Shown here: in pieces, positions 1 to 64,000 of the stretch
How the letters are laid out: every line of letters starts with the position of its first letter
How positions within the stretch are numbered: position 1 is the first letter of the stretch
Source: Nanobdellati archaeon
GTDB taxonomy: Archaea > EX4484-52 > GLR71
Length of the DNA: 64,000 nt
Direction of reading: 5' to 3'
Assembly (NCBI GenBank): GCA_019429005.1
Contig: JAHYJR010000001.1
Span: 195,232 to 259,231, forward strand
Made by a program: the position numbers and the translations under genes
Notes under the pieces: generated by a model
Databases searched by the model: none
What the model was told of the DNA's origin: nothing
Seen by the model: the letters and a program-made list of their open reading frames with translations, nothing else

Positions 1-274
1 ACTAACAATAATACTCTTTTTGGTATACCTAAGATTGATTCATTTATGGCACGAATAGATCTTGAGTAATTGTGTGTTATAGATTACATTTTGCATTTTG
101 ATTTAGGATTTATAATTCTGTGTATGTTATGTACAAACGAATATTTCAATTATTTCTAAGTTATATTAATTCTTAAAAATAAAATTAACAGTTAGATTAA
201 TACTTAAATTAATAATTTATCGTTAAATTAATAGTAACTATTTAACATTTTAATGTGAATATAGGTATTATACG

Positions 275-1612
275 ATGTGTGTGATTATTATGTCTTCTCA
301 ACAATTAAAAAAAATTCTTGATGATTTGAAAATAGTTATCGGTTCAAAAATCGTTGTTAAAACAAAAGATACTATTTATGAAGGTATTCTTATGCCTCGT
401 TCTGAGCTTTCAGATCAAAACACAATTGTTATGAAACTTGATAATGGATATAATGTAGGGATTCTGTATACTAAAGATGTTTCAATACAAGCCTCTAAAA
501 CCAAAGCTATTGTGAGAACTTTAGGTAAACAGAAACAAGTAAATCAGAAATTCGATCCCAAAAAACCAAAGATTTCTCTTGTATCAACAGGGGGCACAAT
601 ATCTGCGCGTGTTGATTATAAGACGGGTGGTGTTTATTTCCTGATGGACCCTGAAGAAATTCTTTCAGGTGTACCCGAACTTAAAGATATAATTAATCTT
701 GACAGTATAAAAAGTCCTTTTAAGGTAGGTAGTGAAGATATGTCACCAAAGGATTATATAGTTCTTGCAAAAACCATAGCAAAAGAGCTAAATTCTGGTG
801 CAGATGGTGTTATTGTAACACATGGTACTGATACACTTCATTATACGAGTGCTGCATTATCTTTTATGCTTAGGGATCTTTCAAAACCCGTCGCTCTTGT
901 TGGTGCTCAAAAATCCTCAGATCGAAGTAGTTTTGATGGTGCAATTAATCTAATCTGTGCTGCACGGTATGTTGCAAGTGATATGGCTGGTGTTGCTGTT
1001 GTTATGCATGGTAGTCTTAATGATGATTATTGTCTTGTAACGCCCGGTACTAAAGTTCGTAAGATGCATACTTCAAGACGTGATGCATTTAGGCCTATAA
1101 ATGCATTGCCTATTGCAAAAATTTGGCATGATGGTAAATGTGAGATAATTGATAAGGCTTATAAGAAAAAGTCAGATTCAAAAGTTACGCTTGATGCAAA
1201 GTTTGAGGATAAAGTTGCGATTGTGCATACCTATCCTGGTGCGAAAACGGACATTTTAGATTTTTATGTTGCTAATAGGTATAAAGGTATTGTGATTGGT
1301 GCAACTGCTTTAGGTCATGTGCCTTCATCATGGCTATCTTCATTAAAAAAAATGATTGATGCTGGTATTTCTGTTGTTATTGCGTCTCAGACTTTATATG
1401 GTAGTACACATCCTCATGTATATAGACAGCTTATTGAATTGGATAATATTGGTGTTATTTTTGTTAAGGATATGCTTCCAGAAGTTGCTTATATAAAATT
1501 AGGATGGGTTCTTGCACATGTTACAAAATCTGATGATGTTAAAAAGATGATGCTTGAAAATTATGCAGGTGAATTTACAACGTGTTTAACGCTTAATATG
1601 TTCCTTTATTAA
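275..1612 (+). CDS. gatD: Glutamyl-tRNA(Gln) amidotransferase subunit D (asparaginase-like domain)
   Basis: 445 aa. Asparaginase-type motifs TGGTIS and HGTDT; length and domain order typical of archaeal GatD. Alternative start at 290 (MSSQQ...). Confidence 0.88.
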   Translation: MCVIIMSSQQLKKILDDLKIVIGSKIVVKTKDTIYEGILMPRSELSDQNTIVMKLDNGYNVGILYTKDVSIQASKTKAIVRTLGKQKQVNQKFDPKKPKISLVSTGGTISARVDYKTGGVYFLMDPEEILSGVPELKDIINLDSIKSPFKVGSEDMSPKDYIVLAKTIAKELNSGADGVIVTHGTDTLHYTSAALSFMLRDLSKPVALVGAQKSSDRSSFDGAINLICAARYVASDMAGVAVVMHGSLNDDYCLVTPGTKVRKMHTSRRDAFRPINALPIAKIWHDGKCEIIDKAYKKKSDSKVTLDAKFEDKVAIVHTYPGAKTDILDFYVANRYKGIVIGATALGHVPSSWLSSLKKMIDAGISVVIASQTLYGSTHPHVYRQLIELDNIGVIFVKDMLPEVAYIKLGWVLAHVTKSDDVKKMMLENYAGEFTTCLTLNMFLY

Positions 1613-1635
1613 GATTTATGTTAATATTATAACAA

Positions 1636-1651
1636 TGTGTCATATGACACA
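1636..1651. promoter_or_regulatory. Perfect 16-bp palindrome TGTGTCATATGACACA, 12 bp upstream of the HD-like gene start
   Basis: Seen directly in the sequence. A near-identical palindrome TTGTGTCATTTGACACAA recurs at 39805-39822. Confidence 0.4.
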
Positions 1652-1662
1652 AAGGTGATTAT

Positions 1663-2250
1663 ATGATTGATAATGCAATAGAAAATACGCAAATATTTGT
1701 GTCTAAAAAGATGGGTCAAGACCCACTTTTTGGGTATCTTCATGCTGAGCGGGTTCGTATGAATGCACTTAAGCTTGCTGAAACGTTAGGTGGTAATAAA
1801 CAAATTGTTCAGATTGCAGCACTTTTTGATGATATATCTTTTAATAAAAATAATGTTGAGACTCATGCTATTGAAAGTGCCAATATCGCTAAGACATTTC
1901 TTGAACACGAACTTAAATTTCCAACCGTTAAAATTAATGCAATCTTGAATATAATAAAAAAACATGAGCGACGTGTGTGGTCTGAGGATTTTAAACCTGA
2001 AACTCTTGAAGAAAAAATTGTATTTGATGCTGAAGTGATGGAACGTGTGTCTGCACTTGGTTTTGTCAAATTTATACATACTGCTGGTACTCTTAATTTT
2101 AATAGTCGGGAATTGATAAATCTGCTTAATGATTTTATTGAAAATAATTATTCAGCTATATTTTTTGACGAGACTAAGAAACATCTTGAATGGGATTATA
2201 GGCTTGTTGGTACAATGCTTAAGAATATTAAGACTGAATGTGAATTTTAA
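1663..2250 (+). CDS. HD-domain-like hypothetical protein (putative phosphohydrolase fold; the HD dyad appears as F-D-D)
   Basis: 195 aa. Has H..R and AALFDDI motifs resembling an HD domain, but the canonical HD is replaced by DD. Sits between gatD and gatE. Confidence 0.4.
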   Translation: MIDNAIENTQIFVSKKMGQDPLFGYLHAERVRMNALKLAETLGGNKQIVQIAALFDDISFNKNNVETHAIESANIAKTFLEHELKFPTVKINAILNIIKKHERRVWSEDFKPETLEEKIVFDAEVMERVSALGFVKFIHTAGTLNFNSRELINLLNDFIENNYSAIFFDETKKHLEWDYRLVGTMLKNIKTECEF

Positions 2251-2265
2251 GTTATTGGTGTATAT

Positions 2266-4140
2266 ATGGTATCTCACGATTATAAAAAACTAAATTTCAA
2301 ATGTGGTTTGGAATTTCATCAAGCTCTTGATACTGGAAAATTATTTTGTTCTTGTTCAAGTAAACTTTCTGAAGAATTGTTTGTTACTTCAGTTGAGCGT
2401 CGTCTTAGGCCTGTTGCTGGTGAAACAGGAAATGTGGATCCTGCAGTTCTTTTTGAATCCTTTAGGGACCGATCTTTTGTTTATAATATATATGCAGGTG
2501 AATCTTGTCTTGTTGAGTTGGATTGTGAACCTCCGCACCCCGTAAACGCATTGGCTTTCGATGTTTCACTTAAGATTGCTTTGATGCTTAATCTTGATAT
2601 ACCTCATGAAATATTTTTTATGCGTAAGACTGTTAATGATGGTTCAGCAACATCTGGATTTCAAAGAACTGCTTTAATAGGTACTGGTAATATGAATTCA
2701 ATAATAAAAAGTTCATTTGGTGATGTGCATATAGAAAATATGAGTCTTGAAGAGGATGCTTCAAAAATAGAAAAACGTGAAGGTGCTAAGGTTTATTATT
2801 CTTTAAGTCGTTTGGGTATACCTCTTGTTGAAATAGGTACTGCACCTGAGATAAAAACACCTGAACATGCTTTAGATATTGCAAAAATTATAGGTACTTT
2901 TTTGAGATCTTTTAATGAAATTAAACGTGGTATTGGGACTATACGTCAAGATGTGAATATCTCAATCGCTGGTGGTGAACGGATTGAAGTTAAAGGTTGG
3001 CAAGATTTAAATAAATTACCGCGTTTGATTGAGAATGAAGTTTCAAGACAAATTTTTTTAATTGAATTTAAGAATTATTTGGTCGAGAAAAACTTCACTG
3101 AACTAAAAACGAATTCAGTGTGTGATGTGACTGATATATTCAAGACTTCAAAATCTAAATTAGTATCTCGGATGTTATCTGGTGATTCTGTTGTTCTCTC
3201 TCTTAAACTTGAAAACTTCAGTGAACAATTAAAACGTGATGTCTGTGTTGGTAAGACTTTTGGTAAGGAATTAGCTGAGTATGCTATGGCTTATGGTGTT
3301 AAGGGTATGATCCACAGTGATGAAGATCTTTCAAAATATGGTCTTGAAACTGAATTCAAAACACTTTCAAAATATCTTGACGCGAAAAAGAATGATCTTG
3401 TTTTAATTATAATTGAATCTGAATCTGTTGCAAAAAAAGCGATAAATTCTGTAATAGATCGTATTAATTATTGTCTTGTTGGTGTTCCTAAAGAGACTAG
3501 GGTACCAAATCATGTGCTTGCAACGACTAGTTATGCAAGACCCTTACCTGGTTCAGATCGTATGTATCCTGAAACTGATGTCGCATCTATTGTTATTGAT
3601 TCAATTACACTTAACAAAATTTCAAAAATGCTTCCCGAAACTCTTGATGCTAAACGGCAGCGTTTTGAGGCTAATTTAGGTATTAATGTAGAATTAGTGA
3701 ATGCGTTAATATCTTCTAAATATTTGTATCTTTTTGACATTTTATCTTCAAAATATGCACCTGTTGCAAAAGAAATTGCAAACTGTTTTGTGAATACTCT
3801 TTTTGATTTAAAATCTCGTGAAAATCTTGATATTGCTTTATTGGATGATATCTTTTTTGATGAGCTTTTTAGTCTTTTGATAAAACAAAAAATTAAAAAA
3901 GCAATAATTCCTTATATCTTGTCTGAAAAGATAAAAACACCTAATAAAACCATTTTAGATATATTAAGTGGTGTCGAAACAGTCTCTGATGTGGAAGTAC
4001 TATCTGTAATCAAAAAGTTGATTTCAGAAAACAAAGATGTATCAAAAAATGCGATAATGGGTATGGTTATGGCTAAGCTTCGTGGCAAAGTTGATGGAAA
4101 AGTTGTTTCTGATTTGGTTTTGAAACAATTTCAAAACTAA
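2266..4140 (+). CDS. gatE: Glutamyl-tRNA(Gln) amidotransferase subunit E
   Basis: 624 aa. N-terminus MVSHDYKKLNFKCGLEFHQ..L.TG.KLFC.C is the characteristic GatE start; length matches. GatB/YqeY-like C-terminal region. Confidence 0.88.
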   Translation: MVSHDYKKLNFKCGLEFHQALDTGKLFCSCSSKLSEELFVTSVERRLRPVAGETGNVDPAVLFESFRDRSFVYNIYAGESCLVELDCEPPHPVNALAFDVSLKIALMLNLDIPHEIFFMRKTVNDGSATSGFQRTALIGTGNMNSIIKSSFGDVHIENMSLEEDASKIEKREGAKVYYSLSRLGIPLVEIGTAPEIKTPEHALDIAKIIGTFLRSFNEIKRGIGTIRQDVNISIAGGERIEVKGWQDLNKLPRLIENEVSRQIFLIEFKNYLVEKNFTELKTNSVCDVTDIFKTSKSKLVSRMLSGDSVVLSLKLENFSEQLKRDVCVGKTFGKELAEYAMAYGVKGMIHSDEDLSKYGLETEFKTLSKYLDAKKNDLVLIIIESESVAKKAINSVIDRINYCLVGVPKETRVPNHVLATTSYARPLPGSDRMYPETDVASIVIDSITLNKISKMLPETLDAKRQRFEANLGINVELVNALISSKYLYLFDILSSKYAPVAKEIANCFVNTLFDLKSRENLDIALLDDIFFDELFSLLIKQKIKKAIIPYILSEKIKTPNKTILDILSGVETVSDVEVLSVIKKLISENKDVSKNAIMGMVMAKLRGKVDGKVVSDLVLKQFQN

Positions 4141-4200
4141 TTTAATTTTATATTGATATTTTTTAAAATAAGAACTATACTATAAAAAGGATAATTTAAC

Positions 4201-5373
4201 TTAGAAATTTAAACAGTTAAATTCTGTTTTCAAATCTTTTATTTTTTGATTTAATACTGTGTCTGTTATGTCTTGACTGTACTTGATTATTTCCGTAATC
4301 TTTTTATTGAATTCTTTAATAATCTGGGTTATTGGATGTTCTGCATATGTTTCTGTTTTGGTTGTTTTTGGTTCTAAATATGTGGGTTTTTGTGTTTCTT
4401 GTTCTTCTTCATCTTCGTTTGTATTTTTGATTGTATATAGTTCTTCGTCATCGATTCGGTTAGTACCTATTCTATGTGCATTTTGTGTATTTGATGTTTT
4501 TGGGTCCTTATAGTGTATTTTTGGATGTGTGTCTGTTGTTGTAGTATTTATGTCTGTTATATATTCTGTATTTATATTTGTTTCTGGATTTTTAATCGCA
4601 TTATATAGGTCTTCAGCATAAGTGTTTGTAAATTTATTTTTATATTTTGTAATTGTAGTTTTAAAATCTTTTACAGATCTGATTGTGTCATTAAAACGTT
4701 TTCGTCCAAGGTTTATATTACCCTCTCCGATTATATCATATAGGCTTTTTACAACCGTTTCATATTTTTCATAAAGTGTATTTGTTATGTTGTGTTTATT
4801 GTTTGCTTTTTGCACTATTGTTGCATCACCTTCTGCAATAAGTTTATTGAATTTTTTATCTATGTATGGGAGTATGTCTGCTTGTTGAGCATGTACTAAT
4901 TCGTGTGTTTTTACAGAGTCTTTATATTTTGTATCTGTTATTGAGGGGTCTAAGTATATTGAGATATGATCTGGTTTTATTTCAGTACCATTTAGTTTAT
5001 ATTTAATCTCTGTAAGACCTACTGTATTTGATGGCAATCTTGCAATTGTGTAATCTAATTCTGTAACGTCATATTTATGTTCTTTTGGTGTGTGTTTTAA
5101 TGTTTTTAGGTATCTTTCAGCTAAGTCAAATATATTATAATCTGGTTTGTTTGTTGTTGTATATTGTTTTAATATCTCTGTATTGTATTCGGGTTGTGTG
5201 TCTGTAATATATTTAGGTTGTATGTCTGTGATGTATTTTGGTTTTGTGTCTATTAAATATGGTGCTTGTTTGTTTGATATACCTAAATCTATTGTGTGTG
5301 TATCTGTTTTGTATTGTATTTGGGGAGCTACTATATATGCTGATTTCAAATCACTTAAATACATAAATAACAC
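4201..5373 (-). CDS. Thr/Asn/Lys-rich hypothetical protein with an HExxH-x19-E (gluzincin-like) motif; possible Zn metallopeptidase
   Basis: 390 aa. THELVHAQQ...(19 aa)...AEGDAT has the spacing of thermolysin-type zincins. Internal short repeats KYITDIQP/KYITDTQP. No recognisable signal peptide. Confidence 0.4.
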   Translation of the reverse strand: MLFMYLSDLKSAYIVAPQIQYKTDTHTIDLGISNKQAPYLIDTKPKYITDIQPKYITDTQPEYNTEILKQYTTTNKPDYNIFDLAERYLKTLKHTPKEHKYDVTELDYTIARLPSNTVGLTEIKYKLNGTEIKPDHISIYLDPSITDTKYKDSVKTHELVHAQQADILPYIDKKFNKLIAEGDATIVQKANNKHNITNTLYEKYETVVKSLYDIIGEGNINLGRKRFNDTIRSVKDFKTTITKYKNKFTNTYAEDLYNAIKNPETNINTEYITDINTTTTDTHPKIHYKDPKTSNTQNAHRIGTNRIDDEELYTIKNTNEDEEEQETQKPTYLEPKTTKTETYAEHPITQIIKEFNKKITEIIKYSQDITDTVLNQKIKDLKTEFNCLNF

Positions 5374-5570
5374 CTGATTTTTGTTAAAGTTAAAATTAGT
5401 TATATATATTTCATATTTATTTAATTTTATAAATATTTGTTAAATATTTGTGCTAACTCTCACAAAAATATGCTAGTTTTTAGGGTATTTTTTAACAGAT
5501 TAGCACGCTTGCTAACGTTTTATATCTAATACTGTATTTTTATTATTTTTTTGTCTGTTTTTTTATTTGT

Positions 5571-6623
5571 GTGAGACCAAACCTTTATTTAAACTGCGTT
5601 CTAAGATTATGTATGGTATTTAAGCATCTTGTCTTTTGGATTTCAGGAATTTTTGGAACTTCAAGGCCTGTGGTATACAAGGATGAGCTTGATGCTATTG
5701 TTGAAACTGTTGTGGGTGGGTTTTCAAAGATTAATTTACGTATTTCTCAAAGTGATAATGAACTTAGTCTTTTGAGACAATCTGTGCTTCAGACACAACA
5801 AATACCAATTAGTGTGAATCTTCCTCAATTAGATAGCCTTATTATGGGTTATTCTACGATTTCAGAACGTGTTCATGTTGTTGAGTCTAATAAAGATGTT
5901 ATTAGTAATAAATTATTTATTTTAGAATCGACGCTCTCGTCTCGTATTGATTCTATTGTGTCTCAAAAACTAGAATCTATGGGCTCTAGTACCATTTCCG
6001 GTTCTTTAACAACACCTCAAATACTTGAATCTTTGCGTGCTCTAGAATCTTCTGTAAATCATATTAAATCTGAGTTAGTTACACGTTCAACTGTTGAATC
6101 TAACAACGTTACAACACCTAACAACAACGTTACAACAGCAAATAACAATGTTACAACACCTAACAACAACGTTACAACACCTAATAACAACGTTACAACA
6201 CCTAATAACAATGTTACAACACCTAATAAGAACGTTACAACAGCAAATATGTCGTTTGATGATGATTTGACTGCACAAGACGATGTTTATGGGGGTTCCG
6301 TTGACTTTGGTCAGGGTGTACAAAACGTGTCTGGGCCAAAAGCTTTTGGTTTTAAACCTACTCGTACGGTTGTCACTTCGCGTAATATGAATAAAGTACT
6401 TGTTTCATCCTTAATACCTGTTTTTAATGAGCTTTTAAATGCTGAGAAATTTTTATCTTACTCTGAATTGTCTAAACGTCTAAATAAAAAAGAAGCAACG
6501 GCAAGAGCTTATGTTAATGCTTTGAAAACTTATGGTGTTTCTATTGATGAACAGACTGTTTCTAACGGGCGTAAGCTTGTAAGGCTTGCAAAGGATGTTG
6601 TGCGTAAATATCTTATTCCTTAA
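5571..6623 (+). CDS. Hypothetical repeat protein: coiled-coil N-region, 7 x NVTTPNNN tandem repeats, basic C-terminal domain
   Basis: 350-aa ORF, true start uncertain. Seven perfect or near-perfect 24-nt repeats at about 6102-6250. C-terminal 60 aa are helical and basic, possibly DNA-binding. Confidence 0.5.
   Translation: MRPNLYLNCVLRLCMVFKHLVFWISGIFGTSRPVVYKDELDAIVETVVGGFSKINLRISQSDNELSLLRQSVLQTQQIPISVNLPQLDSLIMGYSTISERVHVVESNKDVISNKLFILESTLSSRIDSIVSQKLESMGSSTISGSLTTPQILESLRALESSVNHIKSELVTRSTVESNNVTTPNNNVTTANNNVTTPNNNVTTPNNNVTTPNNNVTTPNKNVTTANMSFDDDLTAQDDVYGGSVDFGQGVQNVSGPKAFGFKPTRTVVTSRNMNKVLVSSLIPVFNELLNAEKFLSYSELSKRLNKKEATARAYVNALKTYGVSIDEQTVSNGRKLVRLAKDVVRKYLIP
6102..6250 (+). repeat. 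24-nt tandem repeat, 7 copies (aacaacgttacaacacctaat and variants) inside the coding region
   Basis: Seen directly in the sequence. Encodes (N)NVTTP/ANN repeats. Confidence 0.9.
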
Positions 6624-6642
6624 GATGTAATTCTTTATAGTT

Positions 6643-6775
6643 CCTGCTGTTATAACAGCAGGTTGTTATTCAATAACATTGTTATAACATTGTTATAACA
6701 CTATTTAATCAATATCTATAGTCTTATTTAATTATCTATACTGTTATAACACAGAATAACATTGTTATAACAGCT
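6643..6775. repeat. Array of GTTATAACA sites (5 exact plus 1 variant), beginning with a perfect 20-bp palindrome CCTGCTGTTATAACAGCAGG
   Basis: Seen directly in the sequence. The palindrome lies 20 bp after the stop of the repeat-protein gene; further copies fall within 130 bp. Confidence 0.6.
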
Positions 6776-8485
6776 ATAGAGACTACTGTTTTATATATCT
6801 TTCAACGTGTTTTTCATTAGTTAGGGGTTTATTAGTCACTGAAGCTTCATTGAACTTTTTTTTGAATTCACTGAAACTTCACTGCACTATAAAACTAAAA
6901 TATGTTTTTTGTGTGTGGGTGTTTTTATCGTTTTATAATCTTTTTGTTTTGCGTTTCCCTCTATTTCTATTGTTTTTTTCTGTTTTTTTGATCTGTTAGA
7001 ATCTTTGGGTTTGTGTATGTGTGTGTGTGTATGTGTTTGGATTTTGTTATTTGTGTTATTTTGGGTGGTGTCTATTAGTCTATGTTCTGTTATAATTTTC
7101 TACAAAAATAACCACTTTTTGTGAGGGTTAAACTTTTGTTTATTTATGTTGTTTGAATTTAGCTTTCTTATGGTCTTTATTGGCTCTTTTAGGTCTCCGT
7201 TTGTCTCGATTGTGGCATTTATTTTGTTTAACTCTATATTATTTAGTATTTCTTTGTCTTTTGCCCCCCCCCTTTAGTATTCTCATTTGATTTCGTTTAT
7301 TTTTCATTTAGATTTCAGGATCTTTTGTTTTCATTTTTTTTTGTCTATTTTTTTCAATTACTATCAATTTTCAGAATATTTGTTTTTATCTCTATTTTTG
7401 GCTTTTTTTTGTTATAACTCTCACATTTATATCTTATTTTATCCTAATTTGGGTTTATTTCCTGTTTTTATCTAATTTAAGCCTTTATCTGTAATCTAAA
7501 TCTATCTCTATTGTTGTATTTTCGTTGTGTTTAAGTCTTTTTAGAAAAAAATAGTTACTTTTGTTCCTTAGTTATCCTTTAGTCTGACACATCTTAACGT
7601 TTATCATGTATATCTTAGCGTTTAGTACTTTGTTTTTGTATTCCTGGTATCTGTCTCTTATTGTTCTGCGTTTCTATTATATCTCTTGAATTCTGCTCTA
7701 TATAGTACGTATTTTTTAATCGTATTATATTGCTATATTTACTGTATTTACTCTATATTGCTAGTGGTTTTTATGCTCTTTTTATTGTTTATTTTTGTAT
7801 CCTTATTTAATCTTGCTAGCACACTCTTTGGGGGTATATTTGTTTAACACAGATTTTTTATTTTACTATTTTTTTATTTTGCAGACTTTATTCACACATT
7901 TCACATTTTATTTAAATAGCTTCTGAATCTCTTTCAAATTAGACCTTAACTCTCACATTTAGTGGCTCATTTTATTTGTCTTTCTTTTTGAATTTGGGGT
8001 TTTTAAGTGTTTATTGTGCTGTTTTAACGCACTTTATACTATTTAGATTTTATTGTATTCTGCTGGTTTTTTAAAATGCTTTATATCTTTATAACACACC
8101 CGTTTTTAGGTTTTTTCCTTTCAAATGTGTATATGCCTACTGTTAAGCTCTATTTCTGTTAAATTAGATCTTGTCCTATTATATTTAGATTGTCTTATAG
8201 TTTCATAGTTTTGATATATCTTTTAAATACTACATATTATAAAACTCAATTTATACCAATAGACAAGCATATCTTTATATTGCTATATCACTAAATAAAT
8301 GGTTGTTTTATTGTCTATTGTGCTTAATAATACAGCTTATTTGGAGACAATAGCCCAAAATATGCAATCTTAGGCAAGAACTTAGTTATTTTGGCCTTTT
8401 CACGGCACAAAAATTCACAATTTTTTCATATTAGGTTTCTTTTAACTCTCTCTTTTTTTATTTTTTAAAATTCAGAACTTAGGCA

Positions 8486-8893
8486 CTAGGGTGTATCAGA
8501 TTCTGTATTATAGTTATATTTCTTTGCGCTAAACGCTTTTACTGCAAGCACTATGCTTTCAAAGAAACGTTCACATCTGTTTGATAGTTTATAATAATCA
8601 CGTTCTTTTGTTTCTATTAGACCTATGCCAATAAGTTTGTTTATCATGCTGTAATATGTTGTTTTGGATATATTGTGTTCCTTACAATATATATCCCAAT
8701 TGGACCTATCAAAAACACCATTATTACCTTTTTGTCTTAGTTCTTTTAGGAATGTATAGGCATGATCTGGCAGCATTACATTTTTTGAACCTCTATATAA
8801 CAGGCTCATAAGGCTTTCAAAATCAGGGGTTTCAAGCGGTTTTACAGATATTGTCGTGTGGTATCTTCTAGGTTTTTTTGTATCCATAATCAA
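8486..8893 (-). CDS. Small putative DNA-binding protein (winged-helix-like)
   Basis: 135 aa. The segment ISKTTYYSMINKLIGIGLIETKERDYYKLS resembles an HTH recognition helix plus wing. A TTAGGCACTA array lies upstream. Confidence 0.4.
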   Translation of the reverse strand: MIMDTKKPRRYHTTISVKPLETPDFESLMSLLYRGSKNVMLPDHAYTFLKELRQKGNNGVFDRSNWDIYCKEHNISKTTYYSMINKLIGIGLIETKERDYYKLSNRCERFFESIVLAVKAFSAKKYNYNTESDTP

Positions 8894-9223
8894 TCACATT
8901 GATTTTTTGTTTTTTCTTGTTTTTATGTATTCCTATATTATGTAGAATGGATTGGTTTTATTTTTGTCTAGAAAAAATACACCATTCTGATATGTATCTG
9001 AATACACAACACTCGTACAAAACCCCCTTGATTACTAGCCTAAACATGGCAAAAATAGCGAAGCTAGTATGTTTAGTTTAGTTATATTAGAATAATGTAG
9101 TGTTACTAAGGTATATACAAATAAAAGTATAATGATATAGTAAGATATTTTATATCTTATATATTAGACTATCTAAATACATATATATCTATATTACAAT
9201 GTATATACTGTACAATGTATAAG

Positions 9224-9391
9224 TTAGGCACCAATATTGTTTTTGTTAGGCACTAAAAAGTAGGGTTGTTAGGCACTATTTTTGTTTTTTTAGGTTATAA
9301 AATTCATTTAGATAATACGTATTTTTGTATGCTATCTGTAATTTAATGTGTATTGTTTATGTATGTTTGAATAATATGTAGTTAGGCACTA
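9224..9391. promoter_or_regulatory. Cluster of four TTAGGCACTA/TTAGGCACCA sites (9224, 9246, 9269, 9382) between two wHTH genes
   Basis: Exact 10-mer repeats spaced 22-23 bp. Further copies at 8479 and 16266. An exact 10-mer is expected about 0.1 times in this window by chance. Confidence 0.45.
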
Positions 9392-9472
9392 GACAGGTTC
9401 TTATTTAGCCCTTTTAATCAAAATTTAAGAAAAAACAGACTTTTTAGGCTAAAAATAAACAAAAAAACGATA

Positions 9473-9757
9473 TCACTTAAGCTTTTTCATCACTTTTTCA
9501 AAATCTTTAGCATATTCAGAACCTTTTTCAGTCAGTTTTATGTATTTTATACGACCTACTTTTTCAAAAGAAACAATACCTTTTTTCATGAAAAGCTCAA
9601 GTATCTTTACTGTATGTGAATATGTGCAATCTGTTATTTTTGCAAGTGTTGATGCATATACACTTTCATTCTTAATACGTAATGCTAATAGTATTTGAAC
9701 GGGTTTTGCGTGTAAAAAGAGATCACATAATTCTTCATTTTCTTTAACCATATTCAA
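9473..9757 (-). CDS. Winged-helix transcriptional regulator (ArsR/TrmB-like fold)
   Basis: 94 aa. YASTLAKITDCTYSHTVKILELFMKKGIV...GRIKYIKLTEKG is a typical HTH plus wing. Confidence 0.55.
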   Translation of the reverse strand: MNMVKENEELCDLFLHAKPVQILLALRIKNESVYASTLAKITDCTYSHTVKILELFMKKGIVSFEKVGRIKYIKLTEKGSEYAKDFEKVMKKLK

Positions 9758-9867
9758 ACCACCATTAGATAATTGTTAGTATTCTTACTATAAATATCTT
9801 TTTGATTTGATGTATATATACCTGCTGTTAAATATATATTGTTGTACAGTTGTTCGGCAATTGACTT

Positions 9868-10308
9868 TTAATCAATATAATGCGAATCCAATTCCTTTGT
9901 TTTAACATTTGGTAGTTGGAATGGTGGTGGAAGATTAATCTGTGTTGCATTTATAAGTGCTGTTACAGATGCTTTTGCAAGAATGTTATTAAGTATAGGG
10001 ATTATTATTTTTTTATCGATTTTTTTATCTGTTGTCCAGGTTTTAATAATATCTTCTGTTCCTTTTTCATATATAACACGTCCTCTTATTTTAATACCTG
10101 CAATTTCGCTATCATCTAATATATATGTTGTTATATGTTCAAAAAAGACAATAGCATTATATTCATTTATTGTGCTTTTAGAATTAGTATCTTTCTTTAT
10201 AATTGGTTTGACATCAACAATATTAGCATGACTATTAATTTTTATGTTGCCTTTGATATCTCTTTTTTTCCCACAATTTATGCTATCTATGAATGTTTTT
10301 AGGATCAT
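9868..10308 (-). CDS. Hypothetical protein
   Basis: 146 aa, no recognised motifs. Start overlaps the stop of the upstream 60-aa ORF (ATGA), which suggests translational coupling. Confidence 0.4.
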   Translation of the reverse strand: MILKTFIDSINCGKKRDIKGNIKINSHANIVDVKPIIKKDTNSKSTINEYNAIVFFEHITTYILDDSEIAGIKIRGRVIYEKGTEDIIKTWTTDKKIDKKIIIPILNNILAKASVTALINATQINLPPPFQLPNVKTKELDSHYID

Positions 10309-10487
10309 TGTGTATCTACCTTTGATTTTTTATTTTTTTCAATCTCTTGAACAACCTTTGCCATATCAAAGCTGCCACGTTTTCCAAGGTATCTAATGAC
10401 TTTCTGTTTGGATGTTTTGTTTTCCCACGTGTTCTCTACAAGATACCAATACTCATGACCTTTTATAATTTTTTTTCTAATAAACAT
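10305..10487 (-). pseudogene. 60-aa ORF resembling the N-terminal motif of IS1634/IS4-family transposases (possible remnant)
   Basis: KGHEYWYLVENTWENKTSKQKVIRYLGKRG recalls the K-G-x-x-Y-x-Y-L-V-E-S-x-R-x-x-G-K-x-x-Q-x-x-x-x-Y-L-G signature at IS1634 transposase N-termini. Recognised from memory, not searched. Confidence 0.25.
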
Positions 10488-10536
10488 TGGGGGTCTATAT
10501 CTCCAATATACTTTATATTTTAGATTATTGCCTATT

Positions 10537-10764
10537 TTAGATAATTGCGTGGTATTTCAGTATGACAAATGCGATATATATTATCAATGTGAACATAAAC
10601 ACAAGTTCAATAATTTCTGAAATATTAAGTTCATTTAGACTTTTTTGAATCTTATTTTGCGTTTTTTCAACTTTTTTAACACTTTTGATTATTTCTACAG
10701 CCTTTGGCTTAGTTGTTTTTACAACGTTATTTTTTGTAGTTTTTGCAGTTTTTTTAACAGCCAT
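10537..10764 (-). CDS. Small Lys-rich protein with C-terminal transmembrane helix
   Basis: 75 aa. Basic N-terminal half (KKTAKTTKNNVVKTTKPK), then a hydrophobic C-terminal helix. Confidence 0.35.
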   Translation of the reverse strand: MAVKKTAKTTKNNVVKTTKPKAVEIIKSVKKVEKTQNKIQKSLNELNISEIIELVFMFTLIIYIAFVILKYHAII

Positions 10765-10868
10765 GTAAACACCAATTCTATTTAGATTTTATCTGTATTT
10801 AAGTTTATCTCTATTATTGTTTTTTAGAAAAAAAGGATTATGGAACTATTAAACTAAAAATAGTTCCT

Positions 10869-11537
10869 TTATTTTTTAAGTGATTCTTTTATCATACTAA
10901 TTAATGTTTTATCTAGTTTTTGAGGTTTACCAAGTACAGAACCATATATTTTGTCAAGTTCTTTATATTTTTCATCACAAATGTCTATAATTGTGGTAAG
11001 TGTTTCAACATAAGTCTTTAACGTTCTCCCATTATGTTTGTTATTTATATTTTTTTGAAATTCTGTTGTGTTTGCGAGTATACCCATAAGCATATTTTTT
11101 GCAATGAATTTACGTGATTCTAAAAGGTATACGGTTTTATCAACGTATTCATCAATATTTTTTATAACAACATCTTTATCTTCATAATGCTCGTTTAGAG
11201 TTTCTACAACGTGTGTTTTTATGTTATTTACTGAATCATATATTTGATCTAAAGTCCATAATGTTTTATATTTGTTAGATTCTTGTTTTCCTGTCGCATT
11301 TAAACAACTATAATCAATTACACTATCACTCGCATCAAGACCTTCCTTTTGATATGCTTTTGCGACATTATTACTATATGTAGAACTTTCTTGTGGTCTA
11401 TTATCAAGATATGTTTCAACACTTTTATCAGTAATTTTTTTGATGGCTCGCTCTTTATGCCCTTCAATGTAACCAACTGACATTAATACTGCTGAAACAA
11501 CTGTCAATATAGAGATAGTTAATGTAATAATTTCCAT
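10869..11537 (-). CDS. Hypothetical membrane-anchored protein
   Basis: 222 aa. N-terminal TM helix (ITLTISILTVVSAVLMSVGYI); remainder hydrophilic, no motifs recognised. Confidence 0.45.
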   Translation of the reverse strand: MEIITLTISILTVVSAVLMSVGYIEGHKERAIKKITDKSVETYLDNRPQESSTYSNNVAKAYQKEGLDASDSVIDYSCLNATGKQESNKYKTLWTLDQIYDSVNNIKTHVVETLNEHYEDKDVVIKNIDEYVDKTVYLLESRKFIAKNMLMGILANTTEFQKNINNKHNGRTLKTYVETLTTIIDICDEKYKELDKIYGSVLGKPQKLDKTLISMIKESLKK

Positions 11538-11640
11538 TTAATCCACAGTATAAAATTAGTATTTAGTAGTTTATATATTTTATAGGTGATTTGAACTTGA
11601 AATATCATATATTTATCTTTAAATCTTTTAGAAAAAGGAA

Positions 11641-11713
11641 TAGTCCCGCCAGGATTCGAACCTGGGTCTAGAGATCCAGAGTCTCTTATGCTTGGCCTCT
11701 ACATTACGGGACT
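11641..11713 (-). tRNA. tRNA-Gln (anticodon CUG)
   Basis: Cloverleaf read by hand. Acceptor AGTCCCG/CGGGACT; anticodon stem AGAGA/TCTCT with loop CTCTGGA; T-arm CCAGG-TTCGAAT-CCTGG. CCA not encoded. Confidence 0.85.
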
Positions 11714-11756
11714 TTAGTACGGTAGTTTTATTTACTATAAAAAGTATTAAATAAGT

Positions 11757-12590
11757 ATGGTTATGATTCAAAAATCTGATGGCGTTGTTGAAGCTCTTGA
11801 TATTAAAAAAACAAGACATAGTTGTATTCGCGCAGGTGCAACAGAACAGATGGCTGATGAGATTATGAAGGTTGTTTTATCAAAAATAAATGATGGTGAT
11901 AGTACAAAAAAAATAAGGACTATAATATATGATGAATTACATAAGCGTGAAGATACTTTAGCGCATAGGTATGATCTTAAATATGCACTTTCTAGGCTTG
12001 ACCCTACAACAAGTCAATTTGAGAAATACATAACTAGACTTTTTTCTTATTTCGGTTATGAGACAAAGCATAGTCCCGTACCCAAACCTATGGGTCATTG
12101 CACAGATCACGAAATTGATGTATTTATGAAAAATTCTGAAGGTATAAAATTCATAGAATGTAAGCATCATTTTCATTATTATCGTGATACCGGTCTTGAT
12201 GTGCCAATGCGTGTCTGGGCTAGACTTCAAGATCTTCAAGATGGTTTTAAAAGCGGTCGTAAAAATTCATTTAATTTTAAAGGCGCATGGGTCATCACAA
12301 ACACAAAATTATCAGGGTATGCAATAAGGTATGCAACTTGTAAGAAAATAGAATATCTGGCCTGGAATCAACCTAAAGGTAATGGTTTGAATGATTACAT
12401 TGAAAAAGTGAAGGCCTATCCGTTAACCATAGTACCTTTGAATGATTATGATCGTGTGAAACTTGCTGCTGAAAACATAATAGATATTAAGGATTTTGTT
12501 GCAGCCGACCCTGATAAATTATTAAAATCGGGTATATCAAACGCGAAATCAGAGAAAGTACGTCGTTTTATATATAAATTGACAGAGTGA
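11757..12590 (+). CDS. ATP-cone domain protein fused to an Mrr-like (PD-(D/E)xK) restriction-endonuclease catalytic domain
   Basis: 277 aa. N-terminus VMIQKSDGVVEALDIKKTRHSCIRAG fits the ATP-cone consensus VIKRDG..E.F...KI. Central region FEKYITRLFSYFGYET...D-HEIDVF...ECKH fits Mrr_cat D...(D/E)xD...(E/Q)CK. Confidence 0.6.
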   Translation: MVMIQKSDGVVEALDIKKTRHSCIRAGATEQMADEIMKVVLSKINDGDSTKKIRTIIYDELHKREDTLAHRYDLKYALSRLDPTTSQFEKYITRLFSYFGYETKHSPVPKPMGHCTDHEIDVFMKNSEGIKFIECKHHFHYYRDTGLDVPMRVWARLQDLQDGFKSGRKNSFNFKGAWVITNTKLSGYAIRYATCKKIEYLAWNQPKGNGLNDYIEKVKAYPLTIVPLNDYDRVKLAAENIIDIKDFVAADPDKLLKSGISNAKSEKVRRFIYKLTE

Positions 12591-12595
12591 TGTAA

Positions 12596-12624
12596 AAGGG
12601 TCTGGTTTTTAATTTTAGACCCTT
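12596..12624. terminator. Hairpin AAGGGTCT-N13-AGACCCTT between convergent genes
   Basis: 8-bp perfect inverted repeat seen directly, followed by T-rich tracts on both strands. Confidence 0.4.
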
Positions 12625-12642
12625 GCACATACTCAATTAAAA

Positions 12643-12966
12643 TTATTTATATTTATGCCGAGTGGAATGATTTTCCATATACTCCATTAGTTGTGATATA
12701 ACAGTTTTATTTGGCTTTTTTAAAAGTAATTCTTGTGTTTTTGCTGTTTTTCCAATGTATTTATTAATGTCTTCAATGGTTATGTTTGTATCTGCCATGG
12801 CTTCTGATATTTCTGTAAGTTTATCACGAAGATCATCTGTTCTAGTTATTTTTGTTAGGTCTAGGGAATTTAATGCTAGATAGGTTTCTGCAAACAGCTC
12901 AGGTCTCGTGTATACCGTACCTTTAGAACTTGTAACATTCTCAGGCAAGTCCTGTACAAAATCCAT
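12643..12966 (-). CDS. Hypothetical protein
   Basis: 107 aa, acidic, no motifs recognised. Confidence 0.35.
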   Translation of the reverse strand: MDFVQDLPENVTSSKGTVYTRPELFAETYLALNSLDLTKITRTDDLRDKLTEISEAMADTNITIEDINKYIGKTAKTQELLLKKPNKTVISQLMEYMENHSTRHKYK

Positions 12967-13126
12967 GATGTTCTTTATAATCTTGTGTTTTTGTGTATCT
13001 ATATCTAAAACTCTTTAATCAAAAATATCTACCGTATATAACCTATTGATAACACCGTTTAAATAAATACTGATGTTTAGCTGCAGAATCCCAAAACTTT
13101 AAAAAATCCCCTTGTGAATTATATAT

Positions 13127-13600
13127 ATGGCTAAACATAAGAAAAAATCTGAAAGTTCAAATGGTAAATTTACATTGATTGTTATTGCTATATTCATATT
13201 ATCTACTGTTGGCTCAATTATGCTATCCTCACCAGCAAATACAGGGACTGAAATCGCGTATCCCGAATCTGCTGTTATCGACAGGCAGTTTACACAAGGC
13301 GAATTTACAGCAATAAGACAAAGTGGTCTTGTAGCAATCATTTTTTCATCAGATATTTGTATTGAAAACTGTGATCTTATGCTTATGGACCTTGAGCGTA
13401 CTGTACAGAAATATTCTCCATATGTGTTTATGTCAAGAACCTATAATGCATCTGCACCAATAACGCTTATAAGTTATTCTGCTATAGAAGAATTTGAGAC
13501 TTTTAATCAAACTGTTATTGATGAAGTAATATGTCAATCGCTATATATTGACCCTGCAGAAAAATCAAAATATTGTCTTCCTTTAGCATTTAAGCAATAG
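13127..13600 (+). CDS. Hypothetical membrane-anchored protein
   Basis: 157 aa. Basic N-terminus followed by a TM helix (FTLIVIAIFILSTVGSIML). Overlaps the 3' end of alaS by 18 nt on the opposite strand. Confidence 0.35.
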   Translation: MAKHKKKSESSNGKFTLIVIAIFILSTVGSIMLSSPANTGTEIAYPESAVIDRQFTQGEFTAIRQSGLVAIIFSSDICIENCDLMLMDLERTVQKYSPYVFMSRTYNASAPITLISYSAIEEFETFNQTVIDEVICQSLYIDPAEKSKYCLPLAFKQ

Positions 13601-16225
13601 GTTTTCAGTATCTTTAATTTCTTTTTTGAATCGTTTTATAGTATTTATCAGAACGTCTTTTTGAACTTTTATAAGGGTGCATATTGTAGATATCATTTCA
13701 TCATCAGATAAATCTGTTTTTTGATTTTCTGTTGATTCATATTCTCTTTTTGCTTTATCTATTTGGATTTTTATTGTCGCTCTAAGCTGTACTGCTTTAT
13801 CTTTATCAGTTGTTTCAATGTGACTGGCATAGCCAAGAATGTTCTTTACTTTATTTACAGATTTCCAGTAATTAAAAAGGTGTTTTGTTGCATCTAATGT
13901 TTCCATTTTGTCTTTAACACCAATCTCTTTTACATATTCTTCAAGCATATTACTTGTGTCTGTTATGTTATCTTCAACACTATTTCCCGCCACAAATTCA
14001 ATTCTTACGATACCATCTTGTATCTTTTTTGTGCCTAAAATCTTGATCTTTCCAATATCCTTTGTATTTGTGCAGTGTATACCGCCACAAGCTTCAGCAT
14101 CATATTTTCCGACTTCAACAATTCGAATGATTTTTCCAGGTGGTGCACCGCCTTGATATATTCTAAAACCATGTTTTTCTTCAGCATCCTGTCGTGACAT
14201 AAACTGTGTTTTAATTGGTATTGCCTCATAAATTATTTTATTTGCTGTATCTTCAATCTGTTTTAGCTCTTCAGCACTGATTTTTTTATAATGCGTAATA
14301 TCTAGACGTGATTTTTTAATACCTTTATTCGCACCACCCTGCCAGACGTGGTCACCAAGAACTAGTTTTGCACTTGCACCTAGAATATGTGTTGCTGAGT
14401 GCATCTGTGCTAAAGTCTTACGTCGCACAGCATTAATAACACCTACAACTTGTGCGTTTAAGCTAAAGCTTTTAATGTCCTCAACTTCATGCAAAACAAC
14501 ATCTTGTACTTTTTCAACATTTATGACTTTTTTATCATTTAATGTTCCGCTATCGTATGGCTGACCACCACCTGTCGGATAAAACAATGTTTTATCTAAA
14601 ACAAGCCACTTGTTATCTATTATATCTATGATTTTTCCACTAAATTCCATTTTTTCAGGTGATTCGTAATAAAGCATATCTGTTTTATCAATACCTTTGA
14701 CATCAACTGTAACTTTTTTAGTTCTAAGTGGTGCTTTCTGATGTTTTTCAGACAATTTTGAATAGAATTCTCCAGGGATTTTGATTTCAAGATGTTTAGT
14801 TCTTGCAACATTTTCAATAAGTTCTGGTGTAATTCCTTGAGATTCGTAAAGTGTCATAAGTGTATTTTTATCAAATTTATTTTTTTTGTCAATCATCGTA
14901 TTGATGATTCTTTTTGCGTTTGTCAATGTTTTTGTATACTTGCTTTTTTCACTTTCAACAATCTTTTTCATGTTTTCAATATTATCTTCAAGCTCAGGGA
15001 ACATAGGTTTTAAGTATTTAGCATGACCTTGTGCAATATCCATAAGTTCAAAATCCCATGCATTCCTGTTTATGAAATCAAGAGATCTTCGCAATAATAC
15101 CCGTAAATTATAACCACCACCAACATTAGATGGTATGCCACCATCCGTTGTTGCAAAAAGAAGTGTTCTTGCATGGTCTGCTACCGCATAAAGGTTTTGT
15201 AATGGCTCAAAATCATCTTTCATTTCTTTGACAGTCACACCAACATGTTTTGCAGCATTTGCCATTGCTTTGTTTATGTCTTGAACCTCGTCTAGGTTAA
15301 GGGATCCTGCAATTTTTGAATATTTAGCAAATTTTTCTTCATTGACTTTAATCCCTGTCGATTTTTTCATTTTGTTTGTAACGGGACCAAAAAGAGAATC
15401 ATATGATGCTGAAGTTCCATTTGAGAACCATACTAATCTTTCAAGCCCCCATCCGACATCTACAACCTTTGTATCAAGTTGTTCATAACCAGCACCATTA
15501 TTATTTTTTTGGAACTGCATAAATACCGAATTGACAAGTTCAAGGCCTCTTGAGAATGTTTCAATACAAGGTCCGAATGCAGAAAAATCAGGCATTGCCC
15601 AGATATCTTCAATGTATACAAGTTCTTTTTCAGGTATACCCATTGCCTTTGTTAAGAAATTAAAATTAAGGTCTATGCATCTGTCTTTAAAATATCCAGT
15701 TTCAGGATATCCAAAAGCATGTTGTCCTGCCATAACAAAAGAAGTTAAATGTCGTCCTGTTACACCAACATTGGGTATGTCTGGGAATCTTAAGCATACT
15801 TGCGGTACAACTAGTGGATTTGCAGGGTATTCAAAGCTCATCTTTCCATTATCAAGTCTTTGAAAATCTTGTATTGATGCAATTGTAAAATATAAGTCAG
15901 GTCTCCATCTGTCTACAACAGGATACCGTGGTATTGATGTATGTCCATTTTTTTTGAAGAATTTCTCAAAAAGTTTCCATGTTTCAATATAATCCCATTT
16001 TTGTTTTGTTATGGTGTCTCCAATAAAATCATAATCTTGACATGGTGTATCTGCACAATATTTTCTTTCAGTATCAAGTGTCCAAAATACTTTACTACAT
16101 TTTGAGCATGTTTTTCGCACAAAACCTCTCTCTTTGAATAGTTCAATCTGGTAATGTTTTTTCCAGTCTTTTGAAAATTCATTTTTAAGGTCTTTTTTGG
16201 TAAGCATAAGATAACACCAATTCAA
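13583..16225 (-). CDS. alaS: Alanine--tRNA ligase (archaeal type)
   Basis: 880 aa. Archaeal AlaRS N-terminus with CSKCSK zinc motif, HSATH editing-domain motif, C-terminal DHHA1-like region. Confidence 0.93.
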   Translation of the reverse strand: MNWCYLMLTKKDLKNEFSKDWKKHYQIELFKERGFVRKTCSKCSKVFWTLDTERKYCADTPCQDYDFIGDTITKQKWDYIETWKLFEKFFKKNGHTSIPRYPVVDRWRPDLYFTIASIQDFQRLDNGKMSFEYPANPLVVPQVCLRFPDIPNVGVTGRHLTSFVMAGQHAFGYPETGYFKDRCIDLNFNFLTKAMGIPEKELVYIEDIWAMPDFSAFGPCIETFSRGLELVNSVFMQFQKNNNGAGYEQLDTKVVDVGWGLERLVWFSNGTSASYDSLFGPVTNKMKKSTGIKVNEEKFAKYSKIAGSLNLDEVQDINKAMANAAKHVGVTVKEMKDDFEPLQNLYAVADHARTLLFATTDGGIPSNVGGGYNLRVLLRRSLDFINRNAWDFELMDIAQGHAKYLKPMFPELEDNIENMKKIVESEKSKYTKTLTNAKRIINTMIDKKNKFDKNTLMTLYESQGITPELIENVARTKHLEIKIPGEFYSKLSEKHQKAPLRTKKVTVDVKGIDKTDMLYYESPEKMEFSGKIIDIIDNKWLVLDKTLFYPTGGGQPYDSGTLNDKKVINVEKVQDVVLHEVEDIKSFSLNAQVVGVINAVRRKTLAQMHSATHILGASAKLVLGDHVWQGGANKGIKKSRLDITHYKKISAEELKQIEDTANKIIYEAIPIKTQFMSRQDAEEKHGFRIYQGGAPPGKIIRIVEVGKYDAEACGGIHCTNTKDIGKIKILGTKKIQDGIVRIEFVAGNSVEDNITDTSNMLEEYVKEIGVKDKMETLDATKHLFNYWKSVNKVKNILGYASHIETTDKDKAVQLRATIKIQIDKAKREYESTENQKTDLSDDEMISTICTLIKVQKDVLINTIKRFKKEIKDTENLLLKC

Positions 16226-16298
16226 TATTTAGATTTCGGTATTAAGTTATTTAACTTTATCTAAGTTAGGCACTAATAAATTTTTAAGGTTTATCAAA

Positions 16299-16841
16299 CT
16301 AATTTTTAACAAATTTTTCAAAGATATCTTTATTTTTAACTTCAGGATGGAACATAAGGCCATAGATATCTTTTGTTTTATGTTTTATAGCATGGACACA
16401 ATTCTTTGATTCCGCTAAAATATCAAAGTTTGTTGAGGGTATTACTGAATAACTATGAAGGCTGTATGCATTAAATTTTCCAGAAAACAAAGAATTTTTC
16501 TTTTTTGTATTAACTTCAACAAGACCAATTTCTGTGCAAGGCTTAAGGGTTGAGCCAAATACGAGCGCGATAATTTCCATACCTGCACAGATTCCAAGCA
16601 TAGGTTTATCGTAATTGGTTATCCAACTGAATTTATCAATATCATCAATAAATCTGTTATCTTTAAGATTTGCTCCAGATAGAATTATTTTATCTGTTTT
16701 ATCTATATCTTTGTCCTTTATTTCAGAATACTGTAGGACCCTAAAATCCGTTTTATCTTTTATTACAGACACAATAGGCTGAATAAATTCATAAGCTTCT
16801 AAAGAATCTTTTTTATGGTTCATATCAACAATCAATATCAT
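16299..16841 (-). CDS. Class I glutamine amidotransferase (GMP synthase subunit A-like)
   Basis: 180 aa. Catalytic GICAGME (nucleophile Cys) and LMFHPEV (His-Glu) motifs. Confidence 0.7.
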   Translation of the reverse strand: MILIVDMNHKKDSLEAYEFIQPIVSVIKDKTDFRVLQYSEIKDKDIDKTDKIILSGANLKDNRFIDDIDKFSWITNYDKPMLGICAGMEIIALVFGSTLKPCTEIGLVEVNTKKKNSLFSGKFNAYSLHSYSVIPSTNFDILAESKNCVHAIKHKTKDIYGLMFHPEVKNKDIFEKFVKN

Positions 16842-17539
16842 TTATCAACCAGCTCCACAGATTTGATTATGAATATGCCCGAATTGTCTTTTGCGTTTTT
16901 TTCAAAGTCTGTAAGTACTATTCGTTTCTTGAAGAACGGTGCATCAAGAACGGTGGTCTCAAGTTCACCACCTTCACCTGCAGGATTTATTTCATATTTG
17001 GCTTGTAATACAACAAGCTTTGCTATAATATTTTTATCTATTTTTTGCCCTAGCCAACTTTCGTCTAGAGGATATGCAAAGATACCAGAAATAATTATAT
17101 TGTATTTATTTTCAACAAGTTCATTTAGAAGTTCTACCTGATCTTTCATCCAGAGCGGATTTATGCATTTCAAGTTTAACTTATCACATATAATCTCTAT
17201 CCTTTTTGATTGATAAACAGATTGTATTGTGCCAGTTACGATTCCATTTAACTTGTATATTTTTTTTGCTTTTTTTATCGCATTCTCAAGATCTTCTAGT
17301 TCTTTTTCTTTTATACCTTCAGTTTCGACTTTTAAAAGTGGGATACCTATTGCTTCAGCTTGAAGGTCTGTAATATGGATGTTTGGCGTATGAAACATAT
17401 AGCTTTCCTTATTTTTTGAGACAATTGCTATAAGACATACTACTGTTTCTTTTTTCATAGCTATATCTAACGCATATGTTGAATCCTTGCCACCTGAAAA
17501 CAGAACACCGAGTTTCATAAGATAATAATTGATAGGCAA
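16838..17539 (-). CDS. PP-loop ATPase of the MJ0570/Dph6 family (diphthine--ammonia ligase-like)
   Basis: MKLGVLFSGGKDSTYAL PP-loop; about 225 aa with EGGE motif. Likely true start at 17518 (MKLG...). Confidence 0.65.
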   Translation of the reverse strand: MPINYYLMKLGVLFSGGKDSTYALDIAMKKETVVCLIAIVSKNKESYMFHTPNIHITDLQAEAIGIPLLKVETEGIKEKELEDLENAIKKAKKIYKLNGIVTGTIQSVYQSKRIEIICDKLNLKCINPLWMKDQVELLNELVENKYNIIISGIFAYPLDESWLGQKIDKNIIAKLVVLQAKYEINPAGEGGELETTVLDAPFFKKRIVLTDFEKNAKDNSGIFIIKSVELVDK

Positions 17540-17659
17540 TCATTTAATCTTTTTTGTTAATGTTGCTCAGTTTGGTTTAGAAATGAACTCTTAGAAAAAA
17601 ATTGTTAAAAAAAAATAAAATAAAGATGACAAACAAAGTTGTCATCTAAAGTGATGTAT

Positions 17660-17950
17660 TTAACCGAAAAGTGCTCCAAGTCCAGCTGCTGCTTCTTCAG
17701 GTTTCTTTTCTTCTACTTTAGCTTCTACTTTAGCTTCAGCCACAGGTGCTGCTGCTGTAGGTGCTGCTGTAGCGACTGCTGAAGTTTTAATAGCATCTTC
17801 TATATCAACACTTTCAAGTGCTGCTACAAGAGCTTTAATTCTAGAATCGTCTGCTTTTACACCAGCTGCGTCAAGAACTTTCTTAACTGCTGCTTCATCA
17901 ACTTTATTTCCAGATGCATGTAATAACATTGCTGCGTATATATATTCCAT
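17660..17950 (-). CDS. rpl12: 50S ribosomal protein P1 (L12)
   Basis: 96 aa. Ala-rich hinge and conserved C-terminus GLGALFG. Confidence 0.9.
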
Positions 17951-18006
17951 TTATTTCTCCTCCTTTTTTAAATTATCTTATAATTATTCTTTGGTTGAAT
18001 ATGTTT

Positions 18007-18975
18007 TTAACCGAAAAGTGCTCCAAGACCTACTGTTACATCTTCAGGTTTATCTTCTTCGTGTTTTTCTTCTTTTTTCTCTTCAATTTTTGCTTCTTCA
18101 ATTGGTGCTGCCGTTGCAATTTGTATACCACCCCTTGCATCATCAGGCAATCTTGACGATACAGACATCATCTGTGCATATGCTTTCGGTATAATTGATT
18201 TGATTGTTTCTTTATTTAAAACACCTGAATTTATAGCAAGATTTAATGTATCTGTGTGTGCTTTTCCAATCAGAAGTGCTATTACATCTTTAGTTGGGTA
18301 TGCTGCATTAAATGCAAGATTAAATGACCATTTGTAAGCATTTTGTATGTTTGTTCTATATTCAGCTTGATTAATATCGAGCGTATCTTTCATGAATATG
18401 ATTCCATCTTCATAAGCTGCAACAAGGTTAAGGCTAATCATAACTGGTTTGATTCCAAGTTGCATTAATATGCTAGCAAGTGATGATGAAATCTCGTCTC
18501 CTTCGCTTGCGACTTTTGAATCTTCAGTTATTGTTATTATAGGCCCTTGTATTCTTGCTTTAATTTTTGCCTTTTGAAGTTCACCTATTATAGGACCTGG
18601 TGTCAGTTTTGTATCTCCTTTTGGAATCACTAATTCTTTAGGTGCTTTTTCTCCAGCTTTTAAGTATGTTGCGACTTTACTTTTATTTATTTTTTGAAAT
18701 AATTTGAAAGGGTTTTCATTACTTAATATTATACCTGGATTTTCTATGTTTAGTTTGTTTAATTCAGCTATATTATCTTTTTTAACACCCCCAATAGATC
18801 TTGTAAGTATACATTTTTTTGCGATTTTTATATCTGCTGTACCTCGAAGTTCTTGTCGTATCATGTGTAACTGTGCAGCTGGTAATTTATGCAGATCAAC
18901 CATACCAATAATCTTATGATTAGATATAGCTTTCTTAATCTTTTCAGTTTCTTTGATTTTCCATTCTTGTACCAT
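18007..18975 (-). CDS. rplP0: 50S ribosomal protein uL10 (P0)
   Basis: 322 aa. Acidic tail ending GLGALFG. Position upstream of P1 in the conserved L11-L1-L10-L12 operon. Confidence 0.9.
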   Translation of the reverse strand: MVQEWKIKETEKIKKAISNHKIIGMVDLHKLPAAQLHMIRQELRGTADIKIAKKCILTRSIGGVKKDNIAELNKLNIENPGIILSNENPFKLFQKINKSKVATYLKAGEKAPKELVIPKGDTKLTPGPIIGELQKAKIKARIQGPIITITEDSKVASEGDEISSSLASILMQLGIKPVMISLNLVAAYEDGIIFMKDTLDINQAEYRTNIQNAYKWSFNLAFNAAYPTKDVIALLIGKAHTDTLNLAINSGVLNKETIKSIIPKAYAQMMSVSSRLPDDARGGIQIATAAPIEEAKIEEKKEEKHEEDKPEDVTVGLGALFG

Positions 18976-18989
18976 TTAGCTCAATCCCT

Positions 18990-19634
18990 TTAATATTTAG
19001 ATACGTCTATTTTTGCCGCATTGCTCATAGTTAATTTTAAATAAATTGATTTTATGTTATGTTCTTGCGACGGTAATTTATTTTTAACTACATTTATAAC
19101 AGCTTTTGCATTTTCTTCAAGATCTTTGTTGTCCATGCTTTCACTTCCAATTTGGCAGTGTATTACAGGTGCTTTATCTGTTACATTTACGACTATTGTA
19201 TTTTTTAATTTATTAATCATAGCTGCTGGATCTGCTTGTGGTGGCATTGGTCTAGGCATTTTACCCATTGGACTCATGTATTTACCAAAGCTTTTACCTA
19301 TATTTGCCATAAGCTGTGGTTCTGCGATAAAGAAATCAATTTCTCTTACAAGTTTCTTAATTGCTGTTTTATCTTTTTTATATTTATCAAGACTTTTTTC
19401 ATCAATTGTTATATCAGCGATACCTTTTGCTTTTGAAATTAGTTCAGTTCCTATAACACAGATTTTTGCAGGTTTACTTCTTCCTTTTGGAAGTAAGACA
19501 TCTTCTCTAAATCTGTTTTCAACTTTTTTAAAGTCCATGCCTTTAAGATTTATTGCAAGGTCTACAGATTGTATGAAATTTCTTTCTTTTTTATTCTTTT
19601 TCAAGTTTTCAATAATCTTGTTTATTTCACTCAT
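18990..19634 (-). CDS. rpl1: 50S ribosomal protein uL1
   Basis: 214 aa, uL1-like sequence. Operon position between L11 and L10. Confidence 0.88.
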   Translation of the reverse strand: MSEINKIIENLKKNKKERNFIQSVDLAINLKGMDFKKVENRFREDVLLPKGRSKPAKICVIGTELISKAKGIADITIDEKSLDKYKKDKTAIKKLVREIDFFIAEPQLMANIGKSFGKYMSPMGKMPRPMPPQADPAAMINKLKNTIVVNVTDKAPVIHCQIGSESMDNKDLEENAKAVINVVKNKLPSQEHNIKSIYLKLTMSNAAKIDVSKY

Positions 19635-19650
19635 ATTTATGACCTATCAA

Positions 19651-20370
19651 TTATTTTTTTGCTTCTTTCCTTGAACCTTCTTTTGGAACCATTCTATCTA
19701 TTACAGTTTTAGATATCCCTGCTTCTTTAAGTTTATGTTTTATATCTGATGCGGATTTATTTTTCATTTTTTCAAGGATTTCAACAACTTTAATTTCTTC
19801 ATCAGCATGTTGTTTTTTAATCGTTTCAGCAAATGTTTTTCGTTCTCCTTCTATTATTTTAAGTTCATCTTCAGAAAGTTCAGTCTTTCCAGATTCAATC
19901 TTTTGATCATATAAACCTTCATTGATTTCTTTTGTGATTACTTGTGGTGTTTTATCTTCAATTAAAATACCCATTGTAACACAAGTTCCAATAACTGTTT
20001 TTACTGCAGATTTGAGTGTTTTTGCACCCATTGATTCTTGTTTCATCTTTGCGATTTTTATTGCTTGTTCAATCTTCATATCTGCTACATTTTCAGTTCC
20101 AGCCATACCTGATGCTTTTTCAAGGTTAAGTTCTTTTTTGATTAATTCAGATACTGATGGTGCACCAACTTCGATTTTAAACTCTTTTGTTTCTGTATCA
20201 ATTTTGACAAGGACAGGTACTTTCATACCCTTAAAAGCTTCTGTTTTTTCATTTATTGTATCAATAACAGCTTTTATATTTACACCCATTGGTCCTAATG
20301 CAGGGCCTAATGGTGGTCCTGCAGATGCTTTTCCGCCATCAACTATTGTTTCGATTATTTCTTCACTCAT
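19651..20370 (-). CDS. rpl11: 50S ribosomal protein uL11 with about 75-aa Lys/Glu-rich C-terminal extension
   Basis: N-terminal 160 aa are classical L11 (GGKASAGPPLGPALGP..GVN). ORF continues to 239 aa; archaeal L11 is usually about 160 aa. Confidence 0.85.
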   Translation of the reverse strand: MSEEIIETIVDGGKASAGPPLGPALGPMGVNIKAVIDTINEKTEAFKGMKVPVLVKIDTETKEFKIEVGAPSVSELIKKELNLEKASGMAGTENVADMKIEQAIKIAKMKQESMGAKTLKSAVKTVIGTCVTMGILIEDKTPQVITKEINEGLYDQKIESGKTELSEDELKIIEGERKTFAETIKKQHADEEIKVVEILEKMKNKSASDIKHKLKEAGISKTVIDRMVPKEGSRKEAKK

Positions 20371-20393
20371 TATGTTACACCATGAAATATGTT

Positions 20394-20825
20394 TTAATTG
20401 CTAATCTTCTTTAGAAGATCAATTTTAATTGTAATTGGTATTGGAACGACAGCTTCAATCAGTTCAATTTTTGCTTCTCTTTTTTGTTCATTTATTCTTG
20501 TGATTTTCGCTTTTTCTCTTTTAAATGGACCACCCATAACTTCAACAAAGTCTCCTTCTTTTATAGTGATTTCAACAGTTCTCTCTTCGAAATATGTGTT
20601 TAATGTCTCAACTGACACTTCTTTACTGATAACACCCCTTATGTGTGGTATTGTTTTTATAAATGCTTCCATCTCTTCTTGGTTTTCGCCTTCAACAAAA
20701 AAATATCCTTTAATTTCTGCGGGACTAATTATAGCTTGTATTATACCCTCATCAGTTTTTTTAAGGTCTATTGAATCTATTGCAGTCTTTTCACGCCCTA
20801 CTGTAGTTCGTACTGTTAATATCAT
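20394..20825 (-). CDS. spt5: Transcription elongation factor Spt5 (NusG homologue)
   Basis: 143 aa. NGN domain plus KOW (GDFVEVMGGPFK). Conserved position next to L11. Confidence 0.85.
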   Translation of the reverse strand: MILTVRTTVGREKTAIDSIDLKKTDEGIIQAIISPAEIKGYFFVEGENQEEMEAFIKTIPHIRGVISKEVSVETLNTYFEERTVEITIKEGDFVEVMGGPFKREKAKITRINEQKREAKIELIEAVVPIPITIKIDLLKKISN

Positions 20826-20846
20826 GAGAGATCACATTTTTATTTT

Positions 20847-21017
20847 TTAAAAGATGCCTGTTATCATTGCAAAAATATATATAACAAAACCAACAAGACC
20901 TATTAACAAAATACCAATGCCTGTGATTTTTATAGACATAGACAATTCTGCTTTTGAAGGTTTTTTTGTAATATTTAATACTCTTTTAAAATCCTTGAGT
21001 TTGTTTTTTATGGACAT
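20847..21017 (-). CDS. secE: Protein translocase subunit SecE (Sec61-gamma)
   Basis: 56 aa, below the ORF-track cutoff. Sequence MSIKNKLKDFKRVLNITKKPSKAELSMSIKITGIGILLIGLVGFVIYIFAMITGIF has a single TM. Conserved secE-nusG-L11 arrangement. Confidence 0.6.
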   Translation of the reverse strand: MSIKNKLKDFKRVLNITKKPSKAELSMSIKITGIGILLIGLVGFVIYIFAMITGIF

Positions 21018-21141
21018 TGTTATCACAGAATAAGCTCTCTTCTACCTAAGTAGTGATACGAGCTGACTTGTATATTTTTATAGACAATATATCTTTATAT
21101 ATTTTACTAATATTTTGATATTTTTGAAAAATATATGGATT

Positions 21142-22266
21142 TTATATAAAATCTATACCTAATTCTTTTTCAATTTCTTTTTGTTCTTCTTTTCTAAATG
21201 AATGTTCTGAACCAAAAATCTGCGGACTTTTAACACCTGTTACGATTATCATAGCTCTTAAAGTATCTCCGAGATCTCTTTGTATTTGAGCACCCCATAT
21301 AATTTTTGCATCTGGTGATAATCTTGTAGAGACTGCATTTACTACAGATTGACTTTCTTTAAGTGTTAAATCAGGACCTCCTGTAATATTAATAAGTGCA
21401 CCATCTGCACCATCTATATCAACATCAAGTAGTGGGTTTGCAAGAGCTTTTTGTACTGCTTCTTCTGCTCTGTTTTCGGTATCACTTTGACCCATACCAA
21501 TCATAGCAAGACCACCTTCACTCATAACAGCTTTAATATCTGCAAAATCAAGGTTAATCAAACCGGGTTGTGTAACAAGTTCAGTTATTCCTTTTACTGC
21601 ATTTACAAGAATCTCATCTGCGACCTTGAATGCTGTATCAATTGATACATCAGGAACAATACTTAATAATTTATCATTTGGTATAACAATAAGTGTGTCT
21701 GCAACAGGTTCAAGTTTTCTTAAACCATCTTTAGCATTTATTTGTCTTTGTTTACCTTCCATTGAAAATGGTAATGTTACGATTGCGATTGTAAGTGCAC
21801 CAACTTTCTTGGATATTTCTGCTATAACTGGTGCAGCACCAGTACCTGTACCGCCTCCAAGACCACAAGTTATAAAGACCATATCAGAGTGTTCAAGAAG
21901 TGCTTTAATTTCATCTCTACTTTCTTTTGCAGAAGCTTCACCTTTTTTTGGATCAGCACCAGCACCAAGACCTTCTGCGATTTCTTTACCTAAAAGTATT
22001 TTTTGATCTGCATCAGTATATAATAAATCTTGTGCGTCTGTATTAAGTGCTATAATCTCAGCACCCTTTATACCAATTTGTGACAATCTCTCAATTGTGT
22101 TATTTCCAGCACCACCGACACCCAAAACTTTTATTTCAGCAAGCCTATTGTCTAGGAGCTTTTTTAATTCAGAATCAATTGCATGAAGTTTTTTCGTATC
22201 TTTCTTCCTATCTTTATTTAAGATATCATCATTTTCATTAATAATTTTTTCCATTAAATCCACCAT
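21142..22266 (-). CDS. ftsZ: Cell division GTPase FtsZ
   Basis: 374 aa. Tubulin signature GGGTGTG; overall FtsZ architecture. Confidence 0.93.
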   Translation of the reverse strand: MVDLMEKIINENDDILNKDRKKDTKKLHAIDSELKKLLDNRLAEIKVLGVGGAGNNTIERLSQIGIKGAEIIALNTDAQDLLYTDADQKILLGKEIAEGLGAGADPKKGEASAKESRDEIKALLEHSDMVFITCGLGGGTGTGAAPVIAEISKKVGALTIAIVTLPFSMEGKQRQINAKDGLRKLEPVADTLIVIPNDKLLSIVPDVSIDTAFKVADEILVNAVKGITELVTQPGLINLDFADIKAVMSEGGLAMIGMGQSDTENRAEEAVQKALANPLLDVDIDGADGALINITGGPDLTLKESQSVVNAVSTRLSPDAKIIWGAQIQRDLGDTLRAMIIVTGVKSPQIFGSEHSFRKEEQKEIEKELGIDFI

Positions 22267-22393
22267 TTGTTCCTATTCGTAAATTATGATAATTATATAC
22301 CACTTAATGGTTTTTAAAACTATTTAAACATTTCTTGTTTTATATCTAAATTGTTTATCTTGTGGTACTATTATTGTTTATTTTTTATATATC

Positions 22394-23059
22394 CTATACT
22401 GTTTTTTTATAAATTTCAACAAACTCAATCTTTTTGATATCTGATATATATTGTATAATCTTATTTGCAGTCATATTTTTTAGTTCAGGAGTTGTTTTGA
22501 TTGTATTTGGTATTATGATTTTTGCACTTTTATCTACGATTTCAACATCAACTTCTGCCGAAATATAATATGATACTATTGCTTTAATTTGTTCTTTTGT
22601 ATCTTTAATTTGTTCGTTTATTTTGATGTCGTAGATTAATGTTTTTTCAGCAAGCGGGTGATTGAAATCAATTTTAACTCGTCCGCTATTTACACTCAAA
22701 ATGTGACCACGTTGACCATTACCTAAATCTAAGTATTTTCCTGGAATGGGGTTTACGCCCTGTTTTTTGAAGTCTTTCATATTAAATACTTTTGTTAATT
22801 CTGGATTTCTTTGACCAAACGCATTTTCAGGCTTAAGTTCAATTGTCTTTTTATCTCCAATTTTCATATTTTTCATTTCTGCTTCAAGACCTTTGAGTAT
22901 GAATCCACCGCCAATTATTATTGTTATTGGGCCATATTTCATAGTTGGATTATAAATTTCATTTTCTTTTGCGATTTTTTCGTCTGTAAGATCAAAAATT
23001 TTACCTGTTTCTTTGACAGTTCCAACATATTCGATGCTTATAAAATCGTTATCTTTCAT
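22394..23059 (-). CDS. FKBP-type peptidyl-prolyl cis-trans isomerase (archaeal long form with IF insertion)
   Basis: 221 aa. FKBP N-domain (FISIEYVGTVKETGKIFD) and C-terminal domain. Confidence 0.78.
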   Translation of the reverse strand: MKDNDFISIEYVGTVKETGKIFDLTDEKIAKENEIYNPTMKYGPITIIIGGGFILKGLEAEMKNMKIGDKKTIELKPENAFGQRNPELTKVFNMKDFKKQGVNPIPGKYLDLGNGQRGHILSVNSGRVKIDFNHPLAEKTLIYDIKINEQIKDTKEQIKAIVSYYISAEVDVEIVDKSAKIIIPNTIKTTPELKNMTANKIIQYISDIKKIEFVEIYKKTV

Positions 23060-23200
23060 GTAAAATCACTTAATCATTTAGAATTTGTAGTTATTTAATG
23101 ATATAATATTATTAAAAGTATCTAAAAATTTTATATATCTTCTTATATTCATTTAATTTCAGCAATATTTAAAAAGTTTAATTATATTATAATTGTTTTA

Positions 23201-23458
23201 ATGGGATCAAAAGCTGATGACTGGATATCTGGAATAGATGTTGTATCACAACAGAATATAAAGAATTTGTTGACACTTATTATACAGCATAGACCCCATT
23301 ATGAGAATTCAAAAGATCCAGCAGTTTCTCAGTTATGGTTTGTTGCAATCGAATTGTTTTCACGTATCGAAATCTTAGAAAAACGTATAGAATCTCTTGA
23401 AAATTTGAAAAGCAGACCTTACGATCTGAGTTTACTTGATACTTTGGATAATTATTAA
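23201..23458 (+). CDS. Small hypothetical protein
   Basis: 85 aa ORF, no motifs; intergenic otherwise. Confidence 0.3.
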   Translation: MGSKADDWISGIDVVSQQNIKNLLTLIIQHRPHYENSKDPAVSQLWFVAIELFSRIEILEKRIESLENLKSRPYDLSLLDTLDNY

Positions 23459-23490
23459 GTGTAGTTAGTATAAGTTTTTATAGTTATAGA

Positions 23491-24774
23491 TTGAATATCT
23501 ATTTAGTGATATGTATGTTAAACAATACAAATAATTCCCTTTGCAATGATGCTAAATCGCAGCTTGAAGCTGCATATACTTACATTAATGTAAAAGCTAA
23601 TATAAAAAACATTTTGTCAGTACCAAAAGAAAGTCTTGAGGTATCAATACCTGTAAAGATGGATTCTGGTGATGTTAAAATCTTTAAAGGTTATCGTGTT
23701 CATTATGATAATTCACGTGGACCTTATAAAGGTGGAATTAGGTTTCATCCTGGTGTGTCTTTAGATGAAGTCACTGCACTTTCTTTTTGGATGACATTCA
23801 AATGTGCTGTTGTAAATATACCCTTTGGTGGCGGTAAAGGTGGCGTTATTGTTGATACTAAATCGCTTTCAAAAGGCGAAATTGAACGATTAAGTCGTGG
23901 CTATATTACTGCAGTTTCAGATTTTATTGGTCCCGATAAAGATATACCTGCACCTGATGTCTATACAAATCCGCAAATAATGGCATGGATGGCAGATCAA
24001 TATGGTATACTTAAAGGTGTACCTACGCCTGCAATAATAACAGGTAAACCTATTGAATTTGGAGGTTCCATTGGTCGCTCTGACGCAACAAGTCAAGGTG
24101 GCCTTTATGTTATAGATAGTGCTGTTAAAGTTCTAGGTTTGGATAAGAATAAGCTTACTGTTGCGGTCCAAGGTTTTGGTAATGCAGGTTATAATATTGC
24201 AAAACTGATGTATAATTCAGGATATAATGTTGTTGCTGTGAGTGATTCAAATGGTGGTATTTATTCAGATAAATGGTTTAATCCAGAACAGATAATGGAT
24301 ATAAAAAATTTATCTGGAAGTGTTACTGCTGCTGCAATTGGCGATATTAAAAAGATAACGAATGAAGAACTTCTTGAACTTGATGTTGATATACTTATTC
24401 CTTCTGCCTTAGAGGCACAAATAACAAAAGATAATGCAAATAATATCAAGGCAAAGATTATACTTGAGCTTGCAAATGGTCCAATAACGCATGAGGCTGA
24501 TAAGATTCTTGATAAGAAAGGCATTTTTGTTATACCTGATATTTTAGCAAATGCTGGTGGTGTGACTGTAAGTTATTTTGAATGGGTTCAGAATCGAACA
24601 GGTTATTATTGGGATATTGATACTGTGCATAAGAGGCTTGAAAAAATAATGGTTGCATCATTCAATGATATTTATTCTAATTGTAATAAACATGATATCA
24701 GTTTAAGGACTGCGGCGTATGTACTTGCTCTTGAGCGTATAACAAAAGCAATTGATGCTAGAATGCATGTTTAA
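23491..24774 (+). CDS. gdhA: Glutamate dehydrogenase (Glu/Leu/Phe/Val dehydrogenase family)
   Basis: 427 aa. Catalytic motif NIPFGGGKGGV; NAD(P) Rossmann motif GFGNAGYN. Confidence 0.9.
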   Translation: MNIYLVICMLNNTNNSLCNDAKSQLEAAYTYINVKANIKNILSVPKESLEVSIPVKMDSGDVKIFKGYRVHYDNSRGPYKGGIRFHPGVSLDEVTALSFWMTFKCAVVNIPFGGGKGGVIVDTKSLSKGEIERLSRGYITAVSDFIGPDKDIPAPDVYTNPQIMAWMADQYGILKGVPTPAIITGKPIEFGGSIGRSDATSQGGLYVIDSAVKVLGLDKNKLTVAVQGFGNAGYNIAKLMYNSGYNVVAVSDSNGGIYSDKWFNPEQIMDIKNLSGSVTAAAIGDIKKITNEELLELDVDILIPSALEAQITKDNANNIKAKIILELANGPITHEADKILDKKGIFVIPDILANAGGVTVSYFEWVQNRTGYYWDIDTVHKRLEKIMVASFNDIYSNCNKHDISLRTAAYVLALERITKAIDARMHV

Positions 24775-24783
24775 GTCTTGTTT

Positions 24784-24806
24784 AGGGTTTTTAAAACCCT
24801 TTTTTT
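24784..24806 (+). terminator. Hairpin AGGGTTTT-T-AAAACCCT followed by a T6 run, just after the gdhA stop
   Basis: Perfect 8-bp inverted repeat plus T-run, seen directly. Confidence 0.45.
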
Positions 24807-24856
24807 CTTTATTGTAAAATCTTATTATTTATAAAATTGAAATACGAATATAACTT

Positions 24857-25462
24857 ATGATTAAAGCAATCATATTTGATTTTGATGGTGTTATCCATGA
24901 CACTTTTGAGTTTCATAGGTCTAAGCTAAAAGCATTTACGGGCAATGATATCTCTGAAAAGAATTATAAGGATATTCATGATGGTAATTTTTATGATTCT
25001 AAATGTGATGTGCTTTTAGATACAGATTGGGCTGGTTATATAACGTTCATACATCCTGAACAGTCAACAATGAAGATAACAGATGAGATTCGTCAAGTCT
25101 TAATCGAATTAAACCAAAAATATGAATTGTTTATAATCTCATCTGGTTCTGCTAAAAATATTTCAGATTATCTAGGTAACAACGGTATCTCAAATATATT
25201 TACAGAGGTTCTAGGTTTTGAAAATCATAGATCCAAAATCAACAAATTTAAAATGTTATTTGATACGCATGGGTTGTGTCATGATAACTGTATATTCATA
25301 ACAGATACTTTAGGCGATATACTTGAAGCTAACAAGGTTGGTGTTGAGACGGTTGCAGTTGATTTCGGGTTTCATAGTCGTGAACGGTTAGAGAAAGGCA
25401 ATCCCTATAGGATAATTTCTAGATTTAGTGAATTAGGACCTATTGTTGATGCTGGTTTTTGA
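24857..25462 (+). CDS. HAD-superfamily hydrolase
   Basis: 201 aa. Motif I IIFDFDGVIHDT at the N-terminus. Confidence 0.7.
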   Translation: MIKAIIFDFDGVIHDTFEFHRSKLKAFTGNDISEKNYKDIHDGNFYDSKCDVLLDTDWAGYITFIHPEQSTMKITDEIRQVLIELNQKYELFIISSGSAKNISDYLGNNGISNIFTEVLGFENHRSKINKFKMLFDTHGLCHDNCIFITDTLGDILEANKVGVETVAVDFGFHSRERLEKGNPYRIISRFSELGPIVDAGF

Positions 25463-25577
25463 TGTTTGGATATTAATTAAATCCTATTTTTTAATAATAA
25501 TATTAATTCTGTTTTCCCTTATAATATATAATATCTTAAATCAAAATTAACTTATCAATTAAACTTTGTGATTAAAA

Positions 25578-25817
25578 ATGATTGAAATTATCGGTATCTT
25601 GGGCATGTTTCTTATACTTAGCGCATTTTTATTAGATGAGCTTAACACAAAAATAGACAGGGATTCGGTCTTATATAATGTTATAAACTGTGTCGGTGCT
25701 GCGTTTTTGACATATTACGCATATAGTATAAACAGTATACCTTTTATTGTGCTTAACGTTATCTGGTTTGCTGTAGCCTTAATAAAACTGATAGGGATTG
25801 AAAAAAAGAGATTATAA
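25578..25817 (+). CDS. Small membrane protein (2 predicted TM helices)
   Basis: 79 aa, two hydrophobic helices. Confidence 0.35.
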   Translation: MIEIIGILGMFLILSAFLLDELNTKIDRDSVLYNVINCVGAAFLTYYAYSINSIPFIVLNVIWFAVALIKLIGIEKKRL

Positions 25818-28691
25818 AATCTCAATCCCTGGTTTTCCAGGTTCAGCTCGTTTTGCTTTGTCTGATTTGGATTTATCTGAATTTTCTATTTGTATATTGC
25901 ATTTCAATTCAGCTTCTAAAACCTTTTTCGCTTCATTAAGTATGTTTATTTCATTTTCTTGAGTCAATTCATATTTTTGTAATGAATGTATCTCTTTTGT
26001 AAGGTTTGAGATATATTTGACTGTTAAATCTCCTTGTTTTCTAGCTTCAACATTTTTCATTACAATTGGTATTAATCCCTTTGCATTATTTTTATTGTCA
26101 AAGACTAAATCTCTAACCGTAAATTTCCATAACGGGCTGATGTATATGTTTATTTGTTTAGTTTCAATTCTAACTTGTTTTTTTATATTATGAATATCTT
26201 CTATAACAGTATCAACAAAATCCATCATATCTATTGATTTTGTATCTATCTTTTTGTTTTTTGTTTTAGGCCATTCTGCTTTTGCTACAAAACCCTTATT
26301 TTGATAGATTTCAAAAAGTTCTTCACAAATATGTGGTATTATAGGAGATAATGTTATAATCCATGTGTTAATGATTTCATTTAGTATTTGTTTTTCATCA
26401 TCATTTGCACGTTTTTCAAATGCCGAAATTAGATTATATATATCAAAAATAATTATTTGTGCATATTTTTGTAAATCAAAAGATTCAATATTTGATTCTG
26501 CATCAATTATTTTTTGTGTAAACCGTGATACTAACGCTTTCACATTTGTAGTTTGCTTAATTTTCACATTATTATTATTATTATTATAATATTTTTGTAT
26601 CAGACTTGTAATTTTATCAATATGTTTTTGTGTTTTTTCAACTTCAATTTCTCTCCAATCAACAGAAGATGCAAATCCTGCTGATGTTAAAATATATAAT
26701 CTGAAGACATCAGCACTATATTTCCTTATTGTTTTTATCAATGGAAGTACATTACCTTTTGATTTACCCATTTTTGAACCTTCAACAGTTACAGGTTCCA
26801 GTAATGTTATTGTTTTTGGCCATTTGTTTTTTGGGAAAATTGCAGTATGATGGAATATAAAAAAACTAAGATGGTTTGATATGTGCATAATTGCAGTATG
26901 TCTATGGTCTAGAGGATACCAATAATTGAATTCATCTTGCATCTCTTTTAATATTGTTTCATTAATACCTGTTTTTTTAGAAACCTCTTTTATTGCACCT
27001 TTGTTAAGAAACACATAATCGAATAATTCAATATTTAATTTATCTGAAGGTATCTTGTTCTCTTTAATTTTATTTATTATTGTATAAAATGCCATATATA
27101 TTGTAGAATCACTTAAAGCTTCAATTATCCAGTTTGTATCAAACGGTAATTTTGTTCCAAGACCTCTTTTTCTAGCAGTAGGTCTTTTATCAAGCCAATT
27201 AAATACATTTTCAAAAAATGTCCGATATTTTGAAGGCGTAATATTCATATTATTCAAGCAGTCAAACGCATCTTTTTTCCAAGTACCTTGATTGAAATTT
27301 AAGAACCATTGATCATCAAGAATATGTACTATGACATCACCACCGCATCTGCATTTAATAGTGGGTGTGATAGGTCTGTAAAATTTATCAATTTTATTAG
27401 TTTTATTGAGTTTTTCTATAACTTTCTCTTTTGCATCTGCGACTTTTAGACCTTTGAAATCTTCACATTTATCATTTAATATTCCTTTATAGAATTCGTC
27501 TTTGTATATTTTTTCAGTTGCAAGTTTTAATTTATCAGAATTTTGATTTTTTATCTCAAATTGTTCAATCGCTTCTTTTGCAGGAAAATCTGTATATCCT
27601 TCAAGATTTATAATTTGTATAATTTTTATGTTATCAATATCTTCTTTTTTAAATCCATATTGTTTTTGTGTTTTAACATCTTTCTTAAAATCCATTAATG
27701 CAATATAATCAAATGGTGCATGAGCTGGTACTGAATAGACAACTCCCGTTGCATTGTCATCATCAACAAATGTTGCTGGAAGTATTATGATATCTCGATT
27801 ATTTATTGGCGTTTTGCATTTATCTCCAATAAGTTCTTTACCTTTGAATTCTTCAAGAATTTTAACGGTTTTATCTTGATATTCTAGTTTAGATGCTGCT
27901 TTTTTGCTTATGTACCAAATGTCATCATTTATTTTGACTTTTACATAAGTAGCTTGCGGATTAATCCAGATATTTGTAACACCATAAACAGTTTCTGGTC
28001 TTAATGTTGATGCAACAAGATATCCGTCTTTGTAAGGGTACTTTATGCAAGTATATTCCTGAATCGCCAAATCAATCTCATCACCACTTAAGATATCATC
28101 TTCACCAACAGCATTTTGATCATTTAAACAGAATAATATTGGATATTTTCCTTTTTCTAAATAATTTTTATCTTTAAGTTTATTGAATTGCCACGTTACA
28201 AAAGCATTGTATTCTGTATCTCCTGTTGTGAAACTCCGTCTCCAGTCAATACTTGTTCCAAGTTCATCAAAACCCGTTTTAAATGTTTTTGCAAAATAAT
28301 TTACAATATTCCATGGTTCTTTAAAGCTTTCAACAATTTTTTTGACGTCATCTTTATTTTTTGTATCTAATGCAACATATTCTGTAAAACGCGTTTTTAT
28401 TATTTTATCATTATTTTGTATTCCTCTTGATATTGCAAGAACGGGTGTTCCTGTTATATGGAATGCCATCGGGAATAAAACATTATAACCTTTAAGTCTT
28501 TTGTATCTTGCAAAGGCGTCACCACATGTAAAGGTTCTTCCATGACCTATGTGTTGTGGTCCATTTGTGTATGGATATGGCACGGTTATGAAATATTTTT
28601 TCTGGTTGAAGATAGGGTTTGCTTCAAAAACTTTTTCTTTTGCCCATTTATCTTGCCATTTTTTTTCAATTTTTTTAAAATCCATACTCAT
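25812..28691 (-). CDS. leuS: Leucine--tRNA ligase (archaeal type)
   Basis: 959 aa. HIGH-region variant (NGPQHIGHGRTF), KMGKSKGN (KMSKS), CP1 editing insertion. Confidence 0.93.
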   Translation of the reverse strand: MSMDFKKIEKKWQDKWAKEKVFEANPIFNQKKYFITVPYPYTNGPQHIGHGRTFTCGDAFARYKRLKGYNVLFPMAFHITGTPVLAISRGIQNNDKIIKTRFTEYVALDTKNKDDVKKIVESFKEPWNIVNYFAKTFKTGFDELGTSIDWRRSFTTGDTEYNAFVTWQFNKLKDKNYLEKGKYPILFCLNDQNAVGEDDILSGDEIDLAIQEYTCIKYPYKDGYLVASTLRPETVYGVTNIWINPQATYVKVKINDDIWYISKKAASKLEYQDKTVKILEEFKGKELIGDKCKTPINNRDIIILPATFVDDDNATGVVYSVPAHAPFDYIALMDFKKDVKTQKQYGFKKEDIDNIKIIQIINLEGYTDFPAKEAIEQFEIKNQNSDKLKLATEKIYKDEFYKGILNDKCEDFKGLKVADAKEKVIEKLNKTNKIDKFYRPITPTIKCRCGGDVIVHILDDQWFLNFNQGTWKKDAFDCLNNMNITPSKYRTFFENVFNWLDKRPTARKRGLGTKLPFDTNWIIEALSDSTIYMAFYTIINKIKENKIPSDKLNIELFDYVFLNKGAIKEVSKKTGINETILKEMQDEFNYWYPLDHRHTAIMHISNHLSFFIFHHTAIFPKNKWPKTITLLEPVTVEGSKMGKSKGNVLPLIKTIRKYSADVFRLYILTSAGFASSVDWREIEVEKTQKHIDKITSLIQKYYNNNNNNVKIKQTTNVKALVSRFTQKIIDAESNIESFDLQKYAQIIIFDIYNLISAFEKRANDDEKQILNEIINTWIITLSPIIPHICEELFEIYQNKGFVAKAEWPKTKNKKIDTKSIDMMDFVDTVIEDIHNIKKQVRIETKQINIYISPLWKFTVRDLVFDNKNNAKGLIPIVMKNVEARKQGDLTVKYISNLTKEIHSLQKYELTQENEINILNEAKKVLEAELKCNIQIENSDKSKSDKAKRAEPGKPGIEIL

Positions 28692-28799
28692 TTAAGACAC
28701 CTTATGTTTGGTTTATCTATGGATATTTTTAAAATTATTGTTGTTGATGCTTAGAAATTGTTGAATATGTATTATTTAGGGCTAGGCGAGATTTTAGAT

Positions 28800-29642
28800 T
28801 TATAATCCGTATTTTTTATTGAATCTCGTAATTTTTTGATTAAATCGTTCTGTTTCTTTATCATTTAACATTGTATGTATGGTTTCAAGCCTATCTTTTG
28901 CAGTTTCATATAATTTTAAATCTTGTTCCTGTTTTTTTTGCATATAGCCTAATTCCATTTCAAATCTACTTTTATCTACAGATTGTTTTAGTTCTTGTGA
29001 GGTTGGTGTGGTGTCGCCTATATAGTTATTTAAACTTGGTACTTTTTCAACTTGTTCAAGTTTATATTTAATAGCATTTATGTCATTTTTTTGTTTTTCA
29101 AGTGTATTTAATGTAATTTTTATTTCTCTTTCTACTCCATAGTGTGTGCTTTTTAATTGTTCTTCTTTTAGTTTTGGGTTATTTATGATTGTATCTAAAT
29201 CACCAAGATAATTTTCTGCTGCTTTTTCTTTTTGTTCAAGTTCGGATTGATAAATCGCTTGCTTACTCTGTAGAGAATCTAGTCCGGCCTGAACTGCCTT
29301 TTTAGCGTAACAATCTACCGTTTTGTTTTTATATTGTATACCCTGTTGATTTAGTTCTATATTATCTTGACGCTTCAATTTTTCATAACCTGATGTTGGC
29401 AGTTCTTGTTTTCCCGCATATTTTTCAGCTTTTTGAACTGTTTGATTGTATGAACTTTCAGCTTTTTGTAATTCAATAAGTGCACCATTAAAAGTTCTAT
29501 TTGCTGTATTATTTTCTATAGATAACTCTTCAGCACGTTTTTTTTCATTATTAATTCCCAAAAAGCCTACCGAAACAATAATGGTTAAGGTTACAGAAAC
29601 AATTTGCATAATTTCAACAAATACCAATTCAAGTGATGTCAT
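28800..29642 (-). CDS. Membrane-anchored coiled-coil protein
   Basis: 280 aa. N-terminal TM helix, then long heptad-like Q/E/K-rich region. Confidence 0.4.
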   Translation of the reverse strand: MTSLELVFVEIMQIVSVTLTIIVSVGFLGINNEKKRAEELSIENNTANRTFNGALIELQKAESSYNQTVQKAEKYAGKQELPTSGYEKLKRQDNIELNQQGIQYKNKTVDCYAKKAVQAGLDSLQSKQAIYQSELEQKEKAAENYLGDLDTIINNPKLKEEQLKSTHYGVEREIKITLNTLEKQKNDINAIKYKLEQVEKVPSLNNYIGDTTPTSQELKQSVDKSRFEMELGYMQKKQEQDLKLYETAKDRLETIHTMLNDKETERFNQKITRFNKKYGL

Positions 29643-29818
29643 AGAAAAATATTGTATTGTTTAGTATATATATTTTATTATAGTTTATCTAAAAGAATTC
29701 ATCAGGTGCGGTTTAATCTTATATACTTTTAATGTTAAATAATTTACATCAGTATTAGTTAAATATTTAAATCATAAGCGTACATTAATTTTATATTAAT
29801 AAATCGGTGTTTTATTTT

Positions 29819-30592
29819 ATGGGTCGTGTAATCTGTCTTGTATCGGGTAAAGGTGGTGTTGGAAAAACTACACTTGCGTCCAATATAGCTATGGCATTAA
29901 ATAATTTTGGAAAAAATACAGTTGTCATTGATACAAACCTTACAACACCAAATTTAGGTTTTCATCTTGGTGTACCACTTTATCCTAAAACCTTTCATGA
30001 TGTTTTGAATGGTACAGCTACTTATGAAGAAGCAACTTATACACATCCTTCAGGTCTTAGAGTTATGCCTGCTGGAATATCTTTAAGAGATCTTAAAAAT
30101 ACAAATTTATCACAGATGGATAACGTTGTTCTCGATATTGCAGATAACCATGACATTGTAATTCTTGACGGTGCTGCAGGTCTTGGAAAAGAAGGTAAGG
30201 CGAGTTTAAGTGCAGCAGATGAAGCTCTTATTGTAACAAATCCACAGCTTCCATCAGTTACAGATGCTCTTAAGACAATAAAAATCGCAGAAGAGCTTGG
30301 TACAAAAATACTTGGTGTGGCTTTAAATCGTTCAAAAAATCATCCTTCCGAATTATCACAAAATGAAGTTGAAGCACTTTTAGGTTATCCGGTTATTTCA
30401 ATTATACCTGATGAGAATCATATTATAGACAGTCTTGCAGCAAAGACGCCTATTGTGGCATTCAAACCAAACACACGTTCAGCTCAAGAGATAAAGAAAC
30501 TCGCTGCATGTTTAATCGGTATTGATTATGACATCCCTGTTCAGAAAGAATATGGATTGTTTTCTAGAATTTTTGGTTTTCTTAAAGGTTAA
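29819..30592 (+). CDS. minD: MinD/ParA-family ATPase (archaeal MinD homologue)
   Basis: Deviant Walker A VSGKGGVGKTT. About 257 aa from the second Met; the ORF could also start at 29807. Confidence 0.85.
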   Translation: MGRVICLVSGKGGVGKTTLASNIAMALNNFGKNTVVIDTNLTTPNLGFHLGVPLYPKTFHDVLNGTATYEEATYTHPSGLRVMPAGISLRDLKNTNLSQMDNVVLDIADNHDIVILDGAAGLGKEGKASLSAADEALIVTNPQLPSVTDALKTIKIAEELGTKILGVALNRSKNHPSELSQNEVEALLGYPVISIIPDENHIIDSLAAKTPIVAFKPNTRSAQEIKKLAACLIGIDYDIPVQKEYGLFSRIFGFLKG

Positions 30593-30718
30593 GTTTTTAG
30601 TTTAACTTTTTTTTAAAACATTTTAGTTTTTGTATTATACTAAAACCTTATTTTCCTATGTTAGTTAATGCATTCAGTGCTAAAAATGCTGCAATAATTA
30701 ATCCCGAAAACAATAATA

Positions 30719-30814
30719 GTAAAGAAACATTGCTAACTATATCAGTTTGTTATCACAAGTATTATAATAATGCCGATTAAGAGGTAAAGAAACATTGCTA
30801 AAGATATCAGTTTG
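30719..30814. repeat. Two 31-bp direct repeats (GTAAAGAAACATTGCTAA[CT/AG]ATATCAGTTTG, 29/31 identical) 65 bp apart in the minD / E1-like intergenic region
   Basis: Seen directly. Overlaps a 48-aa minus-strand ORF (30749-30895). Confidence 0.5.
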
Positions 30815-30980
30815 AGCGAAAAAATAACTAAGCACTAACATTATGCTTGACAAAGTTGTTAAAGACCAATTTTGAGATATAGACTCTTTAGACATAAGTT
30901 ATAATGGTTTTTTTTTGTATAAATATTTGTTTATCAAAATTACACCCCACAAATTTAAACCTAAACAACCAATTTATCCT

Positions 30981-31997
30981 ATGCAAGACACAAATAAAGA
31001 CCTTGAACGTTACACAAGACAGATGATACTTAAAGGCTTTTTTAAGAAAGATCAGCTAAAGCTTCAAGGATCAAAGGTTGTAATCATTGGTCTCGGTGCC
31101 TTAGGGTCTGTCGCGTCAGAACTTATACTGCGCGCAGGTGTGAAGAATCTAGTTCTTGTGGATAGGGATTTTGTCGAGCGTAGTAATCTGCAAAGACAAC
31201 TATTATACGCAGAAAAGCATGTTGGTATGCCAAAGCCAAATGCTGCAAAAGAAGTCTTAAATCAAATTGATACATCTGCTAATATCTCCATATTCGTTAC
31301 AGATATTAATTCCTCAAACATAGAATCCATCGTGAATAAATGTGATCTCATACTTGATTGTACAGATAATATGGAAACTCGTTTTTTGATAAATGATGTT
31401 AGCCTAAAACATAACATTCCATGGATTTATGCTGCAGCTGTGGGTTTTCAAGGAACAACATTTAATATTATACCAGGAAAAACAGCTTGTCTAAGATGTG
31501 TTTTCAGCAAAGTACCACAAGGTCTTGATACATGTGACACGGCAGGCATCCTTTCAACTGTATCTGTATCAATCTCAGCATTACAAGTCACAGAAGCACT
31601 AAAAATCCTCACACAAAAACAATTTTCAAAAGATATGATATATTACGATGTATGGAATCAAACATTTGAACATTCTAAACTATTGAAAAACAAATCCTGT
31701 CCAGCTTGTAATAATATTTATGAGTATCTTGATAAAAAAGAACATTCAAAGACAATAACGTTATGTGGTCGTGGTGCTTACCAGATTATACCTAAGGATG
31801 CTATAAAATTAAATATAGAACTATTGGCTGATAAGCTTTCAAGATTAGGTTCTGTAAAATCATTTAAACCACATCTGATACATTTTAAATTAGAAGATAA
31901 AGCCCTCTCTATTTTTTCAGATGGTCGTGCAATAATAAAAGGTGCAAAAAGTATTTCAGATGCTCGAAGTCTTTATTCTAGGTTTGTTGGCAATTAA
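30981..31997 (+). CDS. E1-like ThiF/MoeB/HesA-family adenylyltransferase with about 100-aa C-terminal extension
   Basis: RYTRQ...L.G....Q.KL....V.IIGLGALGS nucleotide-binding motif; CxxC pairs (CLRC, CPAC) for Zn. ORF-track start 30915 is probably too early. Confidence 0.75.
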   Translation: MQDTNKDLERYTRQMILKGFFKKDQLKLQGSKVVIIGLGALGSVASELILRAGVKNLVLVDRDFVERSNLQRQLLYAEKHVGMPKPNAAKEVLNQIDTSANISIFVTDINSSNIESIVNKCDLILDCTDNMETRFLINDVSLKHNIPWIYAAAVGFQGTTFNIIPGKTACLRCVFSKVPQGLDTCDTAGILSTVSVSISALQVTEALKILTQKQFSKDMIYYDVWNQTFEHSKLLKNKSCPACNNIYEYLDKKEHSKTITLCGRGAYQIIPKDAIKLNIELLADKLSRLGSVKSFKPHLIHFKLEDKALSIFSDGRAIIKGAKSISDARSLYSRFVGN

Positions 31998-32044
31998 AAT
32001 CAATATAGCTATAATTTATAAAATTATAATCTTAATTCACTTCC

Positions 32045-32722
32045 ATGGCAAAAGAATTATCAAAAGTATCTAAAAATAAATCCGTTAAGTTAGTGTCATT
32101 AATATCGGGCGGTATTGATTCGCCGGTTGCAACCCACCTTATGCTTAAAAAAGGTGTTGACTTAGTTTTTGTACATATGGATAACAGACCGTTTATAGAT
32201 GATAGGCCTTTGAATAAAGTAATGTCTTTACTTGAGCATCTTGCAAAATTACATAAAAAAGATTTGAAGTTATATGTTGTACCTCATGGTCCAAATCAGT
32301 CTTTGTTTGCATCTTCATGTGATCGAAAACTTACCTGTGTTCTTTGCAGGCGTATGATGTATCGTGTTGGAGAAAATGTTGCTAAATTAGAGAATGCTGA
32401 TGCGATTTTAACAGGTGAAAGTTTAGGTCAAGTTGCAAGTCAAACGCTTGATAATCTATTTGTTGAGAAACAAAGTATCGCTACAAGGGTTTTAAGTCCA
32501 TTAATTGGTTTTGATAAGGAAGAGACAATAAAAATCGCAAAAGAGATTGGCACATATGAAATATCTATACTTCCTGGAGAATGTTGTAGTCTTACACCGC
32601 TTTATCCTGAAACTCATGCAAATTTGAAATATGTAGAATCTGAGGAATCTAATATTGATATAACATCTTTACTTGATGAATCTGTTAGTAACGCAAAGAT
32701 TATTACAATCAAGTTTAAGTGA
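32045..32722 (+). CDS. PP-loop ATP pyrophosphatase, ThiI-like (no THUMP domain)
   Basis: 225 aa. SGGIDSPVA PP-loop as in ThiI; Cys cluster C-x6-C-x2-C and CC suggest Fe-S or a persulfide carrier. Confidence 0.55.
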   Translation: MAKELSKVSKNKSVKLVSLISGGIDSPVATHLMLKKGVDLVFVHMDNRPFIDDRPLNKVMSLLEHLAKLHKKDLKLYVVPHGPNQSLFASSCDRKLTCVLCRRMMYRVGENVAKLENADAILTGESLGQVASQTLDNLFVEKQSIATRVLSPLIGFDKEETIKIAKEIGTYEISILPGECCSLTPLYPETHANLKYVESEESNIDITSLLDESVSNAKIITIKFK

Positions 32723-32749
32723 TTGTTATAATTATTATTTGATGAATGT

Positions 32750-34162
32750 GTGTTGGGTTATATGGGTTCTAAAACAAAAAATCAAAAATACCTTAAACCA
32801 AAATCAAACACATCCTTAAATCTAAACTGGAATCATCTGAGTTATCTTATTTTTATCATATCAACACTATTTTTTATTATCCAACGGTATATGGGTCCTC
32901 AATGGGATTTTCTTGTATATGTTTCAAATGCAAAATACCTTTTTGATGGAGGAACTTATTTTGAATGGTGTCGTTCGCCAATGATCTCTGTGATTATGTA
33001 TCTTTTAAGTTTCGTCGGTTGGACTTTATCAGAATATTTTTATCTTATATTTGTATCTATTTTATTTTTTGTTGCGACTGGAAAATTTGCAGAAAAATGG
33101 AATCTAGATAAAAACCTATTTTATCCTTTATCAATGTCATTTTTTGTCTTATTTTTTGGTGCTTCAAACGGTACCGAAATATTATCTGTATCTTTTCTAT
33201 TACTCTTTTTTGCATACATTGAAACAATTTTAGCAGGAGGTTTTATAGCATTAGCATTTTTATCCAGATACACTGTGATAACTTTAGTACCATTTTTGTT
33301 GTTGCAACGAAATATCAAAAAGATATTCTTATCATCTCTGTTATTTTTATTGATTTTATCGCCATGGTTTTTGTATAATTTTTATATGACTGGAAATCCT
33401 TTAATGAGCGTTATTGATTCTTATTCTCTGAATGTTAAGTATCGTCTTGAATACATGATGCATCCTCAAAACATCAATCATTTTGTGCAAGTTGTAGGTT
33501 TATTGGCGCCCCTTTTTATTATGGGTCTTTATAAATCATTTAGATCTTTAATCTCAAAAGCATCATCTTTTAAAGATATTATTGTCTCTGGATTGAAAAA
33601 TGTTTATTATAGGGATGCGGTTATGTTTATCTTCTTTATTATGACAGTATATTACTATCTTGGCACACCATTTAAAGTCGAAAGATATCTTTTTAATCTG
33701 ATAATACCTGTGACTTATTTTTCAGTTAGGTATTTATCTTCATTTGATTCAAATAAAATAAAATTATTTTTATACCCTATTGTTACATTAAATTTAATTG
33801 TAGCATTATTAATTCTGTTTGTTACAATACCTTACACAACTCAATTTTTATCAGACGATTATTTAGATATTAAGGATTGTCGTCTAATATCAAATGCATG
33901 GGCTCCTTTAAATTATCGTGATTTTGTGTCAGAACCTGCTCCAAACCCGACAAAACTTTTAGAAAATATTGATAACGGTTACATGTTCCTATATTTTAAA
34001 TCAATTGGTGAACCGGAATATATGTTAGATTCAAATTATACAAAACAGTTACCTATAATACGCGAAGCTGACAAATATATAATATTTGGCACAGGTGTTT
34101 GTTTGAATCGGCTCGATAAATATGAACATTTGTATCTAAGGTCAATTGGTGTATTACCATGA
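32750..34162 (+). CDS. Polytopic integral membrane protein (possible GT-C-type glycosyltransferase)
   Basis: 470 aa with about 11 hydrophobic helices. Its stop overlaps the start of the next gene (ATGA). Confidence 0.45.
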   Translation: MLGYMGSKTKNQKYLKPKSNTSLNLNWNHLSYLIFIISTLFFIIQRYMGPQWDFLVYVSNAKYLFDGGTYFEWCRSPMISVIMYLLSFVGWTLSEYFYLIFVSILFFVATGKFAEKWNLDKNLFYPLSMSFFVLFFGASNGTEILSVSFLLLFFAYIETILAGGFIALAFLSRYTVITLVPFLLLQRNIKKIFLSSLLFLLILSPWFLYNFYMTGNPLMSVIDSYSLNVKYRLEYMMHPQNINHFVQVVGLLAPLFIMGLYKSFRSLISKASSFKDIIVSGLKNVYYRDAVMFIFFIMTVYYYLGTPFKVERYLFNLIIPVTYFSVRYLSSFDSNKIKLFLYPIVTLNLIVALLILFVTIPYTTQFLSDDYLDIKDCRLISNAWAPLNYRDFVSEPAPNPTKLLENIDNGYMFLYFKSIGEPEYMLDSNYTKQLPIIREADKYIIFGTGVCLNRLDKYEHLYLRSIGVLP

Positions 34163-34791
34163 TACTTGAAGAATTTTATGCGTTAATGTCACATAAGGAT
34201 TGTGGTGAGTGTGGATTTTCTAGTTGTAGGACCTTTGCACGAAAACTAATACGGAAAACTTCAAAAATAGAGGGTTGTAAACATCTTAATATTGGTGCAT
34301 CTAAGCAGATTAACGAAATTCTTAAATGTAAAAAAATAATTCTTACAAAAGTATCAATGACTGGTAAAGGTATGCTTGTATTGCAACCTTGTCATTCTAA
34401 AGGTAAGCGTATGGCTGAATTCCAGATTAAACCATATAATGATCTATTTGGTGTATTTGATCTTGAAGCACTTAATACTTGTATCTCTAGTTGTAAGGAT
34501 TTTACAGATATAAAAAAATCTATAAATCTTGGTGTAATAACATTTTCATATTTTGAAAAGAAAGTGTTTGTATTTTCAAGCGGTCTTGTTAGGGTAAAAC
34601 AAGCAAAAAGTCAAGAAGATATATTAAATGCATCTGGATTTATACTGGAAAAAATAATTGGTTCTCTGATACTTGATGATGATGAACTCCTTTTAGAACA
34701 CAAAAGTTTTGATTCTGATTTATTTGAAAATTCAGTCTGGTATCTTTTAAACCTCAAACGGGAAGGTACAAAAATAAAGGATTTAATTTAA
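34159..34791 (+). CDS. Fe-S cluster domain protein (C-x2-C-x4-C-x16-C)
   Basis: 210 aa. N-terminal DCGECGFSSC...(16 aa)...C matches the putative Fe-S binding FeS-domain pattern. Translationally coupled to the upstream membrane protein. Confidence 0.5.
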   Translation: MILEEFYALMSHKDCGECGFSSCRTFARKLIRKTSKIEGCKHLNIGASKQINEILKCKKIILTKVSMTGKGMLVLQPCHSKGKRMAEFQIKPYNDLFGVFDLEALNTCISSCKDFTDIKKSINLGVITFSYFEKKVFVFSSGLVRVKQAKSQEDILNASGFILEKIIGSLILDDDELLLEHKSFDSDLFENSVWYLLNLKREGTKIKDLI

Positions 34792-34793
34792 AC

Positions 34794-36011
34794 CTATTTG
34801 AAAAATTCAATAGCTTCAAGAACCTTTTCTGCAAATAATGTAATCTCATTTTTAGTATTATAATAATATGCAGATGCTCTTGCAGATCCCGCAATCTTAT
34901 TTTTATTAAACCATGAATGTACGCAATGTGCACCTGAACGTATCATTATATTTGCAGATTCATCAAGTATCATTGCAATATCGTGCGGACTTATTCCTTC
35001 TACATAGAAACTGAATATTCCACCTCTTTGTGTTGAATCAGATGGTCCTATTATATTGACTTTATCTCTAAGCAGTCTTGTTGCAATATTGTTAAGCATG
35101 ATTTCATGATTTTGTATGTTTTCAATACCAATTTTGGTAAGGTAATCTATTGCAGCACCTAAACCTATTATTCCAGGATAATTTTGTAATCCTGCCTCAA
35201 ATTTCTCTGGAAGTGGACTTAATTTATATGAATCATATGTGGTATCAATTACAGTGTCACCACCGACAATAAATGGATCCATCTTTTCAAGCAATTCCTG
35301 TTTCCCATATAATACACCAACTCCATTTGGTCCGCTCATCTTATGTGATGACATAGCAAAGAAATCAACATTAAGTTTAGTGACATCAATTCTTTGGTGT
35401 GGTGTGCTTTGTGCACCGTCAAGCATCACAAGAGCACCATAGTCATGTGCAATCTTTATGATTTCTTTTGCAGGTATAGTGTATCCATCAATATTTGATG
35501 TATGTACCATGCTTACAAGTTTGACCTCTTTTGACATTATGGATTCAAATGTGCTTAAGTTAAACGTATTATCTTTATTTGATTCTATAATTTTATAATT
35601 TATGTTAGCGTTTTCTTTTAATTTAAGCCAAGGCATAAGGTTTGAATTATGTTCTTTATCTGTTGTTATTACAATATCATTCCTTTTAAGACCTAATGAA
35701 TTTGCCACAAGGTTTATGCTTTCAGTTGTGTTTTTTGTAAAGATTATTTCAGAATTATTTTTTGCTCCTAAAAAAGTTTTGGTCTTATCTCGTGCAGAAT
35801 CAACTTGTTCTGTCACGATTCTTGCGAATTTATGTGTTGACCTTCCAGAACATGCAGGATATTCATTATAATATTGATTCATAGCATCAATGACTTGTTT
35901 TGGTTTAAGTGTCATGCATGCATTATCGAGATATACTATTGGTTTATTATTAATTTTTCTTTCAAGTACTGGGAAATCTTTACGAATTTGATTAATGTTC
36001 ATAGCAATCAC
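34794..36011 (-). CDS. Cysteine desulfurase (class V aminotransferase, SufS/NifS-like)
   Basis: 405 aa. PLP-lysine motif SSHKMSGP, N-terminal IYLDNA, C-terminal active-site region RSGAHC. Confidence 0.85.
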   Translation of the reverse strand: MIAMNINQIRKDFPVLERKINNKPIVYLDNACMTLKPKQVIDAMNQYYNEYPACSGRSTHKFARIVTEQVDSARDKTKTFLGAKNNSEIIFTKNTTESINLVANSLGLKRNDIVITTDKEHNSNLMPWLKLKENANINYKIIESNKDNTFNLSTFESIMSKEVKLVSMVHTSNIDGYTIPAKEIIKIAHDYGALVMLDGAQSTPHQRIDVTKLNVDFFAMSSHKMSGPNGVGVLYGKQELLEKMDPFIVGGDTVIDTTYDSYKLSPLPEKFEAGLQNYPGIIGLGAAIDYLTKIGIENIQNHEIMLNNIATRLLRDKVNIIGPSDSTQRGGIFSFYVEGISPHDIAMILDESANIMIRSGAHCVHSWFNKNKIAGSARASAYYYNTKNEITLFAEKVLEAIEFFK

Positions 36012-36091
36012 AAGTTATAACACTGTTATATTTTATACGTTACTTTAAATAATTTTTTATTGATTCGCGTCCTAATACTCTTTGTGAGTGT

Positions 36092-36595
36092 ATGCAATCT
36101 GAAATCTTTTATAGTATCTTACCGTTAAGAACAGCGTTTATGGACAGTTTTATGCATCTTTTAACTGAAAGTTATCTTATATTGATACCTCTATTAATTT
36201 TATATTTTGCATACAAAAAAGATAAGAGCGTCATACCGCTTATAGTTGCAATTCTTTTGACTGTATCTGTTGTAACAATTATTAAGACTGTAGTTGCAGA
36301 ACCAAGACCTTGTGATGTGTTATTGGAATTATATCCTGATGGTTGTACAGATACGGGATATTCATTCCCTAGCAGACATACAGCAATAGTCTTTAGTGTT
36401 TTACCCTTTTTTGTAGGAAATGTATTTTATTTTATAGTATATGGTTTGTATGCTTTATTTGTTGCTTTAACCAGAGTTTATTTTGGTCTTCATTATCCTA
36501 CAGATATTATCGCCGGCATGATTTTTGGTTATCTGATTGGATATTTTTGTATTAAACATAAAGAAAAGATTGATTCTATTTTTAATATATACTGA
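36092..36595 (+). CDS. PAP2-family phosphatase (membrane)
   Basis: 167 aa. PAP2 motifs K..EPRP, PSRH, RVYFGLHYPTDI. Confidence 0.7.
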   Translation: MQSEIFYSILPLRTAFMDSFMHLLTESYLILIPLLILYFAYKKDKSVIPLIVAILLTVSVVTIIKTVVAEPRPCDVLLELYPDGCTDTGYSFPSRHTAIVFSVLPFFVGNVFYFIVYGLYALFVALTRVYFGLHYPTDIIAGMIFGYLIGYFCIKHKEKIDSIFNIY

Positions 36596-36680
36596 AGAGG
36601 GTCGTATTGAAATTACAAAAACTTATGACCTTGTAACTAAAAATTGTATAACAAATATTACACCTAAGGCGTAGGATAAT

Positions 36681-37907
36681 TTAATTTTTAATTATCCTAA
36701 CACTTTTTATTCCTTGTTCTGTTACGCTATCGATTTCAATGGTAGCGTTTCTTAATTTAATTTTTTCGCCTTTTTTAGGAATCTTTTGAAGTTTATGTAT
36801 TATGTATCCTGCAATTGTATCAAAATGATCATCTTTTAATTTAAGATTTAGGTATCGATTTACTTTTGAAATTGGTGCTTTTGCGTCAACTTCACTAATT
36901 TTATTATTTATTTTTTTGATAAATATGCTTTCACCCTTACTTTTATCAAATACATCTCCTACAATTTCATTTAATATATTCTCAACTGTTACAAGACCCG
37001 AGACATAACTGTGTTCATCTACAATAATAACTAATGGTTGTTTTTTATCTTCAAATTCTGTTAATAATGTATCAATCTTTTTAGATTCTGGTACAAAATA
37101 TGCTGGTCTTATTATTTTTTTGATTAATATATCTATATCTTTTTTTTCAATATATTTTAAAGTGTCATCAATATCTAATATACCGAGAATTACATTTGTA
37201 TTTCCTGAATATACTGGATATTTTGAATGTTTTGATTTTACAATTATATGAATATTATCTTTTATTTTTGTTTCGCCATCAATGAAGGTTATATCTACTT
37301 TTGGTGTCATAATATCTACAACTTTAGTGCCTTTAAATTCAAGTATATTATGCATCATTTCAGCAGTTTCTCTATTTAAAATACCTTCATTTTTACCAAT
37401 TGTTACAATTGTTTTTAGTTCATCTTCAGACAGTTCTATTTCATCTTTTGATCCTAGTATTTTAAGGACAAAATTTGATATATTTTCAAAAAATTTAGTA
37501 ATGGGATATAATACGTTTGAAAGTAATTCAATCGGTTTTGCTATATTTAATGCAATAAATTCACTATTTTGCGTTGCAATTGTTTTTGGGATAATCGCAC
37601 CAAAAACAAGCAATAAGAATGTCATAACACCTGTTGAGATTCCGACTCCAATTGAACCGAACAATTCTGTAAAAATAATTGTTGCAAGGGCTGTTGCACT
37701 TATGTTTACAATATTATTTCCAAAGAGTATTGTGATTAGAATCTTATGTGGATTTTTTTTGATTTCGTATAGTGTGTCTGCGCCTTTTTTTTCTTCATGG
37801 AGCAATGTTTTTGCTTTAATCATGTTTATTGACATAATAGATGCTTCTATGGCTGAGAATAAACTTGATAATATTATTAATATAATTAATATAATATATT
37901 CTATCAT
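36681..37907 (-). CDS. CNNM/CorC/HlyC-family transporter (DUF21 TM domain, CBS pair, CorC_HlyC C-terminal domain)
   Basis: 408 aa. Four N-terminal TM helices, two CBS repeats, C-terminal transporter-associated domain. Confidence 0.82.
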   Translation of the reverse strand: MIEYIILIILIILSSLFSAIEASIMSINMIKAKTLLHEEKKGADTLYEIKKNPHKILITILFGNNIVNISATALATIIFTELFGSIGVGISTGVMTFLLLVFGAIIPKTIATQNSEFIALNIAKPIELLSNVLYPITKFFENISNFVLKILGSKDEIELSEDELKTIVTIGKNEGILNRETAEMMHNILEFKGTKVVDIMTPKVDITFIDGETKIKDNIHIIVKSKHSKYPVYSGNTNVILGILDIDDTLKYIEKKDIDILIKKIIRPAYFVPESKKIDTLLTEFEDKKQPLVIIVDEHSYVSGLVTVENILNEIVGDVFDKSKGESIFIKKINNKISEVDAKAPISKVNRYLNLKLKDDHFDTIAGYIIHKLQKIPKKGEKIKLRNATIEIDSVTEQGIKSVRIIKN

Positions 37908-38079
37908 AAAAGGACGCCTTTATTACCTGTTATTTAATAGATTATCTTCAGTTTGTATATATATTAATCTGTTTTATCTTATGTTCTATATTTTTTAAAA
38001 AGAAAATGTTAGTTTTTGTTATAGATATATTTATACAATAATTTTAAAGAGGATTGAAAAAATTATTGAAGAAAAAATA

Positions 38080-39528
38080 TTATTTTTTTCTCCATTTGAC
38101 GCCTGAATCTGAATCTTCAAGAATAATCCCGACCGCAGTTAATTGATTTCGTATTTTATCAGCCTTTTCAAAATCTTTTTCAGCTCTTGCAAGTTCTCGT
38201 GCATCAACAAGTATTTTTATGTTATCTTCAAGAATATCCTCTGCCTGTAATGTAATTATGCCAAAGATTGTATCTATTTTTTTGAAAAGTTCAAACACTA
38301 GGTGTGCATCCTTTTCACTTATGCTCTTTGTATGCATGGCTTTTTTTACATATGTGACAAAATTAAAAAGTTCAGCAAAAGCTTTAGCTGTATCAAGATC
38401 ATCATCCATCGCATCTTCAAACGTGTTTTTAAATATCTCAAGAGTATCTTTTAATTCTGTATTGTCTTTGATATCTGTTTTATAGTCTTTTAGATTTATC
38501 ATAAAATTATTCAGATTCTCAACCGTATTTTTAGCTTGTTCTAGCGATTTATCTGTAAGGTTAAGTGCGGTTCTATATGGTACTGATATCAGCATGTATC
38601 TTAATGTTAATGGACTGTATCCTTTTTTCTCTATATCTTTTAATGTATAGAAATTTCCAAGTGATTTGCTCATCTTTGTTCCATTTACAAGAAGATGTCT
38701 TAAATGCATCCAATAATTTACAAAACGTTTACCTGTAGCACCTTCAGTTTGTGCTATCTCACATTCATGGTGTGGGAATATATTGTCTTCAGCACCTGTG
38801 TGTATATCTATAGTATCACCTAAATATTTAGTCGCCATAACGGAACATTCTATATGCCATCCTGGGTATCCAACACTCCACGGACTTTCCCATGTCATAA
38901 TATGTTTAGGGCTATTTATCCAAAGTGCAAAATCAAATTGGTTCTTTTTATCTTTATTGAATTCAACCCGTCCGCCAGACCCTGCTTTAAGTTTATCTAT
39001 GGTATTTCCAGAAAGTTTTCCATAATCTTTGAATTTTGAAACATCATAATATACGGATCCATTAGCGTTATAGGCATAACCTTTATCAATTAGTATCTTT
39101 ATCATTTCAATGATTTCTTTAATGTGTTCACTTGGTTTTGGTCTTACATCCGGTTCTTTTAAACCAATCTTTTTTGAATCTGCTAAAAATTCTTTTGTAT
39201 AATAATCTGCAATATCCCAAACTGTTTTGTTTTCTCTTTTTGCTGCTTTTTCCATTTTATCTTCTCCAAGGTCCGAACTTATGACTTCATCTTCTGTCAT
39301 ATGCCCGACATCAGTAAAATTCATGACTTGTTTGACTGTATAGCCTCTGTATTCAAGATATCGTCTTATAAGGTCTGCAAAAGTGTATGCTCTTAAATTA
39401 CCTACATGCGCATAATCATATACTGTAAGACCACAATTATACATTGTCGCAATACCTTCTTTTTGCGTTTTAAAGTCTTCTTTTTTTCTAGTCATGGTGT
39501 TATAGAACTTAATTGCCATACATATCAA
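38080..39528 (-). CDS. cysS: Cysteine--tRNA ligase
   Basis: 482 aa. HIGH motif (YDYAHVGN), KMSKSLGN, Zn-binding Cys/His. Confidence 0.93.
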   Translation of the reverse strand: MICMAIKFYNTMTRKKEDFKTQKEGIATMYNCGLTVYDYAHVGNLRAYTFADLIRRYLEYRGYTVKQVMNFTDVGHMTEDEVISSDLGEDKMEKAAKRENKTVWDIADYYTKEFLADSKKIGLKEPDVRPKPSEHIKEIIEMIKILIDKGYAYNANGSVYYDVSKFKDYGKLSGNTIDKLKAGSGGRVEFNKDKKNQFDFALWINSPKHIMTWESPWSVGYPGWHIECSVMATKYLGDTIDIHTGAEDNIFPHHECEIAQTEGATGKRFVNYWMHLRHLLVNGTKMSKSLGNFYTLKDIEKKGYSPLTLRYMLISVPYRTALNLTDKSLEQAKNTVENLNNFMINLKDYKTDIKDNTELKDTLEIFKNTFEDAMDDDLDTAKAFAELFNFVTYVKKAMHTKSISEKDAHLVFELFKKIDTIFGIITLQAEDILEDNIKILVDARELARAEKDFEKADKIRNQLTAVGIILEDSDSGVKWRKK

Positions 39529-39551
39529 CCCTATATTTTTTAAAAATAAAA

Positions 39552-39625
39552 AGCGGAAGGAGAGATTCGAACTCCCGGAAAACCGATCTGCAGTCGGTCA
39601 CATTAGACCACTCTGTCACTTCCGC
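39552..39625 (-). tRNA. tRNA-Cys (anticodon GCA)
   Basis: Hand-folded. Acceptor GCGGAAG/CTTCCGC; anticodon stem ACCGA/TCGGT with loop CTGCAGA; T-loop TTCGAAT. Lies 23 bp downstream of cysS. D-arm pairing imperfect. Confidence 0.78.
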
Positions 39626-39804
39626 ATGTTGAACAATTTATAAAATGTATTATTCTTTATTGTAATTATTATTTTAAGCCTATATTTTTTTATATTCATC
39701 GTATTAGACTTATTAGAATTTTATGGTATTCTTATAGAACTTTTCAGGTATTTTTTAAACCTTGTTTTTATTGTTTATACTAATGTATCAATAAAATTTA
39801 AGTT

Positions 39805-39822
39805 TTGTGTCATTTGACACAA
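39805..39822. promoter_or_regulatory. Palindrome TTGTGTCA-TT-TGACACAA (second copy of the 1636 motif)
   Basis: Seen directly. Located in the 296-bp intergenic region between adkA (3' end) and tRNA-Cys (5' side). Confidence 0.35.
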
Positions 39823-39921
39823 GAATATATGTTTGTACTGTAACTAATCTTACACCTATTAGAATTAATCTATTCTATTTTTTATCAATTTTAGAATTGT
39901 TATTTTCAATTTGATTTATCT

Positions 39922-40491
39922 TTAATCTAAGATTTTTGCAAGCTTTTTTGCTGTTTCAATTGATTTATCTTCTTTATTTGTAATAATTGTAAGTATTGCA
40001 TCTGTGAACATAGAATATGCAGCACAAAAAGATCTATTTAATTCTTGATGTCTTTTAATTGCTATAATACTATCATTATCTCGTTTACGATTACTATCGT
40101 TTTGTCTACGTTTAATTATATCTTTTTCATCTGATTCGATAATGACTATAGTTTTAGGTATTAGGTGTGTAAGGATATCTATTGGTAATCCTGGAAGATA
40201 ACCGTTTGGTGTTTCAATTGTACTGTGTGTGTCTAGTATTATATTTGATATTTCTGATGCTTTAGATATATTTTTTGCTGCAAGTACTTGAATTGTTTTT
40301 TGTGTCTCATTATTTAATTTTCTCATATCATCTCTTGTTTTTACAAGACTCTCTTTTTTAGCTATGTTAAACATTTCAGTTCCGAACGTTTTGATTATAT
40401 ATTTATTTTTTGTAAGGTTCATAGCATCATTTATAACTCTGCTTTTACCCACACCTGGAATTCCTGTAACAATAATAATTTTATTTTCCAT
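39922..40491 (-). CDS. adkA: Adenylate kinase, archaeal type
   Basis: 189 aa. P-loop TGIPGVGKS at the N-terminus, archaeal AdkA-like. Confidence 0.82.
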   Translation of the reverse strand: MENKIIIVTGIPGVGKSRVINDAMNLTKNKYIIKTFGTEMFNIAKKESLVKTRDDMRKLNNETQKTIQVLAAKNISKASEISNIILDTHSTIETPNGYLPGLPIDILTHLIPKTIVIIESDEKDIIKRRQNDSNRKRDNDSIIAIKRHQELNRSFCAAYSMFTDAILTIITNKEDKSIETAKKLAKILD

Positions 40492-40965
40492 ATAAAGTCA
40501 CATTTATATTTTAAACTACTATTAAGAACTATGTTTTGTTACATATATATCTTTATTAAGTTCTGTTAACCAAGTATGATTAGGTTATTATTTATGGATT
40601 CTTGGCATGCACTTGAACTAAAAAAACAGAAAACTCTTTTTGGTTTTAACAAAAAAGAAAAATCTACATCAGAAAATTCTGATGTTTCTAAATCCTAAAA
40701 ATAACTTATACCAGTTTTTTATTTTTTTTAAAAAAATAGTTTCTTTTTAATCCGTTTTTATAATCTGTCGCTTTGAAATTCAATAATTTTATTAATTCTT
40801 TTAACTTCATTAAAATTTCCAAGTGCAAGCATTTGTTTTTTCATCATTTCTAATTGGTCTCTTGAAATAGATATCACCCTCTAATTTATACATTTTTTTA
40901 AACCTTTTCGTGGATTTAAAGAAAAAGTTAGATAACGTTAGTATATAGTATACAAAAAAGTATAT

Positions 40966-41005
40966 ATAACCACACGATTAATACGTTTATATATTTTGTG
41001 GTTAT
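40966..41005. terminator. Hairpin ATAACCACA-N22-TGTGGTTAT immediately 3' of pheT
   Basis: 9-bp perfect inverted repeat seen directly, flanked by T-rich sequence. Confidence 0.3.
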
Positions 41006-41006
41006 T

Positions 41007-42671
41007 TTATTTTTCAGATTTAAATTCTAGTTCTAGAACAACAACAGGCACGTCAATATCCCAGTTTGATATAACTTTGGGATGTAATGCACCTATAATT
41101 CCAATTTTTTTATTATCAACAATTATCTTAGCACCCCTACCTTCCATAAAGTATGGTTTATCACACTCTTCAAATCTATATTTGATTCCAATGTTTTCAA
41201 GAAGTCTTTCTGTAACTGCTTTAATCTCAGTATAATCTGAATCACTATGTGCGGTTACAGCTGCAAGATGTAATCGCTGTTTTGTTCTTGTATCTGTTTT
41301 TACATCTGGTTTGATCACATAATCAATATCAAACAATTTTTGTGGGTATTCTTTATGCTTATTGTTTGACAATGATTTGAGTACACTTGGTATTAACCAA
41401 GAACGTATCATATTGAAACTTTTTTCAGTTGATTCTCCAAGGTTTACATGTGGTTGTTCGGAAATATTCATTTTGTTATATTGTTCTTCTTTATTTGTTA
41501 TTACAAGTGTAAGACTTTCTTGATATCCAAAACCAATCATTTGTTCTTGTACTGTTTCTTTAAGTTTGGATTCTTCAGTTGTCCCACCTGTTGTCACAAC
41601 TAGGGGTATAACCATTTCAATATTTTCAAAGCCATATGCTCTCGCGACATCATCAGCTATATCAACATCATGTAATATATCGGTCCTATATGGTGGAATA
41701 AGTATCGTTAGTATGGTTTTATCTATATTTATGACATCATAGCCCATTTGCTCAAGGTATTTTTTCATTTTTTTTGCATCAATATTGATACCTATAAGTT
41801 TATTTACATAATCTACACTAATTTTTCTTGTTTCAGGAGTAAGATCTGGTGTAGTAATAGTTTTGTCTGCGTATTCTATATCCATTGAATATATTTTTCC
41901 ACCCATATCTGAAAATATTGTTACAAGTATATTGAGTATTACTTTTAGTGCGTTTAAATCACTACCACTGCATTCTATAAATATTTCTTTGGTATCTTCT
42001 GTAACTCTTCCACGTTTTTGTGAATTGATTATTGGTGGCATTGAAAGGATCTCATTGTTTGAATCAATAAATATAGGGTATTGTTTATGTTCTCTCAAAA
42101 GATGTGCATATTTCTGGCCTGTTGGATGTTTATCAAGTATCTCATATCCATTAAGTTCTTTATCAGATTCAAGTGGTACAAATCTGATATCTTTTGGATC
42201 TTTTGCAATATAATGGATTGGTAGTTTTATTTTTTCAAATGGATATATTCCTATTGCTGCTTTTTTTCTACCTCTTGCAAATGTTGCATGAAGTTTTTCT
42301 TGTACCCATATAAGTTCTTTTATTTTTTTATCATCAAATTCAAGACCTTTGACAATTGCTGCAACTGTATAAGGTCTTACATTTTTAGTTGATTTATCAA
42401 CTATAACTTTTTCTCCGGATTTAGTTATTTTGTATTCTTTAAGTCCCGTTTCTATACTCATATAACTTTTAAGTGCTCTTGCAAGACCATAAGTTGATAC
42501 CATATCAGGACGTTCTGCTGTGATATCAATTTTAAGTTCATCACCATCAATATCATCTAGTTCCATACCTAAATTAAATAAATTCTCTTCAAGTTCTTTG
42601 GTTGTTATATTTTTTCCAAGTAGTTTCTGTATTTTTGATAATTGTGTGTCAAGTGTAACCATTGTATTCAC
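41007..42671 (-). CDS. pheT: Phenylalanine--tRNA ligase beta subunit (archaeal)
   Basis: 554 aa. B3/4 and B5 domain arrangement, archaeal PheT length. Directly downstream of pheS. Confidence 0.9.
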   Translation of the reverse strand: MNTMVTLDTQLSKIQKLLGKNITTKELEENLFNLGMELDDIDGDELKIDITAERPDMVSTYGLARALKSYMSIETGLKEYKITKSGEKVIVDKSTKNVRPYTVAAIVKGLEFDDKKIKELIWVQEKLHATFARGRKKAAIGIYPFEKIKLPIHYIAKDPKDIRFVPLESDKELNGYEILDKHPTGQKYAHLLREHKQYPIFIDSNNEILSMPPIINSQKRGRVTEDTKEIFIECSGSDLNALKVILNILVTIFSDMGGKIYSMDIEYADKTITTPDLTPETRKISVDYVNKLIGINIDAKKMKKYLEQMGYDVINIDKTILTILIPPYRTDILHDVDIADDVARAYGFENIEMVIPLVVTTGGTTEESKLKETVQEQMIGFGYQESLTLVITNKEEQYNKMNISEQPHVNLGESTEKSFNMIRSWLIPSVLKSLSNNKHKEYPQKLFDIDYVIKPDVKTDTRTKQRLHLAAVTAHSDSDYTEIKAVTERLLENIGIKYRFEECDKPYFMEGRGAKIIVDNKKIGIIGALHPKVISNWDIDVPVVVLELEFKSEK

Positions 42672-44147
42672 CTATATCTCTCTTTTTGGAACTTTGTAAG
42701 TTCTCAACCATTCTAAATCACATGTTGGTCCAAGTAAATCATGTATACTGTTTTTATTATATACAAGCATAGCAAGTCTTTCTGGTGACAAACCCCATGC
42801 AATAACTGGAACATCTATATTGAATGGTTCAAGTGCTTCAGGTCTGAATATACCTGAATTTATAAGTTCTATCCATTTACCAAGACCTTCATGGTATGCG
42901 AATGCTTCCATACTTGGTTCAGTATATGGGTTGTATGTAGGTTTAAATTTGATTTTGTCTATTCCAAATTTGGAATAGAATTCTTTTATACTGCTTTTAA
43001 GGTTTCCAAGTGTCAAGTCTTTATCCATAATTAATCCTTCTACTTGGAAAAATTCAGCACCATGTGTTGCATCAAGTGCCTCATTTCTAAAAACTCTATC
43101 TATACAAAAATATTTTGCAGGTGGTTTTATTTTTTCAATTCCAAAATATCTGAATGTTGTTGCAGTTGTATGTGTTCTAAGCAAGACTTTTTTTGCTTCA
43201 TTATCATCCCATGCATAGCCATAACCCTTTGAACCACATTTACCTCCGGTTGTATGTACATTCTTAACCTTATCTACAATTTTTTTATCTGGAAGGTCTC
43301 CGATTAATGGTAAATGAAAAGTGTCTTGTGCTTCTCTTGCAGGATGATCTTGAGGTATAAACATTGAATCCATGCACCAAAACGCAGTCTCAACAAGTGG
43401 TCCATTCATCTCTTTAAAACCCATCTCAACAAACACATCTCGTATACGGTTCATTATAACTCTAAGTGGATGTTTTCGTCCATTATACATTTTTGCAACA
43501 GGTGCAACTACATTATATTTTCTAAAAGTCACATTTTTCCATTCACCTGTTGTAAGGTGCTTTGGTGTGAGTCTGCTAATTTCCTTTACAAGTTTAGTTT
43601 CATCTGCAACTTTTAATCCAATAGCAGTAGCTTTAATTGTTCTTATTGTCCTAAATGTGGATTTAATGAGAGATCTTTTTGTAAGTGTATCAATCATTTT
43701 TGAATCTATTTTGATGCCTTTTTTAATATTTTCAAGTGCGTCTTGAATAATATCTTTAGTTTTAAGGTATTTTTTACCAGTATCTGTTGCAACTACAAGA
43801 TTATTTTTATCTTTTTGTATGTCGATAAGACCTTGTTTTTTTGCAAAACCGACACCAACATTTTTATCTTTAATTTTAATCTTTTCAAGTTCTAGGCCAT
43901 TACCTATAGCTATAAGAATTTGACGTTCTGGAAGTCCATTTTTAATTATATTTACGCCTTTATCCGAAAGGTCTAAAACTAATTTATCTTCTTCTTTAAC
44001 ATTTGTAAGTTTTAATTTTGAAAGTGTCATACTAGCACGTATTACTGCAGCTTGGTCAATATCTGTTATATCATTAAGACAGATATCATTTTTTTCAAGA
44101 AGTTTCTTTAATAAAAGTATTTCATGGTACTGAAGATTGTATTTCAT
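42672..44147 (-). CDS. pheS: Phenylalanine--tRNA ligase alpha subunit (archaeal)
   Basis: 491 aa. Class II motifs: motif 2 FRNE..D..H..EF.Q.EG and motif 3 GLSPERLAML. Confidence 0.9.
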   Translation of the reverse strand: MKYNLQYHEILLLKKLLEKNDICLNDITDIDQAAVIRASMTLSKLKLTNVKEEDKLVLDLSDKGVNIIKNGLPERQILIAIGNGLELEKIKIKDKNVGVGFAKKQGLIDIQKDKNNLVVATDTGKKYLKTKDIIQDALENIKKGIKIDSKMIDTLTKRSLIKSTFRTIRTIKATAIGLKVADETKLVKEISRLTPKHLTTGEWKNVTFRKYNVVAPVAKMYNGRKHPLRVIMNRIRDVFVEMGFKEMNGPLVETAFWCMDSMFIPQDHPAREAQDTFHLPLIGDLPDKKIVDKVKNVHTTGGKCGSKGYGYAWDDNEAKKVLLRTHTTATTFRYFGIEKIKPPAKYFCIDRVFRNEALDATHGAEFFQVEGLIMDKDLTLGNLKSSIKEFYSKFGIDKIKFKPTYNPYTEPSMEAFAYHEGLGKWIELINSGIFRPEALEPFNIDVPVIAWGLSPERLAMLVYNKNSIHDLLGPTCDLEWLRTYKVPKREI

Positions 44148-44162
44148 ATAATCATCCTTTTC

Positions 44163-44405
44163 TTAATTTATCATTTTGTAGCTTCCAAAAGTATAAAGTA
44201 CTGACACCTTCCTTTTTAACATTTCTAATGCATCATTTATATCTTTTTGTGTTTGTCCTGATTCAATTTTTGTTTTAAGCACATATTCTACTAGTTTCAT
44301 CCTTTAAGCTATCAATTCAAGAATCTTATTATTGATTGTATCAATATATACTCGCACCTCTTCAAGGCTCACATATTTTTTTTGTTGGTTTTTAATCTCT
44401 GTCAT
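44163..44405 (-). pseudogene. AroQ-type chorismate-mutase-like ORF interrupted by an in-frame TAA
   Basis: Minus-strand reading MTEIKNQQKKYVSLEEVRVYIDTINNKILELIA-[TAA]-RMKLVEYVLKTKIESG... parallels archaeal chorismate mutase (IDEIDNKILKLIAERNSLAKDV). The stop replaces the conserved Glu of the LIAER motif; a single G-to-T change would explain it. Confidence 0.35.
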
Positions 44406-44655
44406 ATAAATCACAATTTAAATTTATTAATTTTAAAGCTATGGCTATAATTAAAAGTTCTTATAAAAATGTCTATTAGTAATGTCTTTATAGCTAAATC
44501 TAAGAAAACGTATACAGGTGCTTTTATGCTTGTATAAATTGGTGGTACATCACATCACGTATTAAATTATTTTGGTTTAAACTTTTTAAATGTTGTTTTG
44601 TTTGAAAAGACTAAGTTTTATAAAATATTTGTAGTAATTATATTTAGGTATATTT

Positions 44656-45099
44656 ATGAGTGATTTAAAAGCAGATTTCCACATATTAACTTTTATCAAA
44701 GAACAAGGTTATTCTGTAGGATTACAGACACTAAATAGTAGGGGTAAACGCTATACTCTCAAAAATTTTGATGATACTTATTTAGTAGTAGAACATGATT
44801 CCGATTTAAAGCAAATTATGCCAATTGAAAATATGCTTAAAATTATATTTAATACAGATATTTATTCTCGAGATGAATTAATCTTGGCTTTTGAAGCTAA
44901 TTATGAGATGTTTAAGGATTTAACCAAATCAGAATTTATAAAACCTCTTATAAATGAAAATATTCATTTTAAAACAATCAGTTCAAGTGAGTATGAGGGT
45001 CTTTTGATTGACGCAGATTCTCGCGGTCTATTAATTGATATATATAATGCTGAACCTGTATATGTCTTTAACCATGATATCCAATCGATTTATTTTTAA
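44656..45099 (+). CDS. Hypothetical protein
   Basis: 147 aa, no recognised motifs. Confidence 0.35.
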   Translation: MSDLKADFHILTFIKEQGYSVGLQTLNSRGKRYTLKNFDDTYLVVEHDSDLKQIMPIENMLKIIFNTDIYSRDELILAFEANYEMFKDLTKSEFIKPLINENIHFKTISSSEYEGLLIDADSRGLLIDIYNAEPVYVFNHDIQSIYF

Positions 45100-45122
45100 G
45101 AAGATTATTTGATTTTGAGATT

Positions 45123-46241
45123 TCAATCTTTAACCAAAAATTTATCAAGAACATCTTTTGCTTTTTCACGTTTTTCTTGGTGCTTTTCAAGAAATTTAAC
45201 AACGCGTTCAGAAAGGTCTTTTTTACATTCACCACAAAGTATTTTACCCTCTTTACAAGCTTTTTGTCGCTTTTCAAGTTTTGCATCATTTTCTTCAAAA
45301 ATAAATTTGAAATAACTGAATACAGAACAGATTTCTGAATTTCCACCCTTTTTTCTTTGTTCTTCAATACTTGCTTGACCGCCTGTAAATGCTGACATTA
45401 CTTTCTTTTTTGCAGTTTTCAAATCATCTGTTGTAAATATGGCTGAATCTGGTTTTGATGCAGACATCTTGCCACCTTCAACAAGTCCAGGCATAAACAT
45501 TCCTTGAACTGATGCTGGTTTATAATATCCTAATTTAGGCATAACATCTCTTGCAACTCTGAAATGCGGATCCTGGTCTATAGCATGTGGTATTAGGCAA
45601 GGTATGTTTTTACCTTGTTCTACCGATTCAAGAAATGCAGGTACTGCTTGCATGCTTGTGTAAAAAATCTGCCCCACATTCGTATCGTTTCCAAAACCAA
45701 ATGTTGCTTTTGCTGTTGAGAATGTTATCTTTTTGGCAACTCGGGTTGCATGATAATAAAATGTTTTTGCATTATCGTAATCAGAATATATCTTAGTCTT
45801 CTTTGGATTGAATCCAAGCGCAATGACATCAAGTGCATTCTCATATGCAAAATGTTTTGTGGTTTCAATATCTAATTTGCTGTTTGTTAAGAATTTTTCA
45901 TCATCGGTCATTTGAAAAAACAATTTAACATCAAATTTATCTTGTAACCATTTTGTTAAAAACCATGGAAATAAATGACCTAAATGTGTATTTCCAGATG
46001 GACCACGTCCTGTATACAAAAAGAATTTGTTGCCTTTTTCATATTCATCAAGTATCCAGTTAAGGTCACGGTGTGCAAAAAATAAATTTCGTCTTAAGGT
46101 TGGATGAAGTTCTCCAGTATGTTTTTTAATTCTTTCTAATAACTTTTTATCTATAATTTGTACACCGAAATCTTTTACAACTTTATCATAATCTATATCT
46201 CCAGTGACTTCCCAGGGTGTTACTTTGAATTCTTTTGACAT
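45123..46241 (-). CDS. trpS: Tryptophan--tRNA ligase (archaeal type)
   Basis: 372 aa. Class I motifs: GRGPSGNTHLGHL (HIGH region) and KMSASKP (KMSKS). C-terminal Cys cluster (CSVF...C..C..CGEC). TyrRS cannot be fully excluded. Confidence 0.75.
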   Translation of the reverse strand: MSKEFKVTPWEVTGDIDYDKVVKDFGVQIIDKKLLERIKKHTGELHPTLRRNLFFAHRDLNWILDEYEKGNKFFLYTGRGPSGNTHLGHLFPWFLTKWLQDKFDVKLFFQMTDDEKFLTNSKLDIETTKHFAYENALDVIALGFNPKKTKIYSDYDNAKTFYYHATRVAKKITFSTAKATFGFGNDTNVGQIFYTSMQAVPAFLESVEQGKNIPCLIPHAIDQDPHFRVARDVMPKLGYYKPASVQGMFMPGLVEGGKMSASKPDSAIFTTDDLKTAKKKVMSAFTGGQASIEEQRKKGGNSEICSVFSYFKFIFEENDAKLEKRQKACKEGKILCGECKKDLSERVVKFLEKHQEKREKAKDVLDKFLVKD

Positions 46242-46272
46242 TGTATCACATTGATATGTTATTTAATTCTCA

Positions 46273-46842
46273 TTATTCAAGAACTTCATAAGTTGCTTTG
46301 AAACGCTGTATAACTGTTATTACAGAAAGTATTGCTATCATGTATAATGCATATGTAAGTGATGCACTGAACACATATGTACTTATAGCTCCAACAAATA
46401 ATATCACATGACGTCCTGCACGTCCAAGGACACCCCCATACATTCTTTTTTCAGTTAATGCTTGAGCTTGTGTTCCCATGTAAGATACAAGAAGTAATGT
46501 TACAAGTGCTATATATGCGATATCTGAATTAATCATTGGGTTATATGCTATACCCATAAATATGATTATGTCTGCAACTCTGTCAAATGTATGGTCTAAA
46601 AAATCCCCTTTTTTTGATGGTATGCCATTTTTCGCAACTTCACCATCTAAAACATCAAGAAAACCGTTAAGTCCAAGAAATATTGCAGCGGGTATGAAAT
46701 TACCTTTAAAAAATAAGTATCCTGAAAAGATTCCAGCAAGTAATGATGCAATCGTAATTCTATCAGGGTGTACATCAATTATAAATGGTGTCATTATTCG
46801 ATTTCTTAAAGTTTTTTTTTTAGAATTTGTAATTTTTATCAC
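46273..46842 (-). CDS. CDP-alcohol phosphatidyltransferase
   Basis: 189 aa, polytopic. Signature D-x2-DG-x2-AR-x8-G-x3-D-x3-D (LDVLDGEVAKNG...GDFLDHTFDRVAD). Confidence 0.8.
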   Translation of the reverse strand: MIKITNSKKKTLRNRIMTPFIIDVHPDRITIASLLAGIFSGYLFFKGNFIPAAIFLGLNGFLDVLDGEVAKNGIPSKKGDFLDHTFDRVADIIIFMGIAYNPMINSDIAYIALVTLLLVSYMGTQAQALTEKRMYGGVLGRAGRHVILFVGAISTYVFSASLTYALYMIAILSVITVIQRFKATYEVLE

Positions 46843-46902
46843 CGGTACAAATAAGTTTATTTAAAATTATTTAAATCATTATTTTTATAAATCTATTAAA
46901 GC

Positions 46903-46937
<35 letters not shown>

Positions 46938-46976
46938 GTGATTATTAATAATATTTAGTTATACAAGGTTTTCCAA

Positions 46977-48506
46977 ATGTCAGTAAAGAAAAAAGACAAT
47001 AAATTTCAAGAACAGTTTATATCATTCTTACAACAGAAAGGTTTTATCTGGGGTCCTGAACCTGAATTATATGGGGGTCTTGCAGGTTTCTATACATATG
47101 CACCACTTGGAAAACGTCTGAAAAATAATGTTGAAAATCGTATTCGTTCAGTCTTCCAAAAAAATGATATGTGGGAAGTTGAATGTCCGACAATTATGCA
47201 GAAAGAGGTTTGGCAAGCATCAGGACATTTAGATAATTTTACAGATCCTTTGGTTGCTTGTTCAAAATGTAATGCTTCATTTCGTGCTGATAAACTTATA
47301 GAAGAGAAATACGATGACGTTGTTGCAGATGCATTTAGCGAAAAAGAACTTCTTGATTTTATAAATGATAAAAAAATAAAATGTCCTGTTTGTGGTTCTC
47401 AATTTATTCAAGAGATTAAGCAACATAATCTGATGATGAAAACCACAATCGGCACAAAAATTGAAGCATATAACCGACCAGAAACTGCTACAACAACATA
47501 TCTTCCATTTATTCGTTATGTAGATTATTTTAGGAAAAAAATACCCTTTGGTGTTTTCCAGATCGGAAAAGCTTATCGAAACGAGATTTCACCAAGACAG
47601 CATGTGCTTCGGATGCGCGAATTTACGCAAGCTGAAGGTCAGATGTTTATCTTTAAAGAGCAGAAAAATAATTTTGAAAGGTATGATTTAATTAAAGAGT
47701 CAAAATTACCTCTTTGGTCACACCAATTACAAGACACTTCGAAAGAACCTAAAATGATATCAGTTTCAGATGCAATGAAAAAAGGTTATCTAAAGAATCA
47801 GGCATATGCATGGTCTGTTAATTTAGCATATACACTTTTTAGAGAAATCGGAATTCCTGAAGAATATATAAGGCTTCGTCAGCATACGCCTGGAGAGTTA
47901 GCATTTTATGCAGATGATGCATGGGATCTTGAGATTAAGACAAACAGTTTTGGTTGGGTTGAATGTTGTGGTATTCATGATAGAACTGATTATGATTTAA
48001 CTCAACATGCAAAAGCATCAGGTAAAAAGTTAGAAGCTTTAGATGAGAATAATGAAAAGACAGTTCCAAATATTCTTGAGATTGCTTTTGGAACAGACCG
48101 ACCTGTATTTGCTCTTCTTGATATAACATATAATCAAGCAGAGGATCGGACTGTATTATTTGTACCTTATAATCTTGCACCAATACAAGTTGCAGTATTA
48201 CCACTTGTAAAGAGAGATGGTCTTGACACAATTGCAAAAGAGTTGTTCAATAAATTGAACGGTAAATTCATTGCATATTATGATGAGGGTGGTTCTGTTG
48301 GTCGGCGTTATGCAAGGATGGATGAGAAAGGTACTCCTTATATAATTACAACAGATACTGATACACTTACAGATAATAGTGTCACAATTCGTGATCGTAA
48401 TTCAACAAAGCAAATAAGAATCCAGCTTGAAGATGTGCCTGATGTTCTTGATAATTTGTTTTCTAGTAAGAAACAATTTGAAGATTTAGGTAAAATTATA
48501 GAGTGA
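46977..48506 (+). CDS. glyS: Glycine--tRNA ligase (archaeal/eukaryotic alpha2 type)
   Basis: 509 aa. N-terminal YGGLAGFYTYAPLG (GlyRS motif 1), class II core, C-terminal anticodon-binding domain. Confidence 0.88.
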   Translation: MSVKKKDNKFQEQFISFLQQKGFIWGPEPELYGGLAGFYTYAPLGKRLKNNVENRIRSVFQKNDMWEVECPTIMQKEVWQASGHLDNFTDPLVACSKCNASFRADKLIEEKYDDVVADAFSEKELLDFINDKKIKCPVCGSQFIQEIKQHNLMMKTTIGTKIEAYNRPETATTTYLPFIRYVDYFRKKIPFGVFQIGKAYRNEISPRQHVLRMREFTQAEGQMFIFKEQKNNFERYDLIKESKLPLWSHQLQDTSKEPKMISVSDAMKKGYLKNQAYAWSVNLAYTLFREIGIPEEYIRLRQHTPGELAFYADDAWDLEIKTNSFGWVECCGIHDRTDYDLTQHAKASGKKLEALDENNEKTVPNILEIAFGTDRPVFALLDITYNQAEDRTVLFVPYNLAPIQVAVLPLVKRDGLDTIAKELFNKLNGKFIAYYDEGGSVGRRYARMDEKGTPYIITTDTDTLTDNSVTIRDRNSTKQIRIQLEDVPDVLDNLFSSKKQFEDLGKIIE

Positions 48507-48510
48507 ATTT

Positions 48511-48932
48511 ATGCAATCAATACGTTTAAGATATCAAGAAGTTGAAGATGCAGAACGTTTTTTGAGATTATAACTAAATAAGATTTCAAATATCAAATTA
48601 TACCTGTAAAGACTGTTGAAGATGAGATTGATTTTTTAAAGCTTAATGATGAAAAGCGAAAAAATAATTTTGAATATAATTATTCAATAATGTATGACGA
48701 TATTCTTGTAGGTAGTTGCGGTATTAAGATTGATCAACATAATACTCATATTTGTAGTTTAGGTTTTTTTGTTGACGAAAACTATTGGGGTAAAGGTATT
48801 GCAACATATGTTGTACCTCTACTTGAGCATATTTGTTTTGAAGAGTTGGGCATTAAACGAATTGAAATAAGGATGTATGTTGAAAATAAAGTAAGTGAGA
48901 AAGTTGCAATAAAGTGTGGTTATACGCAATAA
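48511..48932 (+). pseudogene. GNAT-family N-acetyltransferase, frameshifted in a T6 run
   Basis: ORF 48511-48573 (MQSIRLRYQEVEDAERFLRL*) continues in the +2 frame from about 48582 (..VKTVEDEIDFLKL...GKGIAT...) to 48932. GNAT acetyl-CoA motif NYWGKGIATYVV in the second part. Shift point near cgttttttgag at 48556-48566. Confidence 0.5.
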
Positions 48933-49123
48933 TGTGTGATGAAAAAAGCAATAAAACTTGGAAATGAGTTTGTTGATGCTTATCTTTATGCTAAGGTTAA
49001 GGTGTGATTATATCTAATTTTTGAAGATGTTTTTATTCCGTTTCTCTGTTTTTGTTATACTTGATTGTTTCATACACCTATTTTTTTAAAATCTTAAGTG
49101 ACTATTTTACGAAAAATATATAT

Positions 49124-49462
<339 letters not shown>

Positions 49463-49501
49463 ATCGTTATAAAAAAATGTAAAATATCTTTAGTTGATTG
49501 T

Positions 49502-50350
49502 ATGAAACAAAACATTAATAATCATCTCAGTATAATGACAATTTTATTAAGAAAATGTAATTTATATTGTGATCATTGTTCTTCTAATTCTTCGTTTAAA
49601 CGTGAAGGTTTTGTTAATACTGATGATATTTTAAACATATTGGAAGCTTTTGCGCCATATGCCAAGAAAAAACAGCATCTTGTTAGTGGAGGGGAACCAA
49701 CATTACATCCAGATTTACATTATGTATTATCTGCTTCAAACGATTTGGGTTATAAGACATCAGTTGTGACTAATGCGTCTTGGATTGATCTTGATGATAT
49801 GGGTAAGACTGAAAGATTTTTTTATGACACTTTTCCTGAAGATTTAAAGATAACATCATCTTTTGATCTGGAGCATTTCAAGGAAGATCCAATGCTTCTC
49901 CAAAGATTATCTGTTTTACATGATTTAACACATAATCGCAATAAAATTACTATTGATGGTGCATATAATGGCGTTAACGGTATAAAGAAAATACAGTCTT
50001 ATTTAGACGAAACTACATTTGATTATATGTTGATTCCTATGCAGAGTATGGGGCGGGCAACAAATTTAGTAAATCAGAATATTTTAGATAATAATAAATT
50101 ATCTTGTCCTAAAGGTGATAAGAAAGGGTTTGTTATCACTGATGATGGTGTATATTATTGCTTAAGGACTGCTCTTACTTCAAATCCTTGTTTTAAACTT
50201 TCAGATAGTTATGATGTGGAAGAAATATTACATGCTTTGGATTGTTTCAATTCATCTTCAATAAACAGTTCAATCGTATCATTATATGATAATTTATCGC
50301 CTCAAGAGATTATTGATAATTATCATTATCCTTGTGATTTATGCGAATAG
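49502..50350 (+). CDS. Radical SAM protein with C-terminal Cys-rich region (possible SPASM/twitch auxiliary cluster)
   Basis: 282 aa from MKQNINNH.... CNLYCDHC equals CxxxCxxC at residues 19-26; GGEP motif; C-terminal cysteines C..(CPKGD)...YYC......C and terminal CDLC. Confidence 0.72.
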   Translation: MKQNINNHLSIMTILLRKCNLYCDHCSSNSSFKREGFVNTDDILNILEAFAPYAKKKQHLVSGGEPTLHPDLHYVLSASNDLGYKTSVVTNASWIDLDDMGKTERFFYDTFPEDLKITSSFDLEHFKEDPMLLQRLSVLHDLTHNRNKITIDGAYNGVNGIKKIQSYLDETTFDYMLIPMQSMGRATNLVNQNILDNNKLSCPKGDKKGFVITDDGVYYCLRTALTSNPCFKLSDSYDVEEILHALDCFNSSSINSSIVSLYDNLSPQEIIDNYHYPCDLCE

Positions 50351-50704
50351 GATTAACTAACTAAATTTTATAGCCATACCCTGTTATTTTTTAAATAATT
50401 TTTATATTATAACTGTGAGTGTCCCTATCTAGACAATCTATATATTTATGTAACCATAAACGGTTATTATGTTTAAAAAATAATACCAAAATAGTTTAAG
50501 TTTATTTTTGATTGTTGCTTTTATCATAGGTATGTTATAATAAAAAACCTAAATTATTCTGTTTCCTTGTTTATGATAATCTTTTTTACATTGGTAGGTC
50601 TCATTTTTGCTTTAAATTCAAAGAACTTAACCCAATAAAATATAGGTCTTTTTTAGACTCTATCCAAATAGTCTATCTCTCTCTATTTAGCACTAAATAA
50701 TATT

Positions 50705-50902
50705 ATGCTCAAAAAACAATCTCAAATCGGTTTAAGTCTATTTTTAATAGGTATCGGTGCGTTGATTATTGGTTATGATCTACTAAAAAACCTAAATAGT
50801 TCTGTTTCTTTGTTTATAGCATCAATCTTTGTATTAATCGGTATCGCTTTATTCTTAAATTCTAAAAAACCGTTAAGGCTTCAAACAAAAATCAAGGTTT
50901 GA
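50705..50902 (+). CDS. Small 2-TM membrane protein
   Basis: 65 aa, two hydrophobic helices. A truncated paralogous copy lies upstream at about 50531-50646. Confidence 0.4.
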   Translation: MLKKQSQIGLSLFLIGIGALIIGYDLLKNLNSSVSLFIASIFVLIGIALFLNSKKPLRLQTKIKV

Positions 50903-51455
50903 TCCTTTCAATCCTATAATATGTTGCATCGCCTTCTTCATCAACAACAGCAAGAAGTGCTCTTGCACGTATGTTTTGGCTAAGTCTAACATATCGAGAC
51001 CATTCTTGATATGAACTTGTATAGTTCTCAGGTACTGCATGGACATTAAATTTTGTATGTTCTTTAAGGTCTTTTGAACCGCCTTTATACGGATTAACAC
51101 CTCTATCATAAACTCTAAAATGTGTTCCAAATTTAAATCCCGATTTAACTATATAACCACGATTTCTAAGGTCTCTATAGACAATATATTTATGTGCAAA
51201 CTCTTTGTCTATTTTACATGCAATCGAATAAAATGTCTTTATATCAATTTCTTTTTTAGCTTTCATTAAGACCATATGTTCTCTTTCAAGAAGAATCATG
51301 GTCTCTTCGAGACTAAGAAGGAGGTATTTTATTTTTTCTTCTTCAATAATTTTACCGAAATATTTTTCCTGGAATATAGGATTCCATTCTTTTTCATTCC
51401 ATATAACTACTTTGTTTTCAAGAAGTTCTGCAGTGACTATTGTGTTTTCAACCAT
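50892..51455 (-). CDS. endA: tRNA-splicing endonuclease
   Basis: 187 aa. Catalytic region YRDLRNRGYIVKSGFKFGTHFRVY and ..ALLAVVDEEGD match the EndA catalytic domain. Confidence 0.88.
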   Translation of the reverse strand: MVENTIVTAELLENKVVIWNEKEWNPIFQEKYFGKIIEEEKIKYLLLSLEETMILLEREHMVLMKAKKEIDIKTFYSIACKIDKEFAHKYIVYRDLRNRGYIVKSGFKFGTHFRVYDRGVNPYKGGSKDLKEHTKFNVHAVPENYTSSYQEWSRYVRLSQNIRARALLAVVDEEGDATYYRIERIKP

Positions 51456-51486
51456 TTAAACCACTTGCGTTTTATATTTTTAGATA

Positions 51487-51560
51487 TGGGGCCAGCGTGA
51501 TTTGAACACGCGACACCTAGATCTTCAGTCTAGTGCTCTCCCAGGCTGAGCTATGACCCC
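51487..51560 (-). tRNA. tRNA-Phe (anticodon GAA)
   Basis: Hand-folded. Acceptor GGGGTCA/TGGCCCC; D-arm GCTC-AGCCTGGGA-GAGC; anticodon stem CTAGA/TCTAG with loop CTGAAGA; T-arm GCGTG-TTCAAAT-CACGC. CCA not encoded. Confidence 0.88.
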
Positions 51561-51569
51561 ATATGAATA

Positions 51570-51645
51570 TGGCGCCCCGGGCAGGACTCGAACCTACGAC
51601 CTCGTGATTAACAGTCACGCGCTCTACCTACTAAGCTACCGAGGC
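51570..51645 (-). tRNA. tRNA-Asn (anticodon GUU), CCA encoded
   Basis: Acceptor GCCTCGG/CCGGGGC with discriminator G plus CCA; D-arm GCTT-AGTAGGTA-GAGC; anticodon stem CGTGA/TCACG with loop CTGTTAA; T-loop TTCGAGT. Confidence 0.88.
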
Positions 51646-51702
51646 ATAAAGCATTATTTCTAGGCATATTTTTATAAACCTATCTAGATAATGCATTTAA
51701 TT

Positions 51703-52791
51703 TTACTCTATAAAATCTTGTGCTGCTATTTTTTTTGGAAGGTATTCGTTTGCTACAAAATCAAGACTTTTGCTTGCAAGAGCTTGCTGTTCTATTCTGA
51801 CACCTTTTTCAATCATAGTTGTAATTTCTTTTGTCCATTCTTTTGTTTTGAACCATTCATACTTCAAAAGTTGTTTTGCACGTGTTTTATCTACATCTTT
51901 GAGTTTTTCTGTAACTTTTTGTAAACCGTATGTTTCAATATCTGCCATAGTCATACCAATGAATTTTGCAGATGGTGTTGCAAGTCTTCTTGATTCGTAT
52001 GCAAGATTAACAGAGCCTGTCTTTACAACAGAATGGATATAATATCCCCAAGGATCACCATCTGTATATGTATATACTGGCAGTTTAAGTCTCTCATGCA
52101 TTATATGTATAAGTCGTCTTGCACCTCTTGCAGCCTGACCTCCAAGACCTATTAAAATTGCATGATTTTTAATATGGAATTTTTCTTCAACAAGTCTATC
52201 TACCATAGCTTTTGTTTCAACTACAAGTATGTATTTTGCATTACAACTTACAAATTCATAATCATCTACAATAGATGGTATTGAAAGACCCGATTTACCA
52301 AGTTTTGAACAATCAATTAAGTCACCCATATCTTTTATGACAATCTCACCAAAAAGGTTTCCTTTACTGTCTGCTTTAAGATGTAGGTGTTCTCTTAATG
52401 AATCAAGCATAGTCTCAAGATCTTCTATCAAAGGATCTGATTCAGTCTGACCTTCAAAAGTATTTTCTTTTGTACCTGGAATAGTATGTTTTAATTCATA
52501 ATAAAGTTCTCTGATACTTGCTGATTTACCCATTTCAAGAAGTTCTTTACATTTTTCAGCAATCATCATGCTTTGCATAAATTTTCTTGTATGTGCAATA
52601 TTTAGAAAATTACGTGATGTTCTTTTATCTCCAAGGAATAAGTAACCCAATTTACTATCAAAATGTACATTTGAAAATGATCTTAAAGGGAGTGTAATTG
52701 AAGGGTCTATTGTTGCTTCTATATCTTTTACTAGCCTTTCAGCATTCTGTTTTATTTTTGCAATTATTTCTTTATCAGTATCAAGTTCCAT
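51703..52791 (-). CDS. top6A: DNA topoisomerase VI subunit A (Spo11-like)
   Basis: 362 aa. Winged-helix/CAP region with catalytic Tyr, then Toprim domain. Immediately downstream of top6B. Confidence 0.88.
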   Translation of the reverse strand: MELDTDKEIIAKIKQNAERLVKDIEATIDPSITLPLRSFSNVHFDSKLGYLFLGDKRTSRNFLNIAHTRKFMQSMMIAEKCKELLEMGKSASIRELYYELKHTIPGTKENTFEGQTESDPLIEDLETMLDSLREHLHLKADSKGNLFGEIVIKDMGDLIDCSKLGKSGLSIPSIVDDYEFVSCNAKYILVVETKAMVDRLVEEKFHIKNHAILIGLGGQAARGARRLIHIMHERLKLPVYTYTDGDPWGYYIHSVVKTGSVNLAYESRRLATPSAKFIGMTMADIETYGLQKVTEKLKDVDKTRAKQLLKYEWFKTKEWTKEITTMIEKGVRIEQQALASKSLDFVANEYLPKKIAAQDFIE

Positions 52792-52805
52792 ATCATATCA
52801 CCCTT

Positions 52806-54575
52806 TTATATTTCATCATCATCATCTTCTGGTTTGTCTCCAAATGTATCTTTTGGACTAGTTTCTTCATCTTCATCATTAAACAGTTCTATTCCTTTAC
52901 CTTTCATACTCACTGTTGTATCTCCAATTTTTTCAACTATAAGTTTTTGAAGATTTTTATTTATTGTTTCAGCGTCATGCCCTGTAATACCACTAAGTAC
53001 TTCAGCAAGTTCTGCAGCATAGGTTTCGAAAGTTTTCTTTCGTGATTCGGCAAGTCCGACTTTCTTCTTTTTTGATACATATTGAGATAGTTTTCTTGCA
53101 GCCTCTTGTAAAGCTAGTTTAAGTTCTTTTAATATAGGAGGGTATGATGCGATAGCTTCTTTACCTTCGGATGTATAAGGTACCCATACTGATGCAAGAT
53201 GAACTGAGATTATCAAAGGTCCTGTTGGTATAGAACCAGAGCTTTGTGATAAACTATATCTTTTCCATTCCATCTGTATTATTGATTTTGTTATAGCACA
53301 AGCAGATTGTTCATAAAGTAGGGGCATTTTATTTGCATATCTTATGATTTTTGCATTACCTTCTTTTTCTATATCACCACCGAAACCCATTGCAACTTCA
53401 ACAAGGAACGGATGGCCTTTATAAACCATAGGTGGTCTGCTAACAACTGCAAGAAATTCAGGATGTAATTCTTTTTTAAGCCCTTCTTTCATTGAACTTT
53501 CACCAATAGGTGATAAGCAATCTGTTGGCGGTTTTTGTAATTTTGAGAGTGCAATTTGATCAAGTATACTTTCAGCTTCATCACGAGTTACTGTTCTTGG
53601 ACTGACTTTCGGGTCAACTCCTGCATCCGTACATATCTGTACTGCAGTTCCACGACCAATTCTTGAAAAATCTGTTGTAAGGAATCCTGTAAGATTTCGC
53701 GATTTTGTCATTTTAAGCATTCTTATGAAAAGACCAAGTTCAATACCTTTTGGATGTGGTTTAATGTCTTTTGCAAGTGGTGGAAGCGTTTCAACAACTC
53801 TTTGATATTCATGTTGTTTACCTGTTGGATCAATAAATACGATTTTTGCATAGGGATTTATTATTGCGCTCTGTTTTATGTATTCTTCAATACCTTGTTT
53901 TCCTTTTGTGTATTTTCCTTTAACATCTAATTCAATTCTTACTCCATGACCGTCACCCATAAGTACATTTTCAGATAAAATATCAGGTTCATTTCGTGTG
54001 GTATCTATATGAATTTCATACACGTTTATTTTTCCATCATTTATCCGTGAATAGACTTTTGTTGGTTTTCCTGTTGTAAGCTGTGCATATAAAACAGATG
54101 CAGATATACCAATACCCTGTTGCCCTCTTGATTGTTTAAGGTTAAATTTACCTCCATACAGAAGTTTTCCAAAAACCTTACCAACATTAGCTTTTACAAT
54201 ACCTGGACCATTGTCTTCAATAATAATCTTAAACTTATTTGCGCCAAGATCCTTTAATTCAACATATATGTTAGGTAATATTCTCGCATCTTCACATGCA
54301 TCAAGTGAATTATCAACTGCTTCTCTAACACAGGTTAAAAGTGATTTTTGAAGGTTTTCAAAACCAAGAAGATGTTTATTTCTCTCAAAGAATTCTGCAA
54401 TTGATATTTCTCTATGTTGTTTTGCAAGTTTATCTGCTATGGTTGTTCCAATTGTTGGTTCTATATCATCGTCATCATCATCAAATTGGTTTGTTAAATC
54501 AGTTACATCTTCTGTTTCTGTATTCAATTCACTTTCATTATCTACCATTTCTTCTTCGTTTTCATCTTCAGACAT
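52806..54575 (-). CDS. top6B: DNA topoisomerase VI subunit B (GHKL ATPase)
   Basis: 589 aa. Bergerat fold motifs EAVDNSLDA and DNGPGI; transducer domain; acidic N- and C-terminal tails. Confidence 0.88.
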   Translation of the reverse strand: MSEDENEEEMVDNESELNTETEDVTDLTNQFDDDDDDIEPTIGTTIADKLAKQHREISIAEFFERNKHLLGFENLQKSLLTCVREAVDNSLDACEDARILPNIYVELKDLGANKFKIIIEDNGPGIVKANVGKVFGKLLYGGKFNLKQSRGQQGIGISASVLYAQLTTGKPTKVYSRINDGKINVYEIHIDTTRNEPDILSENVLMGDGHGVRIELDVKGKYTKGKQGIEEYIKQSAIINPYAKIVFIDPTGKQHEYQRVVETLPPLAKDIKPHPKGIELGLFIRMLKMTKSRNLTGFLTTDFSRIGRGTAVQICTDAGVDPKVSPRTVTRDEAESILDQIALSKLQKPPTDCLSPIGESSMKEGLKKELHPEFLAVVSRPPMVYKGHPFLVEVAMGFGGDIEKEGNAKIIRYANKMPLLYEQSACAITKSIIQMEWKRYSLSQSSGSIPTGPLIISVHLASVWVPYTSEGKEAIASYPPILKELKLALQEAARKLSQYVSKKKKVGLAESRKKTFETYAAELAEVLSGITGHDAETINKNLQKLIVEKIGDTTVSMKGKGIELFNDEDEETSPKDTFGDKPEDDDDEI

Positions 54576-55111
54576 TAAAATTCACCTTCAGTATTTTTGA
54601 TATTTTCAAGATATTTATAAACATTTTTAATCTCTTTATGATTTAATATCATTTCAATAGCATGTTTTGCTTTTGCAACTTCATCTATATGTCCAAGTAC
54701 AGAAATCGTTTTTCCATATACTGCGATTTTTGCACCTGTAAATCGTTCAATATTTTTTTTAACTTTACCACCCGTTCCGATAAGTCTAGCTTTAACACGC
54801 GATAATGTATTTTTGTTTTTTCCAAGCATTGATTCAATAGATATAACGAGGAGATCTGTATCATCTTTTGAAAGTCTTTTTATTTCACTCAAATTAAAGC
54901 CCCGTGTGATTGCTAAAACGCCTTTTTTTGCTTTCCATACATTAAAACCGTCTTCACTACTAATTGTAACTATACCTGTTTCTTCAATATGTATTTTACA
55001 CATGAATTCTTTTTCAATCTCAATTTTTGTATGGCCTTTATCACCTATAAGTATACCAATTCTTGATGGTGATATTCGGACTGTATCTATAATCATTTTA
55101 TACTTCTCCAT
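54575..55111 (-). CDS. KH-domain RNA-binding protein (two KH domains; Dim2/Pno1-like partner of RIO kinase)
   Basis: 178 aa. IGILIGDKG and IGTGGKVKKNIE GXXG-type KH loops. Stop overlaps the top6B start (TAATG). Confidence 0.78.
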   Translation of the reverse strand: MEKYKMIIDTVRISPSRIGILIGDKGHTKIEIEKEFMCKIHIEETGIVTISSEDGFNVWKAKKGVLAITRGFNLSEIKRLSKDDTDLLVISIESMLGKNKNTLSRVKARLIGTGGKVKKNIERFTGAKIAVYGKTISVLGHIDEVAKAKHAIEMILNHKEIKNVYKYLENIKNTEGEF

Positions 55112-55213
55112 ATTTATTTATAACCTTTTATTTGTTCAATATAAAAATCTTTGTATCTTACTTTAAATTTTTGGTTACTAAAAAAATAAAAGCCTATCTA
55201 TATAAGATTTATT

Positions 55214-56314
55214 ATGGTTACTGGAAATTTATTAAATTGTATTACTGATGCATGTGTTTTTATAGAAAAATTATCATCAAAAAAGATTTGTATTGTTTAT
55301 CATGATGATTGTGATGGTGTATCTTCAGCAGCTCTTCTCGTTAAGTATCTCTCAAAAGATAATGATATTGAAACAGTTTCTGTACGAAATGCTCCATCTA
55401 TAACTGAAGATCTTATGTCAATTATATTAAGTAAAAAACCCGATGTTGTTATTATTGCAGATTTTGCTGGAGGTATTGATATTTCAGCAAAAACATTTAG
55501 TGAAAATGGAATATTTACTCTTGTGTTAGATCATCATGTTCCAGGAATTTATTTATTTCACGAAGATGTTATTTATTCAAATCCTCGCCTTGAAAATTTA
55601 TCAATGCCAGCATCTTCATACATTTACGAGATTTTATCTAATATAATTAATATGGATGAGTATCTTTGGATTGCTGCAGCTGGAACTATAGCTGATTTCG
55701 GTGCATCGGAAAGACCTGATCTTGTAAAGGCTTGTATAAAACGTTACCCTGATCTTTTTGAATACGATGGTCTTGATAATTCAAAGTTATTTGATACCTC
55801 TTTTGGTTTAATTCCAAATAGTGTGAGTTATGCAACTGTGTGGGGTGGATATAAGGGTGCCGAATTTGCTCTTAAATGCATGCTTTCATGTAATACGCCT
55901 TATGAATTTATTTCAAAAAAAAATGATGATCTTAAAAAATTATTTGAGAATTATACTGATGTTGAGTCCGAGATTCTAAAGAATGTTGATTTGTTTCGGA
56001 AACAACATAAGACTCAAGGTAAAGTCAAATACATGGTTATTGAATCAGGATATCAAATAAAATCGATAATTTCAACAATTGTTTCTCCTAAAGAAACTGC
56101 TTATGTCTTTATAGTTATACAGGAAAAAGGTAACGAAATGTCTATGTCTTTAAGAAATCAATCTGGTGATTATAATCTTAATAACATAATACAGCTTGCG
56201 TCAAAAGATATTGATGCACATGGTGGTGGGCATCCAAAAGCATCTGGGGCTGTTGTTTCAAAGAAAGATTATGGTACTTTTTTAGAAAATCTGTTGAATT
56301 TAATAAACGGTTAA
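55214..56314 (+). CDS. DHH-family phosphoesterase (RecJ-like/nanoRNase-like, DHH plus DHHA1)
   Basis: 366 aa. Motifs HDDCDGVSS, LVLDHH, and C-terminal GGGH (DHHA1). Confidence 0.72.
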   Translation: MVTGNLLNCITDACVFIEKLSSKKICIVYHDDCDGVSSAALLVKYLSKDNDIETVSVRNAPSITEDLMSIILSKKPDVVIIADFAGGIDISAKTFSENGIFTLVLDHHVPGIYLFHEDVIYSNPRLENLSMPASSYIYEILSNIINMDEYLWIAAAGTIADFGASERPDLVKACIKRYPDLFEYDGLDNSKLFDTSFGLIPNSVSYATVWGGYKGAEFALKCMLSCNTPYEFISKKNDDLKKLFENYTDVESEILKNVDLFRKQHKTQGKVKYMVIESGYQIKSIISTIVSPKETAYVFIVIQEKGNEMSMSLRNQSGDYNLNNIIQLASKDIDAHGGGHPKASGAVVSKKDYGTFLENLLNLING

Positions 56315-56324
56315 AATTTATTAA

Positions 56325-57053
56325 TTAATCAGCTATGATAAATTCATACAAATCAGTTTCATTTGTTTCAACACCTAACGAATTAAAATATTTGACAATA
56401 TTTTTTACATCTCGTTTAAGAAATGTTTTTACTTGTGGATGGTTTTTGAGTACTGATTGTCCCATGTCTATAAAGACTGGTTTTTCATCTCTTACAAGTA
56501 TATTGTATTGACTTAAATCTGCATGAACTAGATCAGCATCTTTAAAGAGTATTCTCATCATTTCTTTTACTTCATTAAAAAATACAGTAGGATCTTCAAG
56601 AATTGTTTTTGATAATTGGTTTGCAATCTGTCCTCCATCTTCAATCATATCCATTATAAGAACATTATTACGTACACAGCGTGTTTTTGGAACACTTAGA
56701 CCCACAGAATGTGCTTTTTCAAGATTTCGCATTTCTTTTTGACACCAAGTTTCTACAATTTTTCGTTTGGTTTTACCAATTTTTACAAATCTGTTATCGC
56801 CTTGTATATATTGCATCATATTTGTAAAACTTGATGTAGCTATCATATAAATTTTAATTATAACTGTATTTCCATTCAAATCTTTTCCAAGAACGATTTT
56901 ACTTTCTTTTCCCGATTTAATTATGCCCATAACTTCATTTATACATTTTTTATCTATCATTTTACCTAAGGTATCTATCGTCAGTTTATCATAGATATAT
57001 GATCTAATTTTTCGATCTTTATCTGCACGTTTTTGTTCAGCCATATGTCTCAT
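56325..57053 (-). CDS. rio1: RIO-type serine/threonine protein kinase
   Basis: 242 aa. RIO domain motifs: catalytic LVHADLSQYNILV and metal-binding IDMGQSV. Confidence 0.88.
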   Translation of the reverse strand: MRHMAEQKRADKDRKIRSYIYDKLTIDTLGKMIDKKCINEVMGIIKSGKESKIVLGKDLNGNTVIIKIYMIATSSFTNMMQYIQGDNRFVKIGKTKRKIVETWCQKEMRNLEKAHSVGLSVPKTRCVRNNVLIMDMIEDGGQIANQLSKTILEDPTVFFNEVKEMMRILFKDADLVHADLSQYNILVRDEKPVFIDMGQSVLKNHPQVKTFLKRDVKNIVKYFNSLGVETNETDLYEFIIAD

Positions 57054-57085
57054 CTTGGCATTTTTAGAAAAAATATAGGCATTAT

Positions 57086-57454
57086 TTAATGCCCTTCGAG
57101 ATTTTTAAGATATCCTTTTTCTTGGAGTTGCGGTACTTGATATTTTGTATATTTATATATTATATCTCCACGTTCATCACTTTGTACATCCCAAGGGACT
57201 ACAATAACATAGGTTTCTTCTCTAAGCCACATTCTTTTTCGGTATTTTCCAGGGACTCTACAAATTCGAATTTTTTTATCACTACAAACAACTCTTAATT
57301 TACCAAAACCTAACCTTTGTTCTATGATTCCTAGTAATTCATTATTTCTCGGTGTTCTGACTCTTTGCGGTAAAGTAGGATCTACAGTTGTAATCTTTTT
57401 TTTATTCTTATTAATTGCAGGTTTGAATGTTTTTTTATATATTAAAATCACCAA
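57086..57454 (-). CDS. eif1a: Translation initiation factor 1A (aIF-1A)
   Basis: 122 aa. S1-like OB fold; sequence RVRTPRNNELLGIIEQRLGFGKLRVVCSDKKIRICRVPGKYRK is a classical eIF1A. Confidence 0.9.
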   Translation of the reverse strand: MVILIYKKTFKPAINKNKKKITTVDPTLPQRVRTPRNNELLGIIEQRLGFGKLRVVCSDKKIRICRVPGKYRKRMWLREETYVIVVPWDVQSDERGDIIYKYTKYQVPQLQEKGYLKNLEGH

Positions 57455-58153
57455 TTATTTTTTTTTATCTGTAATCGCTATTGTTGTCCGATGTACTTCT
57501 TTTCCGTCTATTTGACCATATATTTTATATGAATCTTTAAGTACCATATCATATTTTTCATGAAGTTCTCGTGCAATCTTATTTGTAACTTTTTTTGATC
57601 CCATCTTGAAATCATAGCCATTAGGGATTTTTTCACAACTTAAAATAAATGAATTGCGTATTTTTTTACTATATTCAAGTGTTCTTTGTTCTATATATTC
57701 TTTAATTTCTTTGTTTTTATTAATCTTTCCTCTAAGTTGTATTGTTGCTTCAAAATATCCACTTTTAAGTCTTGTGCATTCTGGACAGAATGTTGTTATT
57801 ATTGTCAATATTTTTTTTTTCTCATCAAAAAATCCGGATTTTTCACCAGTTATTGTTATGTAGATCTTAACTTTTCCAGTAACATATTGCATTTGTGAAA
57901 GGTCATAATCCATATTAATTTTTGTATCTTTTTCAGCTTTAATATTATCATTAAGGTATTTATCTATTGCTTTTTTTAATGAATCTTTGATAACCCATCT
58001 GTTTTTTTCAAAAAGTTTACCACAGTTACAGATTTCAAGTCTAAGCGGTTCATTTACAACAAACAATTTTTTATGTTCATTATAACATTCATAACATAAT
58101 GAATCTATTAGTTTATCAGTATCTTTACCACATTTAGGACAAAATTTTCTCAT
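57455..58153 (-). CDS. NMD3-like zinc-ribbon protein (ribosomal export protein NMD3 family)
   Basis: 232 aa. N-terminal FCPKCGK...LCYECY double CxxC as at NMD3 N-termini, with further CxC/CxxC pairs. Shorter than typical archaeal NMD3. Confidence 0.45.
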   Translation of the reverse strand: MRKFCPKCGKDTDKLIDSLCYECYNEHKKLFVVNEPLRLEICNCGKLFEKNRWVIKDSLKKAIDKYLNDNIKAEKDTKINMDYDLSQMQYVTGKVKIYITITGEKSGFFDEKKKILTIITTFCPECTRLKSGYFEATIQLRGKINKNKEIKEYIEQRTLEYSKKIRNSFILSCEKIPNGYDFKMGSKKVTNKIARELHEKYDMVLKDSYKIYGQIDGKEVHRTTIAITDKKK

Positions 58154-58324
58154 ATAATTAATAATTTTGTTTATTTCTTTTTAATTTTTTCTATAAAAAA
58201 AAATAATATGTATAAAATAATTATATTTTTAATTTAATATTTAATCTAATAATTATGTTGGTAATTTGAATTATTTCTATTAATTATCTGATCAATAGAA
58301 TTATAACCTATTTTGGTTAAATTA

Positions 58325-58618
58325 TCAAATTTTAAAAATAATAATATGTTTATGTCCACAGGTTGTGTGTGCATCATTTTTATTGATTATTTTTATATTA
58401 GAAAGTGCATTAATTATTTTGTTACCTGTAATATTTGCACTAAAACACGTTTCAATAGCCAAAAGAATCTCTTCAATTGTTGCAGATTCACCCAAATAAA
58501 AATGTTCATCTATTGAAAGAACTATATTATTTTCTTCAAAAACTAGACCAATAAGATCTTTATCACAAACAGCAATAATTGTTCCTTGATCAGTATTATA
58601 AGTCTTTAAGAAAAACAT
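58325..58618 (-). CDS. Conserved hypothetical protein downstream of aIF2-beta (DUF424-like position)
   Basis: 97 aa, no catalytic motifs. Small conserved ORFs often follow aIF2-beta in archaeal genomes. Confidence 0.3.
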   Translation of the reverse strand: MFFLKTYNTDQGTIIAVCDKDLIGLVFEENNIVLSIDEHFYLGESATIEEILLAIETCFSANITGNKIINALSNIKIINKNDAHTTCGHKHIIIFKI

Positions 58619-58621
58619 AAC

Positions 58622-59053
58622 TTAACCAACCTTTGAGATTGGTCTTTTAGCACCACAGGCCATACATTTCATAAAAGTCTGTTTACCTTCTTTCATTATC
58701 TTTGTATCGGGTTTCTTACATTCATGACATAGAACAAAGTCAGTAACATATCTTTTGAATTTTGTGTTTACCATATTTCCAGTTAATTTACCTTTAAATA
58801 TGATTTTTTGTCGTTCTATAGTTCCGGGACTTGCAAGTTCTTTTCCAAGATATTTTATAATGTCTTTAGGATCTCTATATATTATTTTTGAAACTTCTAA
58901 AAGATTTGATACTTCAGTTTTAGAACCAACAATAATTGTTTTTAATATTGGCATTTCGAATCGTTCTTTCGTATATGATTCTTCTGGAATCTGTTTTATA
59001 CATTTTTCTAACAGTTTGTTGTAATCATATTTTTCGTTTAGATTCTTATCCAT
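58622..59053 (-). CDS. eif2b: Translation initiation factor 2 beta subunit (aIF-2 beta)
   Basis: 143 aa. C-terminal C4 zinc ribbon CHECKKPDT...CMACGA and conserved central region. Confidence 0.9.
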   Translation of the reverse strand: MDKNLNEKYDYNKLLEKCIKQIPEESYTKERFEMPILKTIIVGSKTEVSNLLEVSKIIYRDPKDIIKYLGKELASPGTIERQKIIFKGKLTGNMVNTKFKRYVTDFVLCHECKKPDTKIMKEGKQTFMKCMACGAKRPISKVG

Positions 59054-59110
59054 AATAAAGCACCTTTAGTATATAATGTAAGTATATAATGTAGTATTGT
59101 AACTATAATT

Positions 59111-59797
59111 TTATATATCTAATAAACTTATAATGATATCCTTTACCTCATTGAGATTATTAATTACGGTATAAGCTCCATAGTGCATAAGGGTTGATTT
59201 ATCATCAATTCCACTTAAGATGCCAATTGTGAGCATGCCTGCTTTTATCCCCGCAATAATATCATTTTGAGTATCTCCTATAACTAAGCATTCTTTGGGA
59301 GTGAAACCCATTTTTTCAGCACATAACAGAAATATGTCTGGTTCAGGTTTTCCATACGTTACATATTCAGGTGTGATTATATAGTCAAAAAGTATTTTAT
59401 TTTGTTTAAGTATATTTTCTGCAGTAATTGTAGGTGTACCTGTCCCAATTGAAGTTTTTAATCCTTGTTCTCGTAACCATTTGACTAGATATATATTGTT
59501 TTTACTTATTGTGTCTTTTGTAATTATAAGATTATTGAATTTTTGTATTAGTTTTCGATTCATTTCATCTATATTAGGTGTGTCTTCATTAGTGTTTTTA
59601 TGATATTTATTAACAACCTGTTTTAAAATATCAATGGCAGAAATACCATAATAATGATAAATTTCCGAATCTGTAATGTTTAGACCAATCTCAGTAAACA
59701 CGGTTTGATATGCTTCAAGGTATATTGAATTTGTTTCAGACAGTGTGCCGTCAAGATCAAATATAACGGCTTTGATTTTTGTTTTTTTAGGTTTCAT
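59111..59797 (-). CDS. HAD-superfamily hydrolase (beta-PGM/phosphoglycolate phosphatase-like)
   Basis: 228 aa. Motif I VIFDLDGTL; motif III/IV GDTQNDI. Confidence 0.75.
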   Translation of the reverse strand: MKPKKTKIKAVIFDLDGTLSETNSIYLEAYQTVFTEIGLNITDSEIYHYYGISAIDILKQVVNKYHKNTNEDTPNIDEMNRKLIQKFNNLIITKDTISKNNIYLVKWLREQGLKTSIGTGTPTITAENILKQNKILFDYIITPEYVTYGKPEPDIFLLCAEKMGFTPKECLVIGDTQNDIIAGIKAGMLTIGILSGIDDKSTLMHYGAYTVINNLNEVKDIIISLLDI

Positions 59798-59839
59798 ACT
59801 CTTTAAGACCTTTTAAAATTATATAGATTTTTATGTTTT

Positions 59840-60652
59840 TTAAAGAACCCGTAAATTCCCAGCTCTTGGTTCATAACAAGTGCCATCTTCAAGAAGTGCT
59901 TCAATAATTTTTTCAGCTTCTTTTTCAGTAAGTCGCGATTTTTCAATTACGGTGTCATAATCAGCACCATTTCCAGAATCTTCTGTATTAATAATTTCAA
60001 TTATTTTCATTCGGGGTGTTATATTTTTTGTTTCAATTTCGTCTTTTATTGCTTCAAAATTCTCATTTTCACAATTAATTAAGGTTTTTGTTTGATTATT
60101 ATCTTTTTTTTGAGTTTTAATGATTTTAATTTGTTTTTCTTCTGTTTCTCTTTTTGGTTTAGACTCTGTTTTAATTGTATTTTCAATATTTTCTTTAGCA
60201 TTTTTCTCGTGAATTATATTTTTAGAACTTTTATTTTCTATAATTTCAACATTATTTAGATAGGGGTTTATGCTTTTTGCAATCTCAAGTTTTCGTAATG
60301 TTTCAAGATTTGGATTCTTCACTTCAACAATAATTTCAGGTTGTATATAGACTTCATCATTCCATTTTTTTATTTTTCCAATAACTTCTATAATATATCC
60401 TTTATTAATATTTTTGATTTTATCTAAATCACTAAATAGTTTACATTGTATTGTTTCTGACCCATCATCAATTGTAATTGTTGCATATCTCCCATCATTT
60501 GAGATATATTTGTTTATGAGTGTACCAAGAACTCGTACACGGTAAACAGATTCACCTGTTATATGTTTTATAAAATCTATGTTATTATTATCTTTTTCAC
60601 ATTTGTTCTGGAGAATATCCTTGATACGTATTTTTTTTGATGGATGTTGCAT
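59840..60652 (-). CDS. OB-fold protein with C-terminal winged-helix (RPA-like or MCM-associated)
   Basis: 270 aa. Central OB-like region (VRVLGTLINKYISNDGRYATITIDDGSETIQCKLF), acidic linker, C-terminal IIEALLEDGTCYEPRAGNLRVL. This resembles the MCM C-terminal wH of the next gene (IITKLKNDGELFEPRNGKIKKV). Confidence 0.45.
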   Translation of the reverse strand: MQHPSKKIRIKDILQNKCEKDNNNIDFIKHITGESVYRVRVLGTLINKYISNDGRYATITIDDGSETIQCKLFSDLDKIKNINKGYIIEVIGKIKKWNDEVYIQPEIIVEVKNPNLETLRKLEIAKSINPYLNNVEIIENKSSKNIIHEKNAKENIENTIKTESKPKRETEEKQIKIIKTQKKDNNQTKTLINCENENFEAIKDEIETKNITPRMKIIEIINTEDSGNGADYDTVIEKSRLTEKEAEKIIEALLEDGTCYEPRAGNLRVL

Positions 60653-60669
60653 AAAATCACATTATTTTT

Positions 60670-62700
60670 TTAAACTTTTTTGATCTTACCATTTCTAGGT
60701 TCAAAAAGTTCACCATCATTTTTTAATTTGGTTATTATTTCTTCAATTTTAGCATCACTATCTGCAATACCTTCTTCTTGAGCTCTTGCAATGATATCTT
60801 CTTTATCTACCATTTTATCTAGACTTTCTTCAGTAAGTTCATCAATTATTCTCAATATATCAATAATCTTACCTCTCTGGCTTGTTGTTGTACCTGAAGA
60901 CATTCTATCTATATCAAACTTACCTGTCTCAGGATCAATACCAACTTGGTTAAGACAATATGTTAATAGTCTTATCGCTTTATCTGCATCTTTTGCAAGC
61001 ACTTTTTCTGAAAGTCTAACACGTGCATTTGCTTCAGAAAGTCTTACAAGTGCTTCAAGTTGTCTTGCCGTCAAAGGTACTGCAGATCGTTCATCATCAG
61101 AACCATTCTGATTACGTATATCAACATAAAATTTTTGAATCTTATCTGTTGCGCCTTTTGTTAATTTTGGACTACAATTTTTTCGTGAATATGCAATAAA
61201 TTTTCGTAACATATCTGTCTCAATTGGCGGTTTATCACTTGTAGGATTTTCATGTAGTTTCAGTATGTGTTTAGCAATTCGCGTATCGACTTCTCTATTT
61301 GGTATGTCTTTAATTGGAAATATCAAATCAAAACGACTTATCAATGTATCTGGAAGATTTATCTGGTCTGGTATTGGCATCATTGTATCAAAACGCCCAA
61401 ATTTAGGATTTGCAGCTGCAAGAATGATTGTTTTACAACTTAATGTTGCCTGGATTGTTGCTTTTGATACTGTAACTGTCTGTTGTTCCATAGCTTCATG
61501 CATAGCACTTCTATCATTATCACTCATCTTATCCATTTCATCTATTGCTGCAAGACCGTTGTTTGCAAGAACCAATGCACCAGCTTCAAGAGACCAACCA
61601 CCTGTAAATTCATCTTTTACAACAGCTGCTGTAATACCCGCACCACTTGCAGATTTACCCACAATATATTTTCCTTTAGGTGCCAAATCAGACACATATT
61701 TAAGCATTTGACTTTTACCTGCACCAGGGTCTCCTATAAGTAACATATGGATATCTCCACGGGTTCTAACACCATCTGATCTGACTTTTGTAACGCCGCT
61801 GAAAAGTTGTAATGATATTGCTTCTTTAATTTGAAGATGCCCTTCTATGGATGGTGCTATAGAATATTTTAATTTATCATAGATATCCTTATCTGCTGCC
61901 ATTTTCTTAATTAGTTTCTCCTCTTCTTTAGTGATTATTATATCTTCAAATTCTGTAACAATTGTTTCTAGGTAATTAGCTTCAAGATATATATCTCTTT
62001 TTTTTGTTTCTTTACCCTGTTCAATCCTTATTGGAACATCTTTGATTATACCTGTTATACTAACTTCATTTCCAGGCACAACCTTTTTTTGGAATGTTGG
62101 GTCAACAAGATCATTTCTAAGGTATACTCCAATTTTTCTAGCTTGTTGTCCGCCTTCAAGCATACCCGGGTTTTCTTCAACAACAATTCTTTGTAAATCT
62201 ACAAGTCGTCTGTCTGTCAATTCAAATCCTCGCCTGTTTCCACATTCGCACATGTAAGGCTGTATTAGGTTTGGTTTTGATTGGATCAATGTTATAGTTT
62301 GGCTACATGCAGGACATTCAAATATTGCAACAGTGATTTCTGGACGTACTTCACTTGCTTGTTTGATTAGACCTTTAATTGCAATAAATTTGTTTATGTG
62401 TTTACTTCTGATATTCTTGATTGGTACCATTTCTGAATTTGGTATGTTTGTAAACCGTACTGCAATTTTTTCTGAAAGTTCTTCATCGCCAATATCAATG
62501 TTCGCTATGGCTTCATCAGCTGCTAGCAGACATTCTTCAGGTTTTTCAAGAAAATAATCTGCAAGTTCAGGGTCAAAACTCTCAAAATCTTCAAAATCAA
62601 CAACAATAGGGTTTACTGATTGTACAGCTAGGATTAGTTGTTTATAATAGATATCGCTAAAAAAAACTTCAAATTTTCGTAATATATCTGAGTAGTCCAT
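60670..62700 (-). CDS. mcm: Minichromosome maintenance (MCM) replicative helicase
   Basis: 676 aa. Zn motif (CPACS...C.CG), Walker A GDPGAGKSQ, Walker B IDEMDKM, arginine finger SRFDL, C-terminal wH. Confidence 0.93.
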   Translation of the reverse strand: MDYSDILRKFEVFFSDIYYKQLILAVQSVNPIVVDFEDFESFDPELADYFLEKPEECLLAADEAIANIDIGDEELSEKIAVRFTNIPNSEMVPIKNIRSKHINKFIAIKGLIKQASEVRPEITVAIFECPACSQTITLIQSKPNLIQPYMCECGNRRGFELTDRRLVDLQRIVVEENPGMLEGGQQARKIGVYLRNDLVDPTFQKKVVPGNEVSITGIIKDVPIRIEQGKETKKRDIYLEANYLETIVTEFEDIIITKEEEKLIKKMAADKDIYDKLKYSIAPSIEGHLQIKEAISLQLFSGVTKVRSDGVRTRGDIHMLLIGDPGAGKSQMLKYVSDLAPKGKYIVGKSASGAGITAAVVKDEFTGGWSLEAGALVLANNGLAAIDEMDKMSDNDRSAMHEAMEQQTVTVSKATIQATLSCKTIILAAANPKFGRFDTMMPIPDQINLPDTLISRFDLIFPIKDIPNREVDTRIAKHILKLHENPTSDKPPIETDMLRKFIAYSRKNCSPKLTKGATDKIQKFYVDIRNQNGSDDERSAVPLTARQLEALVRLSEANARVRLSEKVLAKDADKAIRLLTYCLNQVGIDPETGKFDIDRMSSGTTTSQRGKIIDILRIIDELTEESLDKMVDKEDIIARAQEEGIADSDAKIEEIITKLKNDGELFEPRNGKIKKV

Positions 62701-62849
62701 TAAAAATACATTCCTATTTAATTATTTTAAATCTACCTTATCGTTTTATGTTGATATATTAGATGTTGTCTGTTCTAGTTTATTTTTTTAACTGACTACT
62801 GAAGGTGTTAAGTTCATCAAATTGATATTAACTTAGAAATATGTGTTTA

Positions 62850-63413
62850 TCAAGATGACGTTAACGAATTGGTATCTTTATTCAGTTTTTCAAGCACAAT
62901 TTTTAATTTTCCAATCGCTTCATGTACCATTTCACTGCTTTTTCCACCAGTACATATAACTTTTCCAGATCTGAACAGTAAAAATACAACTTTTGGATCT
63001 AAAAATCTTAATACAAGACCGGGGAATTGCTCTGGTTCGTATTCAGTACCTTCGAGCGTGAATGCTATTTTATTTAGATTAAGTTCTTCTGCGACTTTTG
63101 TTGATGCGACCATATTATGGACTGTTATGTCTGAATCATGAGGTATTTCAATACCGATGGATCTTATGTCTTCAAGAAGTATATTTATAGCACTTGTTGC
63201 TTGTTCAGATGATTTTGTGCCTGTACATACAATTTTACCCGAATTAAATACTAATGCAGCAGATTTAGGTTCTTTGATTCTATATACAAGACCGGGGAAT
63301 TGTTCTGGTTCATATTCAGTACCTTCAAGTTCAAGGGATAATTGTGATAGTGGTATTTTTGTGTTTGTTGTGCATGATGCAACAACATTATGTATCTTTA
63401 TTTCCTCATCCAT
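62850..63413 (-). CDS. tbp: TATA-box-binding protein
   Basis: 187 aa. Two direct repeats (EYEPEQFPGLVYR / EYEPEQFPGLVLR). Confidence 0.93.
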   Translation of the reverse strand: MDEEIKIHNVVASCTTNTKIPLSQLSLELEGTEYEPEQFPGLVYRIKEPKSAALVFNSGKIVCTGTKSSEQATSAINILLEDIRSIGIEIPHDSDITVHNMVASTKVAEELNLNKIAFTLEGTEYEPEQFPGLVLRFLDPKVVFLLFRSGKVICTGGKSSEMVHEAIGKLKIVLEKLNKDTNSLTSS

Positions 63414-63565
63414 AATATCAGCTTAATTTGTATTTTAGAATATCTAAATTAGAGTATCTATTTTACATATATTTACTAATCTTTAAATTATGTCCGTTAT
63501 ATATGTGTGCACTCGAAGGTGAATACATTTTATTAAATTTCTTTGTTTTTATAGTTTATTCTTAT

Positions 63566-64000
63566 TTAACCTTTTTTTATAAGTTCTTTCCAATTTTGTC
63601 TATAATTATTGAATTTTTGATTAAATATTTCTTTTTTAGTTTCAGTTATATCTAATTCGAAAAATAGTTTTTTAAGTTCTTGCAATTTAGTCTCTTTATT
63701 TTCCTCAGAACACATATATTCTAATTCTATTATATACCCATAACCTTTTGTGTTATCAAGTGTAACTGTTACATTTTTCCATAAGTATATAAGACGTTTT
63801 CTAAACCATTGTATCTCTATTGAATATCCAAGTGTTTCAAATATATCCATCATGTTTTGATATTGCGTTTTTTCAATTATGACTTCAATTTCTTTTCGAT
63901 AGTCATCGTGTATTTGTCCATTTTTGAGTATTATTTTTGCATTCTTACAATTTTGTTGTAATCTTAAATCATTGTCACCCGTAAAATAAGTCGTCTTCTG
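63566..64000 (-). CDS. CYTH-domain protein (triphosphate tunnel metalloenzyme / class IV adenylate cyclase-like), 5' end beyond the window
   Basis: The minus-strand frame is open from 64000 to a stop at 63566; the track begins at an internal Met. C-terminal GYGYIIELE resembles the CYTH acidic strand. Weak call. Confidence 0.35.
   Translation of the reverse strand, partial: QKTTYFTGDNDLRLQQNCKNAKIILKNGQIHDDYRKEIEVIIEKTQYQNMMDIFETLGYSIEIQWFRKRLIYLWKNVTVTLDNTKGYGYIIELEYMCSEENKETKLQELKKLFFELDITETKKEIFNQKFNNYRQNWKELIKKG

Follow-up and report, generated by a model that had tools for sequence, protein, structure and literature searches.

A cysteine-containing TBP-fold module in a partly conserved sulfur-transfer gene cluster of a DPANN archaeon

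Introduction

How is sulfur passed on in a gene cluster that encodes an E1-like enzyme, a ThiI-like enzyme and a cysteine desulfurase, and no ubiquitin-like (Ubl) carrier beside them? This question is raised by five genes of a DPANN archaeon, contained in a stretch of DNA of 64 kb (hereafter, the window). An earlier note, made from the sequence alone, had read them as a sulfur-mobilisation neighbourhood for tRNA or cofactor thiolation that includes an unusual membrane/Fe-S module. All five ORFs are present, and the locus is a genuine cluster of sulfur-transfer genes, conserved in part: the sulfur neighbourhood is borne out, its core being kept in other genomes, whereas the membrane/Fe-S module is not. 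What sets the cluster apart is a small domain of the TBP fold. A TBP domain at the C-terminus of MoeB/ThiF homologues is reported in the accessible part of Brindefalk et al. (2013; PMC3597702), and an "E1 core + TBP-like C-terminal domain" in that of Makarova and Koonin (2010; PMC2948915). According to the former text, the function of this domain on MoeB/ThiF-type E1s has been explicitly unassigned since it was first noticed (PMC3597702).

The genes of the cluster

The first gene (30981..31997, + strand) codes for an E1-like ThiF/MoeB adenylyltransferase of 338 aa, 100% identical to a database protein from a DPANN MAG (P0003). The ThiF domain PF00899 covers residues 11-242 (236 bits, cutoff 28.1), and the NCBIfam profile PRK12475 aligns end to end (profile positions 3-338 of 338) with 327.3 bits; the protein thus has the two-domain architecture of the MoeB-TBP/PRK12475 group, although it scores under the curated cutoff of 510. 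The GxGxxG loop (GLGALG, residues 37-42) and the Arg finger (RSNLQRQ, 67-73) are in place, and the CxxC pairs of the Zn site (CLRC, 170-173, and CPAC, 240-243) as well as the crossover/active-site-loop cysteine, Cys185 (DTCD), align with those of Escherichia coli MoeB (1jw9). The extra C-terminal domain that had been noticed earlier consists of about 95 residues beyond PF00899, outside any assigned Pfam domain. A beta-grasp or rhodanese domain had been suggested for it; instead, it has a TBP fold. This Cys-TBP module (about residues 247-338; 31719..31997, + strand) carries Cys262 in an LCG turn, which is followed by an "F.DGRAIIKG" strand.

The second gene (32045..32722, + strand) codes for a PP-loop ATP pyrophosphatase of 225 aa, a paralogue of ThiI/TtuI (PF02568, 211 bits; PRK08349, 229 bits). 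As claimed earlier, THUMP is lacking: PF02568 is the sole domain, the protein starts only 14 residues ahead of it, and neither Pfam nor NCBIfam gave a THUMP, ThiI_fer or rhodanese match (PF02926 and PF22025 absent). The PP-loop SGGxDS motif reads SGGIDS (residues 21-26), and the score against TIGR00342 is 205, below the cutoff of 264.5. Its cysteines, C92-x5-C98-x2-C101 and C180-C181, are invariant in four orthologues and match the CXXC+C motif, so that this short ThiI should hold a catalytic [4Fe-4S] cluster, as the motif does in the rhodanese-less archaeal TtuI (PMC9825150). The archaeal TtuI/ThiI enzymes of M. maripaludis and P. furiosus likewise combine a PP-loop domain with CXXC+C and have no rhodanese (PMC9825150); the short ThiI differs from them in lacking the N-terminal ferredoxin-like and THUMP domains and in the additional conserved C92. 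A canonical full-length ThiI is found alongside the short one in six metagenomic loci, and the latter is therefore a distinct paralogue. Because of this coexistence in other genomes, the product of the short ThiI is probably other than, or additional to, s4U8.

The third gene (32750..34162, + strand) codes for a polytopic membrane protein of 470 aa (466-470 aa in its family) with at least eight hydrophobic segments, in agreement with the earlier reading, and without any Pfam, NCBIfam or PDB sequence match. Its TGA overlaps the ATG of the following Fe-S gene (ATGA), which upholds the translational coupling proposed for the pair. The two genes are not, however, paired in any homologue locus examined: no Fe-S gene adjoins the homologues of the membrane gene (L171, L173), whose neighbours vary from locus to locus, and this membrane gene adjoins none of those of the Fe-S gene (L001, L087, L088, L089). 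The membrane family has 22 homologues, the named sources being only DPANN-type (Pacearchaeota), and for one of them there is a precomputed EpsG match (PF14897). The first loop, acidic and conserved, and a GT2 gene that is the neighbour at one homologue locus (L173) would be compatible with the GT-C-like nature proposed earlier; the protein may be of a glycosyl-transfer or polymerase type. TauE is not related to this family. The membrane gene is probably a bystander, outside the sulfur system.

The fourth gene (34159..34791, + strand) codes for a protein of 210 aa. The C-x2-C-x4-C-x16-C motif described earlier corresponds to Cys15, Cys18, Cys23 and Cys40 and lies in an N-terminal PF04060 domain (39.1 bits, cutoff 23), which is predicted to bind a cluster of the [4Fe-4S] type. 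The same four-Cys domain is found at the N-terminus of RnfB and in the ACDS gamma subunit; in contrast to these, the remainder of the protein is not a ferredoxin or corrinoid-binding domain. It is a second copy of the Cys-TBP module, identified by hhalign at about residues 69-172, with Cys78 in "QPC" ("VFVFSSGLVRVKQAKS"). An exhaustive HMMER search collected 132 representatives of this Fe-S/Cys-TBP family. Module and Fe-S domain also occur in reversed order (P0154, P0215, P0223, P0243, and P0246). The AF2 model of the whole Fe-S protein is poor (pLDDT 46.6).

The last gene (34794..36011, - strand) is convergent, as had been stated, its stop codon lying 2 bp from that of the Fe-S gene. It codes for a SufS-like group-II cysteine desulfurase of 405 aa (PF00266, 394 bits; TIGR01979, 447.7 bits, below the cutoff of 475.1), with the PLP lysine Lys224 (SSHK) and the catalytic Cys363 (SGAHC). 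No homologue of SufB/C/D/U or IscA was found in the 64-kb window, and none of the five proteins has a rhodanese match in Pfam or NCBIfam.

The Cys-TBP module and its genomic company

Profile comparisons indicate that the same module exists in three contexts: fused to the E1, fused to PF04060, and encoded by a gene of its own beside the THUMP-less ThiI. Aligned with the E1 C-terminal domain, the core of the Fe-S family gave an hhalign probability of 95.8% (E 6.5e-9) and the stand-alone ORFs of about 100 aa 97.6% (E 3e-12); stand-alone modules and Fe-S core gave 96.6% (E 5e-10). The module cysteine occupies one alignment column, being present in 27/27, 83/85, and 18/21 sequences across the three contexts. 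The module on the Fe-S protein, the stand-alone copy beside the short ThiI and the cysteine common to all contexts are new here; the accessible parts of the MoeB-TBP literature mention neither the invariant Cys nor the stand-alone copies or the PF04060 fusions (PMC3597702, PMC2948915). Neither the Pfam TATA-binding protein family (PF00352) nor the organism's own TBP (62850-63413; hhalign probability at most 15%) matches the module, which is a single domain and not a tandem double, and hence has only the fold in common with the TATA-binding protein.

The genomic company of the module is recurrent. The E1-TBP protein is carried by at least 596 species, and its neighbours within 2.5 kb were counted at 52 loci with flanks of at least 2.5 kb: a class-V cysteine desulfurase is found at 28 of them, a PF02597 ThiS-like ORF ending in GG at 26, and both at 22. 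In bacteria, the desulfurase partner belongs to the TIGR01977 clade, above its cutoff. E1-TBP also adjoins the THUMP-less ThiI in Aenigmatarchaeota and Methanoregula (L007, L040, L061) and in about ten metagenomic loci. In Methanoregula (L061), a Ubl-TauE-SufS-E1-TBP array is convergent with the short ThiI and a small TBP gene. A module lies at most 1.5 kb from ThiI in 28/65 THUMP-less loci versus 2/15 THUMP-fused loci; in 23 of the THUMP-less loci a stand-alone module of about 100 aa lies within this distance, abutting the 3' end of the ThiI gene in most cases inspected, and the E1s beside full-length ThiIs are without the module. Finally, a diverged DPANN contig (L087), whose PheRS is only 38-39% identical to that of the window, has the Fe-S and SufS genes convergent and abutting (SufS 60%, Fe-S protein 39% identical), and no ThiI beside the pair. 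This adjacency is seen in only two of the five Fe-S-family loci, namely the window itself and L087, and as both share some synteny (ADK, PheRS), part of it may be due to common descent.

Three of the pairs (E1-TBP with desulfurase, E1-TBP with short ThiI, and Fe-S with SufS) thus recur elsewhere, and the possibility that genes of this kind are never co-localised in other genomes does not hold. The same evidence bears on whether, in a compact genome, housekeeping genes might largely have come to lie side by side by chance, the Fe-S protein being functionally uncoupled from E1, ThiI, and SufS. The genes around it are indeed housekeeping ones (LeuRS, MinD, CysRS, ADK, PheRS), an unrelated membrane gene sits in its middle, the nearest E1 relatives (L002, L005) have other neighbours, with a suf operon nearby and no ThiI or Fe-S/TBP gene adjoining the E1, and in the locus of the closest Fe-S homologue (L001) SufS is not adjacent. 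Nevertheless, chance is an improbable explanation, because the pairs, together with that of the short ThiI and the module, recur across phyla and because one specific homologous module is common to the Fe-S protein and the E1.

Domains of the TBP fold are known above all as binders of nucleic acids or proteins, and the module, with a median pI of about 9.4, is basic. It could accordingly be an RNA-binding adaptor that replaces NFLD-THUMP in trans and guides the short ThiI to (t)RNA, the cysteine being structural or incidental. Besides its charge, this would fit its tie to THUMP-less and not to THUMP-containing ThiIs, and the nucleic-acid binding of TBP-fold domains in TBP, RNase HIII, and DNA glycosylases that is described in the accessible part of PMC3597702. 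Such a role is unlikely, since most of the species with the module on an E1 have no short ThiI next door and the neighbours counted there are desulfurase and Ubl genes; in L087 the module, joined to an Fe-S domain, has SufS abutting it and no ThiI at all; the near-invariant cysteine of the hairpin turn would be left unexplained; and the profiles of module and NFLD-THUMP are not similar (probability <5%).

The ubiquitin-like carrier

The earlier statement that no small GG-ending ORF (SAMP/ThiS/MoaD) lies nearby can be extended to the 64-kb window. Among its ORFs of 45-140 aa that end in GG, up to six extra residues being allowed, none is a plausible Ubl, the two pattern matches being hydrophobic low-complexity ORFs, and an unfiltered ThiS-like profile of 44 sequences gave a best E-value of about 0.7. 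The absence is real for the window, yet atypical for the E1 family, which has the ThiS-like gene next door in half of the loci counted. In the DPANN-like loci L002, L005, L007, and L087 no ThiS/MoaD-like ORF was found either; the gene of the carrier lies beyond the window, or these DPANN lineages do not use a carrier.

In the latter case, the TBP-fold domain of the E1 might itself be the analogue of a Ubl carrier, adenylated and thiocarboxylated at its C-terminus, as is speculated in the accessible text of Makarova and Koonin (2010; PMC2948915). This would account for the Ubl-less DPANN loci, and the C-termini of the E1 family are uniform ("...[VI]-G-x"), the penultimate Gly being invariant. 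We regard it as very improbable: a bona fide ThiS-like GG protein is encoded beside the E1 in 26/52 loci, a G-x end is absent from the stand-alone modules and from the Fe-S-fused ones (which lie inside the Fe-S protein), and the roughly three residues that extend past the last helix in the E1 model are short for reaching the adenylation site.

If the carrier is encoded elsewhere in the genome, ThiF-like E1, ThiI, and NifS/SufS might serve archaeal thiazole (thiamine) sulfur transfer, with ThiS as the missing piece. The homologies fit, and in L061 the cluster has an HTH-NMT1/THI5-like gene and ThiN at its flanks. The probability of this explanation is small, given that the window has no ThiS or ThiN homologue, that ThiG, ThiH, and ThiE were not seen among the ORFs inspected, and that archaeal Ubl genes, according to the accessible part of PMC2948915, have no contextual link to thiamine genes except ThiI.

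A proposed sulfur relay

We propose that four of the five genes encode a relay of sulfur from cysteine to product, in which SufS feeds the Cys-TBP module and the module feeds the E1 and the short ThiI, a reading for which we consider the balance of probability even. The desulfurase would form a persulfide on Cys363, and the sulfur would move to the invariant module cysteine, either Cys262 of the E1 or Cys78 of the Fe-S protein, before being consumed by the adenylate-forming enzymes, that is, the E1 and the THUMP-less ThiI paralogue. In the genomes with a ThiS-like gene next door, the E1 would thiocarboxylate the carrier which that gene encodes. The Cys-TBP module would thereby take the role of the rhodanese domain, which is fused to the E1 in MoeZ/Uba4, to the PP-loop enzyme in E. 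coli ThiI, or stands alone. Both the carriage of persulfide by the module and the order of transfer are inferred from these associations. A thiolated RNA nucleoside, different from canonical s4U8 or made besides it, is the probable end product.

Several known systems resemble this arrangement. Uba4, MOCS3, and MoeZ likewise consist of an E1 core and a small C-terminal Cys domain, and work with a desulfurase and a carrier of the ThiS/MoaD/Urm1 type; the domain is a rhodanese there versus a TBP fold here, where the persulfide role is a putative one and the window has no carrier gene. In Thermus thermophilus, TtuA, TtuB, and TtuC act with IscS/SufS in the s2T54 thiolation of tRNA. The four types of component of this system (desulfurase, E1-like enzyme, Ubl thiocarboxylate, and [4Fe-4S] PP-loop sulfurtransferase) are all present in L061; in the window, by comparison, the PP-loop enzyme is of ThiI and not TtuA type and has no RNA-binding domain, the E1 has an extra module, and there is no Ubl. 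The E. coli relay of IscS, ThiI (rhodanese), and ThiF/ThiS also joins a desulfurase, ThiI, and a ThiF-type E1 in one network, with an accessory Cys domain transferring the sulfur, but the window has neither rhodanese nor ThiS, and no thiazole synthase was seen among the ORFs inspected.

Biological significance

To our knowledge, no in vivo sulfur donor is known for the rhodanese-less, cluster-dependent ThiI/TtuI enzymes. In their published assays the sulfur source was inorganic sulfide (PMC9825150). The Cys-TBP module is one concrete candidate for filling both this gap and that of the function of the E1 TBP domain, and the THUMP-less ThiI paralogue family is defined in the present work. More tentatively, the module may represent a widespread and hitherto unrecognised class of persulfide relay, a structural alternative to rhodanese, TusA, and SufE, that serves adenylate-forming enzymes of sulfur insertion: E1s, THUMP-less ThiIs, and perhaps PP-loop proteins of the PAPS-reductase-like kind. 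Where Ubls are scarce, in DPANN archaea, the sulfur of SufS may then pass directly, via the E1- and Fe-S-fused copies, to the [4Fe-4S] ThiI paralogue, whose product would be distinct from canonical s4U8. Should the module prove to carry persulfide, the few known sulfur-trafficking domains would be joined by a new fold, and a function would be assigned to proteins in hundreds of species of bacteria and archaea, among them the desulfurases of the uncharacterised TIGR01977 clade.

The five genes and their surroundings

Each of the five genes that the earlier note had claimed at 30981-36011 was found exactly at its place by ORF and domain scans of the window, a low-GC (about 30%) part of a DPANN-group archaeal MAG. 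The first (30981-31997, plus strand) encodes an E1-like ThiF/MoeB protein of 338 aa, whose ThiF domain (residues 11-242) is followed by about 95 further residues. This protein aligns over its whole length with PRK12475, an NCBIfam model of 338 positions, at a score under the cutoff. The nucleotide loop (GLGALG) and the Arg finger are retained, as are the two CxxC pairs for zinc and Cys185 of the crossover loop. The second gene (32045-32722, plus strand) encodes a 225-aa protein formed by the ThiI PP-loop domain alone (short ThiI, or ThiIs), in which domain searches detected no ThiI_fer, THUMP or rhodanese domain. It is followed by a membrane ORF of 470 aa (32750-34162, plus strand), whose stop codon overlaps the start codon of the gene for a 210-aa Fe-S protein on the same strand, the TGA of one and the ATG of the other sharing ATGA; the Fe-S protein carries a PF04060 domain with the pattern C-x2-C-x4-C-x16-C. 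Finally, a SufS-like desulfurase with PLP Lys224 and catalytic Cys363 is encoded on the minus strand (34794-36011), convergent with the Fe-S gene, the two stops lying 2 bp apart. The earlier note had found no small GG-ending ORF nearby, and neither a scan of GG termini nor an unfiltered search with a profile of 44 ThiS-like sequences brought up a ThiS/MoaD-like ORF anywhere in the 64 kb. A Ubl (ubiquitin-like carrier) was missing from the DPANN-like loci L002, L005, L007 and L087 too. A 67-aa ORF immediately 5' of the E1 gene in two loci from other genomes (L005 and L006) was considered as a Ubl and rejected, since it lacks a GG end and does not resemble ThiS.

Other features of the window were recorded in passing. 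Two adjacent minus-strand ORFs occupy 16299-17539 (16838-17539, 233 aa; 16299-16841, 180 aa), and the first shows by eye an SGGKDS PP-loop-like motif at its start, which would make it a second PP-loop-type enzyme of the window, unrelated to the ThiI-like gene. A tandem array of 340 bp (49121-49460; period 9/24/33, consensus TATTATTAT..., 90% matches) is located in the lowest-GC part of the window, within a mechanically called ORF (49052-50350, plus strand) whose translation would be poly-Tyr/Phe. Coding tandem repeats were also seen at 6101-6249 (21 bp x 7.1 copies, within the plus-strand ORF 5571-6623) and at 5177-5251 (24 bp x 3.1 copies, within the minus-strand ORF 4201-5373), the product of the latter having repeated 'TDIQPKYITDTQPEY'-like units.

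A TBP-like module on the E1 and Fe-S proteins

The E1 tail, of about 92 residues, is strongly conserved among homologues (LCG..A.QI ... F.DGRAIIKG ... A.SLY..YvG-x). It had been suggested that it might be a fused beta-grasp or rhodanese domain; it is neither, and both the AlphaFold topology and the literature point to a TBP fold. The model, computed from 27 aligned sequences, has a confident pLDDT of 85 and shows the order b-b-a-b-b-b-b-a. Brindefalk et al. (2013; PMC3597702) list MoeB homologues that end in a TBP domain and call them a 'previously unrecognized family', without experimental information. Sequence kinship to the organism's own TBP (62850-63413) was tried and rejected (hhalign at most 15%); in BLASTP this TBP matched the Fe-S protein at an E-value of 0.02 and could not be aligned to the E1 tail. 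The E1 tail and TBP are related by fold, without significant sequence similarity to the organism's own TBP.

The same module is present on the Fe-S protein, whose residues ~120-154 resemble the E1 tail (by eye, then with a BLASTP E-value of 0.001). A word-indexed protein search returned one relative only; HMMER, run exhaustively against 1.84 billion representatives, returned 132 proteins of the Fe-S/Cys-TBP family. Their layout consists of PF04060, a segment with the conserved pattern 'h-P-C...KGK.MaE' and a core resembling TBP ('vFvF.nG.vrvK.Ak'), with an extra Cys-rich segment and a helical tail in the longer members; stand-alone versions of 97-99 aa and reverse-order two-domain proteins also belong to the family. 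Compared profile to profile, the core (85 sequences) matches the E1 C-terminal alignment with a probability of 95.8% (E 6.5e-9). An AF2 model of the whole Fe-S protein, based on a 2-sequence alignment (pLDDT 46.6), was excluded from fold inference. Among the database proteins, those of reverse order (P0154, P0215, P0223, P0243 and P0246; ~170-210 aa) have the Cys-TBP module first and PF04060 last. Residues 15-137 of P0246 match positions 526-648, in the C-terminal part of PRK13795, an NCBIfam model of 667 positions ('hypothetical protein'), which suggests that fusions of the module and PF04060 with a larger enzyme exist as well. Another five proteins (P0130, P0137, P0138, P0145 and P0157), of 359-557 aa, have PF04060-like Fe-S repeats in tandem, four to six of them.

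E1-TBP neighbourhoods in other genomes

The E1 with C-terminal module (E1-TBP) is encoded in at least 596 species, according to a GTDB scan of one genome per species (pattern FxDGRAIIK; the query being a 7-sequence subset of the 27-sequence E1-tail alignment), and its hosts include Planctomycetota, Acidobacteriota, Chloroflexota, Methanobacteria and Methanoregula. A class-V desulfurase was often its immediate neighbour in the 80 loci retrieved. Among the 52 with at least 2.5 kb of flank on each side, from which neighbours were counted, a desulfurase lies within 2.5 kb of the E1 in 28, a GG-ending ORF of the ThiS family (Pfam-confirmed in sampled cases) in 26, or 35 if the whole locus is considered, and both in 22. 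The bacterial partner belongs, above cutoff, to the uncharacterised TIGR01977 clade, and the archaeal partners are SufS-like. A compact and widely conserved operon of ThiS-like Ubl (ending ...IIPAVAGG), E1-TBP and TIGR01977-family desulfurase was seen in L025, L034, L042, L082 and about 20 other Planctomycetota loci. The module might itself have been taken for a Ubl analogue, a reading against which there is specific evidence.

A THUMP-less ThiI is the neighbour of the E1 in one contig of Aenigmatarchaeota (L007) and two of Methanoregula (L040, L061). The order MinD-E1-ThiI is common to the window (29807-32722) and L007 (1206-4598), with identities of 70% for MinD, 50% for E1 and 60% for ThiI; L007 differs in having one opposite-strand phosphoribosyltransferase-like gene between the archaeal MinD and E1. 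In the Methanoregula contig L061, a Ubl-TauE-SufS-E1-TBP operon is convergent with ThiIs. These adjacencies of E1 with desulfurase (28/52 loci) and with THUMP-less ThiI (L007, L040, L061) show that the core of the neighbourhood is conserved elsewhere, so the genes are not ones that persist individually and never co-localise; chance juxtaposition likewise has specific evidence against it. As a separate observation, a 132-aa gene without Pfam match lies on the minus strand between the suf operon and E1-TBP in two Woesearchaeota-like contigs (L002, 6938-7336; L005, 7175-7573). Its conserved product, HTH-like by eye with a C-terminal C..H...C..C, may be a regulator, and has no homologue in the window.

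Short ThiI and the stand-alone module

A metagenome scan provided 80 ThiI loci; in about 49 the protein is short (no more than 260 aa, with a stop upstream), and in about 25 it is full-length ThiI. In four of the nine short-ThiI loci with flanks of at least 3 kb, an E1 matching through the TBP-like domain lies within 1 kb; in the E1s adjoining full-length ThiI the match stops at about residue 250. When all loci were searched with the module profiles, ORFs of ~100 aa came to light (motif 'vrLCSDKAAFEv ... S.DGRMLIKrV.nE.EA') that lie at the 3' end of the short ThiI gene or close to it. They are homologous to the tail of the E1 (97.6%, E 3e-12) as well as to the core of the Fe-S family (96.6%, E 5e-10). 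An origin of these ORFs as the split-off NFLD-THUMP of ThiI was rejected, hhalign giving less than 5%. In stand-alone or E1-fused form, the module is found within 1.5 kb of 28 of the 65 THUMP-less ThiI genes vs. 2 of the 15 THUMP-fused ones; among these 28, it is stand-alone in 23 and E1-fused in 10. One Cys column is common to the three module contexts in a joint alignment (27/27, 83/85 and 18/21), and in the AlphaFold model this residue is located in the turn following the first strand.

In the short ThiI itself, C98-x2-C101, C180/C181 and C92 are invariant in four orthologues, and these cysteines fit the CXXC+C motif that binds the catalytic [4Fe-4S] cluster in the rhodanese-less archaeal TtuI (PMC9825150). 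In six metagenomic loci (L100, L116, L117, L120, L126 and L129), short ThiI has the gene of a canonical ThiI_fer-THUMP-ThiI protein a few kb away. Short ThiI is therefore a distinct, coexisting paralogue, and its role is probably other than canonical s4U8 formation. Like the other five contigs, L117 (6541-11645) carries short ThiI, a small Cys-TBP gene, E1-TBP and canonical ThiI_fer-THUMP-ThiI together.

The main alternative to a sulfur-handling function sees in the module an RNA-binding adaptor in place of THUMP, in agreement with its basic character (pI ~9.4) and with the nucleic-acid-binding history of the TBP fold. However, this leaves unexplained why E1 fusions occur in organisms that lack short ThiI, why the module is linked to desulfurases and why the Cys is invariant.

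The Fe-S/SufS pair and the membrane gene

The arrangement of Fe-S and SufS genes was found again in L087, a 93 kb contig from a diverged DPANN-like organism (PheRS 38-39% identical), where a 382-aa protein of the Fe-S family abuts a convergent SufS (60% identical) as in the window; no E1, ThiI or membrane gene lies near this pair. Three other loci of the Fe-S family are short or have different neighbours. Support for a link between the Fe-S protein and SufS thus comes from one independent case and from the shared module, not from many loci.

The earlier note had regarded the membrane and Fe-S genes as a module. The two genes do overlap by 4 bp, but they are not kept together elsewhere: this membrane gene stands beside no Fe-S homologue among the loci examined. 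The membrane protein has no family assignment, which leaves the earlier note's label 'GT-C-like' tentative; a PDB sequence search gave no matches, and the only named sources among the 22 detected members of its family are DPANN-type (Pacearchaeota). Behind the gene of its closest homologue (62% identical) come an unrelated gene of 197 aa and ADK, and behind that of a more distant one comes a GT2 glycosyltransferase. For lack of a conserved pairing with the Fe-S gene, the membrane gene is judged to be a bystander. It was also ruled out as a counterpart of the TauE of the Methanoregula operon (0.3%). The latter, a TauE/SafE-family membrane protein (L061, 6804-7772), lies inside the Ubl-SufS-E1 operon; in L170, a long Fe-S/Cys-TBP gene comes after GcvH and LplA (lipoylation) and is directly followed by a TauE/SafE gene (2939-3289). 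These two cases hint at a recurrent TauE link and, possibly, at a lipoate connection.

A possible persulfide relay

The E1-TBP architecture, together with some E1-ThiI and E1-Ubl linkage, is already in the comparative-genomics literature. In a literature search with incomplete coverage of prior art, no publication came up that describes the module on a PF04060 Fe-S protein, the stand-alone module tied to THUMP-less ThiI paralogues, its invariant cysteine or its link to TIGR01977 desulfurases, and nothing relevant on THUMP-less ThiI or on PF04060 proteins with TBP-like domains.

The partners of the module are E1 and the Fe-S domain (by fusion) and the desulfurase and cluster-type ThiI (by adjacency), and their common denominator is sulfur chemistry on adenylated substrates. 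Its distribution resembles that of rhodanese domains, which form part of the E1 in MoeZ/Uba4 and of ThiI in E. coli and occur as separate proteins elsewhere. Because of this shared chemistry and mirrored distribution, a persulfide relay by the module is proposed by analogy. Thiamine-type ThiF/ThiS/ThiI chemistry, another explanation for such a set of genes, has specific evidence against it. The earlier reading of a sulfur relay is partly supported: the cluster is a variant of the known sulfur relays of desulfurase, E1 and PP-loop enzyme, with recurrent adjacencies, and the membrane gene falls outside it. In the proposed relay, the Cys-TBP module (Cys262 in the E1, Cys78 in the Fe-S protein) would take persulfide from SufS and would hand the sulfur to the E1-bound acyl-adenylate, to the ThiIs cluster or to both, and the copy fused to the Fe-S domain may tie the relay to a redox or cluster-dependent step.

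Follow-up and report, generated by a model that had tools for sequence, protein, structure and literature searches.

The third helix of genuine AroQ chorismate mutases supplies Ser84 and Gln88 and thereby completes the active site (residue numbers here and below follow the E. coli chorismate mutase). In the E. coli enzyme, the active site is made up of Arg28, Lys39, Asp48, Arg51, Glu52 and Gln88, together with Arg11 from the other monomer (PMC5526877). The AroQ fold is also found in the N-terminal chorismate-mutase-like domain of the B. subtilis DAHP synthase, which has a regulatory, ligand-binding role and reduced catalysis (PMC5526877). Amongst the DPANN archaea, chorismate mutase is patchily distributed (PMC10266531, PMC11237513): the nanohaloarchaeon BNXNv carries a post-chorismate operon (PMC10266531), and fusions of chorismate mutase to prephenate dehydratase(-dehydrogenase) occur in a few members of the group, including Ca. 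Huberarchaea (PMC11237513). Given this patchiness of AroQ in DPANN, it is plausible that a remnant of the gene should be encountered in one lineage.

The locus described here, which lies upstream of pheS in a DPANN archaeon, is probably a decaying, non-functional pseudogene of a stand-alone AroQ-class chorismate mutase that now forms the first cistron or leader of pheS-pheT. It occupies an 80-codon frame on the minus strand (44405..44163; positions refer to the window, i.e., the whole 64 kb stretch of DNA that was analysed), with the translation MTEIKNQQKKYVSLEEVRVYIDTINNKILELIA, a stop, RMKLVEYVLKTKIESGQTQKDINDALEMLKRKVSVLYTFGSYKMIN and a terminal stop (Table 1). The internal in-frame TAA reported by the original prediction was confirmed on this strand at 44304-44306, where it is followed by AGG (Arg) and then ATG. 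The open reading frame listing splits the frame in two, giving one ORF of 33/36 codons and a second of 45 codons. The equivalent of Arg11 (R18 of the remnant) is located in the 5' segment, while the 3' segment carries the equivalents of Lys39 and Asp48 and has Asp and Ala at the positions of Arg51 and Glu52. The final 15 residues of the frame (VSVLYTFGSYKMIN) have no match to anything. The ribosome-binding site of pheS, AAAGGATGAT, lies at 44151-44160 (minus strand).

Table 1. Features of the chorismate-mutase remnant and its neighbouring genes (window positions), and the state of key residues (E. coli chorismate mutase numbering).
Feature	Position	Strand	Remarks
trpS	45123-46241	-	
Shine-Dalgarno-like GTGAT	44410..44414	-	4 nt upstream of the ATG at 44405; read from the sequence
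5' segment of remnant, 33 codons	44307..44405	-	N-terminal extension and first part of helix 1
In-frame TAA	44304..44306	-	at the conserved Glu27 position
3' segment of remnant, 46 codons	44166..44303	-	AGG (Arg28 equivalent), rest of helix 1, degenerate helix 2
Terminal TAA of remnant frame	44163..44165	-	at the point corresponding to the start of the helix 2-helix 3 loop in a normal AroQ
15-nt spacer, remnant to pheS	44148..44162	-	same reading frame; holds the pheS ribosome-binding site
pheS (PheRS alpha subunit)	42672-44147	-	intact; annotated phenylalanine--tRNA ligase subunit alpha, DPANN group archaeon
pheT (PheRS beta subunit)	41007-42671	-	intact
Arg11, Arg28, Lys39, Asp48			kept in remnant
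Asp18			Asn in remnant
Pro45			Thr in remnant
Arg51			Asp in remnant
Glu52			Ala in remnant
Ser84, Gln88			absent from remnant

The public annotation (PGAP) calls the 3' half alone and places no pseudogene flag on the disrupted gene. From the ATG at 44300 (44166-44300, minus strand) it predicts a 45-aa hypothetical protein, K0B02_01190 (MBW6451329.1), which is identical to our 45-codon ORF, just as MBW6451328.1 is identical to PheS; both entries come from a 287 kb contig of a 'DPANN group archaeon' MAG. The annotation should be corrected, in that K0B02_01190 (MBW6451329.1) belongs to a disrupted aroQ gene and covers its 3' half.

The similarity to chorismate mutase on which the original prediction was founded proved to be real. 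With Glu placed at the stop, the translated frame matched the Pfam family CM_2 (PF01817) at 34.2 bits (E 3e-8), and with X at the stop at 31.7 bits (E 1.8e-7); the gathering score, 27, was exceeded both times. Neither half matched CM_2 by itself. A local AroQ HMM, for which 52 AroQ proteins of 85-110 residues were taken from databases, gave 41.2 bits with X at the stop, as against a maximum of 8.3 bits amongst 2000 shuffles of the same residues. Scored alone against this model, the 5' segment reached 19.0 bits (model positions 5-25) and the 3' segment 9.6 bits (model positions 27-58). Across the stop the alignment stays collinear, and the TAA takes up exactly one position of the model. With four chorismate mutases as bridges, MAFFT aligned the two halves correctly. 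Further to this, the top six PDB matches were all chorismate mutases or chorismate-mutase domains (3nvt, 1ecm, 5vht, 2d8d, 1ybz and 5j6f), with E-values that individually reached just 0.01-0.1. The best pairwise identity, approximately 50%, was to the Methanocaldococcus AroQ across helix 1 and the start of helix 2, with 46-57% of the frame aligned. On sequence grounds, these comparisons show the 80-codon frame to be an AroQ homologue that corresponds to helix 1 and the first half of helix 2.

A short, Lys/Glu-rich, helical sequence with such modest PDB E-values might be suspected of resembling chorismate mutase by accident, as an AT-rich, helix-prone intergenic frame could. This can be given practically no credence: the Pfam score exceeds a curated threshold, four invariant catalytic residues are in register, and the score of the local model lies far above that of every shuffled sequence. 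Chance similarity was thus refuted by the shuffle test and the CM_2 score.

The residue that the stop replaces was also correctly identified as a conserved Glu. The corresponding column of the local AroQ set holds Glu in 42/52 proteins, Gln in 5/52 and Lys in 4/52, and it corresponds to E27 of the E. coli enzyme rather than to the catalytic Glu52. The proposed GAA to TAA change does require a single substitution, as would a change to TAA from CAA or AAA.

The premature stop is not the only defect in this gene. The match extends across positions 1-49 of 80 in Pfam CM_2 and 5-57 of 97 in the local model, leaving local model positions 58-97 unmatched. Six-frame searches with the AroQ HMM detected no match to helix 3, either in the region 43900-44700 or in the whole 64 kb window, which rules out a helix 3 hidden in another frame by a frameshift; nor did the search of the whole window find a second copy of chorismate mutase. 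The frame, at 80 codons, is shorter than the 90-100 of real AroQ enzymes. The family columns that are substituted in the remnant (Asp18, Pro45, Arg51 and Glu52) are 92-98% conserved. Approximately 20 NCBIfam chorismate-mutase equivalog models all scored far below their cut-offs, the best being CM_P_1 (32.3 bits, cut-off 73.7) and CM_archaeal (30.8 bits, cut-off 66.95). The sequence thus matches the AroQ family profile and has neither an uninterrupted frame, nor the three-helix architecture, nor the full set of active-site residues. Clear homology to a family combined with disabling lesions, in this case a nonsense codon and the loss of helix 3 and of invariant residues, is what characterises a pseudogene. 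With Arg51, Glu52 and Asp18 lost and no helix 3, neither repair of the TAA to GAA nor its read-through would give a canonical chorismate mutase. Of the three options raised by the original prediction, pseudogenisation is therefore the favoured one, but the implied picture of an otherwise intact gene a single substitution away from function does not hold, as helix 3, Arg51, Glu52 and Asp18 are gone.

A second option was that the TAA is an artefact. The TAA might be an error in the consensus of the metagenome assembly, or a variant carried by a minority strain, and the locus might encode a real 80-residue, two-helix chorismate-mutase-like protein with a non-catalytic role, e.g., ligand binding. 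The preserved ribosome-binding site and start codon, the gene-like codon usage of both halves and the retained equivalents of Arg11, Arg28, Lys39 and Asp48 all speak for this, and chorismate-mutase-like regulatory domains with reduced catalysis do exist, such as that at the N-terminus of the B. subtilis DAHP synthase (PMC5526877). We nevertheless regard it as unlikely. Consensus substitution errors are rare, the other genes of the window show no sign of damage, and nothing there suggests a generally error-ridden assembly. The proposed protein would also be a two-helix AroQ fragment in which one third of the fold, and likewise of the binding pocket, is missing, and no family of similar proteins lacking helix 3 was found. 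A word-based search of 5.8 billion protein clusters with the joined protein revealed no close homologue, returning only the ORF itself, and the single match from a metagenome scan was a bacterial DAHP synthase-chorismate mutase fusion (L003) that shares the motif ELIAERMK. Moreover, a sequencing error at the TAA would leave the helix 3, Arg51/Glu52 and other defects in place.

The remaining option was stop-codon read-through. Programmed read-through or recoding of the TAA would give a full-length product, and the homology does indeed run on in frame past the stop. However, TAA is the main terminator in this window, ending 36 of the 52 large ORFs (TGA ends 10 and TAG 6), and no other gene here contains one in frame: when the window was scanned for frames interrupted by one stop, only ordinary neighbouring genes came up. 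The window encodes four tRNAs (Gln-CUG, Cys, Phe and Asn), none of which reads UAA, and no reassignment of TAA is known in archaea. The read-through product would, in any case, still be without helix 3, Arg51 and Glu52. Nothing in the window hints at recoding, which is disfavoured, and read-through of this codon is highly improbable.

A decaying pseudogene thus remains the preferred reading, and several features of the locus bear on the age of the decay. The motifs GGTG/GTGA occur at -15..-4 upstream of 15/52 start codons in the window, compared with 3.7% of random 12-mers, and Shine-Dalgarno-led initiation therefore appears to be used for many genes of this DPANN archaeon. The remnant retains such a motif at its own start (Table 1); no GGTG/GTGA motif precedes the internal ATG at 44300. 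The in-frame codon-usage score is 0.33 for the 5' segment and 0.39 for the 3' segment, for which the reference values are 0.47 +/- 0.19 in genes and -0.94 +/- 0.35 off frame. That the start codon and ribosome-binding site survive, and that codon usage is still gene-like, suggests that the decay is fairly recent. These same features, along with the retained Arg11, Arg28, Lys39 and Asp48 equivalents, would be compatible, too, with continued expression of the gene.

The remnant may well still be transcribed together with pheS-pheT, forming the first cistron or the 5' leader of that operon, since it is separated from pheS by a gap of only 15 nt with no T-run terminator between them. Translation from its start codon would yield at most a 33-residue peptide and possibly, via re-initiation at the ATG 3 nt past the stop, a 45-residue one, neither of which could be a chorismate mutase. 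Re-initiation at this ATG (44300) would leave the codon for the catalytic Arg28 untranslated between the two peptides.

This arrangement raises the question of whether pheS-pheT expression is influenced by translation of the remnant, which might have been retained as a single upstream ORF or as two (33 and 45 codons, with stop and restart at TAA-AGG-ATG). Its position 15 nt from pheS, in the same frame and with no obvious terminator between the two, would suit such a role, as would the good ribosome-binding site on the first ORF. In addition, the 9-mer AAAGGATGA occurs just twice in the window, once at the stop/restart site and once in the pheS ribosome-binding site. On the other hand, the arrangement is missing from three relatives (L001, L004 and L006) and conservation gives no support; there is no Phe-rich leader, with Phe codons numbering 0 and 1 in the two ORFs. 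The 9-mer, for its part, is explained by the coding sequence for the conserved Glu-Arg-Met-Lys, which is also present in the bacterial chorismate mutase L003, and at least two copies of it arose in 28/100 shuffles of the window. We consider retention as upstream ORFs distinctly unlikely. Very unlikely, too, are the more specific proposals that aroQ has been exapted as a translated leader tuning pheS-pheT, or as a helix-3-less, chorismate-mutase-like ligand-binding peptide that links aromatic metabolites to Phe-tRNA charging.

The two copies of AAAGGATGA lie at 44297-44305 and 44152-44160 (minus strand), as against an expectation of approximately 1.1 for the 64 kb window. Their recurrence is probably a coincidence, given that the conserved Glu-Arg-Met-Lys motif accounts for the first copy.

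The genes downstream of the remnant are recognised by the Pfam families tRNA-synt_2d, B5, tRNA_synthFbeta and PhetRS_B1. An ancestral fusion of chorismate mutase to PheS, with which the remnant shares its reading frame, was considered and ruled out, as PheS is full length (491 aa, compared with 491-510 in relatives). The TAG stop of pheS abuts the first possible start of pheT, a GTG in the same frame (42671-42674, minus strand); judging by the N-terminus of Huberarchaeum PheT, the real start is probably the ATG three codons after this GTG.

On the minus strand, the gene order is trpS, remnant, pheS, pheT. Across 41007-46241, this row is broken only by a plus-strand ORF of 147 aa (44656-45099) that has no family match. 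The row has the appearance of a cluster with an aromatic amino acid theme; aminoacyl-tRNA synthetase genes are abundant in the window anyway. Pfam searches of the divergent intergenic region 44400-44660 found nothing in one forward and three reverse frames, and Rfam reported no RNA family in or near the locus, its sole match being a sub-threshold snoRNA inside the ORF at 44656-45099.

The window as a whole has a G+C content of approximately 30% and its genes are mostly concerned with information processing. They include several aminoacyl-tRNA synthetases and the ribosomal proteins L1, L10 and L11, as well as FtsZ, MCM, topoisomerase VI, TBP, initiation factors and GatD/E. Away from the remnant, the region 6624-8485 (approximately 1.9 kb) contains no ORF of at least 60 aa, other than two short low-complexity ones; AATAACATTGTTATAACA, with the palindromic core TGTTATAACA, occurs there three times (6672, 6683 and 6755). 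The GC skew is +0.17..+0.21 over positions 1-6000 and approximately zero or negative thereafter. The region may be of the replication-origin type or another regulatory non-coding region. The preceding ORF (5571-6623, plus strand) encodes a putative 350-aa protein with TPNNNVT repeats, which are specified by seven tandem copies of a 21-nt unit at 6101-6249.

No shikimate or aromatic-pathway families are present among the Pfam families listed for the 52 large ORFs of the 64 kb window, two of the three lists giving 25 out of 34-36 families. This and the DPANN origin of the sequence are consistent with a loss of aromatic amino-acid biosynthesis, of which the decaying gene would be a leftover. Chorismate mutase may have become dispensable in a host-dependent, biosynthetically reduced lineage, after which the gene would have been free to decay. 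On this reading, the gene belongs to a known family and is a pseudogene of an ordinary kind, as reduced genomes contain, and it points to no new mechanism and no new genetic code. Its interest lies in showing what may be the reductive evolution of aromatic amino-acid metabolism, caught in progress in a DPANN lineage, and it could serve as a small marker of pathway loss.

The nearest relatives of the PheS protein share 50-62% identity with it. No chorismate-mutase-like frame was found upstream of pheS in Ca. Huberarchaeum crystalense (L001), GCA_034716135.1 (L004) or GCA_030636325.1 (L006), and it is on these three that the comparison rests, as the sequences of L002 and L005 end at pheS.

Set beside the known systems, the remnant differs from each in its own way. 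Its best PDB sequence match, 3nvt, belongs with 5j6f to the chorismate-mutase-like domains of the B. subtilis/Listeria DAHP synthases, which keep all three helices and are fused to a regulated enzyme, whereas the remnant is missing helix 3 and has no fusion partner. The chorismate mutase genes of other DPANN archaea are intact and found beside, or fused to, pheA, tyrA or an aminotransferase gene; in contrast, the remnant is broken and stands alone next to aminoacyl-tRNA synthetase genes. A further comparison is with the stand-alone, all-helical AroQ (type II) enzymes, as represented by the Methanocaldococcus jannaschii chorismate mutase and the chorismate mutase domain of the E. coli P-protein (1ecm), with which the remnant can be aligned gap-free over helix 1 and the beginning of helix 2. 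Compared with these enzymes, the remnant has a nonsense codon at Glu27, Asp in place of Arg51, Ala in place of Glu52, Asn in place of Asp18 and no helix 3, while the equivalents of Arg11, Arg28, Lys39 and Asp48 have been kept.
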